In this document: positions 1 to 64,000 of the stretch, one piece after another
Numbering within the stretch: the stretch's first letter is position 1
Layout: the number at the start of each line of letters is the position of its first letter
Source of the DNA: Alloascoidea hylecoeti
Taxonomy: Eukaryota
Assembly: GCA_001600815.1 (NCBI GenBank)
Contig: BCKZ01000002.1
Location: 1,248,294 to 1,312,293, forward strand
Length of the DNA stretch: 64,000 bases
Reading direction: 5' to 3'
The notes under the pieces: model-generated
The model's database searches: none
Told to the model about the DNA's origin: nothing
What the model saw: only the letters and a program-made list of their open reading frames with translations
Position numbers and translations under genes: made by a program

Positions 1-399
1 GTGACAACTACCATGTACCACCACCTATTGCAGAAGGTGCAGACACGTGCTACTATTATCCACAAACTCTATTTATCAACGATAGTTGTCAATGAAAGAT
101 GTCAACGATAGATTTCAACCTTAATATCCAATTGAAACTATTGAATAAGAATATGAGACATAGCTTGATATGTTGCTTATAGAAATTGTTATTACTATTA
201 TTCATATTAATATTGTATGTATATGTAGGTGTAGAAATACGAATGTCCACTGATTGTTATTATAAATCATCAATTGCAAGTGATTGTAATGAAGTTAAAA
301 ATCAGTTTAAATGAGCTATAGCCAGTGATCCTTTTTATACCTACTATATCCTAGCTACAGCTAGAGTCTGAAACTTTAACTAATACAGGTTGATTATAA

Positions 400-985
400 T
401 TATTGTGCAATATTCTACACAGTTCTGTTATCTTCCTTGTACTGAATGCCAAGAAGTTTTTTCTAAATGTGTAAGTGTAATATAAGAATTCCAATTGGTT
501 TGGTGTTATACTAGTAGGTTAGTAACAACGTTAATATATTCATGGTTTGCAAAATGTAACTACAAAATTTCAATCACCGCATGATAATAGTACCCGATTT
601 GTTCCCAATAGGATCAATGATTCAAGATTAATAAACGATGATTGGTTATTACTATTTACATAATAAAAACGAAATTCTTTTTTACCCTCAAGTATGTCTT
701 TAACCGCTATAAAATTTTTAACTGTTTTCCTAGCCGTGGCTGAAATATTATAACGATGGGCTAATATAACCTTTTAGTGAAATCCGCACGATAATTATAT
801 AAATTATATGGATTGGACTTTGATTATAACGTTAACGTTACGATTTATATTCTCAAGGTATACTAGGTTATCAATTGCAAAAGGAGTTACAAATGTGGTA
901 TTACAACTATGTATACCTGCACAACATCTGTTTATATAATCTTGATTTTGCAACATTAGGGCGACTGTCACAATTGTAGATCCAC
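400..985 (-). mobile_element. Highly decayed pogo/Fot1-type (DDE_1) transposase relic
   Basis: Frameshifted minus-strand fragments in the expected order: WIYNCD (cf. IYNxDE), SLKGYIS (cf. SxxGW), CSYILQTMNI (cf. SHxLQPLD), RKNFLAF (cf. KxDFL). Many stops; boundaries approximate. Confidence 0.4.
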
Positions 986-2019
986 TGATCGGCGGAGTCC
1001 ATCCTATAATTGCTATAATCATATCCAGATTCCGGGTCCTATTTGTAATATTATATGATAATTATTAATACAAATAGCTACTGTTCGGTCCAAACCACCT
1101 GATTCTAGCTATAACTAGACTTAACAGGAGAATTCCGATAAATTTATCTGAATCATAATTATAGTAGAAGATAACATCAGGTTTCAAGATCAGCTATTTC
1201 AATTATAATTGCGATACGGGCTGGTCAATTCCTAATAATGAACGTATAACTTATAAAATAATTAGTGTTATATGGTCGGATCATGGCCTAGACTCTTCTT
1301 TTCTAATTACAGACATGCGGCTGAAATCTTACGCTTTTTTACCTGTTCATGCAGCATTGCGCATATACTAAACGGCTGTAGAAGACAGATCTAGAAAGTG
1401 CATATCATGATGATTGAAAGTTGAAACACAATTTAGCATACACTTCTGAACGAAAGATAAGCAGACAAAGTTAGGAACAAAATATCTAGAGCGCTGTGTA
1501 ATTTTTTCCCCTTTCAATTAGCTAGAGATAATAAATAAGCTTATCGTGGGGTTTGTATTTATAATTATTCAAGGTATGGTAATTACTAATTATATTATGA
1601 AATGTTTAACATCCTAACATCCATATAATTTTACCAATGTAGATTTTTATCATCTACCTCAATTAAAAAATTTCCTGGAAATAAAATTATTCCAGGTCCA
1701 GCAAATTAAGTTCGGAGTTCCTTCTTTTGACCAATTGATTTTGCGATCGAGAAATTCCTGACATACTACCCAATCTAAAGTAAACTTTATAATTAATTAA
1801 TATATTACAATTAAATAATATAGTCTCTTAGTTACTATTAATGTTATATTGCTTGTCAAACTATTATCAGAGAGTGTACATATAGTTTCTAGATATTCTG
1901 AAATTCCATTGTTATAGCTAGCGCTTATATACCGTATAATATATCCTGTAGTACCTGTAGCACTCGTATCATGTCGTATTCTGGGAGGACGCAGTCAGAA
2001 ATATAATTTATAAGTCCAA

Positions 2020-2210
2020 ACTTCCTTTGATTGAAATTAATTGAAGAAATTTTTGAAAAAATCTTCTTAGGTAGCTATAGCATGAATGAAACTAAAATTA
2101 TGCTAGTAGAAATCCATTCCAATGACAAAATAAAGCGATTTAAGACTCTTCTTGTCGAGCTCCAAAGTCTATGTCAATGGCACTTGGACAGGCACATTAA
2201 TCATAAAGTT
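2020..2210 (+). mobile_element. Possible Mutator-like (MULE) transposase fragment
   Basis: KIKRFKTLLVELQSLCQWHLDRHINHKV resembles the CxWH signature at the end of the MULE domain; no termini found. Confidence 0.35.
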
Positions 2211-3422
2211 ATTGAATAATAATGATGTAATGCGAATGTGATTCTAGAGCTTGAGTAGTTTCATCTCTCGTCAATTGCAAGAGGTGATGACAATTGCAAG
2301 CATGATTTACTATGAGTGAGGTTACTTTAAATTTTATTTTAAATTTTCATGATCAGATAAATATAAAGCTTGGTTAGAAACAGATTGAACGATGAATTGA
2401 GTTATTCATAGGGTATTCCATAGACTGCTTTTATATAATATGTTGCTGTAACTGATATATTAATCAATTTCCACATCATTTAGTTCTTAATTATGACATC
2501 ATACATATGCATGTAATTTATATTTGAATATTATAAAAACAGCACTTCTTTTCTATTTTATTGCCTCTCATTGATCTATCTCATATATTAAATTATAAGA
2601 GCCTCTGTAATTAAATATTCACCAAAACTTAATTCTATGATCTGTGAGTTAGAACTTTAATTATTATTTCTACGTTAGATTTAGGGTAATTGCAAGGTAA
2701 GAATTAGAAATATTTTAATGGATAAAAGTCATTTGCACGCACTTTATATTATTGCTTTTCCTTATTATGTATTTCAAGCGACTGATCATGAAACTTATAT
2801 ATTAATTAAACAACTGGGAACCTAACTAATAGAGACCTATAACCTTAATAGATATTTATATCAACTACCTTTAGTTAAAATTATGTGTGCCATATTCAAG
2901 AAACATCATGATATTACAATACAATATGAAGAAAAGCATAATCATAAGTAAAGTCCAAATTTCTTCTCAAAATCTCCTTCTATTATTAAGACTGATCCTG
3001 GCCCACATTGGAAGACTGTTGAGCCTTCACTGTAGAGTCTCTTTTAATTGTTCTTTGGATTCTTTTTTCTAGCTCTATAAAGATCCTAGCTATAGTTCCA
3101 AGTCTTGCGTTCAGCAATAAATTATTTTATTTTGTTTAATCGTTATATTTACTATATTTTGCTATCTCTTTTTTTTATTTGCAAAAACTTTTGGTATATA
3201 CTATATATACAGCCAAAAAGTGGAAATAGTCAGAAAAAGCTTAGCGCCGTCCAAAATTGTTATATTTCAACCACGAATTGCAAAACTAGCAATAAATATA
3301 AATTATTCAGAATAGTAATATTAAATTCTACTTAATTCCACACTACTGATAATATATGTTCGGTGTTTTATTTTGTACATCTTGTTCTGGTGTGAGCGTT
3401 CTTTTATAACGAATTGAGCTCA

Positions 3423-4306
3423 CTAGCTTCAAGCTTCCGACACACATCTCTCTTTGGTGTCTCCAGATAATTGTGTGTAATTAGTGTCTTTCCCCTATTA
3501 GAAATCTGAATTTAACTTAGAATAGTTTTTAGAAGATCTTCGAGCACTGTGGTGGAATTACGAGATAATAAAGTTTTTTGCATCCCTTTAAAATATTTGT
3601 CCAAATGCGAAAATCATCGTTAAATATCTCATATGTTTTCAAATTTTCCAACCACGCCTCGTAAGTCCCTTTTACACACTTGATGGATTTCAATCATTCA
3701 GATAAATACTCATATAAAATGAGTTTCCTTAACTTTCTCGGTTACTTCTATCTCTTTTCCGCCTACCCAAACTGGTTCGGAGTTGAAAAGGGTGGATTCC
3801 AGTTGTTGCGAAGTCTGATCGAATATTTTTAGGGATTACTGTTTTAGCGCTTGCCTTCTGGCATATTGTAATAAAATCCGATTTTTTGAGGTCTGTGGTT
3901 ATGGGGGTTTGTTACTAGCTTCTTGTCATAGATACTATTCAACCTCCTCTAGGCGGAAAAGAGATAGAAGTAACCGAGAAAGTTAAGGAAACTCATTTTA
4001 TATGAGTATTTATCTGAATGATTGAAATCCATCAAGTGTGTGAAAGGGACTTACGAGGCGTGGTTGGAAAATTTGAAAACATATGAGATATTTAACGATG
4101 ATTTTCGCATTTGGACAAATATTTTAAAGGGATGCAAAAAACTTTATTATCTCGTAATTCCACCACAGTGCTCGAAGATCTTCTAAAAACTATTCTAAGT
4201 TAAATTCAGATTTCTAAGTTAAATTCAGATTTCTAAGAGGGGAAAGACACTAATTACACACAATTATCTGGAGACAGAGAGATGTGTGTCGGAAGCTTGA
4301 AGCTAG
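3423..4306. repeat. Long inverted repeat (foldback): arms 3423-3765 and 3950-4306, 184-bp spacer
   Basis: Arms are reverse complements with two substitutions seen, a 5-bp indel and a 19-bp tandem duplication (ttctaagttaaattcagat) in the right arm; 343 vs 357 bp. Confidence 0.97.
3786..3902 (-). mobile_element. pogo/Fot1 transposase fragment in the foldback spacer
   Basis: Translates ITTDLKKSDFITICQKASAKTVIPKNIRSDFATTGIHPF, matching the KxDF...NIxSxFxxTGIxPF block following the DDE_1 domain of Fot1/pogo transposases. Confidence 0.65.
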
Positions 4307-4707
4307 GACTTCAACTATAATTAATGTTATCAAAAATGCCAAACAATAGATAGAATTGGTAGTCACATCTATATTTGTATAGTTAGTACTTATAATATAA
4401 CTGTCACTGTTATTTTGGTAATTGTTAATTATATAGTCATGACATTAAGATTATTGACATTGAGGTTGGCCATATACCCCCAATATAACTAGATGTAGAT
4501 CACATCATTACCAAGCTTAAGTTTATATGGAGAGCCTGGTTATTAGTATTAATGACAAGTTCCGAGACACTAAGAGGCATAAATCAAAACACCAATATTA
4601 ATTATTTGACGTCTAAATACTATATAGTATAAACTTTACATATAAATATAGATCTAGGTCTGGCGAAGCTAATTATAATTTATCATAAACTGGTATGTTT
4701 ACAATCT

Positions 4708-4717
4708 ATCACGTGAT
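4708..4717. promoter_or_regulatory. Palindromic E-box ATCACGTGAT (Cbf1/Tye7-type bHLH site) upstream of MSS4
   Basis: 10-bp palindrome containing RTCACGTG about 240 bp upstream of the ATG. Confidence 0.45.
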
Positions 4718-4954
4718 GTGGCATGAATCCGACAAAGAGCAGCACAAAACATTTTCTTTGAAAACTACAGTTTCTTTCGGTTGTTCAGCAACACGACAAA
4801 ATTTAAACCAACGTATTTCACGGCCTCAGATTTAGGCCTGTAACAACCGGACGTTCGGATTAATCTCTTAAATATTGGAATTTTTGTCTTGTTTTCCTTT
4901 GAAGTCGCTCATTATTTTCCCTTCTCGTAAGATAACCGCTCTTTGTCACATAAA

Positions 4955-7429
4955 ATGCTCATGAATGGCTCCGATTCCATCCCACACACACAAGAAAAAA
5001 AGATTGGCACCTACTATAGCTTTTCTGCGACCAGCTATAAATCCACAAACACAAATTTCCCTTTCAAGGTTGAAAATGATATGGACCCCTTAGATACCAG
5101 TCAACCTCCAGAATCTCAAATGCAATCAGCACATCTTCTTCGACATATAAAATTACTATCTCCTACAATCCGTGATACTGCAAATGAATCTCAAAACAAT
5201 TCAATCGTTACTCCCGACTCCACAGATGGTGCTATAATCACAAAACAAATAGTAGCTTATCAGGTCGTAGATTATGATGAGGAAGCAGACCGATCTTCCA
5301 ACTCTTCGCGGAATTCCGGTCTTAGTGTCACTCCTAGGGTTATTACTTCCAGCACTTCTGCTGGTGATGATACTTCTTATCAGACGACTGTCCAAGGAAC
5401 ACCTAGAATCTCGTCAAATGGGAAATTTTCCACTACACCTACGATTAAGACCACTGATAAATTCAAAAACAAAGAAAATAAACATGATAACAATCTTAGT
5501 GATATCAAAACTGCAGAAGACAATAGTACATGTACAGCTAAAAGCACTGCATACCTTAACTGCATTTCAGAACAATCCCTACACTCAAATAAGCAAGGCA
5601 GTACACAAGAATACGATGATATTCTTCAATTACCATCCGAAAATAATTCCGATATTGCATCTAGTCAACTCAAAACCTCCAATTTTTTAAACCATATTGA
5701 TTTATTCCCCAAAACTACTGATATCAATAAAAAGAATGGTAAAAAACACATGAACAGTGTAAACTACAATGATAATATTACTGCTACTAACAATGAAAAA
5801 TTAAAAATTACTAAACCTACCGACAAAAGACATCTTCCAAAAAGAAGAAATACATCGCCATTAATGAGATATTCCATGGACGAGTTTGATCGACCAAATA
5901 ATGCCGGAGCTTATTCGACCAACTTTAGTGCAGCTCACCATAGTTATAGTGCAGGTGATCCTCAAACGTTACATTCTGAAAAATTCAATCGATTCTTATC
6001 ACGGCATAGTACAACTTCAATGATTCATACTAAACAAAATGTAAGAACAACTATGGAATTGGATTTATCATCCGAAGAAATTCAACGAATGAGAAAAACG
6101 ATTGTAGCCAGAAGGGAAAATAAAAAACGTCGTAAAGAGTTTTTTGAGGATGAAAATGTTTTGGTTGGAAATAAAGTGACGGAAGGTCATGTTAATTATA
6201 TTACTGCATACAATATGTTAACGGGGCTTAGGGTGTCTGTTTCTAGGTGTAATGCCAAGATAGATCGTGACCTTACAGATGAAGATTTTAAAGAGCGTCA
6301 CAAATTGGCATTTGATATTTCTGGAAATGAAATATTACCTTCTGCTAAATATGATTTCAAATTTAAGGATTATTCACCATGGGTTTTCAGGCATTTAAGA
6401 GCATTATTCAACTTGGATCCAGCAGATTATTTAATGTCGTTAACTTCAAAATATATTGTTTCGGAATTGGGATCTCCCGGTAAAAGTGGTAGTTTCTTTT
6501 ATTTCTCCAGAGATTATCGCTTTATTATAAAGACAGTTCATCATTCAGAACATAAACTACTTCGACATATTTTAAAAGATTATTATGAGCATGTTAAGGC
6601 CAATCCGAATACTTTAATATCTCAATTCTATGGATTGCATCGAGTGAAATTACCATTTGGAAGAAAAATTCACTTTATCGTTATGAATAATCTATTTCCT
6701 CCTCATCGTGATATTCATCGTACTTATGATTTGAAGGGATCACTTATGGGTCGAGAAACAGATGAAGAAAAGGCAAAGGCAGCTGGTAAAAAATCGATTG
6801 TTTTGAAAGATCTGAATTGGGTGGCAAAGAAGGAAAAGATTAAATTAGGTCCTACTAAATTAGAAATGTTCTTGCAACAATTAAGAAAAGATGTTGAATT
6901 TTTGAAGAAACAGCATATTATGGATTACTCTTTATTACTGGGAATACATGATATGAAGCTTGGAAATAAAGAGAACATTCGACGTCAAACTCTTAGCGTT
7001 TTTCAGCCAGAAGCATCAAGAATTGAACCAGGCGTAATCCCAGAAGAAGGTCTTGATAATTGTAATGATTTTGAGATTGAATCAAGAAAACCGGCTGATA
7101 TAAGAAAAGTTATAAATAAAACTGCCTTGCGATCTGGTGATGCTTTGAATGCTTTGGAAACAGCAGATTTTAAAGGTAGAGCTCAATTTTTGTTCTATAG
7201 CGATGATGGAGGATTTAGAGCTACTGGTGATGATGATCAGCCGCTGAATGAAATATACTACCTTGGCATTATTGATTGCTTAACTTCATATTCAACAATT
7301 AAGAAACTGGAAACGGTATGGAGAAGTCTTAGACATAAAAGAGAAGAAATTTCTGCTATACCTCCATCAGAATATGGGGATAGATTTTTATTGTTTCTTA
7401 GCAAGGCACTTAAAATGAAAAATCAATAA
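4955..7429 (+). CDS. MSS4: Phosphatidylinositol-4-phosphate 5-kinase
   Basis: DFKFKDYSPWVF, GSPGKSGSFFYFSRD, YDLKGS, IMDYSLLLG, YYLGIID; first ATG at 4955 (ORF track starts at TTG). Confidence 0.95.
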   Translation: MLMNGSDSIPHTQEKKIGTYYSFSATSYKSTNTNFPFKVENDMDPLDTSQPPESQMQSAHLLRHIKLLSPTIRDTANESQNNSIVTPDSTDGAIITKQIVAYQVVDYDEEADRSSNSSRNSGLSVTPRVITSSTSAGDDTSYQTTVQGTPRISSNGKFSTTPTIKTTDKFKNKENKHDNNLSDIKTAEDNSTCTAKSTAYLNCISEQSLHSNKQGSTQEYDDILQLPSENNSDIASSQLKTSNFLNHIDLFPKTTDINKKNGKKHMNSVNYNDNITATNNEKLKITKPTDKRHLPKRRNTSPLMRYSMDEFDRPNNAGAYSTNFSAAHHSYSAGDPQTLHSEKFNRFLSRHSTTSMIHTKQNVRTTMELDLSSEEIQRMRKTIVARRENKKRRKEFFEDENVLVGNKVTEGHVNYITAYNMLTGLRVSVSRCNAKIDRDLTDEDFKERHKLAFDISGNEILPSAKYDFKFKDYSPWVFRHLRALFNLDPADYLMSLTSKYIVSELGSPGKSGSFFYFSRDYRFIIKTVHHSEHKLLRHILKDYYEHVKANPNTLISQFYGLHRVKLPFGRKIHFIVMNNLFPPHRDIHRTYDLKGSLMGRETDEEKAKAAGKKSIVLKDLNWVAKKEKIKLGPTKLEMFLQQLRKDVEFLKKQHIMDYSLLLGIHDMKLGNKENIRRQTLSVFQPEASRIEPGVIPEEGLDNCNDFEIESRKPADIRKVINKTALRSGDALNALETADFKGRAQFLFYSDDGGFRATGDDDQPLNEIYYLGIIDCLTSYSTIKKLETVWRSLRHKREEISAIPPSEYGDRFLLFLSKALKMKNQ

Positions 7430-7806
7430 ACACTTGCAATTGTTATTTTTTATATCCATAAATGCACATATGATATTTGGCTTTTTACTACCTTTATATA
7501 GAAACGAATTACGAATCGTTGATGGTGCTACAACTGAAATAAGCTTGGCGGGACATTGAAGGATACCACTATATCTTTTTTATTTGATTTGGAAATCGTT
7601 TCTGTTTAGTTTATTCATATGTTTATTATATAACTGCATTATTATTAATTATATCCTATTTAATATGTACTATAAGTTTGAATGGCGTGATGAACATGTT
7701 CTGAAAATTACACGTAGGTAAAATAGGGTACGATTGAAAACACGATTTTCTCACCTGACCTGTAATCACGATTTTTTTTCAACACAAAACCAAGAACTCA
7801 CAAAAA

Positions 7807-8233
7807 GTATGTTTTCTTTGTCAGCAGCAAGTCTGTTTAAAATTGTCTATGTTTGTAGCCTGTCGAATCGCCAAAACTCTCTTCACCACACCCAGTTGCC
7901 CAAAACGTTCCGTGCACTCCATGCCTACGAGGACTCTAACAATGTAGCCAATATGGCTCTGTGGCTCAGGAGGACATCCACAACCCGTGACAATCCTTAG
8001 AAGCAAATGGGGCTAATGCTGTCAACAAGCCTGTCCCATATTAATATTGCTCTGACGGGATCTATTGTCCAACTACTTTTTTCCGGTGAGCGTCATCCAG
8101 GGGGATTGGCGATTGGCCAGAGTTTAGGGCGTGGGATACAATTGTAGAGTCCCTCTCCTTCACTCATACAAGACTCCTTTGCGTATCATAGTGACCATTT
8201 ATGCCCTACTAACTTTGCCTTTTACTTTTTTAG
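7807..8233 (+). other. 427-nt 5'-UTR intron of the CBF1-like gene
   Basis: GTATGT at 7807, TACTAAC at about 8207, pyrimidine tract and TAG ending 8233, one base before the ATG. Confidence 0.7.
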
Positions 8234-8234
8234 A

Positions 8235-9176
8235 ATGCAAGTTAACTCCAAACGTAAAACAGATGATCAGGACATTACAGACATGAAGCGATACAAGCTG
8301 GAAGATGATCCAGAAATCGTTTCTCAGGATGAAATGGAAGCTGCGGCTGTCGCTCTACATTATGAGCTCACTCGAGAGAATAATAAAGACAGTAATGGTC
8401 AAAATCAAGACAATCAAGGTGGTAGCAACCGTAACAATGATAATAATGGTGATGAAAGTGGTGATTTGGCTTCTATAGATAATGCTCTATTACAAAGACA
8501 CCAACAACAAATATTTGAAACAGATTCCTCTTCGCAACATGGAAAGAGCCAAGGATCTGGATCCATCCCTGGTGGAGCCAAATCAGATAATCAAAACCAA
8601 AATGACTTGGAGGGTTCTGATGATCAGAGACAATCCCAATTAAGAAACTTAGACTTTTTGAACTCATCTTCGATTCCCTTACACTTAAGAACCATTCCAG
8701 GTCCTACTGCACAACATTCAGTACAGGCTCAACAGGCCCTTGCTGTTGTGAATCATCAAAATGGAAACTCAGGTTTAGGGACATTCCATACCGGGGACGA
8801 TCATTCTCAATCCAAACCAGCCATTGGAACAGAGGAATGGCATCGAATCCGTCGTGACAATCATAAAGAAGTTGAACGCCGTAGACGTGAAAATATTAAT
8901 ACCGGTATCAATGAACTAGCTAAAATTGTCCCCGGGTGTGAAAAGAATAAATCTCAGATATTACGCAGGGCCGTTGAGTATATTAAGCAATTAAAAGAAA
9001 ATGAAAACTCGAATATGGAGAAATGGACTCTTGAAAAATTACTTACTGAGCAAACAGTTAATGAATTGTCTTCATCTAATGAGAAATTGAAAACCGAACT
9101 AGAAATAGCCTATAGGGAGATCGAGAATTGGAAGAAGATTGCTTCTTCTCGTACGAAAGAAGAGTCAAAGAATTAA
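8235..9176 (+). CDS. CBF1: bHLH-zipper transcription factor, Cbf1 family
   Basis: RRDNHKEVERRRRENINTGINEL, NKSQILRRAVEYIKQLKE, EKWTLEKLLTEQ. Confidence 0.9.
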   Translation: MQVNSKRKTDDQDITDMKRYKLEDDPEIVSQDEMEAAAVALHYELTRENNKDSNGQNQDNQGGSNRNNDNNGDESGDLASIDNALLQRHQQQIFETDSSSQHGKSQGSGSIPGGAKSDNQNQNDLEGSDDQRQSQLRNLDFLNSSSIPLHLRTIPGPTAQHSVQAQQALAVVNHQNGNSGLGTFHTGDDHSQSKPAIGTEEWHRIRRDNHKEVERRRRENINTGINELAKIVPGCEKNKSQILRRAVEYIKQLKENENSNMEKWTLEKLLTEQTVNELSSSNEKLKTELEIAYREIENWKKIASSRTKEESKN

Positions 9177-10663
9177 AACTCATTTTCAAATTAATTTGTT
9201 ATTTATGAATTCGATGCCTTCTATACAAAGCTACTCTCTTTTTTCAATGATTTACCTCAGTCTTTGTCTAGCGGTTTTGATCCACCTAACGCGTTTTTTT
9301 TTTGTTTTTAAAATTATATATATGGTTGTTGTCTTTATAAGCGAAGAGTTTTTATTTCAACTACACGAGAGATTATGAGTTAAGTGTAATTTTACAGTCA
9401 GGTATATGGGTTTATTTTCTATTTTTATGATAGATTAGTGAAACTTCTGAATAGTTATGAACTTCTGAATACATTTATATGTATCTGTTAAATTGATCTT
9501 AATTATATATAGATACATGCTGTTGATTTTTGCTTAAATAGTTAAAATTTTGATTTGCCATTTATCTTCCTTCCGTCATCTTTATATAATTGAAATGATT
9601 TTAGTGATGCGGCCACATTTTCCAATGAGGGGTGTTGAAAGTTTCTTGATTTTCCTACAAGTTGCTCATTTTGAGGGTGCCCGTGGGTTACTATATAGAT
9701 AATGGAAAATTTTAATAATCTATAAATATAACACACTTTAAGTTTACCCTTTCACTTTTTAACCCTCTTATTATAATATTTTGTGGGGTCCAAAGCTTGC
9801 TTGCTGGATTGAGACTTGAGGGTTCCCTTCCCGATGGCATAGCGGTACATGTACTTCCTATGAGTTATATTATATTGACGCTGATCCCGATTTACCATCA
9901 GTCGGCCAATTCGAGACAAAAATATTATATAAGACTTACGTAAAATTAACACCTTAAATTATTTTATGATTATATTTCATTCTGTACATTACCCGATATC
10001 CGAGTGCTTGTTTAAGAATCTTAGATTTGTAAAGAGCAGCTCTAATTCGTAGTGCTAGGTACTGTAAAACTTATAAAACACTTTAACGTCTGAAAATCCG
10101 CCTGTTAATATCAAGCTTAGGGGATATACCGGGATAATTCAACTGTTCCAAATCATAAACTTTATTTCCTAGGTACGTGTGTCGATTTACCATAGTAATT
10201 ATTAGCTAGTATTTGGTACCTGGAGATATATTGAATGATAGGGGTTTTAAATAACAAAGCGCCTTCTGGCATTGTTTTCCTTCTGAAACTTATTTCACAA
10301 TTGTGTACCTGGCCGACTGGAACAAACCAACAATTGATTTCCTAATTGTAATTATAACTTATCAAGTACAAGAGCAGTCCCGCTGTTATATTTTAACTAT
10401 GAAGAGATAAACAATTTCTTACTTAGTCATAAACTCTTCATATTAAATCCAAGCTATTTAATCAATTTAGATAACGTAGGATAATTAATAGACTCTTAAA
10501 TTAAACAAAAATATGTGCTATAGCTACTACCACAACCTAAAAATAAAAATTCCTTGCGTAAACTCGATTCTGTAGAGAACTCACAATAGGGTATTCACTA
10601 AAGATAAGAACAAAAAAACGTCAAACCAGGCTAATTCTAGCAAAAATTGAAGACAAAAAGAAA

Positions 10664-11791
10664 TCATATTTCAACTTCAACCTGCAAAATACCTTCTTCA
10701 CCTTGCCCAAGACTCCCCATTAAATCAATACTGGGATTTCCTTTAATCTGAGTCCAGTTGGAGATGTCAGATTTACTTGGGTCTTCACTAGGTGTTTTCC
10801 CATTAAAAACAGCAATAGAACTTGACCCGGCATATAGAACATTATCTTCTAGGCCAGTTCTATTACAAGAAACAAAAACTGTGCGCTTTTTGTTATTATT
10901 TGGATAATGAGTATAGTTCACAAATGGTAGGTTCCGTAGTAACCAATAATCCACTGTTCTTTCATCAGGGACATGGGGATCATAAGGAGCAGGGCAATTT
11001 CTATCCTTTAAGTTAGGGTAACTGTCTTTGGGTTCAAAATTATTAGGATTCATATCAAATATAGCTTGATATTGTAACAATTCCTGTTGTTTTTGTTTCG
11101 ATGATTTCTTGTTCAACATATTTTCATTTTCTTCTAACACATTAGGACTAAAAGTTGACAACCAAGCCATAGGACAAATTAAAACTTGAGCATTATTTGT
11201 TTTTGCATTATTTGCAAATTCAAATGCTTCGAATGGTGATTCTGTGAATTTGTATGGGTTTAAATCCATACATATTCCAATCGATATAGTAATTGATTTT
11301 GATAACCCAGTTTCTGGATCATAAATCTTTATTCCATCAAAGGCAGTAAACCCTTCGGGAGATTCAGAACATCCCCAAGTTTCATCCGCTGTGTATAAAT
11401 GGGTTTTACGATAATTAAATAAAACTGTACCTGTTGGAGATACCACAGATGCAGAATTGTAGATAGAAAAATCAGAAGTGTTTGAACCACGAGGAGAGTA
11501 CTTCTCAGGATATCCAATAATTGTATAGCATCCCAATTTTTTTGAAACTGTTTGTGCCCATTTTGTAGATATTCCAGAAGTTTTCTTTTCCAAATAAGGC
11601 ACAATATCTTGCCGTGAATGATAATTATAGCCTGTGAAAGCTAGTTCAGGCAATACTAATATATGAGGCGGATCTCTTCTAACGCTAGAGCTATTCCAGT
11701 ATCTTTCAATGAGAGAAGTAGCTTTTGAAATATTCTCCTCGATCTTACGAATTTGAGGGTTGAGTTGAAGGCACGCAATTCTTATTTTCAT
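10664..11791 (-). CDS. NTA1: Protein N-terminal amidase (nitrilase fold)
   Basis: LVLPELAFTGY, YRKTHLY, GICMDLNPYKF (E-K-C triad), CNRTGLE..YAGSS. Confidence 0.9.
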   Translation of the reverse strand: MKIRIACLQLNPQIRKIEENISKATSLIERYWNSSSVRRDPPHILVLPELAFTGYNYHSRQDIVPYLEKKTSGISTKWAQTVSKKLGCYTIIGYPEKYSPRGSNTSDFSIYNSASVVSPTGTVLFNYRKTHLYTADETWGCSESPEGFTAFDGIKIYDPETGLSKSITISIGICMDLNPYKFTESPFEAFEFANNAKTNNAQVLICPMAWLSTFSPNVLEENENMLNKKSSKQKQQELLQYQAIFDMNPNNFEPKDSYPNLKDRNCPAPYDPHVPDERTVDYWLLRNLPFVNYTHYPNNNKKRTVFVSCNRTGLEDNVLYAGSSSIAVFNGKTPSEDPSKSDISNWTQIKGNPSIDLMGSLGQGEEGILQVEVEI

Positions 11792-11932
11792 AGTGTCTTA
11801 TTGATATAATTAGAGTCAAGTATCGATATCGATGGAGAAAAATCAGTTTTTCAAGCCTGTCTTGGATTGTTGTCTGGTTAATTAGGAAGCCCTCGATGCC
11901 AGTCTCAGACGACTTCTTCATGGATATTTACA

Positions 11933-11940
11933 CACGTGAT
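11933..11940 (-). promoter_or_regulatory. ATCACGTG E-box in the divergent NTA1/UTR4 promoter
   Basis: Matches the RTCACGTG Cbf1 consensus; UTR4 is a methionine-salvage gene. Confidence 0.4.
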
Positions 11941-12073
11941 ACTGCTGTATACCCGATTAGGGTTGCCAGTTATCCGGTAAAGAATTTAACCAATTATAAT
12001 AATAATTATATATAAGGCCCTTTAGTAGGCATTCTACATTTCTAAATGTTTGTGTCAAGTTGCAATTGGGCGT

Positions 12074-12129
12074 GTAAGTTATACGTATGCGTAGCAGGCT
12101 GACTAACGTCTGGTTCCATATACTGTCAG
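12074..12129 (+). other. 56-nt spliceosomal intron in the presumed UTR4 leader
   Basis: GTAAGT at 12074, GACTAAC at 12101, CAG ending 12129; TATATAA about 65 bp upstream. Confidence 0.6.
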
Positions 12130-12557
12130 ATGGTACCTGACTGCCGTTCCGAGGACTTCATCGCGACCGCGAGGATTTATCACTCTCTCACCGTTCTATC
12201 CGCGAACATAAGCCTTAAATTCCACTTCAAATACCACATTATTTATATATATTTCTTTCCTGTGCTTCGTTGTTTTCACTTTTCACTGTCGATTCTTTTA
12301 TTTTGCCTTTTTTAAAATTTGTTTTTCGTATTGAATTGATCACCTAAGCCATTACTAACCCTAAGATTTTTTATTTCTTGGAAAAAAAAATAAGTTGATC
12401 AAAATACATTTACGATTGTATATCTTTCTTTTTTAAGATACTCCTATTTTTGACCTTATATTGTCCTCTTCTCGCTTTTCCCACACGTCCCCGCCTCAAA
12501 GGCCACTCTGATTAGTTCCGTTGCAGCCAAACCCTTTCTCAACATCCAAAAACTACC

Positions 12558-13409
12558 ATGGGATCAAAAAATGGCAAGAAAACCAAAAAGTCCAACAAGC
12601 ACAAGAATATAACAACGCCTGCGGAGGATAAGACCAAAATCAAAGTAATTCTATTGGACATAGAAGGAACCGTCTGTCCTATTTCTTTTGTCAGGGAAGA
12701 ACTGTTTCCCTTCTTCCTTGCTGAACTTCCTTCTATCACTAAAAATTTGGATTATCCAATCACTGACTCGTCTGTTAGTCAAGACACAAAGGTTCAACTC
12801 TATTTGGACGTCATCAAAAAATTTCCGTCCGATACTCTCCAATCTTCGGACTCCCTACTCAAACACATAAATGACATGGTTCAAAATGATATTAAGGACC
12901 CTGTATTAAAAAAACTTCAGGGCCTAGTGTGGGAAATTGGGTATGATTCAGGGAAAATCACTGCTCCTCTATATCAAGATTCAATACGAGCTATCGAAAG
13001 ATGGTCTCAAAGGCTAAGAAGCGATCAACCTTCCGACTCCGAAGAAGGCCGTTGGGGAGTCTACATTTACAGCTCTGGTAGCATCCAGGCTCAGAAACTT
13101 TTATTTGGGAATGTACGATCGGATGGTGGGATAGCTAAAATTGATTTAAATAGTCTTCTAAATGACTACTTCGACACTACAAATGCGGGTTCGAAAATAA
13201 CAGCTGCAAGCTACAAAAAGATTAGCAAAAAAATCGGAATTCCAACGGATCGTTTCCTATTTCTGACTGACAACGTCAACGAAGTTCAAGCTGCTACTGA
13301 TGCAGGAATGCACTCAGCGATCGTTCAAAGACCCGGAAATGAGCCTTTATCTCAAGAGATTTTAGATTCTTATAATGTTCTAGATGATGGGTTCGACGAT
13401 TTGCCATAA
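12558..13409 (+). CDS. UTR4: Enolase-phosphatase E1 (HAD family, methionine salvage)
   Basis: LLDIEGTVCPISFVREELFPFF, KDPVLKKLQGLVW, YIYSSGSIQAQKLLF, LFLTDNVNE. Confidence 0.93.
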   Translation: MGSKNGKKTKKSNKHKNITTPAEDKTKIKVILLDIEGTVCPISFVREELFPFFLAELPSITKNLDYPITDSSVSQDTKVQLYLDVIKKFPSDTLQSSDSLLKHINDMVQNDIKDPVLKKLQGLVWEIGYDSGKITAPLYQDSIRAIERWSQRLRSDQPSDSEEGRWGVYIYSSGSIQAQKLLFGNVRSDGGIAKIDLNSLLNDYFDTTNAGSKITAASYKKISKKIGIPTDRFLFLTDNVNEVQAATDAGMHSAIVQRPGNEPLSQEILDSYNVLDDGFDDLP

Positions 13410-13690
13410 TTTAATTAATGATTATGGATTATATAACCCTAGTACTGCAGTTCGTTTGTAGAATATTTATTACAAGGCAATATCATCTTCTTTTCTTCGC
13501 TATAATGGCGATAATTAATAATATATAATACGTAGACGTTATTGTGATATATAAATATTAGACTAATGTTATAAATTTTCTCGCAGATAAAAGATAAATC
13601 AAAATTTTTGTTCTCCAATATATCATACTGGAGCTAACGTTTCGCTTACTCTCTAGTTGCAAAGGATTATGGTCTTCAATTTTTTTTTTT

Positions 13691-15188
13691 TTAGTTATAA
13701 TCGTCATCATCATGTCCATGATCAAACAAATAATTAGCAGCAATCTCCTCATTTTTATCGCAAGCAAAGTATGCTTGAATAACAACGTTTCTATCAAATC
13801 CTAAGGCGCATAATCGTTCAATAGATTCATTTTCTTCTGGAGTCACTCGAACTCGGAATTCCCCTGGAGGTGCTTCACCTTCAGCACCCTCGGTATCACC
13901 AGCACCTTCTTCACCCTCGCCACTATCTAACAATAAACTAAGAAACCTTTCTGGGTTCTGATTAATGAGAGCAGCTAAACTTGGGTGCGCAGCTGTTATC
14001 TGCTGTAAAAGTGTTTCAATCATTTCTGGATGCTCACGGACTAATTGTTGGAGGTTTTCAAGTTCGGCCATTGGTGTATCAGCAGCACCTTCTCCGGCAG
14101 AGGCAGCAGCAGATGCAGCAGCTTCAAATAAGTTTTGATTAGTAGGAGCAGTAGTTGAAACAGGATTTTGCCCTGCTGTTTCTCCTTCAGTTAAGACCGG
14201 AGCAGCCGAACGTGCAACTGGTAAAGGTTCTTGTCGTGCATGCTCAGGTATACCAGTAAGTAAGTATTCTACAGCTCTATCTGGGTTGCTAAAGGCTGCT
14301 CTCATAGCAGCTTCTACATCCTCCCTTGGATAACCCATTTCAACCATATTTTCAATAGCAGCTGTTCTTTGATCGCCAGTAGCTAGGATATAGTCAGGTT
14401 AATATCATTGATTTAATTTGTATATAAAAGAATAAAAAGAGTTGGCATACCAAAAACAGATGATGAGCCTAAGGATGTATTTGTACTGGGTACTGGTGTT
14501 GATGATTCAGCATTAGAGGTTGGAGCAGTTTCTCCAGCAGCTGGTGCAGGTGCTGCCGGCGTGGTAGGGATGGCAGGTGTGACTTTAGCAGCTGGAGTGC
14601 TTGGCTCTTTTGTGACAGCAGGTTTTGACTTAACTTTCTATTGGCGTAAGAAGTTAGAATATTAAAATTCAAATAAAATATAACTGTAGCAAAAAAACAA
14701 TAGATGTTTGAAATAACATACTGAGAGCATAAAAATAATGTGATCATTTTCTTTTATTTGATAAAAACTAACAAGTTTATCGTTTGCAAGAACCTTTCCT
14801 ATATATTGTGACATTGTTAGACACTGTAGATAAATACTATGATATATTATCATTTAAAAGCCACAATTTTTATTTCCATACCTGAATATACCAATTTCAA
14901 TAAACTGGCCTCGGTGTTCTTCTGTTTTGCAAATTTTTCTTTGACGGAGAGAATCTAGATTTTCCCATTAGTTATTATTTCTTGCCACCCAGTCTTGGTA
15001 CAGAACACAAGAAAAAAAAGAAGATAGATAAATATTAAGAAGAACAATAAATAATTGACAATTTGGCAATTAAGGCATATTTTGCATAAGGCATTCATTC
15101 CTAGAAATATAAGATGACTTACAGTTTCTTCAGGTTCAACATCGATGGTGAGTCTCTCCTTTTTAAAATCCTTAAAGTTCACTTTCAT
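13691..15188 (-). CDS. RAD23: UbL-UBA nucleotide excision repair/proteasome shuttle protein; exons 15188-15123, 14954-14882, 14798-14722, 14637-14451, 14382-13691
   Basis: UbL (LVYSGKVL after splicing), UBA1 ([20 protein letters not shown]), XPC-binding region, UBA2 ([19 protein letters not shown]); four GT-AG introns keep the frame. Confidence 0.93.
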
Positions 15189-15674
15189 GATTATAATTGA
15201 TTAGATGAGATATAATAGAACCAGAAAAAAGAAATGAAATCAAGTATTAAATAAGATAAACTGAGTGCCTAACAGAAAGCGAGTTATGAGAGTAGGGCCG
15301 ATCTGGTGAGTTTTGAGTTTGGCAAAAAATGAATATTCGAAGGTTTTCATATGGATCACGGGCGGGTAACTATTCAGTTGGCAAATTGGAGCAACACTAC
15401 AGGGCACCTGAATAACAACTTTGGCGCTAAGCTTTTATGTAATGTGATGATTAAGTCTGCACACATGGCTTATCATATCATATTTATTCCTGTGGCCAAA
15501 GTTTCCCAGTTGAGTGGCAGGATTGTCGATATCCATCAACATTATACATCGATATCGATATACACCTTCAATGAGTTACTTATACTCGAGGCACTACAGA
15601 TCATATTTTTACAGATAAAAGTGTATTCAAGGGGGAGTCCATTGGGGAATGAAAATGTGAAAATCAAGCATCAT

Positions 15675-15695
15675 GATATCGATATCGATATCGAT
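15675..15695. repeat. (GATATC)3.5 palindromic tandem repeat between RAD23 and RAD7
   Basis: gatatcgatatcgatatcgat; a shorter copy lies at 15547-15561. Confidence 0.8.
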
Positions 15696-15793
15696 GTAAT
15701 TATAAAGCTTATGGGGTTAACATCCATCCACCTGGATGATTATTAAGAGTAATATTAATTAGTCGATTATCTGTATACTCGTTTAAGAAAAAA

Positions 15794-17623
15794 ATGTTAG
15801 TTGATAATTTGGTACAATGTTAATATCAATTCTGATGATGATGACACTAATAAATAATATAGGAGAAGAAATAGACAATCTAATGTTAGAGGGCCGTAAG
15901 TACATTTCTTTCACTTATTGCTTTAAATTTATTATTTGCTAACTATCTTGATATATATAGCAACTCGGCACTTACTGAATTTCTCAGAGAAGAAGGGATA
16001 AATGCTGCAGCAATCCAACAAAGAGCTTACAGAAGATTAAGAGAACGAGAAGATGTTACAGCTCAAGAAGAATCAAACGAAGTGGCCGTTGGTACTTCAA
16101 ATGCTGAAAATAATGATGAGAACGAAGATCTAGAGGAAGCTGAAATCAGAGAGGCTTCTGAAAGGAAGAAAAGAGCTGCGATGAGTGATAGTGATGACGA
16201 AGGTGAAAATTATGAGCTCGGAGGACCTAGAGAATCTAAAAAAGTCCCTGGACAATATGATATATGCATCAACTGTAATGCAAGATTTGTAGTCACAGTT
16301 TATTCATTTAAAACTACAAATGATGAGGGTTCTTTGGGATATCTCTGTAGAGACTGTGAAGAAGATGAGAAGATTAGAAGACGTGAGCAAAGACGAAAGG
16401 AAAATACAGCCAGAAAACGAAGAAAGAAGGTTGCTGCTGCTTTACTTGATAAACAAGATTATAGAATTCCAACCTTGTTAGAAATTTGCATTATAAAAAT
16501 CTCAAAACATATCAACGATGTTGAAATGCTTGGGGACATTGGACTCTCCAGTATTAATAAAATTTCAAAAATCTTATCCAGAAATCGTTCTCTTGATGAT
16601 AATACGATGAAACTTTTTCTTGATAGAGAGCAGAAAGAATTGGAATTCTGGGACTGTTCAAATATCCACGAAGATGCTCTTAGGTTGATTCCTGCTTATT
16701 GCCCCGATATTGAAAAACTTACTCTATCTATGTGTGGACATTTGAGTGGTGATATTTTAGAGTATATTGCTAAAAAATGTATACATTTGACACATATTAC
16801 ACTTAAGGGCCCTTTCTTAGTGAAACCTCCAGCATGGGTTAGATTTTTCGAGATAATGAAACTAAGACTTAAAGGTTTTCATATTTCTTATACTCATAGA
16901 TTTGATTCCGAAGCATTGATATCAATGGTAGAAAACTGTCCTAATTTAAGAGAAGTAACCTTAAGTCGTTTAGATGGTTTGACTTCGCCTGAGGCTTATC
17001 AGCTTTTCGCAGCCACTTTAATGAATCTAAAATATCTGGAGATATCATACCCTACCGATCCATCACTCATCGATGATTTACTGATCACAATGCTGTTGCA
17101 ACAAAATGGGCTAGCACTCGAGGTTTTGGTTTTAGATGGCTGCAGTGAACTAACTGATGATATTTTAATCAATGGTATACGACCAAACTGTGAAGCACTC
17201 CAAGTTCTATCACTTGCTTTATTGAATCAAATAACCGATGATGGATTGATAAAATTATTTAAAGGATGGAAATTAAATAAAGGTCTACTGAAAATCAACC
17301 TTGAGCGTTGTATCCTTGTGTCAAATGATGGTGCTATTGAAGTCATAAAGCATTCTTCTCAAACGATTATCGAATTAAATATCAATTCTCTCAATAAACT
17401 TTCAAATCCGTTCTTTGAAGCTCTAGCTACCGCAAAATGTCAATTTCTAACTACTATTAATATGGGATTTGTTAGGGCCGTGACAGATTCTGTAATCGAA
17501 TTATTAAGTGAAAATTGTCTTAAATTAACAATTATGGAGATTTATGGAAATAACCATTGTACAGGAAATGCTACAATAAAACCTGAGTTGAAAGTAATTG
17601 GTGTTCAAAGTGATGTTGTTTAA
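15794..17623 (+). CDS. RAD7: Leucine-rich-repeat global-genome NER protein; exons 15794-15795, 15863-15895, 15961-17623
   Basis: Spliced N-terminus MRRNRQSNVRGPNSALTEFLREEGI matches the Rad7 GPNSALT.FLREEGI motif; CxxC..FVVTVY..CxxC; LRRs. Confidence 0.9.
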
Positions 17624-18072
17624 ACTAATTCTGTATGTAAGATTATATCCTCACAATGCTCACATGTGTACCTTATAATATTTTGAAACTTGATTTGCCT
17701 AAAAAATTGATATAAAAAATTTATGTATAATACCATCGTCAATCCAGTATGTGTTGAATTATTCAGTACAATGGCAACAATTGCGCCCAATGGCCACTCT
17801 TCTAAAATAGATACACGTAGAACGTAGAACAACAAATGAAATTTATTTTTATTTATGTGCGACTACTTTATCAAACACCCAGACAATTCTTTGCAATGCT
17901 GAATGGGGTAATTAGAAAACAAACCTCCCAAGATTTGTCTCCTCCTTCAACAAAAACAATAATCTTCTTCATCTTACATTTTAATTTAATCCACTCTTTT
18001 ATATTTCACAATTAATTTCTATTTTCAGGTTGTGACTCGACGGGAACCTCTGTGGATGTCACGAGCGCATCT

Positions 18073-20493
18073 ATGAAAGTATCAAAAAAACAAAGCAAGC
18101 ATAAGTTGGCAGAATACCTTTTAAAACAGGAAAAGAAAGCCTCATTAAAAGAGAAGATAGAAAACTGGGACGATGATTTCGATTGTCAAGCTATAGATTT
18201 TATGGATTTGAGAGCGTCTAGTAGTGCTTCTTCATCTCCCGATCGCGACCTATCGAGAAAAATGACAGAAACATCAGGAATTAATGGATTTGTAACCCGA
18301 GAGTCATCAAGATCTCCAGCAAAAAAAAAATTTATATCGTTCAACGACTTTAAGGGATCTGATATATCGAAGAATCTCAGCAACGATTTTGCTAATCTCA
18401 CATTGACATCTGGTGATAAGAAACTACCTGATCTAGGTGATCTGGATGATTTGGATGAAGACTGGGGAGACACCATTACAAGCAAGAAAGGTCTTCAAAT
18501 ATTACAAAAAAAGGTTGAAAATGATAAACTAGTGAAATTCAAAGATAGCAATGATGAAATAGAATGTGATTTCTTGATCCCAATTAATCCAGGGAACATG
18601 AACTTAAGACGAAAAGCCAGTAAAAATGTTCTCTTCAGTTCAAAACTCGATAATGCAATATCAACTTTACCCGGTTCCAATTCTATATTTTCTTCTTCTA
18701 GTAGTATGAGCACGAGCAGCTCATCTGTGACATCAGCCTCGACTTTTGAGGGGGGTGAAAGTGAATCCCAAAATGTTTTAGAGGGAATTATTCTACCGGA
18801 TGATTCATTAGATTTCAGATCCATATTATCTAAAAAGATCAAAGAAGCAGAAGAAGAGGCTAAAAAAGAGTATATGGAACTTCAAGCCAAACAGAAAAAC
18901 TTTTCTACCCTCAAGGAAAAGGTTAGAAAGAAGTCGCAAAATGAAAGTTGGAATCAAGAGTTCAAAAATACATTAGTTAATGATGAAGAAGTGGAAGGAG
19001 ATTGGAACTTTTTTGAGGGATTCGAGCTACCGAAGTCACCTGAAACAAAAAGGGGAAACACATATCTTGATGAACTTCTAATATCAAATGCCAGATGTTT
19101 AAACAGAAATATAGTAATTAGAACTCCGACAACTACAATGTCACAAAATGGGTTTTTACAAACTCCGCTTCGTCAGTACGGTCTATCATCAAATTCTGCT
19201 GATATTGTAGCTTCAGGTTCATCTAAATTGAAACCTACTAGGCTTCCAAGGCCTGTGAATTTAGACTCTGTCTCCTCAGACATGTTCTCAAACAAACTTT
19301 CATCCAAAAACAACTCTATACTAGAATCACCAACAAAGTCGGGGCTACGGCAAAACAAGTTAAGAACGAAACAATCAATGCCCTTATTAAGGCAGCAAAG
19401 AACGAAAGATACAAGGCACAACTCGATACCAACGAAACAAAATTTAAGAGCAATATCTTCATCTGGAAATTTAGATAAATACAATAATAGGTCAGATTTT
19501 TTAAGACCAAAGAAAAGTGGTGATTACTCTTCCTCATCCTCTACGGAATCAAGACATATGGATTATGATGCAGATTATGAGAATGAAGATGTAGATATAT
19601 TTGCGACATTAAGAAGACCCAAAGTAATCAGAAAGCCTAGAAATAAACAGCCCATTTTTGGAGATGGGACCGAATTAGATGCAATATCTACTTTGTCAAC
19701 AAATAAGATTTTAGAATCTAGATACTTGGAAAATCTTGATGAAAATGGAACAATAAAGAGTTCAAAGAGGAATATAAGGATGACCCCAAAATTACAACTC
19801 GAATCTTATCAAGAACCTCAAGGTAGAAAGAGGAAATCTCGAAATCACACCCAAAGCCCGGGAAGAGGTAAATCAAGAAAGGGAATAGGTCTCATAAAGC
19901 AATTATCTACACCAGTCACCACATTTATAGATGGGCTTAATGGAACTATGAAATTCAATCCAGATACTTTAAAATGGGAAGGTAATGAATCTGAACTACA
20001 AAAATTTGACTCTATTACAACAAAAAACCCAGGACTGATAGCATTCATGTCACACAAAGGTGTTAAAATAGTAGGTAAAATGGTGTTTGATCCTGAAGTA
20101 TTGTGCTGGATAAATATGGATGAAGCTGAATCTTCTGATCCTTTTGAAGGATTGGATGATCTAGATGTGGATACCAGTGCATCTTTGCATCGAATACCTA
20201 TGAGCTCGTCGAAGATCTCTACTGACCAATTACAAAATCCTAGTGTTAGTTCCAGTCTTCTAAGTTGGGCAAACCCTATAACTACACCTACCAAACGATC
20301 TCACAAGGTAAGCACCGAAGGTGAATTCCAAGTTGGTAATGAGTTTCAATTGAGTAAGGAATATTTGGCAACGCTTAAACATGAGGAATTAAGATGGGAT
20401 CGCAAAGTGAAGAATTGGTTTATACCAGGTGAAAAGTATAATCGACAGTATATTCGTGAGATTCGAGATTTAGTCATAGGGGGAAAGCAGTGA
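18073..20493 (+). CDS. BFA1: Byr4/Bfa1-like two-component GAP subunit (mitotic exit/septation network)
   Basis: ENWDDDF, FGDGTELD, MKFNPDTLKWEGNE, VGKMVFDP...W, F.VG.EF; start uncertain (possible acceptor at 18028). Confidence 0.75.
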   Translation: MKVSKKQSKHKLAEYLLKQEKKASLKEKIENWDDDFDCQAIDFMDLRASSSASSSPDRDLSRKMTETSGINGFVTRESSRSPAKKKFISFNDFKGSDISKNLSNDFANLTLTSGDKKLPDLGDLDDLDEDWGDTITSKKGLQILQKKVENDKLVKFKDSNDEIECDFLIPINPGNMNLRRKASKNVLFSSKLDNAISTLPGSNSIFSSSSSMSTSSSSVTSASTFEGGESESQNVLEGIILPDDSLDFRSILSKKIKEAEEEAKKEYMELQAKQKNFSTLKEKVRKKSQNESWNQEFKNTLVNDEEVEGDWNFFEGFELPKSPETKRGNTYLDELLISNARCLNRNIVIRTPTTTMSQNGFLQTPLRQYGLSSNSADIVASGSSKLKPTRLPRPVNLDSVSSDMFSNKLSSKNNSILESPTKSGLRQNKLRTKQSMPLLRQQRTKDTRHNSIPTKQNLRAISSSGNLDKYNNRSDFLRPKKSGDYSSSSSTESRHMDYDADYENEDVDIFATLRRPKVIRKPRNKQPIFGDGTELDAISTLSTNKILESRYLENLDENGTIKSSKRNIRMTPKLQLESYQEPQGRKRKSRNHTQSPGRGKSRKGIGLIKQLSTPVTTFIDGLNGTMKFNPDTLKWEGNESELQKFDSITTKNPGLIAFMSHKGVKIVGKMVFDPEVLCWINMDEAESSDPFEGLDDLDVDTSASLHRIPMSSSKISTDQLQNPSVSSSLLSWANPITTPTKRSHKVSTEGEFQVGNEFQLSKEYLATLKHEELRWDRKVKNWFIPGEKYNRQYIREIRDLVIGGKQ

Positions 20494-20860
20494 TAAGACT
20501 TGCATTGTTATAATATACAACAGATGAAATAAATATGAAAACAAAAACTATTTTATCTGAATCAGCCTCCTTTAATTTATTTTTATTTTTACATACATTA
20601 TAAATTGTATTAATTATTGTTGTTGTCAGCATTGTTAGCTATGGCTAGCATTATGTCTATTAATTTAATTTCTATACTAGTCCGTTCATAATTTCCATTT
20701 AAAATTTGCTGAATATTCTATATATAAGACTTCAATTCCGCTTAAACTGGTTATAATTATAGGCCTTATTCATAGTTTCTGGTGCTCAAATATACACGTT
20801 GTTCTTAGGTTTACCCTGAAAATATTTCAGCATTTTCTCTACCATTAATATTTCAGAAAC

Positions 20861-21178
20861 ATGTCGAAAGAAAAGAAAAGTCGGAAGCAACCAGTTAGAA
20901 AGAGTAACTCACTACTAAAAGCTAAAGATACAAAAAAGTTTAAGAAGGCAAGCAACAAGCATAAGAATGAAACGCTTTGCACACAGCTCGATAGCACATT
21001 TAATGAAGACGAGTTGTTCAAATCAACCAATCCCTCCAAAATCAAAGATAGTTTGACGTTAAAAATGAGCATTATCGGAGACAGCTCTTTAAATAATAAT
21101 AATAAGCATGCTGATAAAAATAAGATTAATGATGACATTCTTCAACAATTAGAATGCATAGAAAATATTTCTATATGA
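20861..21178 (+). CDS. Small lysine-rich hypothetical protein (105 aa)
   Basis: ATG-initiated ORF with coding-like composition and amphipathic C-terminus DDILQQLECIENISI; family not recognised. Confidence 0.6.
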   Translation: MSKEKKSRKQPVRKSNSLLKAKDTKKFKKASNKHKNETLCTQLDSTFNEDELFKSTNPSKIKDSLTLKMSIIGDSSLNNNNKHADKNKINDDILQQLECIENISI

Positions 21179-21611
21179 AGACGTCTTTATATTAATTATT
21201 ATAAATTAATGATATCATATTTTTTTATTTAAGCAAGAGAAGCTCATTATAGTAAATACAACATAGAACATAGTGAATGTTATTATCTATCATATGTTTT
21301 AACAATATAGCTATGGTCTAAATACAAATAATGTTGAAAGAGTAAATTGAGGTAAAAAATATTTATTCTAAATTCGATAACTAAAAACAGCCACACTCTT
21401 ATAAAATAAAACAATAACTTCAATAATATTTCATAAAATCATTAACAATAAAAAAAAACAATAAATAGCAATAAATAACATTATTATGGCCGATGTCTCT
21501 CGATTTGCGATAACCAAATGCTGCGTTATGATTTATATGCAAGAGGATTTTGCATTTTAACCAGATAAAATTCGGAAATTTCCATTGAAATTGTTATAAT
21601 ATATGATTGAT

Positions 21612-21800
21612 TTAAGCCGATTTATTTTTTTCCAGACTGGCTTTTCTCCAAAGAGCGGGCCATGTTAAAAAGGAAAACATAAAAGTTCCCCAAAACCCCA
21701 CAATTGGTATGATTCTTTTCCCCTCCCTAACAATAGTACTATTATCTCTTGATATACCTTTACTGACTTGAAAGAAGGGTCTCACTAAAGTTGGATTCAT
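21612..21800 (-). CDS. COX26: Cytochrome c oxidase/supercomplex subunit Cox26 (62 aa)
   Basis: IVREGKRIIPIVGFWGTFMFSFLTWP parallels Cox26 VITEGRRLIP....W.......GWP; single TM segment. Confidence 0.75.
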   Translation of the reverse strand: MNPTLVRPFFQVSKGISRDNSTIVREGKRIIPIVGFWGTFMFSFLTWPALWRKASLEKNKSA

Positions 21801-22534
21801 TTTTAAATATAACGTTGTTGTATAAAACTCAATAGATTGTATAATCGATGATTTTTGTTTAATTATTTTGGCAGAGCATCAGTATTTATATTCCAGGTAT
21901 ATAGGTTCATTATCGACCAATAAAAAAAGGCATATATTAAATTCAGAAGTGGTATAAGCCGATAACAACTCAAACCGGAGTGGTCTGACATTTCGATAAT
22001 GATGGGCGTTAAGTGCAGTTGCGAAAATTAATTTTTTGGTGTATTCATGATCATTTGGACGAAATCTAATGGTTCATCCGCATATTATTCCGTGACAAAA
22101 GTTTAAATTGATAAATATAATTTGTTTAGGCGGAAAAGGAATAGATCGGATTAAATTCCGATTATTTGTAAAATTGTCTGATAATTTATAAACTTTGCAA
22201 AACAAACTTAAAGAAACTTTCAACCATGACAAGAATATGAAACCTTCCTTTGCTTTTCTCTTGTTACCAAACCTATAAGTAACTTAATTTTGAAATTAAA
22301 CACAAGCTTTTATCATAACTGTATTGCGTGATTGTTATTTCACCATCCAACTTATTCCGAACAATATATTAGTATAAGTGTATATAGGACTTTTATTATA
22401 GGTCTATAATAATATGTCATTGCTAGAAAATGTTGCATATGCTATTTATAAATATTAATATTCCCTAATGAAGTTTCTGATTTGTTTTCAAATTTCGAAA
22501 TGGTGTGACCTTTCTCAACCATTTTAGAACGTTA

Positions 22535-22772
22535 ACTATTATTTATTCAGTTAGTTATAGATAACGTTAACCCCCATTCGCCATTATCGAGACAATTTTT
22601 AGGATATACCCCTCCTAAAGTTGCAGTTATTATTGAAACCTTGCATTTGTAACTACCCTTCATAATTTCATATTATTAGAAGATATGAATATTATTCAAT
22701 TGTAAAATTAAAAAATTGTCTCGATCGCGATAATGGCCAGTAGCGATTACAACTAACTAAATAGATAATAGT
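22535..22772. repeat. Degenerate inverted repeat (arms about 22535-22600 and 22711-22772), MITE-like relic
   Basis: actattatttattcagttagtt / aactaactaaatagataatagt and gccattatcgagacaattttt / aaaaattgtctcgat(cgcgat)aatggc. Confidence 0.7.
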
Positions 22773-24170
22773 CTACATTCTGTTAACACACGTATATTAA
22801 TCCTATTGGTCCTGGTGGTCCATATAATAATGAGAAAGAATTAGTTATATTGTTAAATAGAATAGCTAATCATAAGCCAGCTTGCCATTCTTCAGTTCTC
22901 GAGCTCCTCTAAGACTTATATATATATATATATTCAGCTCCTTAGACTTAAAATAGAAAACCTAAATCATACAAAATGCAGTCTCTATATATGTTATTCG
23001 AAAGAAGTAAAAGACCAGCTAGCCGCTCCATTCTTCAGTCTGGTAACTTTAAGTATAAGTTTTCTATATCTGCCAGCTACATGTACAGCCAAGTAAATTA
23101 CGTTTACAAATTCAATTTTGCAATTCCATATATAGGAAGGGCCATTACAATAGGATATATCACATAATTCAGATATCAATAAGTAAGGTAATTATTTTTA
23201 TAAATATTAAGAAATGATATACCAGGGCACATCATACATAGTTATTGTGAGCTCCTGGCTCCTATTTTATAATTAATTATGATCCTGAGTACTGCACAGA
23301 TATGTACGCGTATAATACAGGTACCTACACATTAAATATCTGGGGTACATATGCCCAATATACATCTCTTTATTAACCATTTAGATGCTACTCAAAGCTT
23401 AACCTCGGACATATATCTACTGTAACATGTACTAGCATAACTCCCCACTGTAATTATATAATTGAGAAGTTATAATTAATAAACTGAAAGCGATAGCTAT
23501 AATTAATCATAAATTCGAGGCTAATTAGAGGTATGCACCTTTAAATATATAATTAATTATAAGATCATAATATACTGGTAATTAGTATTGCTAATATTAA
23601 TATTTGTTATTTACCTCATTCACAATAGATCTCTAGTGTGTGTGTAGGTGTAACTTAATATATGTTACATATATTGTTATGATTGGAAGAGACTTTACTA
23701 GCTACAATTGTTTTGAGATAAAAAGCGATGTTCTCTAAATCACGACTTAAATATCAATATTGATATACGTGTGGCATCAAAGAGGTTCTCAGTACATATA
23801 AGAGCTTATAATGACGAGCGGAGTATTAATGTTAACGGTTTACATTCATGGGTTACAAGTTCCAAAAACATCAATACATGTATTAATCGAAAACAATTAA
23901 CTCTTTAAAAGTGTTCAATTATCACGTTAGCCAAAATCAAATCCACATTATAAATGCAAAGCTTCAAATCCATTAAAATGATTTTATTACTGATTGGTCA
24001 TTAGCACTAAAAACTGTTAAAAATATGAATGATAAACTTTGAAATTTTGATTCATTCTTTAATACAAAGTAATTACCACATATTAATGAAATATAAGGTA
24101 ATAAGATTTCCATGTATTGTATATGCTCTTTTATCTGTTCGTCTATTTTCGATCACAATATACAAAACTA

Positions 24171-24502
24171 TTAGGCTCTCACGGCACGAACACCAGCTTT
24201 TGTTCTAAAAATTGCATCTCCTTCGGCGTATCCTCGACCTAAGCCAAATCCAACACCAATCCAAACGGGCCAAGCACGTCTTTTGAACAATAAAGCTGAA
24301 GCGACGACACCAAAGCCGAAACCTAACCCGGTTTTAACCAAAGTGTTGGAAAGAACAACATCCCACTATTAGAAAAACAAAATACATTAGATCTATGATA
24401 TTCAATTCCATTTTAATTATATTCGGTATTATAACGTACCTTTTCGTTCAGTAGAGCTTGGGAAGGTGTGGTTTTAGGATTTTCAATAGGAACAGCAGAC
24501 AT
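24171..24502 (-). CDS. MIC10: MICOS complex subunit Mic10; exons 24502-24440, 24365-24171
   Basis: Spliced ...[68 protein letters not shown] intron; absent from ORF track. Confidence 0.93.
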
Positions 24503-24508
24503 TTTTTT

Positions 24509-24734
24509 CTAATTAGCATAAATAATGGCTGTTAGTTATTATTCGGTATAGTGTAAAATGTATCGCTTGAATTTTGGAGATGTCACATCTTCAACCTTGT
24601 CCTAGTGTTGTAAAGTGAAATATTTCCAGATATTTCATCAGCTTTAAGATACAACAATAATATTGACAAAGTTCCAGTAGTTATCAAAAAATAATCCTAA
24701 GCTTTCGAATGTGTAGCAAAAATGAATGGCTTAC
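24509..24734 (-). other. 226-nt 5'-UTR intron of MIC10
   Basis: AG|GTAAGC donor, ACTAAC branch-like motif, TAG acceptor 6 nt before the ATG. Confidence 0.6.
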
Positions 24735-25630
24735 CTATTGTGAGAAATGAAGAAAGCAATGAGGGTGGTGTGAATCTGGATATTCCGGCGTCGTTGGATT
24801 TGAAGAGTTGTGAGTGGTGGTGTTAACTTGCATAAGTGCCGCGGACGCCGAGACCTTCATAACTCGCTTCAACTCGTGAAAAGCTACGACCAAATATTAT
24901 TCATCATATGGCCTAAATTAAGTGGAATTATTGTTAATATTAATGAAAATGGGAAATTTTAACTATAGCAACAAATTTAATTAACAATGAAAATGGAGAA
25001 TATTCGATCTTACTATAAACTATCTAGTAATAGTTATTAGTTTTAAGCAGTTAGGACTTTATAGAAGCTTAGGGTCGTAATACAATTCAAAAGATTCTTT
25101 TCAGTCATAATGGATATAAAGTTTATAACAATCATTACAACTTATAAAGAAACGATTGGAGGAAAATTGTGCGGGCATTAGAAACTGGTAGAGAGATCCA
25201 TATTTTATTGATTAAGTAAGATATCGGTAGAAGTATATAAAGTTGAAGTGTAATCGTATTATGATTATAATTGTTTAATTGGGAAAGTATATAATTACGT
25301 TTAACTATTAATTTAGGAGCGAAATTTCCTATTGTAGTTGACGTTAACATTATTGATTAATTCGAGTTTTAATTTTCTATTTAAATACTCCTGGCCATTT
25401 AAAAAGTTTGCCCAACAGATAATAATATTTTATGCAAAGTTATACTAAGTAAAAATGTCAGAAAATCGTAAAGAAAGTACAACTGAATTAAGAGCTGAGG
25501 TATCATACAACTCTACTATTTTAATAATCACTATTAATTATATAAATATGATATCGATACTTTCATTCATTATTATATTAGGTGGTTAACAATACAAATC
25601 AATTTTAAGGTATTTCCATAGTACATTATT

Positions 25631-27178
25631 TTATTTATAATCTATTGGGGAAGAAAATGTGCTTGGATAATTATCTACATCACCATGTGGAGTAACACTA
25701 CCAGTTCTGGTATTACCAGATCTTAAAAACTCTTTAAATTGTTCACGCAATGAAGCATTATCATCAAAAGATCCCGAATTCCTTCTCCCCCAACCAGTTG
25801 GCTGGTGTTTCAAAAATGCACCAACTGCTCCCAAGAAACCTTCATGGCGAAGGAAATAAGCTTTCTTTTCCCCTTGAGACCAGAAATTTATAGCATAGGA
25901 AAGAGTATTCATGGTTTGAGGATGTCCACGAATATATGATCCCCCAAAGTAGATATCTTCTAGGCCATGTCTTTGTGCTTGCAGATAGGCAATTTGACCA
26001 ATGTTATTTGAAATGGCATATAGCAAAGATATGCTGATATCTTCACCACTGAACTTATTTAGTCGTTTCTCCTTGTCCGAGGGGTTTTTTGAAGACGTCA
26101 TATCACCCATATCTGTTTCATTTTTAGTGGCCCGTTTGAAGACTTTCCCAAAACTGCTTGCGATAGTGGATGCTTTCAATCCAATTTTATTGTAATCTGT
26201 CCCATATACATCGCTTACAAGCATATCTACTTGTGAATTATCACCTTTAGCTGCCATATCCAACATCTCGTCATACGATTTTGCATCTGTGAGTAATGAA
26301 AGCAAACCCCAGAGTGTTCCTCCACCTAGAGAAGAACCACCAATTCGAACAAAGTCCTTAGGGCCAGTGACTTGAATCATACTAACACCTGATCCTATAT
26401 TAACCAATAAATAAGGATAAATATTTGGTTTAGCATCCACAAATTGCATATATGACTGTATTTCATCTTTATTTTTGATATGGGAGTCAACATTTGGTTC
26501 TGGATACTGTGTAAAATTGTTAGGTAGATATTCGGCATATAAGAACACTTCGTTGGGGATCTCTGTGATAAAAAAATCTAGTCCAACTATGAGACATTCC
26601 ATCTCATCTTCTCTTGTTATTTCAATACTTAATTCTTGTATCAGTTTCTCATAAAATTTGAAGGATCCTCCACCTGTGGCCATAACTTGTGTTTTGTGAT
26701 TTTTATGAGATGATGAAATATCAGCAGCAGGTATCAAACTCTTCAAGTAGTTAATAAAGTCATCTATTTTCTCGGTTTCAAATTTAATGAAATTTAATCT
26801 TCCGCCTTTACCATTTGGATCTTTTGTGAAGTAAACGATTTTAGCCAATGATCCACCAATATCCAGAGCTAGATGGTCGACATTGGTGTTTTGAAATGGA
26901 AGGGCAATGTCCCTTGATTTTTCTGCACCATTGCTGGTCTTCACTATTTTCAAATAGTCCCGATCCGAGGGAGACAGACGCCCTGATTCGGGAGACCTCG
27001 ATCTGGTAGAAATTGAGTCACAAGTCTGATCTGTATCCGTGGACAAAGGTGTGGTTGATGTGTCGGTGATCTCATTGTCATCATCCACTATAAAAGCGCC
27101 CTCGACGTTAATTATTATTGCGCCAGGATTGAGGATTTTTTGATAATCCGTTGATGCGATATCGGTTTTTATTGACAT
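25631..27178 (-). CDS. CAB1: Type II pantothenate kinase
   Basis: ALDIGGSLAKIVY, MATGGG, EDEMECL, PYLLVNIGSGVS, GGSSLGGGT, FLRHEGFLGAVG. Confidence 0.95.
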   Translation of the reverse strand: MSIKTDIASTDYQKILNPGAIIINVEGAFIVDDDNEITDTSTTPLSTDTDQTCDSISTRSRSPESGRLSPSDRDYLKIVKTSNGAEKSRDIALPFQNTNVDHLALDIGGSLAKIVYFTKDPNGKGGRLNFIKFETEKIDDFINYLKSLIPAADISSSHKNHKTQVMATGGGSFKFYEKLIQELSIEITREDEMECLIVGLDFFITEIPNEVFLYAEYLPNNFTQYPEPNVDSHIKNKDEIQSYMQFVDAKPNIYPYLLVNIGSGVSMIQVTGPKDFVRIGGSSLGGGTLWGLLSLLTDAKSYDEMLDMAAKGDNSQVDMLVSDVYGTDYNKIGLKASTIASSFGKVFKRATKNETDMGDMTSSKNPSDKEKRLNKFSGEDISISLLYAISNNIGQIAYLQAQRHGLEDIYFGGSYIRGHPQTMNTLSYAINFWSQGEKKAYFLRHEGFLGAVGAFLKHQPTGWGRRNSGSFDDNASLREQFKEFLRSGNTRTGSVTPHGDVDNYPSTFSSPIDYK

Positions 27179-27769
27179 GTTGAAATTTTGAAATTTTGAA
27201 ATTTTCGCCGACAACTGACGTTTTCTGGGGTTAACGTTAAGGATGAGACAAGGAATGAAAATTCAAAAGTTAAGAAGAGGAGTAATACAAAAAAAGGGAC
27301 GCCTTTAAAATGAATATATATATATATTTTGTGTAGTACAACTTAGAAAGCGATCTCTAGGTTTATCTCAAGTGTCAAAGATGAAGTGACACAAATTTGC
27401 AAAGGAAAATAATTATTAATAGTGGTAATACTATTAGGTTTACACATTTTTCACAAAAAGCATTACAAATCATTTATCGAAAATTATCGAAACCTCCAGG
27501 AAAGTGACCAATTGAAAATTCTATTGCTATACATTGAATATATATTTCCAAAAACTTTTTTATTTCTTCGTTTGTTGTGGATCTATGCATCTGTTAGCTT
27601 GCCTATAGCTATAGGATTGTTAAAATTTTGTATATATATGCTATGTTCTATAATTTTATAGCGTTATATTATTATTTCATATAACGGTCTCTTTCGAGCT
27701 TATCTTACCCAACAAAACACCGTAAATCTTAATCCATGATATATATGCGTATAGTCGCCGTATACTCAG

Positions 27770-28100
27770 GAATTTTGGGTGAAGACCCTCAGTCCTCACT
27801 CAAATTCCATAGACATTAAATTTAGGGGTTTTGACGGAATTTAGAGTTATCATTCCTCTATTATATCTCAGGCGAAAAGAATGCAATTCTGATGTGTTTC
27901 GAGCTGGAAATCTTTGAATGGTAAATTTTGACGTGTTCGGATATGATCTTATCGCCAAACTCATGAAAACGTTTTAGATTAGCCACACAAACACTTTTTA
28001 GACAAAATTAAACAAGCTCCTACTCCACATTGAGTCTACAAGAGTGTGTAGAAATATTTGTTTTCAGTAAGAATCTTGTTGTGATAATCTACGGTGGAAA
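27770..28100 (-). mobile_element. Possible decayed MULE/FAR1-like transposase fragment
   Basis: Broken frames give VDYHNKILTENKYFY and NLKRFHEFGDKII, reminiscent of FAR1/MULE 'ENPxFFY' and 'YxxFGDVV'; weak. Confidence 0.3.
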
Positions 28101-28898
28101 TGATCGTAAAGAGTCGATTTTGAGATAACTTTCATATAAGATTCCTGTTTGTTTTGTTAGTTCAAAAGTTGAGAGTATGAGTTTGTTCTTACGCTTTTTC
28201 TCATTCGTTCGTGTGCTTATACGTGGCATTTGAATTTCTAGTGGTGGTTCGGTTGTGATTGAAAGAAGTACTAGTTATGTGCAGCAAATTCAGATGTTTT
28301 CCCCGTGTTGAAGGTCAACCAAAATTTATAAATCTTCTTAATTCGAACAACTTACCACAGTATTATCCATAAAAATACACCTAAAGTATCGTCCAAGCTC
28401 AGGTGCATCCAATAATATCTATATATAAAATATCCAGCTGATAATAGACACTGAAAAATAGCGTTGAAGTATTGGTTCTGCTAATCTAAATACTCTGAAT
28501 CGGAGAAGAAATCTCACTTCACAACAGAAACAAAAATTATAAATATATTTAAAAAACATTATCAGAATAAAGAGATCAAGCAGATTTTATTGATATTATT
28601 TAATTTAATTTAATTTAATTTATATTTATATTTATGTTTATGTTTATATTTTATTTGTTATTGGTTTAGAAGATCGTGGTTTTAACTACTTACTTTGGTA
28701 GTCGTCTCGGTCGACCTGCGGGCGGTATCGTATCAATTGAGTGATTCAACAATGCAAGTAAAATGTGGGTGTGATCTAGATCCAGAATTAGAGATAGTAT
28801 TTATATCCGGGTAATCAATACTCCCCCAGTTTTCGTCCACAAAGTGACAAACATAAACCTAATTAAATCAATCTTCTCTATAGCTAATTATAACAAAA

Positions 28899-31091
28899 AT
28901 GGTGCCACCACGTAAATTTACAACACTGGAGTTACTTCCCCCTGAGGTAATGACGCAAATTATATCACATCTTGATTCATATAGCTTTATTCAACTATTG
29001 AAATCTTGTCGACACTTTGCTATATTATGTAAACAAGAGGAAGAGATATTCTATGAAAACGAGATTTCTCTACATGTACCCTTTCCAGAAAGAATCAAAG
29101 CGTTTAGAAGGATAAAATTGTCAAATGGTAGATATAAAAGGCCAAAGATAAAGGAATTAAAAAACAATGATAAATCTGAATATTATCATGAAGAGTCTTG
29201 GAAGGAGGTTTCACGGCGATATCATAGATTAAATCATAATTATTTAAAAACCATTCGACCACGAGATGTGAAAATGCTTGAAGTTCCTTTCTTCACTGAA
29301 AATTACCGTTCAAAATGGAGCCGTGATTTAAAAATGGTACCAACACACCCATTTTCACTACTTTTTATTTCGGGTATTGATTGTCATTTGAGAACATTAC
29401 CTAATGGTAAAAGACAAGTAGTATTTAATTTACCTATCATCCAGCATGAAGAAGATTTTTTTGAAGAAAAAGCGTTAGTAATCGATTTTGAGACCGGTGA
29501 AATGGATATGATTGTAATTAAACGATTCCCTGAAAACCCAGGTCGTCCCATCCGAGAAAGACCCGTGGTCGTTTTACAACCACTCGATCGGAGTTACTTT
29601 AAAGGGATTTTGTTTGGATATGTTTGGAATTTTAAAATTTATAGCAAGATAGTAAATGATCCTCTAGCTCCATTTCCCTTAGCTGTAGAGGGAAGAAATG
29701 TGAGGCGGGGTCAGGGTGGGTCTATTATATCACATTTTGATAGAGTATGGAATGAAAGACATGCTACATTTTACGATGGAGTGTTATATTTTACAAATTT
29801 TCCAAGCCGAACTACAAATCGATATCCTTCAAGGTTCAGAGACCCCATGCAAAATTCGAGGATCGGACGTGGAGCACAAAATAACTTAGATGATGTTGTT
29901 CTAGACTTCTTCATGGAAATGGCAGCGGATATACTAGATGATGAAGGTAGGGAGGGTGAAGATGAAGAAGAAGATGATAATGAAGATGATGAACATCAAC
30001 AAAGTGGAGAGTACTATATTGAAGCATTCAAATCGCTTGATCCAGATACTGGTGATTGTGAACTTTTATGGCGGCATTTTTATGATACAAAAGATTTCAG
30101 AATCAAAAATATTGACTCCGTTTCAATGTGTGCGAATAAACATTTTTTATTTATAAATATTGATGATGGAGAATTTGGTGGGGAAAGATGTGATGTATAT
30201 GTTGTTTCAAAAAGTAACGGGGAGGTGATTGCGAGTCAAAAAGATTTCTCAAGCTTCAATGGTGAGGTTCGTTCATCAACCTTATTAACGTTTTCTTCGT
30301 CACATCTATATATCTGGAAGAAAAATTTGTTGGGGGCTATTTCATTAAAAGATTTCTTCACGAAGGGTTGCGAGTATAATGAAGATTTCTTTAAGGGGTT
30401 AGAAAATAAAGTATCAGACATGAAGGATATTGAAGAGAGGAAAACATTGCAAAATTTAATAAGGTTGAAATCTGAAAATTTACACGAACAAACCATTACC
30501 AATTTCACTAAGCCGCTATGGAAGAAAATGCCTTATAGAAACGTCAAGGATTTTCAGTTATCAGACGATGAAAGATTTCTGTTTATAATTGAAGGTTCAG
30601 GTAAACCAGCTATTATATTTGATTTATTAGAGTATAAAGCAGTAAAATATAAAAAGCTTGGTGACTACTTGATCTATGACGTTATTATGATTGATGAGGA
30701 ATATAATGCATATGCATTGACTGATAAGATAGTAGAATCGATGTCTATTGAATATGAAGCACATGAATTTATTAATAAGGAAAAATTAAGATTATTTGAT
30801 TCATATGAAGAGGATATTGAACAAGATTTATATAGTGAACATGAAAATGATATTGATGAACTTGATGATAATAATGGTTCCATTGGAAATTTTACAAAGC
30901 TTGTTACTATGCAATCAAGAAATATATTAGGGGAGGAAATTGAAGAAGAAGAATTTCAAAATTCGCTTAAGAGGCCTGTGGAAATAGGGATGCCGTCTAC
31001 AGGTATCTCCGAATCTGATGAACTCAAATCAAATCCCGCGGTCTCGAACAAAAAAAGGCAAAGAACACAAGAGATAATATCATTCATATGA
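28899..31091 (+). CDS. F-box protein (730 aa), lineage-specific C-terminus
   Basis: N-terminal LELLPPEVMTQIISHLD..SFIQLLKSCRHF F-box motif. Confidence 0.85.
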   Translation: MVPPRKFTTLELLPPEVMTQIISHLDSYSFIQLLKSCRHFAILCKQEEEIFYENEISLHVPFPERIKAFRRIKLSNGRYKRPKIKELKNNDKSEYYHEESWKEVSRRYHRLNHNYLKTIRPRDVKMLEVPFFTENYRSKWSRDLKMVPTHPFSLLFISGIDCHLRTLPNGKRQVVFNLPIIQHEEDFFEEKALVIDFETGEMDMIVIKRFPENPGRPIRERPVVVLQPLDRSYFKGILFGYVWNFKIYSKIVNDPLAPFPLAVEGRNVRRGQGGSIISHFDRVWNERHATFYDGVLYFTNFPSRTTNRYPSRFRDPMQNSRIGRGAQNNLDDVVLDFFMEMAADILDDEGREGEDEEEDDNEDDEHQQSGEYYIEAFKSLDPDTGDCELLWRHFYDTKDFRIKNIDSVSMCANKHFLFINIDDGEFGGERCDVYVVSKSNGEVIASQKDFSSFNGEVRSSTLLTFSSSHLYIWKKNLLGAISLKDFFTKGCEYNEDFFKGLENKVSDMKDIEERKTLQNLIRLKSENLHEQTITNFTKPLWKKMPYRNVKDFQLSDDERFLFIIEGSGKPAIIFDLLEYKAVKYKKLGDYLIYDVIMIDEEYNAYALTDKIVESMSIEYEAHEFINKEKLRLFDSYEEDIEQDLYSEHENDIDELDDNNGSIGNFTKLVTMQSRNILGEEIEEEEFQNSLKRPVEIGMPSTGISESDELKSNPAVSNKKRQRTQEIISFI

Positions 31092-31419
31092 TGAGGAGAT
31101 AATATGTTTGAGAAGTACATTGTATGTAATCAGAAATATGAATGTATAATGTGAGTTAAATGGGAACCAGGAATAGTTGTCGCTAGCAGAGCCTTACATA
31201 ATTCCGTTTCTAAATATAATCTTTTAAGTCTATAACAGTAGTAATGATGACAGATATTTCTATTTGACAGAAATTCCAGTTGAACACATTAATCTGGAGA
31301 GAGGCAATTTTAAAGGCTCAAATTTATACTTCCATATATTATAAATATTTTGAGGTTCAAAGGTCCGACTGTTGTGAAACATAAGGCTTGTAACGACAGA
31401 ACATTCGTCACTAAATACA

Positions 31420-32290
31420 ACGACATCCAAAACGTCCTAAGACTATCTTAATCCATTTTTAGATCATATATATATTTTCTGTTCATTTCGTATTCTTATT
31501 CAAAAAAAGCTCTTCATGTACCGGAAATATTCTATAACCATTTTTTTCAGAAGGGTTGTCTTTGGAGTGATGTCAACTTAAGACTTGGCCCTGTTGTTCC
31601 TATAATCAATTCCTTAATTCGTGAAACAGATATGAGGAGAGGTTAGGGTATTATATCGCACTCTGATAGAATATGAAATCAAAGTTATGCTACTTTAAAA
31701 ATTTGCGAAACAACTATTGTAAAGCCCATGGTCAACTGCCTGAAATCAGCCACAGATCTAGAGAGCATATTAAAAATATAAAGTTCAAATGAATTTAGAT
31801 GATGTGATGGGATCATAGCAGTTGTAACTATCAACTTCAACTAGGTAGAGAATTCGAATATTAAATTAATACTTGATAAATCTCTTATTTCAGTTACTAG
31901 TACTACCAATATGTGAATTAACGGAACTTCATAAATGTTTTATCATATGTTCTATAAATGATATCCCAATAAGAGATGTCTCATTATGCTTCAAACCCAT
32001 TACATGTAAATAAACATTTTTTCTATTAATGGAATTCGAAGATATAGAAAAAGATATGGTCTAAATCTTGTCTCAAAAAGTAATCACTCAATTATTGCAA
32101 AACAAAAAGCTATCTCGGAAACCACAGGCGGCTGTAATCTTGTACATTTTCTATGGCTAGCCTAGGTTAACTTCTTTGAATTCATATAGCATGAGAGCTA
32201 TTTCACTAAAGGGGGACTTAAGGGATTGAAAGATGGAGATTATCACGCATAGCGGAAAACCCTGCGACTATTATTGATTTAAGGTTTGAA
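31420..32290 (+). pseudogene. Decayed tandem paralogue of the adjacent F-box gene
   Basis: ETDMRRG*GIISHSDRI*NQSYAT vs GRNVRRGQGGSIISHFDRVWNERHAT; VNKHFF vs ANKHFL; LVSKSNHSIIAKQKAIS vs VVSKSNGEVIASQKDFS; AISLK vs AISLK; collinear, with stops and frameshifts. Confidence 0.85.
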
Positions 32291-32895
32291 GGAGTTATGA
32301 AGACAAGGGTTATGGTAATGTTACGTATGATGAGTACTTTAAAGAAGACAATATAACAAATGAGGGGATAGCATGGACTGTTAATGAATATATAAGCTCG
32401 AGAAGTGTAAAAAGAAGACCCAACAATTTATTAAAAAAAGTTTAAGTAACGGTTTTATGTAAACATATCTATGAAGTGAAAATGAAGTGGATTAGAATGA
32501 ATTTAATTAAGATTACATAACGATTGAATATTTTACAGATCTTGATAATATATATACAACTAAAAAATATAACTGGGAGAAATTTTGAACAAAGTAAAAT
32601 CGTACCCAGGGCCGACAATTAAGTTTTAGCATTAATAGCCATAACATAATCTAGACTAAAAAAGATATATATGTATATATATTATGCGATAAATGTTTGA
32701 AACTATTAACTTATAGCTAATATCAAATGAGATGCATATATGATGATGATGATGAAATAAATAGACGACAACAAAATTAGATGCATAAAACGTTATAACT
32801 AGCCAGAATTGATGTGAAATGGAAAATCTGACAGATATGTGCTAAATCTGGGGAAGGCAATAAAATAAAATAAAAAGAGATAATAATATTGTGGA

Positions 32896-33534
32896 TCATG
32901 ACAGTGATGCAGTTGAGGAAGATTTTCCAAATAGGCTGAAATGCCTTTTAGTGACAGAAAGAAGGGATTCCCGCGGCTTCGTGGTAGACTTTGCAGCGGA
33001 GAAGGAATGGCGTTTAAGTTTTGAACGTACAGATTGGAAAGAATTTCTTCTTGCCTTTGAAGATGAACTTTCCATTGAGGTAGCCGAAGATCTTTGAGAG
33101 ATGAGGGAATATGAAGAAATTGAAGAGGCTGTTGATCTTACTTCAGGGCCAGGCTCGCCGAAATTGTTGAAAGGATGTAAGAGAGATGGTGTTGAAAGAG
33201 ACCCGCATTTATTAAGGGTGATGGGAATAGAACTCTTAGACCGTACATGCTTTGAAGCAACGGAATTATGAGGAGTATCGTATTGCATGGGAGTGTATCC
33301 AAGCGTACGGTCCAATTGCTGGGTGGTATCTCTTGACGAGTCTTCCTCGTCTTCCTCCTCTGTTATTACATAATCCACGACACAGGAGTGTCGCTGTCTT
33401 GCACGTGAAAGGGCGATTATGTCAAGATCTATGGGTTGTGACGAAGGTCTTGGGTTCGGAGATCCAGATGTGAGGGTGTGGGAAGTGATTGCGAGGGAAC
33501 GACGATGGAAAGAGTTGCTTTTCTGGTGGGACAT
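32896..33534 (-). CDS. Serine-rich hypothetical protein (212 aa)
   Basis: ATG ORF in a GC-elevated stretch, low complexity with RRxS motifs; no domain recognised. Confidence 0.7.
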   Translation of the reverse strand: MSHQKSNSFHRRSLAITSHTLTSGSPNPRPSSQPIDLDIIALSRARQRHSCVVDYVITEEEDEEDSSRDTTQQLDRTLGYTPMQYDTPHNSVASKHVRSKSSIPITLNKCGSLSTPSLLHPFNNFGEPGPEVRSTASSISSYSLISQRSSATSMESSSSKARRNSFQSVRSKLKRHSFSAAKSTTKPRESLLSVTKRHFSLFGKSSSTASLS

Positions 33535-34732
33535 GGCGGAGTAAAAAGGAGTGTTGAAACAAAGGAACGAACAGTAGTTGGGCGTGTTGTTGGGTCAAAG
33601 ACTCGAAAGTTGCAATTGGTCTGAAAAATCAGCGGAAAGGCTTATTATATATTTTATAATATTTTACATATTATGATATTATTATCCCTCATTCAGGTCT
33701 AAGTGGGTTTGTTTGCACATCGGGTTCGATACATGCACAAGACCGGTATATCAGGCCCTACCCATTTCTATCGGGTCTAGGTCTCTTTCCGATTGTGCCC
33801 CTGTAGGCACGTAAATCTATTAATAACACACCAACCTTCAATTGCAATTAGATATTGTTAACGTTCTTACAATTGTCGAATTCTATTCATTCAACCTTCT
33901 TCTTCAGGTAACTAACCAGTCTCTATCTAGATCAACAGCTCAGCCGCTGCTTCGAACTCCTGATAGCAAATATGGTTTACAATGTCAATCGTAACTGTGG
34001 ATAATTAAAAGCTCCTTTCTAGTATGGCAAATATTGATGCTAGTTTGTACCGTATGCGTAGCCTTTGTCATTATGATTATTCGTCATTTCTAAAGGTACT
34101 GTGGCTTAGGCTTTATAAAATTCATATTTAAAGGTCAAATCTTGATCAAGTGGACAACAAATCTCTAGTATTACATGTATGGTACTGTACGTATTTTCCC
34201 AAAATCCACTATCTGGTTCAAAATGGATTAATTCACTGAATTTTAGAAGCAATGCAGGTATTTTGAAAGATTTCGGGAAATTAGATAATATAGGCACATA
34301 ATTATAATTAGTTTCAATTAATGCTTAAAGAAACACATACCCTATTTGGGAAACAGTTACTTAATTACAACAAACATCTTGAAATATTTCTTTTTGTATT
34401 TATACCTTTTAGTTTTAGTTTGGTTTCTTTATATGCATAAATAACACAAAAGTGAGTTCAAGGAAAATTTATGATCGGTCATATCGCAAGCGTTATCTAT
34501 AACCAGGTTTATTGCTAGGATTAAAATTTTGCTTTCCTGATGAAATTTCATAATATTTCTCTAGTGATATATTTTTCAAATTTAAAAAACTTCACTATTA
34601 TATAAGCAATCGGGAAAGCTCAGTCTACTATAAATGCAGATATATTTACTTTGAAATCTATTCAAAATACACATATTAATTATTAATTAGTTTCTATTAT
34701 TATTAAAACATTAAGTTGGGAGTAAAATACAT

Positions 34733-35701
34733 TTAGCATTTAAGGTTATTATTGACCCGTTCTAAGTCCGTTTTATAATCATTAACATTAAAATTGTTAA
34801 TTGTGACGTCAGGACTCATTATAACCCAACCCGATCTCATTTTAATGGGATATTTCGTTCCAACATGGCTAGGAATAATGTGTAATTTCCTACTCTTATT
34901 TGTTGAAATATCTTCAGCAATCTTATAAATAAGTTCAGGAACGGCATTAGAAGGTGAGGATGGAGATGGAGAATTTGGTGATAATGGTGAATCAGACTGT
35001 AAACCAGTTGCACGACTTAAAGCCCCCTTTCTATAAACAGGACCTTTAATACACATCCAACAATGCCATTGTTTCTCTTGTGTTGTTTCTGGGAATGGCC
35101 CATCATTAAGATCCGCAGTTGAAATTGCAGCTTTTGGTGCACACTTTTTATCTATAACAGGAACAAACACTAATTCTTCCAAAGGTCGGAAAGCTTTACC
35201 CCAACCTCTTTTATTGTTAATCAGTTTAGCTAATTCCGAAATCTTCTGTCTTGATGACCAGATAAATAAATAACCTGGCTGTGAACAGAGCTTATCAATT
35301 GGGAATTGACTCAAAAGCGGATAAATATACTGATTTTCAGTCATAGCTCCAAGTACAATGACATCAAAATTTAGTCCATCCCTATTTATCCATTTATTCA
35401 AAGTGTCTGACATTTTCTCTGGTCTAACCTTTGTTGCAAATGGTTTAGTCTTATATTTAGAAACAATAGATGAAGAAATTTTATTATTTTCTTTGTAATT
35501 AGTATTACAATCATTGTTGCTATATGGCTTTTTAAATGTTGTTATGGTGTTTGCTGCTGTTGTAGGTGATACTTCACTTGTAAAAGTATATCCATTATAA
35601 TTGTCTATCAAACTTTCAAAACCATCAATATCTAGTAGTGATGATTCTGGGATTGAATTATTAGATAGTCTAGGAACATGTTGAGGGTAAATTGAAGTCA
35701 T
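34733..35701 (-). CDS. KAR4: Kar4 (MT-A70/METTL14-like), divergent
   Basis: FDVIVLGAMTENQYIYPLL, PGYLFIW, EELVFVP, QWHCWMCI, AVP..Y.IAE, GWVIMSPDV; likely start MTSIYP at 35701. Confidence 0.88.
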   Translation of the reverse strand: MTSIYPQHVPRLSNNSIPESSLLDIDGFESLIDNYNGYTFTSEVSPTTAANTITTFKKPYSNNDCNTNYKENNKISSSIVSKYKTKPFATKVRPEKMSDTLNKWINRDGLNFDVIVLGAMTENQYIYPLLSQFPIDKLCSQPGYLFIWSSRQKISELAKLINNKRGWGKAFRPLEELVFVPVIDKKCAPKAAISTADLNDGPFPETTQEKQWHCWMCIKGPVYRKGALSRATGLQSDSPLSPNSPSPSSPSNAVPELIYKIAEDISTNKSRKLHIIPSHVGTKYPIKMRSGWVIMSPDVTINNFNVNDYKTDLERVNNNLKC

Positions 35702-36870
35702 AATTATAAAAAAGATTATATATAAACAATCCAGTGATATTAAAATGAAAGTTAAGGATCTATAAATTAGTGCTTTTGGATATATTAAAAAAATTAAAAT
35801 TATTGGGAACATACACTGAATATAAATGATTAATCGATTAAACAGAACTCTGATTTCGAAACATTTTGAGAAAAGTTTGATGATATTTCAAACAGATGTG
35901 TATCAAACTTCTAACAATATTTTACATGATACTAAATAGGTTTCATACACATAAGTTAAAAATAGATAGAACGGTTTAAAATCTTAATCTTACTGAGAAT
36001 AGATTAAAGTTTACGATTTTGTGGGACCTGCATCATTATTACCCAAAACAGTGTTCTAAAGAAAACTCTACCACTAGTTATAATCTGGATTCTGAAATCC
36101 AAAATCATATATATATAATTATTGCAATAGCTAATAACTTTAGCTACTCCGGTAGAGTAAACTATTATAACCGAAATTTAGTAGACGCATATGTAATAAT
36201 ACATTTAATACACATGCGGACTATTCGGTTTATTAGTCATGTAGCAAAGTGCATTATGACATATGCATGTGAATCGATGAAGAGCGATAATAAACACTTA
36301 CATTGATATGTCCTAAATTGATCTCCTAATTGCAATTAAAATCCTAATGATATTTGAATCTCTGATAACTGATATATAGATAATGTTTACATGTGTACGT
36401 GTCTCTCTACCGTATATATATAAGAAAGAAAAGTTGAGCTCCTGATCTTCTAATTATAATGTAAAAATATTTTCCATTATGATCGATCGATAACGTTAAC
36501 GTTACCTATTTCTAAATTCTAATTGCGATTACAATAAATATATCGTATTTTAGTCCCTATAAAGCTTATATAACAAATTTTATCAAAACAGCAAACTATT
36601 AATTAACAAAAACTATAATTATTGCTAGATCTAATTATAACAGTCATCAAATAAATATATATTAATATACACAAATAGTTTATAATTGCAAAAAAATTAC
36701 ATCCCAAGCTCTAAAAAAAATCGTTTTTGTTTTGTTTTTTGTCTTACCGTAATCGGAGTCGGAAGGAATCAACCATGACTAAAAATTAATAGGTCATGCG
36801 AGTTCCCTAACCATGTATAAGAATGCATCGATAAGTGGTATAAATTTGAACATGATGAAGCATCATGATA

Positions 36871-37815
36871 TCAAAACCCTGCGCTATAGTAGCGGCCTTC
36901 CTCTAATTCATCTATTATAGCTTCAACGGCCTCGTAGTCGTCGTCATCTTCCACTAATTCAACACTAGAGTACTTAATCAGATCCCAACGCTTCCAAAAT
37001 AATTCAGAGTCGTTAACTCCATTTCCTTCAACATAATCCTGCAAGTAATATTTCGCTTTTAATAAACGATCTTTTAATTGTTGTAGCAGAACAGTCGTTG
37101 GCTCCTCAGAAATACTCTTTCTAGGAGACCGTCTATTAGCGGCAAGCTCTTTACTCTTCTGTTCTTGATCATGATCAGATTCATCTCCAGACTCAACTAT
37201 ACTTGTAGGTGAAGTTGGAAATTGCGATGATGTAATATAATCCGTTTCATCAGGGTATGAATAACAACCGCAATATTGTGCCCATGCCTCATCAATTGCA
37301 GTTACAAGATAGTCGAAACACCTCGTTCGTGCTTCAATATCTTCATGTGATATAATAGACAATCTTTTTCTCCTGCTAGAACTAGAAGATAAAACATGTC
37401 CATTAACATTAGAATTATTTCTTGAGTGGTTTATACTAAAAGATTGAGAATTAAATGTATCTGTATCGCGAAAACGTGCAGTACAACTTTCATTGTCTTC
37501 ATCTTCCTCGTCGCTATATTGCGAAACAGCTTCAATCAGAGATGGTTTCCGAGAACTTACTGTATTTATGAAGGAAGAACCCCATTTTGGAGAAGAAGAA
37601 TCACACATAGTAGGTTTCGCTCGTTTATAATTTACCTTTTCTTCCTCAGATGAGGATGCGGATTTAAATCTAACAATCTGGTTTATTCCATAGAAACACC
37701 CAGTACAGCTATCTTCACAAAGCTTTGGTTTCTTAACACATTCGAAAACTGAGTTGTGTTTTTGTCTCTTCTTACTAACCGTAATGTAATTTTGAGGTAA
37801 ATTATTAGTAAGCAT
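36871..37815 (-). CDS. Hypothetical protein with conserved-looking C-terminal half
   Basis: RCFDYLVTAIDEAWAQYC, LKDRLLKAKYYL, FWKRWDLIKY; true start uncertain (ORF start overlaps a TACTAAT..TAG acceptor-like stretch; MCDSS is an alternative). Confidence 0.75.
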   Translation of the reverse strand: MLTNNLPQNYITVSKKRQKHNSVFECVKKPKLCEDSCTGCFYGINQIVRFKSASSSEEEKVNYKRAKPTMCDSSSPKWGSSFINTVSSRKPSLIEAVSQYSDEEDEDNESCTARFRDTDTFNSQSFSINHSRNNSNVNGHVLSSSSSRRKRLSIISHEDIEARTRCFDYLVTAIDEAWAQYCGCYSYPDETDYITSSQFPTSPTSIVESGDESDHDQEQKSKELAANRRSPRKSISEEPTTVLLQQLKDRLLKAKYYLQDYVEGNGVNDSELFWKRWDLIKYSSVELVEDDDDYEAVEAIIDELEEGRYYSAGF

Positions 37816-38370
37816 TTGAGTATTACCCGGTGTAGCACAAGTGTAGAGGAGATGTATGCAGATACGACCTTAAAACGCCAGAGAGCGGTACAATTAAGCA
37901 GTCTCAATTAGGCAAAAGCGAGTGGCGAATAAAAAGCAATCAACCGACAGAATGCGTGCAAATTTGTTATAATTTACTTTTTGATAGCCAACAGGCAGAG
38001 ATAGGATTAGCCAAGTTAATCTTTAAAATAAATAAAGGTTTTGGATGGTGAGTGCCGAAAGAAAGCACACAACTATTATAAGGGGCGGGCGGACGTTCAG
38101 AAAGAAAAAGAATTTTCTGGAATGCCTAAGAGAAAGATCCAGTTTCCACAGTAACTAGCGCCTCGGCGTATTTTGGGGTCTGTGAGAAAATATGAGAATG
38201 ACATATAAAATTTAGAGTTGGCGTAGTCATTTGCATATGCATATGCATTGATTGTGTTTTGCTGTTGTGGATGATATCATGGAGCGGCCGGGTTTGACTA
38301 CAAAAGTATATAAAAGGATTGGACCCTTCTATTTTTTTTTGTTCTTTAAAAAACATTTACAATACTAATA

Positions 38371-38620
38371 ATGCAATTCAAATCTCTCATCGCTGTTCTT
38401 GCCACTGTGTCGGCCGTCGCCGCTACAAACACGTAAGTACCAAACTTAGGGTCGTTCTGCCTCATCTTATGTTTATTCTAACGTTAACTTTCTTATTAGC
38501 ACTAACACCACAAACGGAACTATTCCAACTTCCCCTTCAGTTAATGGTGCCTCAAGCTCAGTCATGAATGCTGGTATTGCTGGTATCGCTGTTGCCGGTG
38601 TAATTGCTGTCCTTTTATAA
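38371..38620 (+). CDS. 60-aa secreted GPI-anchored microprotein; exons 38371-38432, 38500-38620
   Basis: MQFKSLIAVLATVSAVAA|TNTTNTTNGTIPTSPSVNGA|SSSVMNAGIAGIAVAGVIAVLL; GTAAGT..CTAAC..TAG intron; TATATAAA upstream. Confidence 0.88.
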
Positions 38621-39837
38621 ATGTAAAATAAAACATTTCCATTATGATTCTTGCAAACATTACTCTGTGTTTAGTGCTAATTATACAATACTAACCAGGG
38701 GTTTTCTAATTTTACATTATCTATTCAGATAATTGGTTATTTTCAGGGGTTTTTTGTTTACCCATTAAAGCTCTTCACATTATTTGTTTTTGTGTTTCTG
38801 ATAGAATATAGTAATAATAATAAATAATAATATTTCACTTGATTAATTGTTAAATTTGTGTACATTCTGTTCAACATTCTAAATAACCGGGTAGCTAATC
38901 AAATATAGTTCCTAATTAGCCGTAGTATATCGTTATAAACATGATACATATGCATGATGTATGTCAAATGATTCGATCTGGATTTTAGACAAAAAAAAAT
39001 ATCTCTATATGTCCCAAATAGTATGTCATCCGTTGAAGTGAAACTTTCATAACCGGATTATTTTCATTTTGAATCACCAATAGATTCAAACTAGAGCATG
39101 ACAAAATTTTCATCAGAATGATTGTTAACTGCTTCATTAGGAACACTAATTATGGGTGTGCATATACTGGCATTATCTGACCTAATTATAGCTGGATCCT
39201 GCATATCTTATAATGCCAAGAGTACAACAAATTTGATAACAATTTTGATAAACAATTGTGATGGTATTTTTGTTCACATTTGTGTTAGCAATTAGTCTAG
39301 ATCTCGGATCTTCTTCTTCTATTTATAGATTCTAAGCTAATTAGACGGATTTAGTAATATTCTAAAAAACGGATACTTAACAAGTCTATTATAAGTATTA
39401 CTAATTAATATCAATAATGGTGTATATATTACTTCAATTACGACAGATTAGGAATATCATGTATAGCGCACACAAATACCATATGACGTTCTAATGTGAC
39501 ACTTTGTAAGGAAAAAAAAATTTAATCAATTTTAGATATGACATATGGGGATTTTACATTTGAAGCCAGCTGACTACGTTACGTAAGCAACTTCAAAAAT
39601 GTATTTATCCAGAAACTTTGTTTAACTTCATTCTTCACTTCTTTGAGTTTGAACTTTCGGGTAAATTATTATTTTCAGCAAATTAATTGATCTCATTTGA
39701 CTAATACATAACCTTTCTTACAATGGAAGAAACTGTTACTTTTCTAACGTGTTATTGAATTGCCAACTTTCAAAATTTTAACCCATTATAATTAAACTTG
39801 TGATAAATCTGAGAATCGGATTTTTGGTCCAAACACA

Positions 39838-41227
39838 ATGATCTTCTCAGCTTATTTAATAACAACTGTGCTTACGCTTGTTTGCAATGCCTCTTTGGAG
39901 AGGAGAACTTCCAACGCTTTGATTGACCATCAAAGTAATGAAACAGGTGTTCAAGCGCCAGAGGCGGCTAGGGCTAGTAAGAATAAGTGAAAATCCAGCG
40001 CTTAATTCAAAATCTAACCAACCACCATGAATTGATCTAGTAAATCAAGATTTATTTTGGCCATGTGATGTTTCTCATTTTATTGTAAATAACCAGCAGG
40101 ATATTGTCAGCTTATCACCATGTGTGCATTTCAAGGGATCGATTACAATTGACGCTCCTTTTGACCAGATGTCAGTGATTTTACCAAACCTTCAAAAGGT
40201 AGGAGGAGATTTGACCATATCTGGTTCCAATGAACTTGCAAAATTTAGTGCACCCAATTTACAAAAGGTCAAGAAAACTCTAAAAATAACGAAACTGACA
40301 TCATTAACAATGTTGGAATTGCCATCACTAGAGATAGTTGGGACTCTTAATTGGAATGTTTTACCATTGCTCTACAAAGTTGACTTAAGCACAGGTATTT
40401 CTAGTGCTAAAAATATTATAGTCATTGACACATCATTAGACTCGGTGGAAAACTTCTTTAAAATGGACATTCTTTCTATATTTAATATTAATAATAACAG
40501 ATATCTACGTGATATTAGTGCTCCTTTGGTAGCTGTTACTGAGCTTCTAGAAGTTAGTGATAACTCAGTATCATCTAATTTATCTCTACCACTATTACAT
40601 GATGTGAATAATATTACAATTCGTGGTGTTGCCCATGCTAACCTGAACAGTTTAAGAGAAGTAAAACAATCAACCGGGTTTATTAAAGGAACTTATTCAT
40701 CTCTCGAGTTTCCAAGACTATATCGAGTAGGAGGAACTTTAAGTATTTCTCAAAATAAAAACTTGAAGGAAATTTATTCGCCGTGCTTAGAAACTATTAG
40801 TGGAGGGTTGGTTGTTATGAATAATACAGAGTTGAGAAAAATTGATGGGTTCGAAGAATTAACTACAATTGGAGGTGCCATCGAATTTAAGGGGTCATTT
40901 AATACAGCAAGTTTCAAAAATTTAGAGCTTGTTAAAGGTAGTGCGTCTATTATAAGCGATTCTGAGAACTTTGACTGTAGTAATTGGACTAAGCAAAAAA
41001 CGAGAGGTATTATTCAAGGGAACAAATTGGTCTGTGAATCTGCTAAAAAATCGACAGTTATCGATACCAATATAGGCACCCAAAATATTGATTCTATCAA
41101 AAAAGTAAAGTTAGAAACAGAAGTTTCTAATAATTCTATGTCCTTCGGCAATTCCAATAATAGGGCAATTTCATTGATGGGTGGAATTCTCATTATGATA
41201 CTGGTTGTGAAATATCTACGTCGTTGA
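39838..41227 (+). CDS. Ecm33/Sps2 family cell-surface protein (receptor L-domain repeats); exons 39838-39976, 40041-41227
   Basis: Signal peptide in exon 1; repeated L..VGG.L.I..N..L units, FNINNNRYL, FDCSNW; hydrophobic C-terminus. Confidence 0.88.
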
Positions 41228-41491
41228 TCATGACCTTAGTTTTAGCAAAAGAAGTACAGGTTATACTACCGTGTATAATAATTAATATACATTCATAAGA
41301 GCTATATAAGCTTATATATGTACTCGTAGTATCCTTCTTAGATCAATTACAATATTAACAATATACCGGGTATATTATATCTTATTAATATCAGCTGCAT
41401 AGTTAGTATTAATTATAACATTCATATATAACTCTTATAGTCATAAAAAGCTATTGATCTGTTAACACACCATAAAGTGTAAGTTATATGA

Positions 41492-42917
41492 TCATAGATC
41501 ACTTCTTGCTAAAATTAGTGTGAGACGCAAGCTTTCATCATCAATTCTAGGCATTTTACCTATGCAACGACATCTGCCCATGATTGACATTAGAAAAATA
41601 TCTTCTTCGAACTTTTCATCTTCTTTCAGAAGAAACTGTTCTATCCCTAATGGATTTAAATACCCTGGGAAGCAACTGTCATCCAAAATCTTGCCCTCCC
41701 AATCCAAATTCCGAAATTTGAAATTGGGATACATTGCATCTAAAAATCGAATAATCATCCCTTGATTAAAACCTTCTGGAAAATGGCGATTAAAATAGTC
41801 AATATCAACTTTCAGGTAATGTTGTAGTACATTATAACTTGCCGCTCTATATATTCGATCTGCGATTGTATCTGAAGGGTACTTACATATGGGGGAGATT
41901 GTATTAACAACATGTTCAACTGTTTTACGAAGATCATTACCTGCAACTGGAGTTGGAGGCCTAAGAGGGATATCTGGCATAGCTGTGGGTAGCATTATAT
42001 TTTGCTGTTGATGCTCTGGGGAAACACCGTAATAATATGTATCTACTGGTTGAGAATCTTGAAATGATGATGATGATTTATTGCTTTCTTGAAATAAGGG
42101 TGATAATCCAAGCGGATTAGAATCAGACGTTCGAGTATGAACAGAATTCGAAGCAGCCATTGAGTAATCTAGTAATGGATTTGGAGAAGGGCTTATTACT
42201 CTTGAAGAAAAATCTATAGGTGGAGGTGACGTGATCGAAACAGAAGCATCAAAAATTGCGGAGTCACCGAATTGTTTTGCCATTTCTTCCACTTGCTCAA
42301 AATCAAACGAATTGGATGGTATACCGACATATTCTTGCTTTTCAATGGAGCTATGACCGGATGAACTTGAAGTGGAAGGCTGTGAATCATGTAGCTGTTG
42401 GGCAGAGGAGGATTCGGGGTTTGTTTGACTCATCCGTATTAAGTTTCCCATCCTCATCCCCGCAATTGCAAAGAGTTTAGTAAATTCAGGGTCGTTTTTA
42501 TCCATGCTCATATATAGACCCCTCTGATAAAAAGCATAAAATTCCGATCCAAGTTGGTTAACTGTTTGTTCCAGTTGTTGTATCTTGAGTCTACTGTGCT
42601 CTATTTGAGTATCCTTCTTGGCTCGATATGACATTTGAGCTCGCCGTATTTGATCCCGACGTTTCTAAAGAAAAACCATATATGATATATGCCCGTTAGC
42701 TACCTTGTACTTGTGAATATAATAGAGTTCAACCTTCAAATAAATAATTATTCCATACCTGTGATAGTTTATAATTACTTTTTCCATTATTATTCCTTTC
42801 CGAATCTACCCCATCTCTAGCGACTTTACTACTAGTGCTGGAGCTTGTGTCACTTTGGCTGAAGTTGTCAACTTCAGATATAGTACGCCTGTTGCTTTTG
42901 CTAGATGGTGAGGACAT
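41492..42917 (-). CDS. bZIP transcription factor; exons 42917-42759, 42664-41492
   Basis: Splicing GTATGG..GCTAAC..TAG gives KRRDQIRRAQMSYRAKKDTQIEHSRLKIQQLEQTVNQL (basic region plus zipper). Confidence 0.82.
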
Positions 42918-44249
42918 TATCGAATGGACGTATATCAATATAGTGTTATGTATTGTTTAAAAATTTTGAAATAAACGAAGTTTTATATATTATGGGTTGA
43001 TTTTTTTAATTAAAATATTCTCTTTTAAATATTTTTTAACCCATCTAATAAAATGGTGCATGCCACTGAAAATGAACAACTTTAAGGAAAATCAAAAATA
43101 TCAACGTCCTCGTGGAAAATGTGACCACGACACCAAAATTACTTCATTTGTGTATTAAAGACGACAAATGGTACGGGTAGAAAAATGGCAAATCTAATTT
43201 GTATTGTTTTCAAATTAATCTTTGCACTTCTCCGTCAAATTATTTGTCCCTGTTTCTTAACTATGTAGGCCACCAGGTTTTGCGGTCATAGATTCAATGA
43301 GGTGCACAGCGTGGAACACATCTACTTTATCTAGACAAATGCATGGATATATATGGAGAGACATTTCCTCAAGGGGGAATATGTTCGATGAATGCATATT
43401 TTCTGGAGGCCAAAATTTCGCGTCAGAAAAATGTTGTTCATTTTGAGTGGGGCTCACAATGTAAAAAATCATTTGGGTGCCATATGATCAATGTACTTTT
43501 TGTTCCATAATTAAATCTATAATAAAATATTAAAAGCATTAAGTTTTGGAGTGTGGCATTTGTGGCGCAATTCATATTAATATCAATATTACTAATTAAT
43601 AATTAGATGACGGGGCAAGGAATTAACGGTGTTTATGTCGGCTCTAGTGCATAATTTATATGAATTTATGAGCTTCTGTGATTTCTATCCTTTTTAATAT
43701 AGTAGATCTAGGAGTATTATTTGCCGTCTAACGATATATATATAATAAAGTATTGTTTAATTATTATAGGAGTAAATAAGTACATGTATAAATATATCTA
43801 CAAATAAATCTAGATCTAGACTACGATTAATAAATATATTCAGATATGAATGAACTCATTGTAACGATTTTATTGGAGGTTTAGTATTAGGTTAATCTAG
43901 ATCTAGAGTTGAAGTTGGAAACCGGTTTTGAGTTAATCCGAGATATCATATCTGGTTTTTATATTACAGATGTGTTTTGGTATGAATCTTATGATTTGTC
44001 TTTCAAGAAAAAAATCTAGGATATTACTAGAATATTAAATATCATATTAACTAAAGATCAGATATACCTGTAAATTCATAATAGGCATAGAATATTATCA
44101 TTTATAACTGGTGGCTGCTTCAATCGGTCACAAAAGCTTAAGACTACATATATAAAGTTTATAAGGTTACATGCGGCTGTTTATATTAAACTCAATTGCA
44201 AGCTCTTTTTTCTCCTTCAAAAATCTCCATATATGGATGCATAGAATGT

Positions 44250-44860
44250 CTTCTAGAATTCCTTTAAGCAATATCCAGGTAATTGTAATTATAAGAAGAA
44301 ATTGTAACCAACTAAGTAGCATCTCCTCGAATTTGAGAGCCTAAAACACTTAGTGAAAGGGCGGTAAATATTCTGAGCAAAAAGCTTCCCCATGAATACG
44401 TTTGATGATCAGATTTCAAAGTTCAGCACACTAGCTATAGCACTGATATATTAAAGGCCACTCTAAGAACCCTTCTGAAAATACGTGGGAATGTATCATT
44501 TTCGGCATTTAAAAAGCCATATATGAACGAAACATAAAAATATAATCTAAAGATAGATTGGAGTGGTATTAGGAAGTTGTAGATGGTATTGTATTTAGTG
44601 ATGAATGTTCGGTCATTATAGGATCCGGATGCGGAAAAGTTTTATGTTTGACGAAAATCAGACCATATCTTTTAATCACAAAATATTTATAGTATAGGGA
44701 GCTCAGGGTCTGTAAGTCTTATGACATGGGCGGCTGGAATTTGGAAAGGATGTCATGCTAAACTGTATAAGAGTGGTCAGAAGCTTTCCACATAATGTAT
44801 AAATGAAGAAAGATCTATTTCAAAATATTGAGACCTCCTAGGAAAACATTGATAATCTGA
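44250..44860 (+). mobile_element. Decayed Tc1/mariner (DDE_3) transposase
   Basis: Ordered motifs PKTLSER (cf. GRPxxLSxR), TLRTLLKIRG...KKPYM, IVFSDECSV (44588-44614), SLMTWAAGIWKG (44715); frameshifts and stops; TIRs not found. Confidence 0.7.
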
Positions 44861-45434
44861 TTGACTTCATTCATGCTTTGCAAAGTGGCAGCGGTTTAGT
44901 GTTAAGGGCGGACAGTAAATACTTAACTTAAAATGTCATTTTATATCCTAGTATAATCTCTAGTACCTACGGAATATTATAACACTATTGTAAGAATAGG
45001 CTCCTAAAGTATTCAGTAGCTGATTATAATATTTCCTTTTTCGGAGTGCAGTCTGAAAAAAGCGTATACGTAAGTTTAATTTATATCCGGCTCGGGCCGA
45101 CTATATCCTCTAAAATCATACACTTTAATCAAGAATCTAGATGATTCAAATTAAAAAATAATAGAAATCATTTTGCACAATTATAGATGTTATTAATTAC
45201 ACAAAATAAACTTAAATCTAAATCTAGCAAAATAATATTAAGATTCATCCATATAAATAATTATAGAGTGCTTAAATTTTATTATTTTATTGCATTTTAT
45301 TTATAACTTAGAAAAAGTATCAGCACAAGCATATAAGCATATAAGTTCATATAATATTCAATGATATAATGTATTATCATGAACCTACACAGAAGTTAGC
45401 AGATTGCAATTAATATTGAATTTTTTTTTTGATT

Positions 45435-47165
45435 TTAGGCCCCTCTTGAATTTAAGCTTCTAATATCGATTTCACTTGAAATCGGGTTGTTTGTAGATGG
45501 CTCATCATAATTTTCTTGTATTTGGCAGTTCTTAGCCGTAGATTTCGACTGTAAATCCCCCGGGTCCTTATTGTCATGAACATCTTCCACAATTCTTTCC
45601 TTTTCTATCCAAAAGTTAACCCTGTCTGTATATTGATCAAATCCATAAATAGCAAACATAAAGATTGTCAAAAATATAACTGAAATCAGAGCTGTAAGAT
45701 GGCCTGATCTATATCTTGGTGCATTGTCACTATCCCAAGTTGTTAGGGTCACTGGTATATTCAACAAAAGATGGACTGTATTGATTGCTCCTAGAGTGAT
45801 GGCTCTCAATTGATGGTCGTGACTACTAAGCAAGTTTAGCCAGCTGACTATAATTGGCGAGCAAAATCCATTGGTTGCTTGAAGTGCATATCCAGCCCAT
45901 ATTTGTGCCGTTAATCGTGGATGAGCTAGGTCTTTAACGTTCCAATTTATAATCAAGCCTAGCCCAAGAATCCATATAAGGCATGTCAATAGTATGAAAG
46001 GTGCCATGAAACCTCGTCGTTCTCTATACAGATCTAATAGCCAGCCAGAGGACATATTAGTGACAATTCCAACTGCATTTAATATTGTGGGCCAATTTGT
46101 CCTTTCGTTAGAATTATACCCTTGTCGTTTGAGCGCTATATTCCAATACGTTCCAGGCAGGATTGCATATCCCCACAAAGTCCATGTAGGCACGAAAAAC
46201 CAAAACTGCCATGATAGAAACAACCGTTTGAAAACTGTACTGTCAAGTTTGTTGATCTGTTCCTTTGATTTGACTCTCTTTGAAGCCAATTCGATTTCCT
46301 CTTCATTCAACCACCATCTAGGCTTAGCCTGGCAAGGGATATCAGGAGTAAAGAAAAATCCAAATAGTGCTACTGGAACAGTCAAAAGCCCATCGATAAT
46401 AAATAACCATCTCCAGCCGGACATACCATTTTTGTTCTTGAAAGTGTTATTGATAGCCGTTTGAATGTAACTCGCGAACATTGTTCCAACTGTACCCGAT
46501 GATATATAAATACTTGTTCTTTTACTTAGCTCTTGAGAAGTATACCAGGACCCAAGAATATAATGTACTGCTGGCCAAATCGTACCTTCGAATATTCCTT
46601 GAAAGAATCGAAGAGCACATAATGTTTCCAAATTTTTTGCTTTACACTGCCCTACCGTAAAGCATGACCAGAATATTTCAAATAATGGAATCACTATATG
46701 AGGGTTTACTTTTGTAATAAGAATATTTGAAGGTATACCTCCTAATGCATATCCAATATTGAAACACATATTCATTAGAGGTAAAGCTCCCCCGTTATTT
46801 GTAAGATTTAACTCTTCTTCCATGCCATTCACAAAAGCAACACTTAGATTACTTTGATCCAGGTATCGAATAAAGTATGATACGCAAACATATGTTAATA
46901 TGGTCACATCTAACTTAAATACCAGTTTTTTCTCAGAGTTTGAAGTTCCTGGAGGATACCAAAAGAAAAATTTATTCTTTTTAAGTGGCGGATTTTTAAA
47001 AGTAAAATAAAATCGACATTTTTGCCTGAATGTTAATTGATTGTTAATTTCTGCTTGTAGTTGAGATGCAGTATCTGTCGACGATGGCCGGGTTGATAAT
47101 TTTTCACCAGTACTATCTATATTATGCTCATAAAGCACATTTTTCTCTTGTGTAACGTCACTCAT
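45435..47165 (-). CDS. MFS anion:cation symporter (Fen2/Seo1/Vht1/Dal5 family vitamin or anion permease)
   Basis: EKKLVFKLD..ILTY.C..YF..YLDQSN...AFV.GM.EEL, LGSWYT..EL.KR, GMSGWRWLFIIDG, APRY..G. Confidence 0.9.
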   Translation of the reverse strand: MSDVTQEKNVLYEHNIDSTGEKLSTRPSSTDTASQLQAEINNQLTFRQKCRFYFTFKNPPLKKNKFFFWYPPGTSNSEKKLVFKLDVTILTYVCVSYFIRYLDQSNLSVAFVNGMEEELNLTNNGGALPLMNMCFNIGYALGGIPSNILITKVNPHIVIPLFEIFWSCFTVGQCKAKNLETLCALRFFQGIFEGTIWPAVHYILGSWYTSQELSKRTSIYISSGTVGTMFASYIQTAINNTFKNKNGMSGWRWLFIIDGLLTVPVALFGFFFTPDIPCQAKPRWWLNEEEIELASKRVKSKEQINKLDSTVFKRLFLSWQFWFFVPTWTLWGYAILPGTYWNIALKRQGYNSNERTNWPTILNAVGIVTNMSSGWLLDLYRERRGFMAPFILLTCLIWILGLGLIINWNVKDLAHPRLTAQIWAGYALQATNGFCSPIIVSWLNLLSSHDHQLRAITLGAINTVHLLLNIPVTLTTWDSDNAPRYRSGHLTALISVIFLTIFMFAIYGFDQYTDRVNFWIEKERIVEDVHDNKDPGDLQSKSTAKNCQIQENYDEPSTNNPISSEIDIRSLNSRGA

Positions 47166-48699
47166 ATATATATATCTTTGAACGGTATATATAGCTTATG
47201 ATTTAATTGAAGGGCAAGTTATTTATATAAGAATTTAGACGAATCCGCCAAAAAAGAACCCAAAAAACTTTTCAAGGAAAAAACCTTCCCTCTTGAAATT
47301 AAAGAGGAACTAAGTTATTTGGTTAAAGTTTCTAACTTCATGGATATATATAAAATTTAATCACAATTGGCCAGGGGTTGAAAGACCGCATTGTACGCCC
47401 TGATCAACAGCAATTGCATTTTCCAAGTAATTTAATTTTTGCTGATCAGTTATTCCATATGATTTAGGCATGTGGCTTCGGGCCAGTTGTGGGGGGGGTG
47501 TTATATTCTCTCGCGCTTATTTATTATATAAGATAAGATAGGTAGACCGCACGGCGCACATACATATAAAATCTTTCCTACGTATATGCCCATTAGCTAT
47601 AACCTTATTTAATATATATTTTAAAAGAATAATACATAATAACTCTGATCACCATTATCATCGATATCCCTTTCGAATTCAATTGAAATGAAAGTGGAAA
47701 GCTGTTAGCAATCTGACGGGGCTTTTCTGATAAAAACTACAATATTCCTAATCCTTATAATTACATTATACCTTTAAGGTTTAAAAACATATCCACTAAA
47801 TTACATTTGCGACACTATACGTTCAACAAATTTTGAAATAATTTTTGTGGTATTATACAATTGAATTTTGTGTAGTTTGTATTAATATTCATGCATGTAC
47901 CAATGATTAAGCTCATGCGCATGCTAGGAAAAAACATAGGAAAGTCTAGTGTATAGCTCATACCGTTAGACTTTCAATAGGCATATGATATTAATATCGT
48001 ATTTCTACGATACTATTTTTCTTTAAATAACGGAGATCTATAAATTCTATAATTACTATAGATAGTGTAATGGTATATGTTCTTCAAGAATCAAGACTTC
48101 AAAATTTTCTGAAAATTCGTAATAAAATTAAAAAAATATGTATAGGCCTACATATATGTAAGACTTAAGTATTTTCACAGATCGTGGAGAACCAGATAAT
48201 GTCTTCATCAGGCACCTTGTCGAAGACTTTTTCATATTTGTAGGCAAATCACCGATCAGGTTATAAGTCCACCAGGTGCATGATATCTTTTGCCGCTGGC
48301 ATCACACACTATCTGATTAACTACAACTTTTTATCATGAGTGGCTTTTCAAGTGTGTTAGTTCCAATCTGAGGCTCGTTTATTCTCGGGTGGGATGTTCA
48401 TCTTATCTTTTAACTTGTTAATGATAATACTATAGTACTATACTGGTCGATTTGAAATCAGATGTGATATTTTTTTTTTTTGATGATCTTAGCTAGTATT
48501 CTTTTCCTTTTATACATATTATAAAAAAATTGGTCTTTTTGAATTCGGCGTGATTGGGACTCTGTTATTGAGTTTTATGGATCACTTTTTTTTGGAGATA
48601 TATTTACATAGAGTTTGAACTTTAATGAAGGGGCGCCAGAGCTCGCCGCTTGGACACAATACATAAATTTGTAAACCTCGTATTTTCTTTCTCCACTCC

Positions 48700-49430
48700 A
48701 CAATCCCTGAAAAGTGTAATGAGTAAAAAAGCTTAAGGCCTCTTAGCTTGCATTAAGGAGCAAGGAGGGTAGAATGGTTTAATGTTTTGAACAAATGACA
48801 CTCGAACCGAATACATCAATTTCAAAGATCACTAACGAAAACGGATATTCGTCGGGGGTAATAGACTAAAAAAACTAATTGTTCACAAAGATTGAGGATG
48901 GGACTTACTTATCCATTGGTTTTGCTGGGCTAGAATGTGTGTGGGCATTGATATGGAAGCGTTTTACCACATGGTGGATGATAACAATCCCAGGACGCGC
49001 CCCACTACCAAGACAAAAGCCACCCACACGAAATGCCAACGGACAGTATATGAACTCAAATGGATGTTAAGTTTGCTTGATAGGAATTCACGAATGGACG
49101 GTCATATGATGGAGGGATCCTGCACCAACCGCGGGGTTGTAATGAGGACATTGAGGAGTACTCCACAGAAGCTACAATGATTTGATTACTTCTCCTATAA
49201 GAGTAATTGTTTGGTGAACAGCAGAAGAGGTCAAATTAAAAGTGTCCGCAAGCCTTCAAAAGAAGGTCAAAAAAAGCTTAACAGCTGGGTGAAAAAATTT
49301 TACAACACATTGGCGGTAATAAATAGGATATATGGTGGTAGAATATAAGTATATATTCAAAGAAAAAAGATGATCGTACTTAAATTTAAGTTGTATGGTT
49401 CAGATGGTGTCCAAGAGTCCTTCATTGCCT
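48700..49430 (+). pseudogene. Decayed coding relic, possibly a MULE transposase
   Basis: GC-elevated overlapping short frames (TKIEDGTYLSIGFAGLE; FDYFSY...WVKKFY; QESF) loosely follow MULE motif order. Confidence 0.3.
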
Positions 49431-49726
49431 AAACTCAATGAAAGTTACCCTAAATCTTGTAATTAGCAAGCGGTATAATACATAGATTTATATCTATAAT
49501 TAGCTTGCATGTACACATTGTTACAATGCTGTATCAGTCGTTTATAATAATAAATCCAATTTCAATTGTAATTTTTCATAGACATCTCAGATATATATAG
49601 TTTGTATGTGAAACTTTACCACATCGATCAATAATCCATAGAAGTTTAAAGAAGGTTATTATTATTTTATTTACACAACTATAACACTAGTAAACTTTCT
49701 TGACTTTTGTTTTTTCCCGTGAAATT

Positions 49727-51335
49727 TATGATATAATTGTATTATCTAATACTTTGACATAGGTATTTCCACACCTCTCAATTCATTAAAAACTTTAGTT
49801 GTAGATAAATCGCCTCCAAACTTTCTCTTACCAATATTCAGATCATTGGTTACAAAATTATTAACATCAGCAACGAAATAATCATTACCAAGCATCATTC
49901 CAAGGTGACTTTTCCATTTGTTGAAAGGAATTAAACCTTTATCATAACCAGCTAATAATGAAGTAATTATTGATCCAGCGGTTCCACCTGTCTGTCTTGC
50001 GCCTCCTGCTGCTTTTATAGCAGGATAATCATTAATATCACCAACCGCAAATATATGGTGGTGCCCTGGAACAGTAAGATAATCATCAATTATTATTTTT
50101 TTTTCGGAATTTAGGATTGGCTTCAGTTCAGTTCTTGCAATTATATCTGTGTTTGGTTTAGCTCCGGTGGTCCAAATCTAAAAAAAGAATTAGTAAACAT
50201 TAATAATAAGTTTCAAGTTAAGTAACATACGGTTAAATCACTATTGTATTTATCACCATCTGTTGTAATAACAACTTTATTATCTTTATCATCAGTTTTG
50301 ATTCTCTTATTCAAGATAACATTAACACCCATTTGTAATAAGGTAAGATAAGTAAGTTTCTTAAAAGTTTCAGAAAGATCTGGCTCTGGAGGTAAGAACC
50401 CATGAGGATGGATCAAAATAGTGTTCTTATTTGGGTGTTTATGTTTGATCTCAGCTGCAACTTCAATACCAACGGCACCTATAATATATATGTGGTCAGA
50501 ATCATACAATGTTGCAATGGTTCTTGAAATGTATATAATCGAGAAACTTACCTCCACCAACAACTACAACATCTTTAGCATCATTAATAGCATTCCCATA
50601 TTTTTCACAATTCTTAACATAAGATTCGTAGGAATATTCTCCTTTAGAAGGATCTAGAGGAGCAGGTCGAGATAGACCAGTAGCCACCACTGCGACATCA
50701 AAGTTTAATGTTTGTTCTTCTGAATTTACTTGTTCAGTCTCTTTGTTTAACTTTTTAAATATCAGTTTATTTTCATGTAATTTAGTAGCAAAACCTCTGA
50801 TATGAGTTAAATCTTTCCCGAGATGATTCCTATAAGCAGGAATGTCATCAAACTTTAGGTAAGTCTTGCTACCAAAGTTGGCATCGGTGATAGCACGCGG
50901 TAATGCAATAAGGTTAATAAAACCATTTTTTGGTTCAATGAGTGTAACATGAAGTTCATGACCTTTTGGTAATGGACTTTTCTCTAGTGTTTCGAAAATA
51001 GATCTTAACGCACTAACACCTGAAAAAGAACCACCGATAATTGCAACGTTAATTATTGGTTTGTCTTTGATATTATGAAAAGTAGACAAAATTGCGTCAT
51101 GAGTAGGGCCAGGAGTAAAAGATCCACCCCTACCACCACGAGAAGGTTTTTGAAGTGATCCGGCAGATGCCAAATTTAATTCCGAGATTTGCTTAGTGAT
51201 CTCTTCACTCGTAAGTTTGGCCATTGTATGATTTTCTCTTAAGCTTCTAATTGTAAATAAAGTGGTAATTGGAGTATTAATTGATTTCAAAAGATGAAGA
51301 GAACGGCCTTTATATAGTCGCAAACTCTGTCGCAT
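49727..51335 (-). repeat. Left arm of 1,609-bp inverted repeat (pairs with 57449-59057)
   Basis: Reverse complement of 57449-59057; one difference seen (50984/57800, Glu/Lys). Confidence 0.97.
49746..51224 (-). CDS. AIF/AMID(FSP1)-like FAD/NAD(P)H oxidoreductase, copy 1 (3 exons, about 450 aa)
   Basis: IIGGSFSG, AVVATG, spliced VVGGGAVGIEVAAEIK, WTTGAKPNT, IFAVGD; ATG downstream of TATATAAA. Confidence 0.9.
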
Positions 51336-52552
51336 ACTAATGATTTAAATAATAGTAAAATTTAGTAAATCGTGAGGTGACCGGCATTTCCATTTCTTTT
51401 ATATCTTCTTTTATTAGTGGTTGAATTCCGGGGTTAGCTCGTCAGATATCGGCGTTAAAAAGTCATCGGATGCACATACGGATAGGCTGCAGCTATGATG
51501 AGATTGGCTTGGTGACAAGTTGGTGTGCTCTGAGACGAAATATTCACGCTTCTACGGTGCGGTACCAATTTTATATTCCAAACGGAAATTTAAATAATCA
51601 TTATCAAAACCTCTTCCTATATGTATCTTACATACATCAATGAATCCATTAAGGCTATTTTTGATCCGAAGGAAGAGGCCATCATGATGATGTTAGAGAA
51701 AAAAAAGAGGAAAATGATATGGTTCTAAGTTCAAAGCTACATTTGGGTTTGATAAACCTTCTAAAGATACTCTTCTTTTTTTCACCTGACAATCTGGAAG
51801 GCGTGCTTTGTTGTCGGACTCAGCTGCTAGATTCAATGGTTACGAGAATATTGCAGTGTACCCTGGCTCGTCGAATGAATGGTCTACAAAAATCTAAGTG
51901 AAAGGCAATTCTATAATATAAGCAGACGGTATCTCTCTATATAATGCCGAAATAATCAATTAAAGTTCTATAACATTTAACTAATGCTAATATAATGTTA
52001 CTGTGCATAACTTAAGCTAATGAATAACCTAAGGTTATAGTTGTAATAACTAGATGTTCGATACCCGAGCCATAGCTATAGATCCCATATGGTATATATA
52101 CCTTTGAGATCCATTTTCTCTTGGCTTTTTCTCCTATGTTTGTTACTCTAATTGGCTATAAATTATAATTATCTCTTGTAGTAAGATAGTATTGCCATTA
52201 TCTTCTTTTAATTTGAAGGTGGCCTAACCGCTCGAACTTTGTTCATCATTTAGTAACTATAAGAGATCTCTGGGAATTTGTACTTATCTTCGTTTGAAAC
52301 GGACATCCCATGATCATGTTTCCTTTTCTCTCACTGAGTAGTTATTAGGATTAGATATAAAGTCAGGAGTAATAATCAATCGATGTTCTGGTCAGAGGAG
52401 TGACTCTTATCCACAAACTTCCTTAAACTTTGATATGGTTAGTAATTAGCATGTATTTGCTAATATTTACGTAATATACACCCTAATATCAGAAATAAGT
52501 TCTTCTTCATCATTCGCATTCATTCTCATATCACTCTCATATCAACGATATT

Positions 52553-54525
52553 ATGGCTGAAGTACGGCCAAGAGTGTATCTTTACTACCAATCTCGCGAT
52601 GTAAGCCTAGAAGGGAAACTTGTCATTGAATTATTTGATAAAGAGGCACCCAAAACAGCTGAAAAGTATACATCTTATTTTATTGTTACAATAATAAAAT
52701 TGATGCTAACACATGTTTAAATTTCTAGCTTCAGAGCACTATGTACTGGAGAACTGGGCAGAAATGAAAAGGGTGTGGAACTTACCTATGAAGGTAGTGT
52801 CTTTCATCAAATTGTTGCTGACTTTTTGATTCAAGGGGGTGATATAGCTAATCACGACGGAACAGGTATGAACGACATAAAGACATAATTTCATTTTCAA
52901 AATTTTCAATTGTCTTTACTGATGATTAGCTGAATAGGATTGGAGTCAATATATGGTGGTGTCTTTCCAATGGAGGATCCAACATGGAGAGAAATCGATG
53001 CACCGGGTTTAGTATGTGCTTCGAATGCAGAGAATCAGACAAGTAGTCATTTCTTTATAAATGTAAGTATATCTATACATTTAATGGCTTATTCTTTCTT
53101 TCCTAACCTACTGAAAATACTCAGATGGTTCCTTTCTATCCTGAATATCCAACTTTATGTGGTAAATACACTGTCTTTGGAAAGGTAATCGAAGGTTTGG
53201 ATTCTCTTTTTAAATTTAATTCAATTAAAACAGATAAAGATGATAAACCACTACCAGGACAAGAAGTTGAAATCGTCAAATGTGGTCAATTGAAATTTAA
53301 AGAAAAATCAACTCCCATATTGATTCCTAATCCCAAGTCACTCGTGAAAGTTAAAAGCGAAGTTAAAAATGAACCATGGGATCCAAAAAAAGGTGGTAAC
53401 ATCTTTAAAGGAGGGAAAACAGTTGGAACCGAACTCTCTTTAGTTAAAGCTGAAAATTTCGGAACGAAACCAAAAGACAAATTTGAAGACGATAAAAAAA
53501 ATATACAACTTATTCCTCCTAACACACCTCCCCTCAATCCAATCGACCCACAAAACTATGAAAGAGAAAGCCCCACATCAAGCCCTAGTTCATCAGGAAG
53601 TTTAGGGGGGAGTCCTAGAAGTACGGCTTTCAATGGAACTTACAACTTGCCTGCTTTTGTCATACCAGATCCTAAGGGAGAGATGACGAACAAAGAACGT
53701 CAAGCTGTCTTAGATATCGATGGTTTCAGAGAAGATGGTTATTACAATGGTAAAGATGAACCAAATGATTACTACGATAATCAAGCTGTTGGTTCTTATG
53801 GATACAATAATAACCAACAAAGTAATTACAGAAATGACCAAATATCAAGCTACAGTGGAAACAGTAACCAACAAAGGGGTTACAGAAATGACCAGATCTC
53901 AAGTTACAAAGGAAATAAAAAAAGCATACCATCGAATTATAAAGAACCTAGTAAACAACTTGTCAAAGTTTCAGGTAAACCAAAACCTCGCTATTCCGAT
54001 TCCAGTTATGACGACTCAAATTATAATAAGGTGTTAAGTCGTGAGGTTGTACCTAGTGACACTAAAAACGACAAAACTGTTAACTATAGAGATAGTACAG
54101 ATAGAGATCTCAGAGATACCATGGATTCTAGGGATTCTAGGGATTCTAGAGAATTGAGTGATTCTAGAGATGTACGGAATCCCAGAGATGTTAGGGATAA
54201 CTACCGAGTCTCTAAAGATGATACACCCCCGAGTTATAAGCACAAGCCAGTGGCGCCTACAGATTTCAGTACGTTATATAGGAGTTCTGCAAGAGGGACG
54301 TTAAGATCAAAACTGTCTAGCTCACAAAGAGGGGGTAGAGGTTATGGTGACTACGATGATTATGATGATTATGATAACTATTATGGTCGAGATCGAGGGG
54401 GCTTTAGTTATAGTAGTAGAGGAAGAGTGCGTGATTACGATGATAGTTATGGTTCTAGACGTGGTGGAAGGGGTAGAAGAGAGTCAAGAGGTCAAAGTGG
54501 GCGAGGCTACAGGCCTAGGAGATAA
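52553..54525 (+). CDS. Cyclophilin-domain protein with long RD/RS/RG-rich tail; exons 52553-52665, 52729-52865, 52938-53062, 53125-54525
   Basis: PKTAENFRALCTGE, FHQIVADFLIQGGD, GTGLESIYG, SHFFI, TVFGKVIEG after in-frame splicing. Confidence 0.88.
53812..53917 (+). repeat. Intragenic 54-bp (18-aa) tandem repeat, 2 copies
   Basis: NQQSNYRNDQISSYSGNS / NQQRGYRNDQISSYKGNK; 9-bp DSR repeats follow near 54124-54170. Confidence 0.85.
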
Positions 54526-54682
54526 CTTTTAAATGTATTTATTAATATATGGAAACCTGTGTATAATTAAAAATCTTGCTTTGTAGTCTCTTTAAAACTT
54601 ACGGCTCTTTATAAATTAAGTTGTGGGAACCATTATTATACTCTATAATATTGGTGAAATTTTACATCTAATTAATTTGATA

Positions 54683-55984
54683 TTAAAATCCTCGTCTTTC
54701 CAAATTATTGGCAATATCTAGATAAAAAGCGACAGCATCAAATTTCGGTTTTTGTCCAGTAAACCTAGAATATTGTAATTTGATTACATTTGTCCACTTT
54801 AATTTTTTAGAAAAGAGAAGTTAGTATGTATACATTGTATAGTCCAATTTATAATACTGATGGGGTATTAAAGTACTCACGTTAATTAGGTCAAGGTGGT
54901 CAACATTATCAAGCGTTCCTAAGTATTTTCCCCACTTAGAAGAAGTAACTGAAACCATTCCATCATTATCACCTTCAATGCCATATACAACGTTCCATGA
55001 TATCTTGAACACATTATACCAATTTGGGACAAATTTTGAGCCATAACTAAAGTATTGAATTCCTTCTCTATCAAGCACCTTTTCATTAAAAATTTTCATG
55101 GAAGAAGTAGTTAATTCTTTCAAACCTTCTGGTATAGCATTTTCCGGTACACCCGTTTTCTTTAGAATGTCATAAACATAGTCAGCCATTGGACTACCCC
55201 TATGAGGAGTACCAATTGTAGTAAGAGAAGCAATTTCAACATTCTTTGGTTTAAGATTTGAGATTAAATAACGGCAATCCAGACCACCCATGGAGTGAGC
55301 GATCAAATTAACTTTGACTATATCTTCTTTTTCTATTTTCGAAGTTGGGCCGTTTTCCGAATTAGGTATATCATTTGCTTCTTCCTTATGATTTACATTA
55401 TATACATCATGGACTTTTTTACCTTTAAGTTTCTCAATGCTTTTTGCTATATGCTCACTAAGGATTCCAGCACGATTTTCAATGGATCCCAATGGTGGCA
55501 CTTTCGCCGTGATAATGGTTGCTCCATGATCTCTTAAAGCATCTTCTACCCCTCTCCAATAAGGTAATTGCAAAGATTTTGGGAGAGGGATAAATGTCGG
55601 GGACGGAAGAATCTTAAAGAAATCTGTTCCAAGAAAACCATGACATAATACAATTGGCTATAATTGAAAAATATAGTAGATGTTAAAATGAGTGGTTCAA
55701 ATATAAGTAAGAGTCCAATTGCATACATATTTCGGGGCCTTATAACTCTTCAATATATCCATGAATTTATCCGAAATCAGAATATCACCTTCATTGGTTT
55801 TCGAGAAATTGGACTTTATGTGAGTGTTATGAAGACATCTGATTGAATTCCGAAAAGTCGAACCCAAATATTCTGGTTTTTTAGATCTTGTAATTATATG
55901 TATTTCTTTCAATGGTTTCCGTTTTAAACCCTGTAACAATATAGAAGCATCAATGCGAGGAATTGATCTTGTTATATAAATCAT
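54683..55984 (-). CDS. TGL2: Mitochondrial triacylglycerol lipase; exons 55984-55727, 55657-54881, 54796-54683
   Basis: KYPIVLCHGFLG, LIAHSMGGLDCR, TPHRGS, NDGMVSV.S.KWG, VDHLDLINW, FYLDIA..L...GF. Confidence 0.9.
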
Positions 55985-56145
55985 CTGGTCAACCGTTTTA
56001 TAAAATTGGAAGATTTCGTATCATGGAGCAAGAGTATTCAGTTATAAAATTTAAACTTATATATTAGTGTAAATATTTCAAAATAAAGTTCTGGATCCAT
56101 AACACCTCTTCAACAGCATCACGAAAACGTTCAAATACTAACACA

Positions 56146-56466
56146 ATGAAGGTGACGCTAAAGCAATGGAACACAACTGGAATATGGACCTGGGATGTTC
56201 CAAATGAAGAAGTGTGTGGTATCTGTAGGGTTCCTTTTGACGGTGTTTGCCCTACTTGTAAATATCCTGGAGATGGGTGTCCTTTGAGTAAGTGTCATAG
56301 ACTCGGACAACAATAATGAACTCTCTAACTTATATTTATAGTTGTTGGAATCTGTGCTCATGCTTTCCACTTACATTGTGTAACTAAATGGCTAGAAACG
56401 GAAACATCCAAAGGACTATGTCCTATGTGCCGACAAGAATTCAAAGTAGCTCCACCACTTTCTTAA
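56146..56466 (+). CDS. APC11: Anaphase-promoting complex RING-H2 subunit; exons 56146-56287, 56342-56466
   Basis: WTWDV..EEVCGICRVPFDGVCPTCKYPGDGCPL|IVGICAHAFHLHC..KWL...GLCPMCRQ; absent from ORF track. Confidence 0.95.
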
Positions 56467-57448
56467 TAACGAAAACAATCTACCTGTGAATTATAAATAA
56501 GCCTCAGGGCATCTATATACTGAGATTATTGGGAAGCTTTCCACAATCTAGTTTGATTGCATTTTAAAGCATAATTAATATTTGTTTACACTCATTCATT
56601 CACCAATAACTATTATACTACCTCCATCGACGAATATCATTGATTTTCTTATTGGTACTTTTAATTAACTTATACAATTGTACAACGAATTTTGAGATTT
56701 GAAGAATTAAATCGGATGCATCCTCAAGATCTAGATATATGTGACCTTTAATAATTAGGTTATCGAGTAAAGGTCAATTGCACAATTAAACATAGGTTAC
56801 ATCAGTGAAATGATACAGTGAATTATGATCAGTTAATCATGGTATTAGTTACTAGTAATACAATTTAAATAATGAAACAGTCTATTTATAGGTATGAGTC
56901 TCGACTCTATATTTAGAATCATACCTCTTTTTACTGGAATTATACCGTCCCTCATAGAATTGTTCCAGTTAGATTTTTGTGGACTATTTATTCCATGAGC
57001 CAGTATACACTGCAATATCTATTCGCAGTCATTAGATCTAGCAGTTGAGTCCGACAACATAGCACGTCACCCAGATTGTCGGGTGAAAACACAGTGTTTC
57101 CCCTAATTTGTATCATTATGAAGCCGAATATAAAATGAATATTTCTGTCGTATGGTCGATAGTTGAATATTCTCGAATATTTGTGGATCGAATGGCCGAA
57201 ATTAAATGGAAGAACTGTATATCTGAAGATGTAGCGCTAAAACTATTATCAACGATTTATCGTACTGTAGAAGAGCGAATGATTTCGTCTTGCTGCACAA
57301 CATAGCAGCTTGTCCGTTACATCCGATAACTTTTTAACACCGATATCTAACGGCATGGGTAACGTAAGTGCAGAATTGAACGGCTAGTAATAGAAGATAT
57401 AAAAGAAGCTCAAATGTCTTTAATCCTATTATCAATTAAACCATTAGC

Positions 57449-59057
57449 ATGCGACAGAGTTTGCGACTATATAAAGGCCGTTCTCTTCATCTTTTGAAAT
57501 CAATTAATACTCCAATTACCACTTTATTTACAATTAGAAGCTTAAGAGAAAATCATACAATGGCCAAACTTACGAGTGAAGAGATCACTAAGCAAATCTC
57601 GGAATTAAATTTGGCATCTGCCGGATCACTTCAAAAACCTTCTCGTGGTGGTAGGGGTGGATCTTTTACTCCTGGCCCTACTCATGACGCAATTTTGTCT
57701 ACTTTTCATAATATCAAAGACAAACCAATAATTAACGTTGCAATTATCGGTGGTTCTTTTTCAGGTGTTAGTGCGTTAAGATCTATTTTCGAAACACTAA
57801 AGAAAAGTCCATTACCAAAAGGTCATGAACTTCATGTTACACTCATTGAACCAAAAAATGGTTTTATTAACCTTATTGCATTACCGCGTGCTATCACCGA
57901 TGCCAACTTTGGTAGCAAGACTTACCTAAAGTTTGATGACATTCCTGCTTATAGGAATCATCTCGGGAAAGATTTAACTCATATCAGAGGTTTTGCTACT
58001 AAATTACATGAAAATAAACTGATATTTAAAAAGTTAAACAAAGAGACTGAACAAGTAAATTCAGAAGAACAAACATTAAACTTTGATGTCGCAGTGGTGG
58101 CTACTGGTCTATCTCGACCTGCTCCTCTAGATCCTTCTAAAGGAGAATATTCCTACGAATCTTATGTTAAGAATTGTGAAAAATATGGGAATGCTATTAA
58201 TGATGCTAAAGATGTTGTAGTTGTTGGTGGAGGTAAGTTTCTCGATTATATACATTTCAAGAACCATTGCAACATTGTATGATTCTGACCACATATATAT
58301 TATAGGTGCCGTTGGTATTGAAGTTGCAGCTGAGATCAAACATAAACACCCAAATAAGAACACTATTTTGATCCATCCTCATGGGTTCTTACCTCCAGAG
58401 CCAGATCTTTCTGAAACTTTTAAGAAACTTACTTATCTTACCTTATTACAAATGGGTGTTAATGTTATCTTGAATAAGAGAATCAAAACTGATGATAAAG
58501 ATAATAAAGTTGTTATTACAACAGATGGTGATAAATACAATAGTGATTTAACCGTATGTTACTTAACTTGAAACTTATTATTAATGTTTACTAATTCTTT
58601 TTTTAGATTTGGACCACCGGAGCTAAACCAAACACAGATATAATTGCAAGAACTGAACTGAAGCCAATCCTAAATTCCGAAAAAAAAATAATAATTGATG
58701 ATTATCTTACTGTTCCAGGGCACCACCATATATTTGCGGTTGGTGATATTAATGATTATCCTGCTATAAAAGCAGCAGGAGGCGCAAGACAGACAGGTGG
58801 AACCGCTGGATCAATAATTACTTCATTATTAGCTGGTTATGATAAAGGTTTAATTCCTTTCAACAAATGGAAAAGTCACCTTGGAATGATGCTTGGTAAT
58901 GATTATTTCGTTGCTGATGTTAATAATTTTGTAACCAATGATCTGAATATTGGTAAGAGAAAGTTTGGAGGCGATTTATCTACAACTAAAGTTTTTAATG
59001 AATTGAGAGGTGTGGAAATACCTATGTCAAAGTATTAGATAATACAATTATATCATA
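57449..59057 (+). repeat. Right arm of 1,609-bp inverted repeat
   Basis: Reverse complement of 49727-51335. Confidence 0.97.
57560..59038 (+). CDS. AIF/AMID(FSP1)-like oxidoreductase, copy 2; exons 57560-58232, 58306-58553, 58607-59038
   Basis: Same motifs as copy 1; exon lengths sum to 1353 nt (450 aa plus stop). Confidence 0.9.
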
Positions 59058-59663
59058 GGAAATATTTGGAGGAAACAATAAAATAATTCATTCAAAGAAA
59101 CTTGAAGAATAAAATTTGTAGAGTCGTTGTTGTTTATAAGGTTTAAATAACTGAGATTAAAGGAACTTAAAAATAAAGAAACATGAACATAGTAGCTACA
59201 AAGTTATATGCATACTATAGCTATACTGGCAGTAGAAACAGTTTTAATTAGATACATGTAGTTATATTAGTAGGTTAAAATGTATTTTTTTGTTTCGAAT
59301 TCGCAAGCGACTGGAATTTTATTTTTTTAAGTTTAAAGATTGAGACCATTGATTATCGATGTGGTACAATTTCACATAAATTTTGCGATTCGCTTATAAA
59401 GACGTAATATCAGTTATAGATATTGTATAAGTTACACATACAAAGAAGATACTTAGAGATACATGTTTTTTCCAATGTACCAAATTTACTATTCTCATAG
59501 ATAATTGATAGACGCATAGTTAATTATAACAAGTAGGCCATCACATCACGGTGAAACATTTCCAATAACACCTCCTTCATTTGATTCATATTTACAATAT
59601 GCTTTTAACATGAACATTTTAGCAAAAGTTAGCATTCCCAATGCTAAATTGTAAGGCTAAGCA

Positions 59664-60110
59664 TCAAGACTGATGAGGTTCGGGACAATATCTACTAATA
59701 TGTCCTGGAGTTCCACATCTATAACAAGTCTTGATTTCGGGATTCTCACAACTTTTAGATGTACAATCACGACTGATATGACCGTATTTTCCACAAGCAT
59801 AGCACCTAACTGAGTCAGCTAAGCAGTCTCTGGAAAAATGATTAGGACCACCACATTTATAGCAAATCGGACCCTTTATATATGGCCCATATCTATTACC
59901 TTCACCTTGATTGCTAGAAGAATTAGGACAATTACGAGATAAATGCCCCAATTTCCCACAATTGTAACAACTTGGTGCCCCTCTTCCACCCGTTTCTCTT
60001 GGGAGAGGGCAATTTGGTTGAATATGACCCATCATTCCACAATTGTAACACTTTCTAATGGTAGAGCTACTACCAGAATTTTCGCCATTAGAAGAGCCAG
60101 CGTATGACAT
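59664..60110 (-). CDS. GIS2: CCHC zinc-knuckle nucleic-acid-binding protein (Gis2/Byr3/CNBP family)
   Basis: Five CX2CX4HX4C knuckles incl. CYKCGGPNHFSRDC and CYACGKYGHISRDC. Confidence 0.8.
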   Translation of the reverse strand: MSYAGSSNGENSGSSSTIRKCYNCGMMGHIQPNCPLPRETGGRGAPSCYNCGKLGHLSRNCPNSSSNQGEGNRYGPYIKGPICYKCGGPNHFSRDCLADSVRCYACGKYGHISRDCTSKSCENPEIKTCYRCGTPGHISRYCPEPHQS

Positions 60111-62286
60111 TGAAGTTTATAGAATTTTCAGGAGAAGAATATATGATTGATCTGTTGCTTAATCTTTTATTACTTATTGAATCTTCCACACCTAACTCTC
60201 CACAACACAGACCGAGAGAAATAGGACCAATGTAAAATAATACTTAGTAATGAAAACTAGTACTGATAATACCAGGAGGGTAAAAAGTAATTAATTTGTA
60301 ATTTATAGGGGGTCTTAAAAGAATAGTATACTTTACCCGGATGTAATATTTCCATTGAAGATAGAATATCAAATAATAGGGAAGGAGTATAATAATTCAT
60401 TATGAACCAGCTTTATTTAAATCTTTATTTTTAATATTAATTGATTGAATATAAAATTCTGAACAACCTCCAAATAGAACCCTTCCAGCGGTCAGATATT
60501 GATTAATCAATTCACTATCCATACACAGCATTGAATGAATCCCACCCACAGTTATAAAATTTGGTTTAATTAAAAATCTTTAATTAAAATGAATTATAGA
60601 AATAATATTCAAAACATGTGAAACTACCAAACCAAGAGAAATATATCATGTTTGAATAATACTGTAGTATATATGATTAGTAGCTATGGCCAATTTCACT
60701 ATTGCAATGTTTTTTTCTATAATAGTAACTATAGCTATCATTTATTTATAGGATTGCTAGTTTTGATACTTTATAAGAAATACCTATACACAAAATGAAT
60801 TCATTTGCTATATCCTTAGCAAAAGTTGTAGAACCAAAGCCATCGACATTTTAAATTAACATGAAGGTAAAACCAGGAAGAATGTTATTATGACCGTGCT
60901 AGGCATTATAGTGAGAATTGTGATTAAAGACTTCCTGTTTACAAAACGGTAAAACTCTTCCCAAAGTACTAGTACAAGTCAATGTTTGCATGAGAAACGG
61001 TTTATTCAGGTTTGATTCATATTTTCCGCTTTTAATGTTTGTGGTAGCATTGACCAGTTGTTTTTGGAAGTTTAATTTGCAGAGTCTCATTTAGGGCTAA
61101 TGGTTTATGCAAAAAGAGTCGTGACATTTACGCCATAAAAATAATTGGTATTTAAGGAAGAAAAATTTTACAGAACACATTTTGCAACCTCATGTTTCAT
61201 CGGTCTGAAATTTTTAGTAATTGGTAAGTCTTTGTTAACCAACGTCTTGGGAAGATATGGATTGCTGTGATTATTAGTTTATTACCAATTGTTCCTACTG
61301 AATCATTTTGTTGACAACACACTATATGTTAAGTTTCAGCCTTGTATGAGCTCTTCTATATTTTCCTAAGCCGTGAACCGAGTTTTTAAAAGGATTATTG
61401 CTAACAGTTTTATTTTACAGGGTAACTACCTATATTTTTAAATTGGTATATGCATTGGAATTTGGATGAAGAAACCAGGTCGACCGGGCGGTCATAGTTA
61501 ACCTTTATTCTCACCAGTTTACTGGTAAAAGCGATCATGTGTACAATTTTTGATTGTGGGTTTAAAGAGATGATGATTTCGTGTACTGACTTATTCATCA
61601 TATTACCAATTCTGAATGCTTCATTTGATGATATATTAGCTAACCAATTGCTGATAGTGATGAATTATACCCTTGACTTGTTGCTAGTCTCACAGATTAT
61701 GGTAGGTTATTTCTCCTTTCTAGTTTGCATAAGACTCTTGTATTTGTTGCAATGATGATTAACCTATATTCACACTGTCGGAGTTTTCGATGAATTTACA
61801 CAAAATACTGATTTAATGACTCTGAGGCTACATTTACAAGAGTGCTTATGCAATTTAATATTTTGTGGTTTATAAGCTTGATTGCTGACATTAACTGTTT
61901 ATTTAGAATCATTGAGAATAGCGTTATGCATCGCCAGTTTGAGCCCTGCTTCGATTCATTTTTAGATTTATAGTTCTAATATATGCACACCTGTACAATT
62001 CTAAATCAAGACCATCATTAATGTGAAATTGTAATTTTGTAGAAACACCCATAATTGGCGGGATAGTTGTATTCTTAACCTTAAGCTATTTTAATTATTA
62101 ATGTGACATGTAACAAAGACTCAAGATGGGATATTGAAAATTAATGCTTGCGCCTAGATGTTATATGCTTAATTAAAAGTTATAGGTCGTATTACCTGAG
62201 ACAGTAATTCTAAATCACAACAAGGTTTCTGATGAATAAAACCTCCTAGTTTCTCTCCTCCTTCGACATACTTAAGCACTATATTT

Positions 62287-64000
62287 ATGAGCACAACAAT
62301 TGACAATAGGTCTGTCAAGGGGCCGACCTCAGTAGTTTCGACTGCTACCTTAAACAACGACTCAATTCAACAGGTTTTCGTTGGACTCCGACCATCTTAT
62401 ACAAAGTGTATTACAGCAACACCAAATACAGACACCGAACTAGTGGGGTCTATTCTCGATGAAAACTATGACGCTGTTCTTCTTCCAATAACTAACCCCA
62501 GTTATCGTACCAAGGCTAAGGACGTGTTCAAAACCCACATCACTCCTATCCGTAATGAGCCAACTCCCAGTTCCTCGTCGCCTAACCCTTCTGACCACCG
62601 TTTACTAGTCGTCCCTCCGCCAGAGTTAGAAGATGTTAATATATTCCCAGGTCCACATATTGGTAATGTTATCGGCCTTGTTTCTTCTTGGATTGAGCTG
62701 GAATCCGAGGATCCTATAATCTCAGATTTTTCACTTCAGGTGTGTATATGTGCCTACCATTTTTTACCTTTGAAATTGTCTTATAATGATTATACTAATT
62801 ATCTTATGCGCATATAAAGGTACTCAATCATGAACTATCTTATGCTTCTTTTTGTGGGTTAAGTCATGTTATCATAGCACCTCCAAAGACTAGTTCTAGA
62901 GTCGCACGATATGCCCAAATTATTAGCCATGCTTTATCAGTTTCCAACTTCCTGACTGTATCGATCTCGATTCCTATATGCGAGGAAGCTCGATATGATG
63001 AAGAAACAGGAATAGTAACTTTGCCAAACGATTATTTATCTACATGGGACACTTGGAATACAATAAGAACAATTGCAAATTATAATGATAGACTGAAAAT
63101 CGCATTAGGTCTACCTAAAGGTCAAATACCATATTTCATTATCGATCGATGGTTTTCAGAGCCTGTTTCTTTAATATTAATTTCCTCAAGTATTTTTGTC
63201 CCCAATGGTAAAAACTACCCCGTATTAACAAAATTGAATCAGTCAGTGATCTGGAAATTTGGCAAAAAAGCACCCACACCTTTATTAATTTTACATGGTG
63301 TAGAGAAACCGACCGCAATGGAGGGAGGTGAATCGGCATACCTTACATATATTCGCCATTTGATTCTAAAAGCACCTAAACTTTCAGCAATTGAAAGTTT
63401 CTCGTCTGGTTATTATGACCAACTCCAATCTCCTTTACAGCCTTTGTCAGATAACTTGGAAAATGGAACATATGAAACTTTTGAAAAAGACCCCGTTAAA
63501 TATGAGAATTATGAGCGGGCCATTTATAACGCTATACTTGATAAGAAATATGAATCACCAGAAAAATTTAAGGATGATGAAAATGATGGTAATAATGGTG
63601 TTTTGGTAATGGCAGTTGTAGGTGCCGGGAGAGGACCGCTTGTAACTAGAGCTCTTAATGCAGCTAGATCAGCAAAGAATACAAAAGTCCATATATATGC
63701 CCTTGAAAAGAATCCAAACGCTATTGTGTATTTGACCCATAAACAGGCGACTGAATGGGGCGATGAAGTTGAGATTGTATGCTCAGATATGAGACTTTGG
63801 AATCCACCTTCAAAACTTGATATTGTTATTAGTGAATTACTTGGTAGTTTTGGCGATAATGAATTGGCCCCTGAATGTCTTGATGGAGTGGAGAGATTGT
63901 TAGCTACAAATGGTATTATGATTCCTCAATCTTATACATCTCATTTGGCCCCTGCATTTTCACCAAAGCTTTATCACACTCTACAGAAAAAAAACGATAT
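62287..64000 (+). CDS. HSL7: Type II protein arginine methyltransferase (PRMT5/Skb1/Hsl7), 3'-truncated by the window; intron 62740-62819
   Basis: SWIELES.D, VLNHELSYASFCG, LQSPLQPLSDNLE..TYETFEKDPVKY, VVGAGRGPLV, SELLGSFGDNEL.PECL. Confidence 0.93.

Follow-up and report, generated by a model that had tools for sequence, protein, structure and literature searches.

Two near-identical, gene-sized inverted repeats enclose three unrelated genes in the Alloascoidea hylecoeti genome, which raises the question of whether the enclosed segment inverts and, if it does, whether inversion serves as a switch or is merely permitted by the repeats. We analyzed this locus within a 64,000-nucleotide stretch of one contig (the window).

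The inverted repeat and its genes

Ungapped comparison of the arms (49727-51335, minus strand, and 57449-59057, plus strand) revealed a single mismatch over 1,609 bp, as claimed in the preliminary description. The spacer between the arms, 51336-57448, is 6,113 bp long. In a self-BLAST of the window, the inverted match scores 2,979 bits, while in five out of five shuffled windows used as a control the top inverted match scored 32-38 bits. Arm divergence is thus 1/1,609 sites, or 0.06% (95% range 0.002-0.35%); seven further mismatches are found in the 27 bp directly inward of the left arm (51336-51362). The inverted repeat around the three-gene segment is real.

Each arm consists of 111 bp of upstream sequence with a TATA box (at 57468 in the right arm), an entire gene with its introns and 19 bp past the stop codon. 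The right gene (57560..59038, plus strand) codes for 450 amino acids and contains introns at 58233-58305 and 58554-58606; the left gene (49746..51224, minus strand; 450 amino acids) is its mirror image, with introns at 50479-50551 and 50178-50230. The introns (73 and 53 bp) were said to be included in the repeat, and they are indeed identical in both copies. The two genes point outward, and their products differ at one residue, since the sole arm mismatch (50984/57800), 351 bp from the inner arm edge, falls in codon 81 and specifies Glu on the left and Lys on the right (E81K). All three intact paralogs share the G found, in gene sense, at 50984, so the A at 57800 is the new letter.

Both products match PF07992 (Pyr_redox_2), and their closest representatives are yeast FAD/NAD(P)-binding proteins and a chytrid “apoptosis-inducing factor 2”. 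A profile built from the first exon and 13 relatives, and dominated by the latter, retrieved FSP1 structures as the top match (E 1e-57); the first exon by itself matched FSP1 with E 0.17, and a word-based protein search with this exon matched none of 2,566 candidates. FSP1 is the nearest solved relative found through this profile; identity to this oxidoreductase family is only ~30%. Judging from fold and profile, the arm genes are putative AIFM2/AMID/FSP1-like FAD/NAD(P)H oxidoreductases, in line with the AIF/AMID-like label given to them earlier. They belong to a dispersed family with at least seven copies in the genome.

The spacer houses a cyclophilin gene (PF00160; 52553..54525, plus strand; four exons, ~592 codons) with a long low-complexity Arg/Asp/Gly-rich tail, a lipase gene with two introns (54683..55984, minus strand) and a gene for the RING-H2 protein APC11 (PF12861; 56146..56466, plus strand; 88 amino acids, intron 56288-56341). 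The cyclophilin and APC11 assignments held; for the gene initially called TGL2, hydrolase family matches and the exon map bear out only an alpha/beta-hydrolase fold, and we take it to be TGL2-like. All inner genes have promoters and ends of their own. Between the locus and the closer of the two contig ends there are ~440 kb, and gene-bearing sequence lies on both sides; relatives of a neighboring MFS transporter, apart from itself, are only 33-40% identical. The window contains no tRNA gene and positions 47000-61000 give no Rfam match, so tRNA genes do not underlie the arms.

Old duplication, recent gene conversion and possible inversion

Homology between the two copies extends past the arms, to about -700 in the promoters and to a 31-bp block on the 3′ side, a point overlooked in the preliminary description. 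The left (51336..51914, minus strand) and right (56954..57448, plus strand) upstream regions are old homologues, 77-79% alike in two alignable blocks (120/151 and 130/169 identical positions, ~22% differing). A middle block common to three dispersed paralogs is retained on the left and replaced or heavily diverged on the right (~-460 to -320). The right 3′ flank (59058..59378, plus strand) has the ancestral form common to paralogs on contigs C22 and C1. In the left 3′ flank (49605..49726, minus strand), ~200 bp of ancestral sequence is absent directly after the arm, so that the outer arm end falls at a deletion, and homology restarts at the 31-bp block (49605-49635 with 59348-59378).

Fourfold-site divergence from the C22 paralog is 24% (39/160), similar to that of the promoter blocks, and the left and right copies (L and R) are sisters in a tree with support of 100/100. 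Since the promoter blocks are about as divergent as dispersed paralogs, the duplication is old and the near-identity of the arms results from recent homogenization. The contrast within this one genome between 0.06% in the arms and ~22% in the adjoining promoter blocks shows gene conversion rather than a new duplication. A full-length 1.6-kb tract no older than 1-2% of the pair's age suggests many such events over its life.

Homogenized neighboring genes seem to be common in this genome in either orientation. A second inverted pair of the oxidoreductase family, on contig C5, has a 1,065-bp tract with two differences, its ends outside the converted tract are 74-84% identical per 100 columns and its proteins differ at both ends of the converted core. 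At the C5 ends, R matches C5p more often (13:4 and 35:16), but C22 shows no preference (11:7 and 28:28), and the C5 pair was therefore rejected as a clean control. A direct FMO-like tandem pair is also patchy (81-100%). Three further near-perfect gene-bearing inverted repeats were found in 600 kb sampled from three contigs; since none of the three encloses whole unrelated genes, the multi-gene layout is not established as common.

We consider the locus to be a passive, rarely flipping recombination substrate of the Saccharomyces chrXIV flip/flop kind, with a probability of roughly 0.6. According to this model, a ~2.5-kb unit made up of the upstream region, the AIFM2/AMID-like gene with its introns and the 3′ flank was duplicated long ago at the DNA level, and the resulting copies face outward with 6 kb between them. 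Recently, one copy was overwritten with its partner through non-allelic homologous recombination; the overwritten stretch begins a short way before the TATA box and stops 19 bp after the stop codon, limits at which indels interrupt homology. Resolution by crossover or template switching would then invert the three inner genes. With kilobase near-identical inverted arms, the architecture is one on which homologous recombination can act to invert the segment, as proposed initially, and spontaneous inversions between inverted repeats have been shown in yeast (PMC8748988). PMC9731477 proposes the same mechanism, conversion resolving as inversion, for chrXIV. There too, near-identical gene-containing inverted arms, kept alike through gene conversion, surround a non-MAT block of ordinary single-copy genes, and short reads merge the arms at doubled coverage and leave orientation unreadable. 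The chrXIV block described there is 24 kb long with 4.2-kb arms, contains sporulation genes, lies near a centromere and is a proven polymorphism, whereas here a 6.1-kb block between 1.6-kb arms made of one AIFM2-like gene is a candidate inversion only.

Flipping would be rare, on an evolutionary time scale, unregulated and nearly without effect, since the inner genes would move with their own promoters and ends and only upstream regions and 3′ flanks would be re-paired; with two proteins that differ by one residue, this should change little. That each upstream region would be joined to the opposite 3′ flank follows from the layout. The claim that promoters lie inside the cassette and terminators outside is correct for upstream regions and 3′ flanks, but the TATA boxes, whose position had been missed, are within the identical arms.

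Do the flanks record a past flip? The paralogs match the left-type promoter block (C22, 54:15; C1, 56:17; C5c, 51:9), while their 3′ flank is right-type (R with C22 and C1, z ~11; L, ~0); at the remaining promoter blocks, A and C, they favor neither copy (p 0.12-1). A left-type promoter with a right-type 3′ flank is the combination that a flip would create, which gives a weak hint of a past inversion. However, one independent change in each copy yields this pattern without any flip and in as many events, and a single inversion at the time the duplicate was born would result in it too. On balance, we think it probable that the segment has flipped in the past; that both orientations occur among living isolates is a more tentative expectation, with slightly less than even chances. 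Two out of two metagenome scans yielded no confirmed relative for gene-order comparison.

A rather unlikely alternative is that the genes are kept alike by conversion that does not involve crossover, perhaps in the interest of dosage, and that the segment still has the orientation in which the pair originated; a single staggered-break inversion may have made the duplicate. The evidence above establishes conversion but not inversion, and, according to PMC9731477, ~4% of conversions end as crossovers and the chrXIV flip was absent in ~53,800 mitoses and 950 meioses. Staggered breaks produce inverted gene duplications at the ends of inverted segments (PMC1885836), and on C1 the 3′ part of a SEC24-like gene recurs as a reversed copy at a distance of 3.57 kb, which resembles a staggered-break scar. 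That model accounts for the birth of such a pair but not for recent near-identity; here, the flanks are ~22% diverged while the core has been re-homogenized. Moreover, each of the many lifetime conversions suggested by the recent 1.6-kb tract would carry some chance of crossover, and the cassette presents no obvious bar to the opposite orientation.

The repeat in public sequencing contigs

The assembly is gapped in other places (200 kb of contig C3 contain 5,292 N) and thus probably short-read, and assemblers have been known to inflate inverted repeats that differ by 1 nt (PMC6692504). A single gene could therefore have been placed twice, or two diverged copies could share one consensus. We examined contigs from four public runs (X1-X4), all of which resemble one sequence type; X1-X3 may be the assembly's own source data, and contigs lose rare variants. 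Arm pieces have depths of 20.2, 17.5 and 19.5 in X1 (10 for single-copy sequence) and 111, 107 and 128 in X2 (61 for single-copy sequence), a rough doubling that passes the read-depth check proposed earlier. Arm depth in X4 is two to three times that of single-copy sequence, and a 549-nt arm piece in X3 has a depth of only 29.6 against 20-27. All four junctions are present among the runs: the left inner, left outer and right outer ones in three out of four each and the right inner one in all four. X4 has neither the left inner junction nor the right outer one, which is uninformative at its depth of ~7. No contig in the four runs spans an arm, and no flipped molecule was seen. The listed arm pieces agree with the window everywhere except position 57800, with G in X1, X2 and X4 and A in X3; both letters thus exist. 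As far as contigs can show, the repeat is not an assembly duplication, and we regard an artefact as very improbable.

Comparison with programmed inversion

We consider it equally improbable that the segment is a programmed non-MAT flip/flop switch, in which signal-driven inversion alters expression of the oxidoreductase or inner genes. Its 1.6-kb arms and 6-kb cassette approach the sizes known from MAT flip/flop systems (2-kb arms and an 8-kb region in Pachysolen; PMC6692504), and the upstream regions and 3′ flanks differ between copies. FF1/FF2 switching, described for Ogataea polymorpha, Komagataella phaffii, Pachysolen and Ascoidea rubescens in PMC6692504, likewise involves a multi-gene segment between near-identical kilobase inverted repeats, and arm recombination would invert the segment in either case. 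The defining features of these systems are MATa and MATalpha genes at the region ends, silencing of one end by a centromere or telomere and signal-inducible inversion. Here, the ends hold oxidoreductase genes and no MAT genes. The only PF04769 match is on contig C8, separate from the window's contig, beside SLA2-like sequence (MATalpha1-SLA2), which agrees with the early description of the segment as non-MAT. Consideration of contig ends and flanking genes gave no sign of a repression site or silencing domain next to this locus, far from the contig ends. With self-contained inner genes, near-identical proteins and a TATA box common to both copies, the Ogataea and Komagataella switching put forward as a model does not carry over. 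Homogenization also affects the direct pair, which cannot invert. It is accordingly hardly to be expected that frequent inversion on a stress or developmental signal places the copy whose 3′ end is intact under one upstream region or the other, or that the C5 pair makes chimeric enzymes in the same way. If a regulated switch did operate, a yeast would be using DNA inversion for phase variation in a family of FSP1-like oxidoreductases.

As for a dedicated recombinase, PF05202 (Flp) is silent in the genome, as it is in the control genomes, and the arms are whole genes, unlike short Flp/FRT-type recombination sites. Komagataella-type centromere cores are ~1 kb long and gene-free; an inverted-repeat centromere of this type is scarcely credible here, since the core has three intact genes (APC11 among them) and each arm is an intact gene as well.

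Our literature search, which covered few subscription papers and main texts only, turned up neither an inverted pair of AIF-like genes nor a non-MAT fungal flip/flop other than that of PMC9731477. The understanding of switching is unaffected unless flipping proves inducible. In short-read genomes, the assembled orientation of such blocks should be treated with caution as unverified. If both orientations of the A. hylecoeti segment exist, it would be a second, far smaller yeast case of chrXIV-type recurrent inversion, of a size amenable to simple PCR, and this genome, seemingly rich in outward-facing converted pairs, would be suited to measuring how often conversion drives a flip.

Inverted arms and the gene family they carry

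Self-comparison of the 64 kb window detected one large inverted repeat, which scored 2,979 bits against at most 38 bits in shuffled windows (five of five shuffles). Base-by-base comparison of its left (49727-51335) and right (57449-59057) arms revealed complementarity across 1,609 bp with a single mismatch, at 50984/57800; immediately inward of the arms, 27 bp contain seven further mismatches. Each arm contains a complete 450-codon gene with two introns, together with 111 bp before its ATG (TATA box included) and 19 bp after its stop codon. The 6,113 bp spacer between them (51336-57448) carries the cyclophilin, lipase and APC11 genes. The preliminary description, in which intron-containing arms with one difference enclose these three genes, is therefore borne out. 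The mismatch changes Glu81 of the left gene to Lys in the right one; all three intact paralogs have G at this site.

A PF07992 match and a language-model search identified the arm gene product as an FAD/NAD(P)H oxidoreductase, with the nearest library representatives in Ascoidea rubescens, Pachysolen and Babjeviella, together with a chytrid "apoptosis-inducing factor 2"; these relatives indicate a budding yeast. An exon 1 profile with 13 relatives matched FSP1/AIFM2 structures with E 1e-57, other folds being far behind at 2e-23 (exon 1 alone reached only E 0.17). The earlier AIF/AMID-like naming is fair. The family has at least seven copies in the genome: the two arm genes, one on contig C22, two on C5 and two decayed ones. 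Since upstream DNA is homologous across all copies, the family spreads by DNA-level duplication; the decayed copies (G000:C1:1750862-1751577 and G000:C5:1110536-1111291, G000 being this genome) keep up to ~900 bp of alignable upstream DNA. The C22 paralog (2283-3131 of the fetched stretch L003) has, close to the N-terminus, a ~57-residue Gly/Arg-repeat (RGG-like) insertion that expanded from the RGGRGG motif present in the arm gene.

Age of the duplication and conversion of the arm core

Upstream of the arms, the two regions can be aligned to about -700, with blocks of 120/151 and 130/169 identical positions separated by an unalignable block (79/170). This 22% divergence of the promoter blocks is matched by the C22 copy, which differs from the arm gene at 24% of fourfold sites (39/160). 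Arm divergence is 0.06% (95% range 0.002-0.35%), with 0 differences in 256 non-coding bases. Since the promoters are 22% diverged but the arms only 0.06%, the comparison shows an old inverted duplication whose core was recently overwritten by conversion. Identity ends outward at a ~200-bp deletion in the left 3' flank and inward at the start of indels, as would be expected of a conversion tract.

A second outward-facing family pair (G000:C5:1193607-1198036), 1.5 kb apart, carries a 1,065-bp conversion tract with 2 differences and identical introns. The ends of this tract are 74-84% alike and differ in protein sequence; a crossover there would yield chimeric enzymes. Close to it lies a direct tandem pair (G000:C5:1199658-1204590), which we take to be flavin monooxygenase-like, with 92% overall identity that rises to 96-100% in one stretch, and with patchy homogenisation (81-100% per 100 columns). 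Being direct, this pair is incapable of inversion, yet it is homogenised too.

In 600 kb of contigs C1, C3 and C4 we found three kilobase-sized, near-perfect inverted repeats, each of which carries gene sequence facing outward: palindromes with pairs of 307-aa (G000:C1:407539-410436) and 262-aa (G000:C3:408727-410575; with 19 N in its centre, it may be an assembly artefact) ORFs, and a reverse copy of the 3' 870 bp of a presumably SEC24-like gene, so named from its translation (G000:C1:415116-420446). This copy, 99-100% alike and separated from the original by 3.57 kb that hold the 5' part of the gene, looks like an inversion-breakpoint duplication. Extrapolation by hand arithmetic gives ~120 such repeats per genome (range roughly 25-360). 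A homogenised arm pair is not special in this genome. None of the three sampled repeats encloses whole unrelated genes, and a multi-gene cassette is thus the less common layout. The window also contains a small inverted repeat (3423-4306; arms of ~350 bp, 268 bp of them perfect, around 184 bp) and a decayed one in non-coding DNA (31331-31486 and 44523-44700; 67-78%, 13 kb apart).

Orientation of the cassette

Contigs of four public sequencing runs (X1-X4) were compared over the cassette together with the arm and flank to its right. A read-depth check of the arms, as had been proposed, agreed with two copies: arm pieces were at about twice single-copy depth in X1 (20.2, 17.5 and 19.5 vs 10) and X2 (111, 107 and 128 vs 61) and at two to three times in X4 (23 and 18 vs ~7.5), X3 being less clear (one piece at just 29.6 vs 20-27, another at 46). 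All four arm junctions are present. Position 57800 is G in X1, X2 and X4 and A in X3; thus, both letters occur in sample S2. The assembly itself may have been built from X1-X3, and among the listed pieces of X4 one other letter differs, so the runs give no strain comparison. No piece among these contigs bridges a whole arm, and they evidence neither the assembled nor the second orientation.

In the middle promoter block, dispersed paralogs agree more often with the left copy (C22 54:15, C1 56:17, a dispersed C5 paralog 51:9). In the first 230 bp beyond the arm, it is the right copy that C22 and C1 resemble (z 11.4 and 11.1, vs -0.1 and -0.9 for the left). The ancestral unit thus combined a left-type promoter with a right-type 3' flank, the pairing that a flip would produce, which is a weak hint of a past flip. 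One copy would have been conserved and the other decaying, and an odd number of inversions would then have given the present pairing. Two independent changes with no flip, or a single inversion at the birth of the duplicate, fit equally well. In the other two promoter blocks paralogs favour neither copy (p 0.12-1), and the C5 pair does not serve as a clean control.

Comparison with switching systems

The preliminary description cited Ogataea/Komagataella-type switching as an example; the cassette resembles such MAT systems in geometry only and does not belong with them. A MATalpha1 match adjoins SLA2-like sequence on contig C8 (the search there covered the alpha-box gene only), which upholds the non-MAT character of a cassette of cyclophilin, lipase and APC11 genes. 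The 40 kb examined at this locus contain no large repeat pair save an 817-bp, 98% palindrome ~5.6 kb from the gene (G000:C8:361867-362683). The nearer contig end is ~440 kb away from the cassette. The inverted repeat is real and well explained, and there is no evidence of a switch; inducible non-MAT phase variation of the FSP1-like family is very improbable.

S. cerevisiae inverted repeats undergo spontaneous conversion and inversion, according to PMC8748988, and some recombination events between the arms presumably invert the block. In a flip the three inner genes would keep their own promoters, and each upstream region would be joined to the other 3' flank, with near-identical proteins encoded in between; 3' end formation might be slightly affected. 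PMC9731477 describes a 24-kb Saccharomyces chromosome XIV region whose 4.2-kb arms are held alike by conversion; ~4% of events cross over and both orientations segregate, with 0 flips in ~53,800 mitoses and 950 meioses. Polymorphism is documented there; the cassette here would be a compact, testable counterpart of the chromosome XIV polymorphism.
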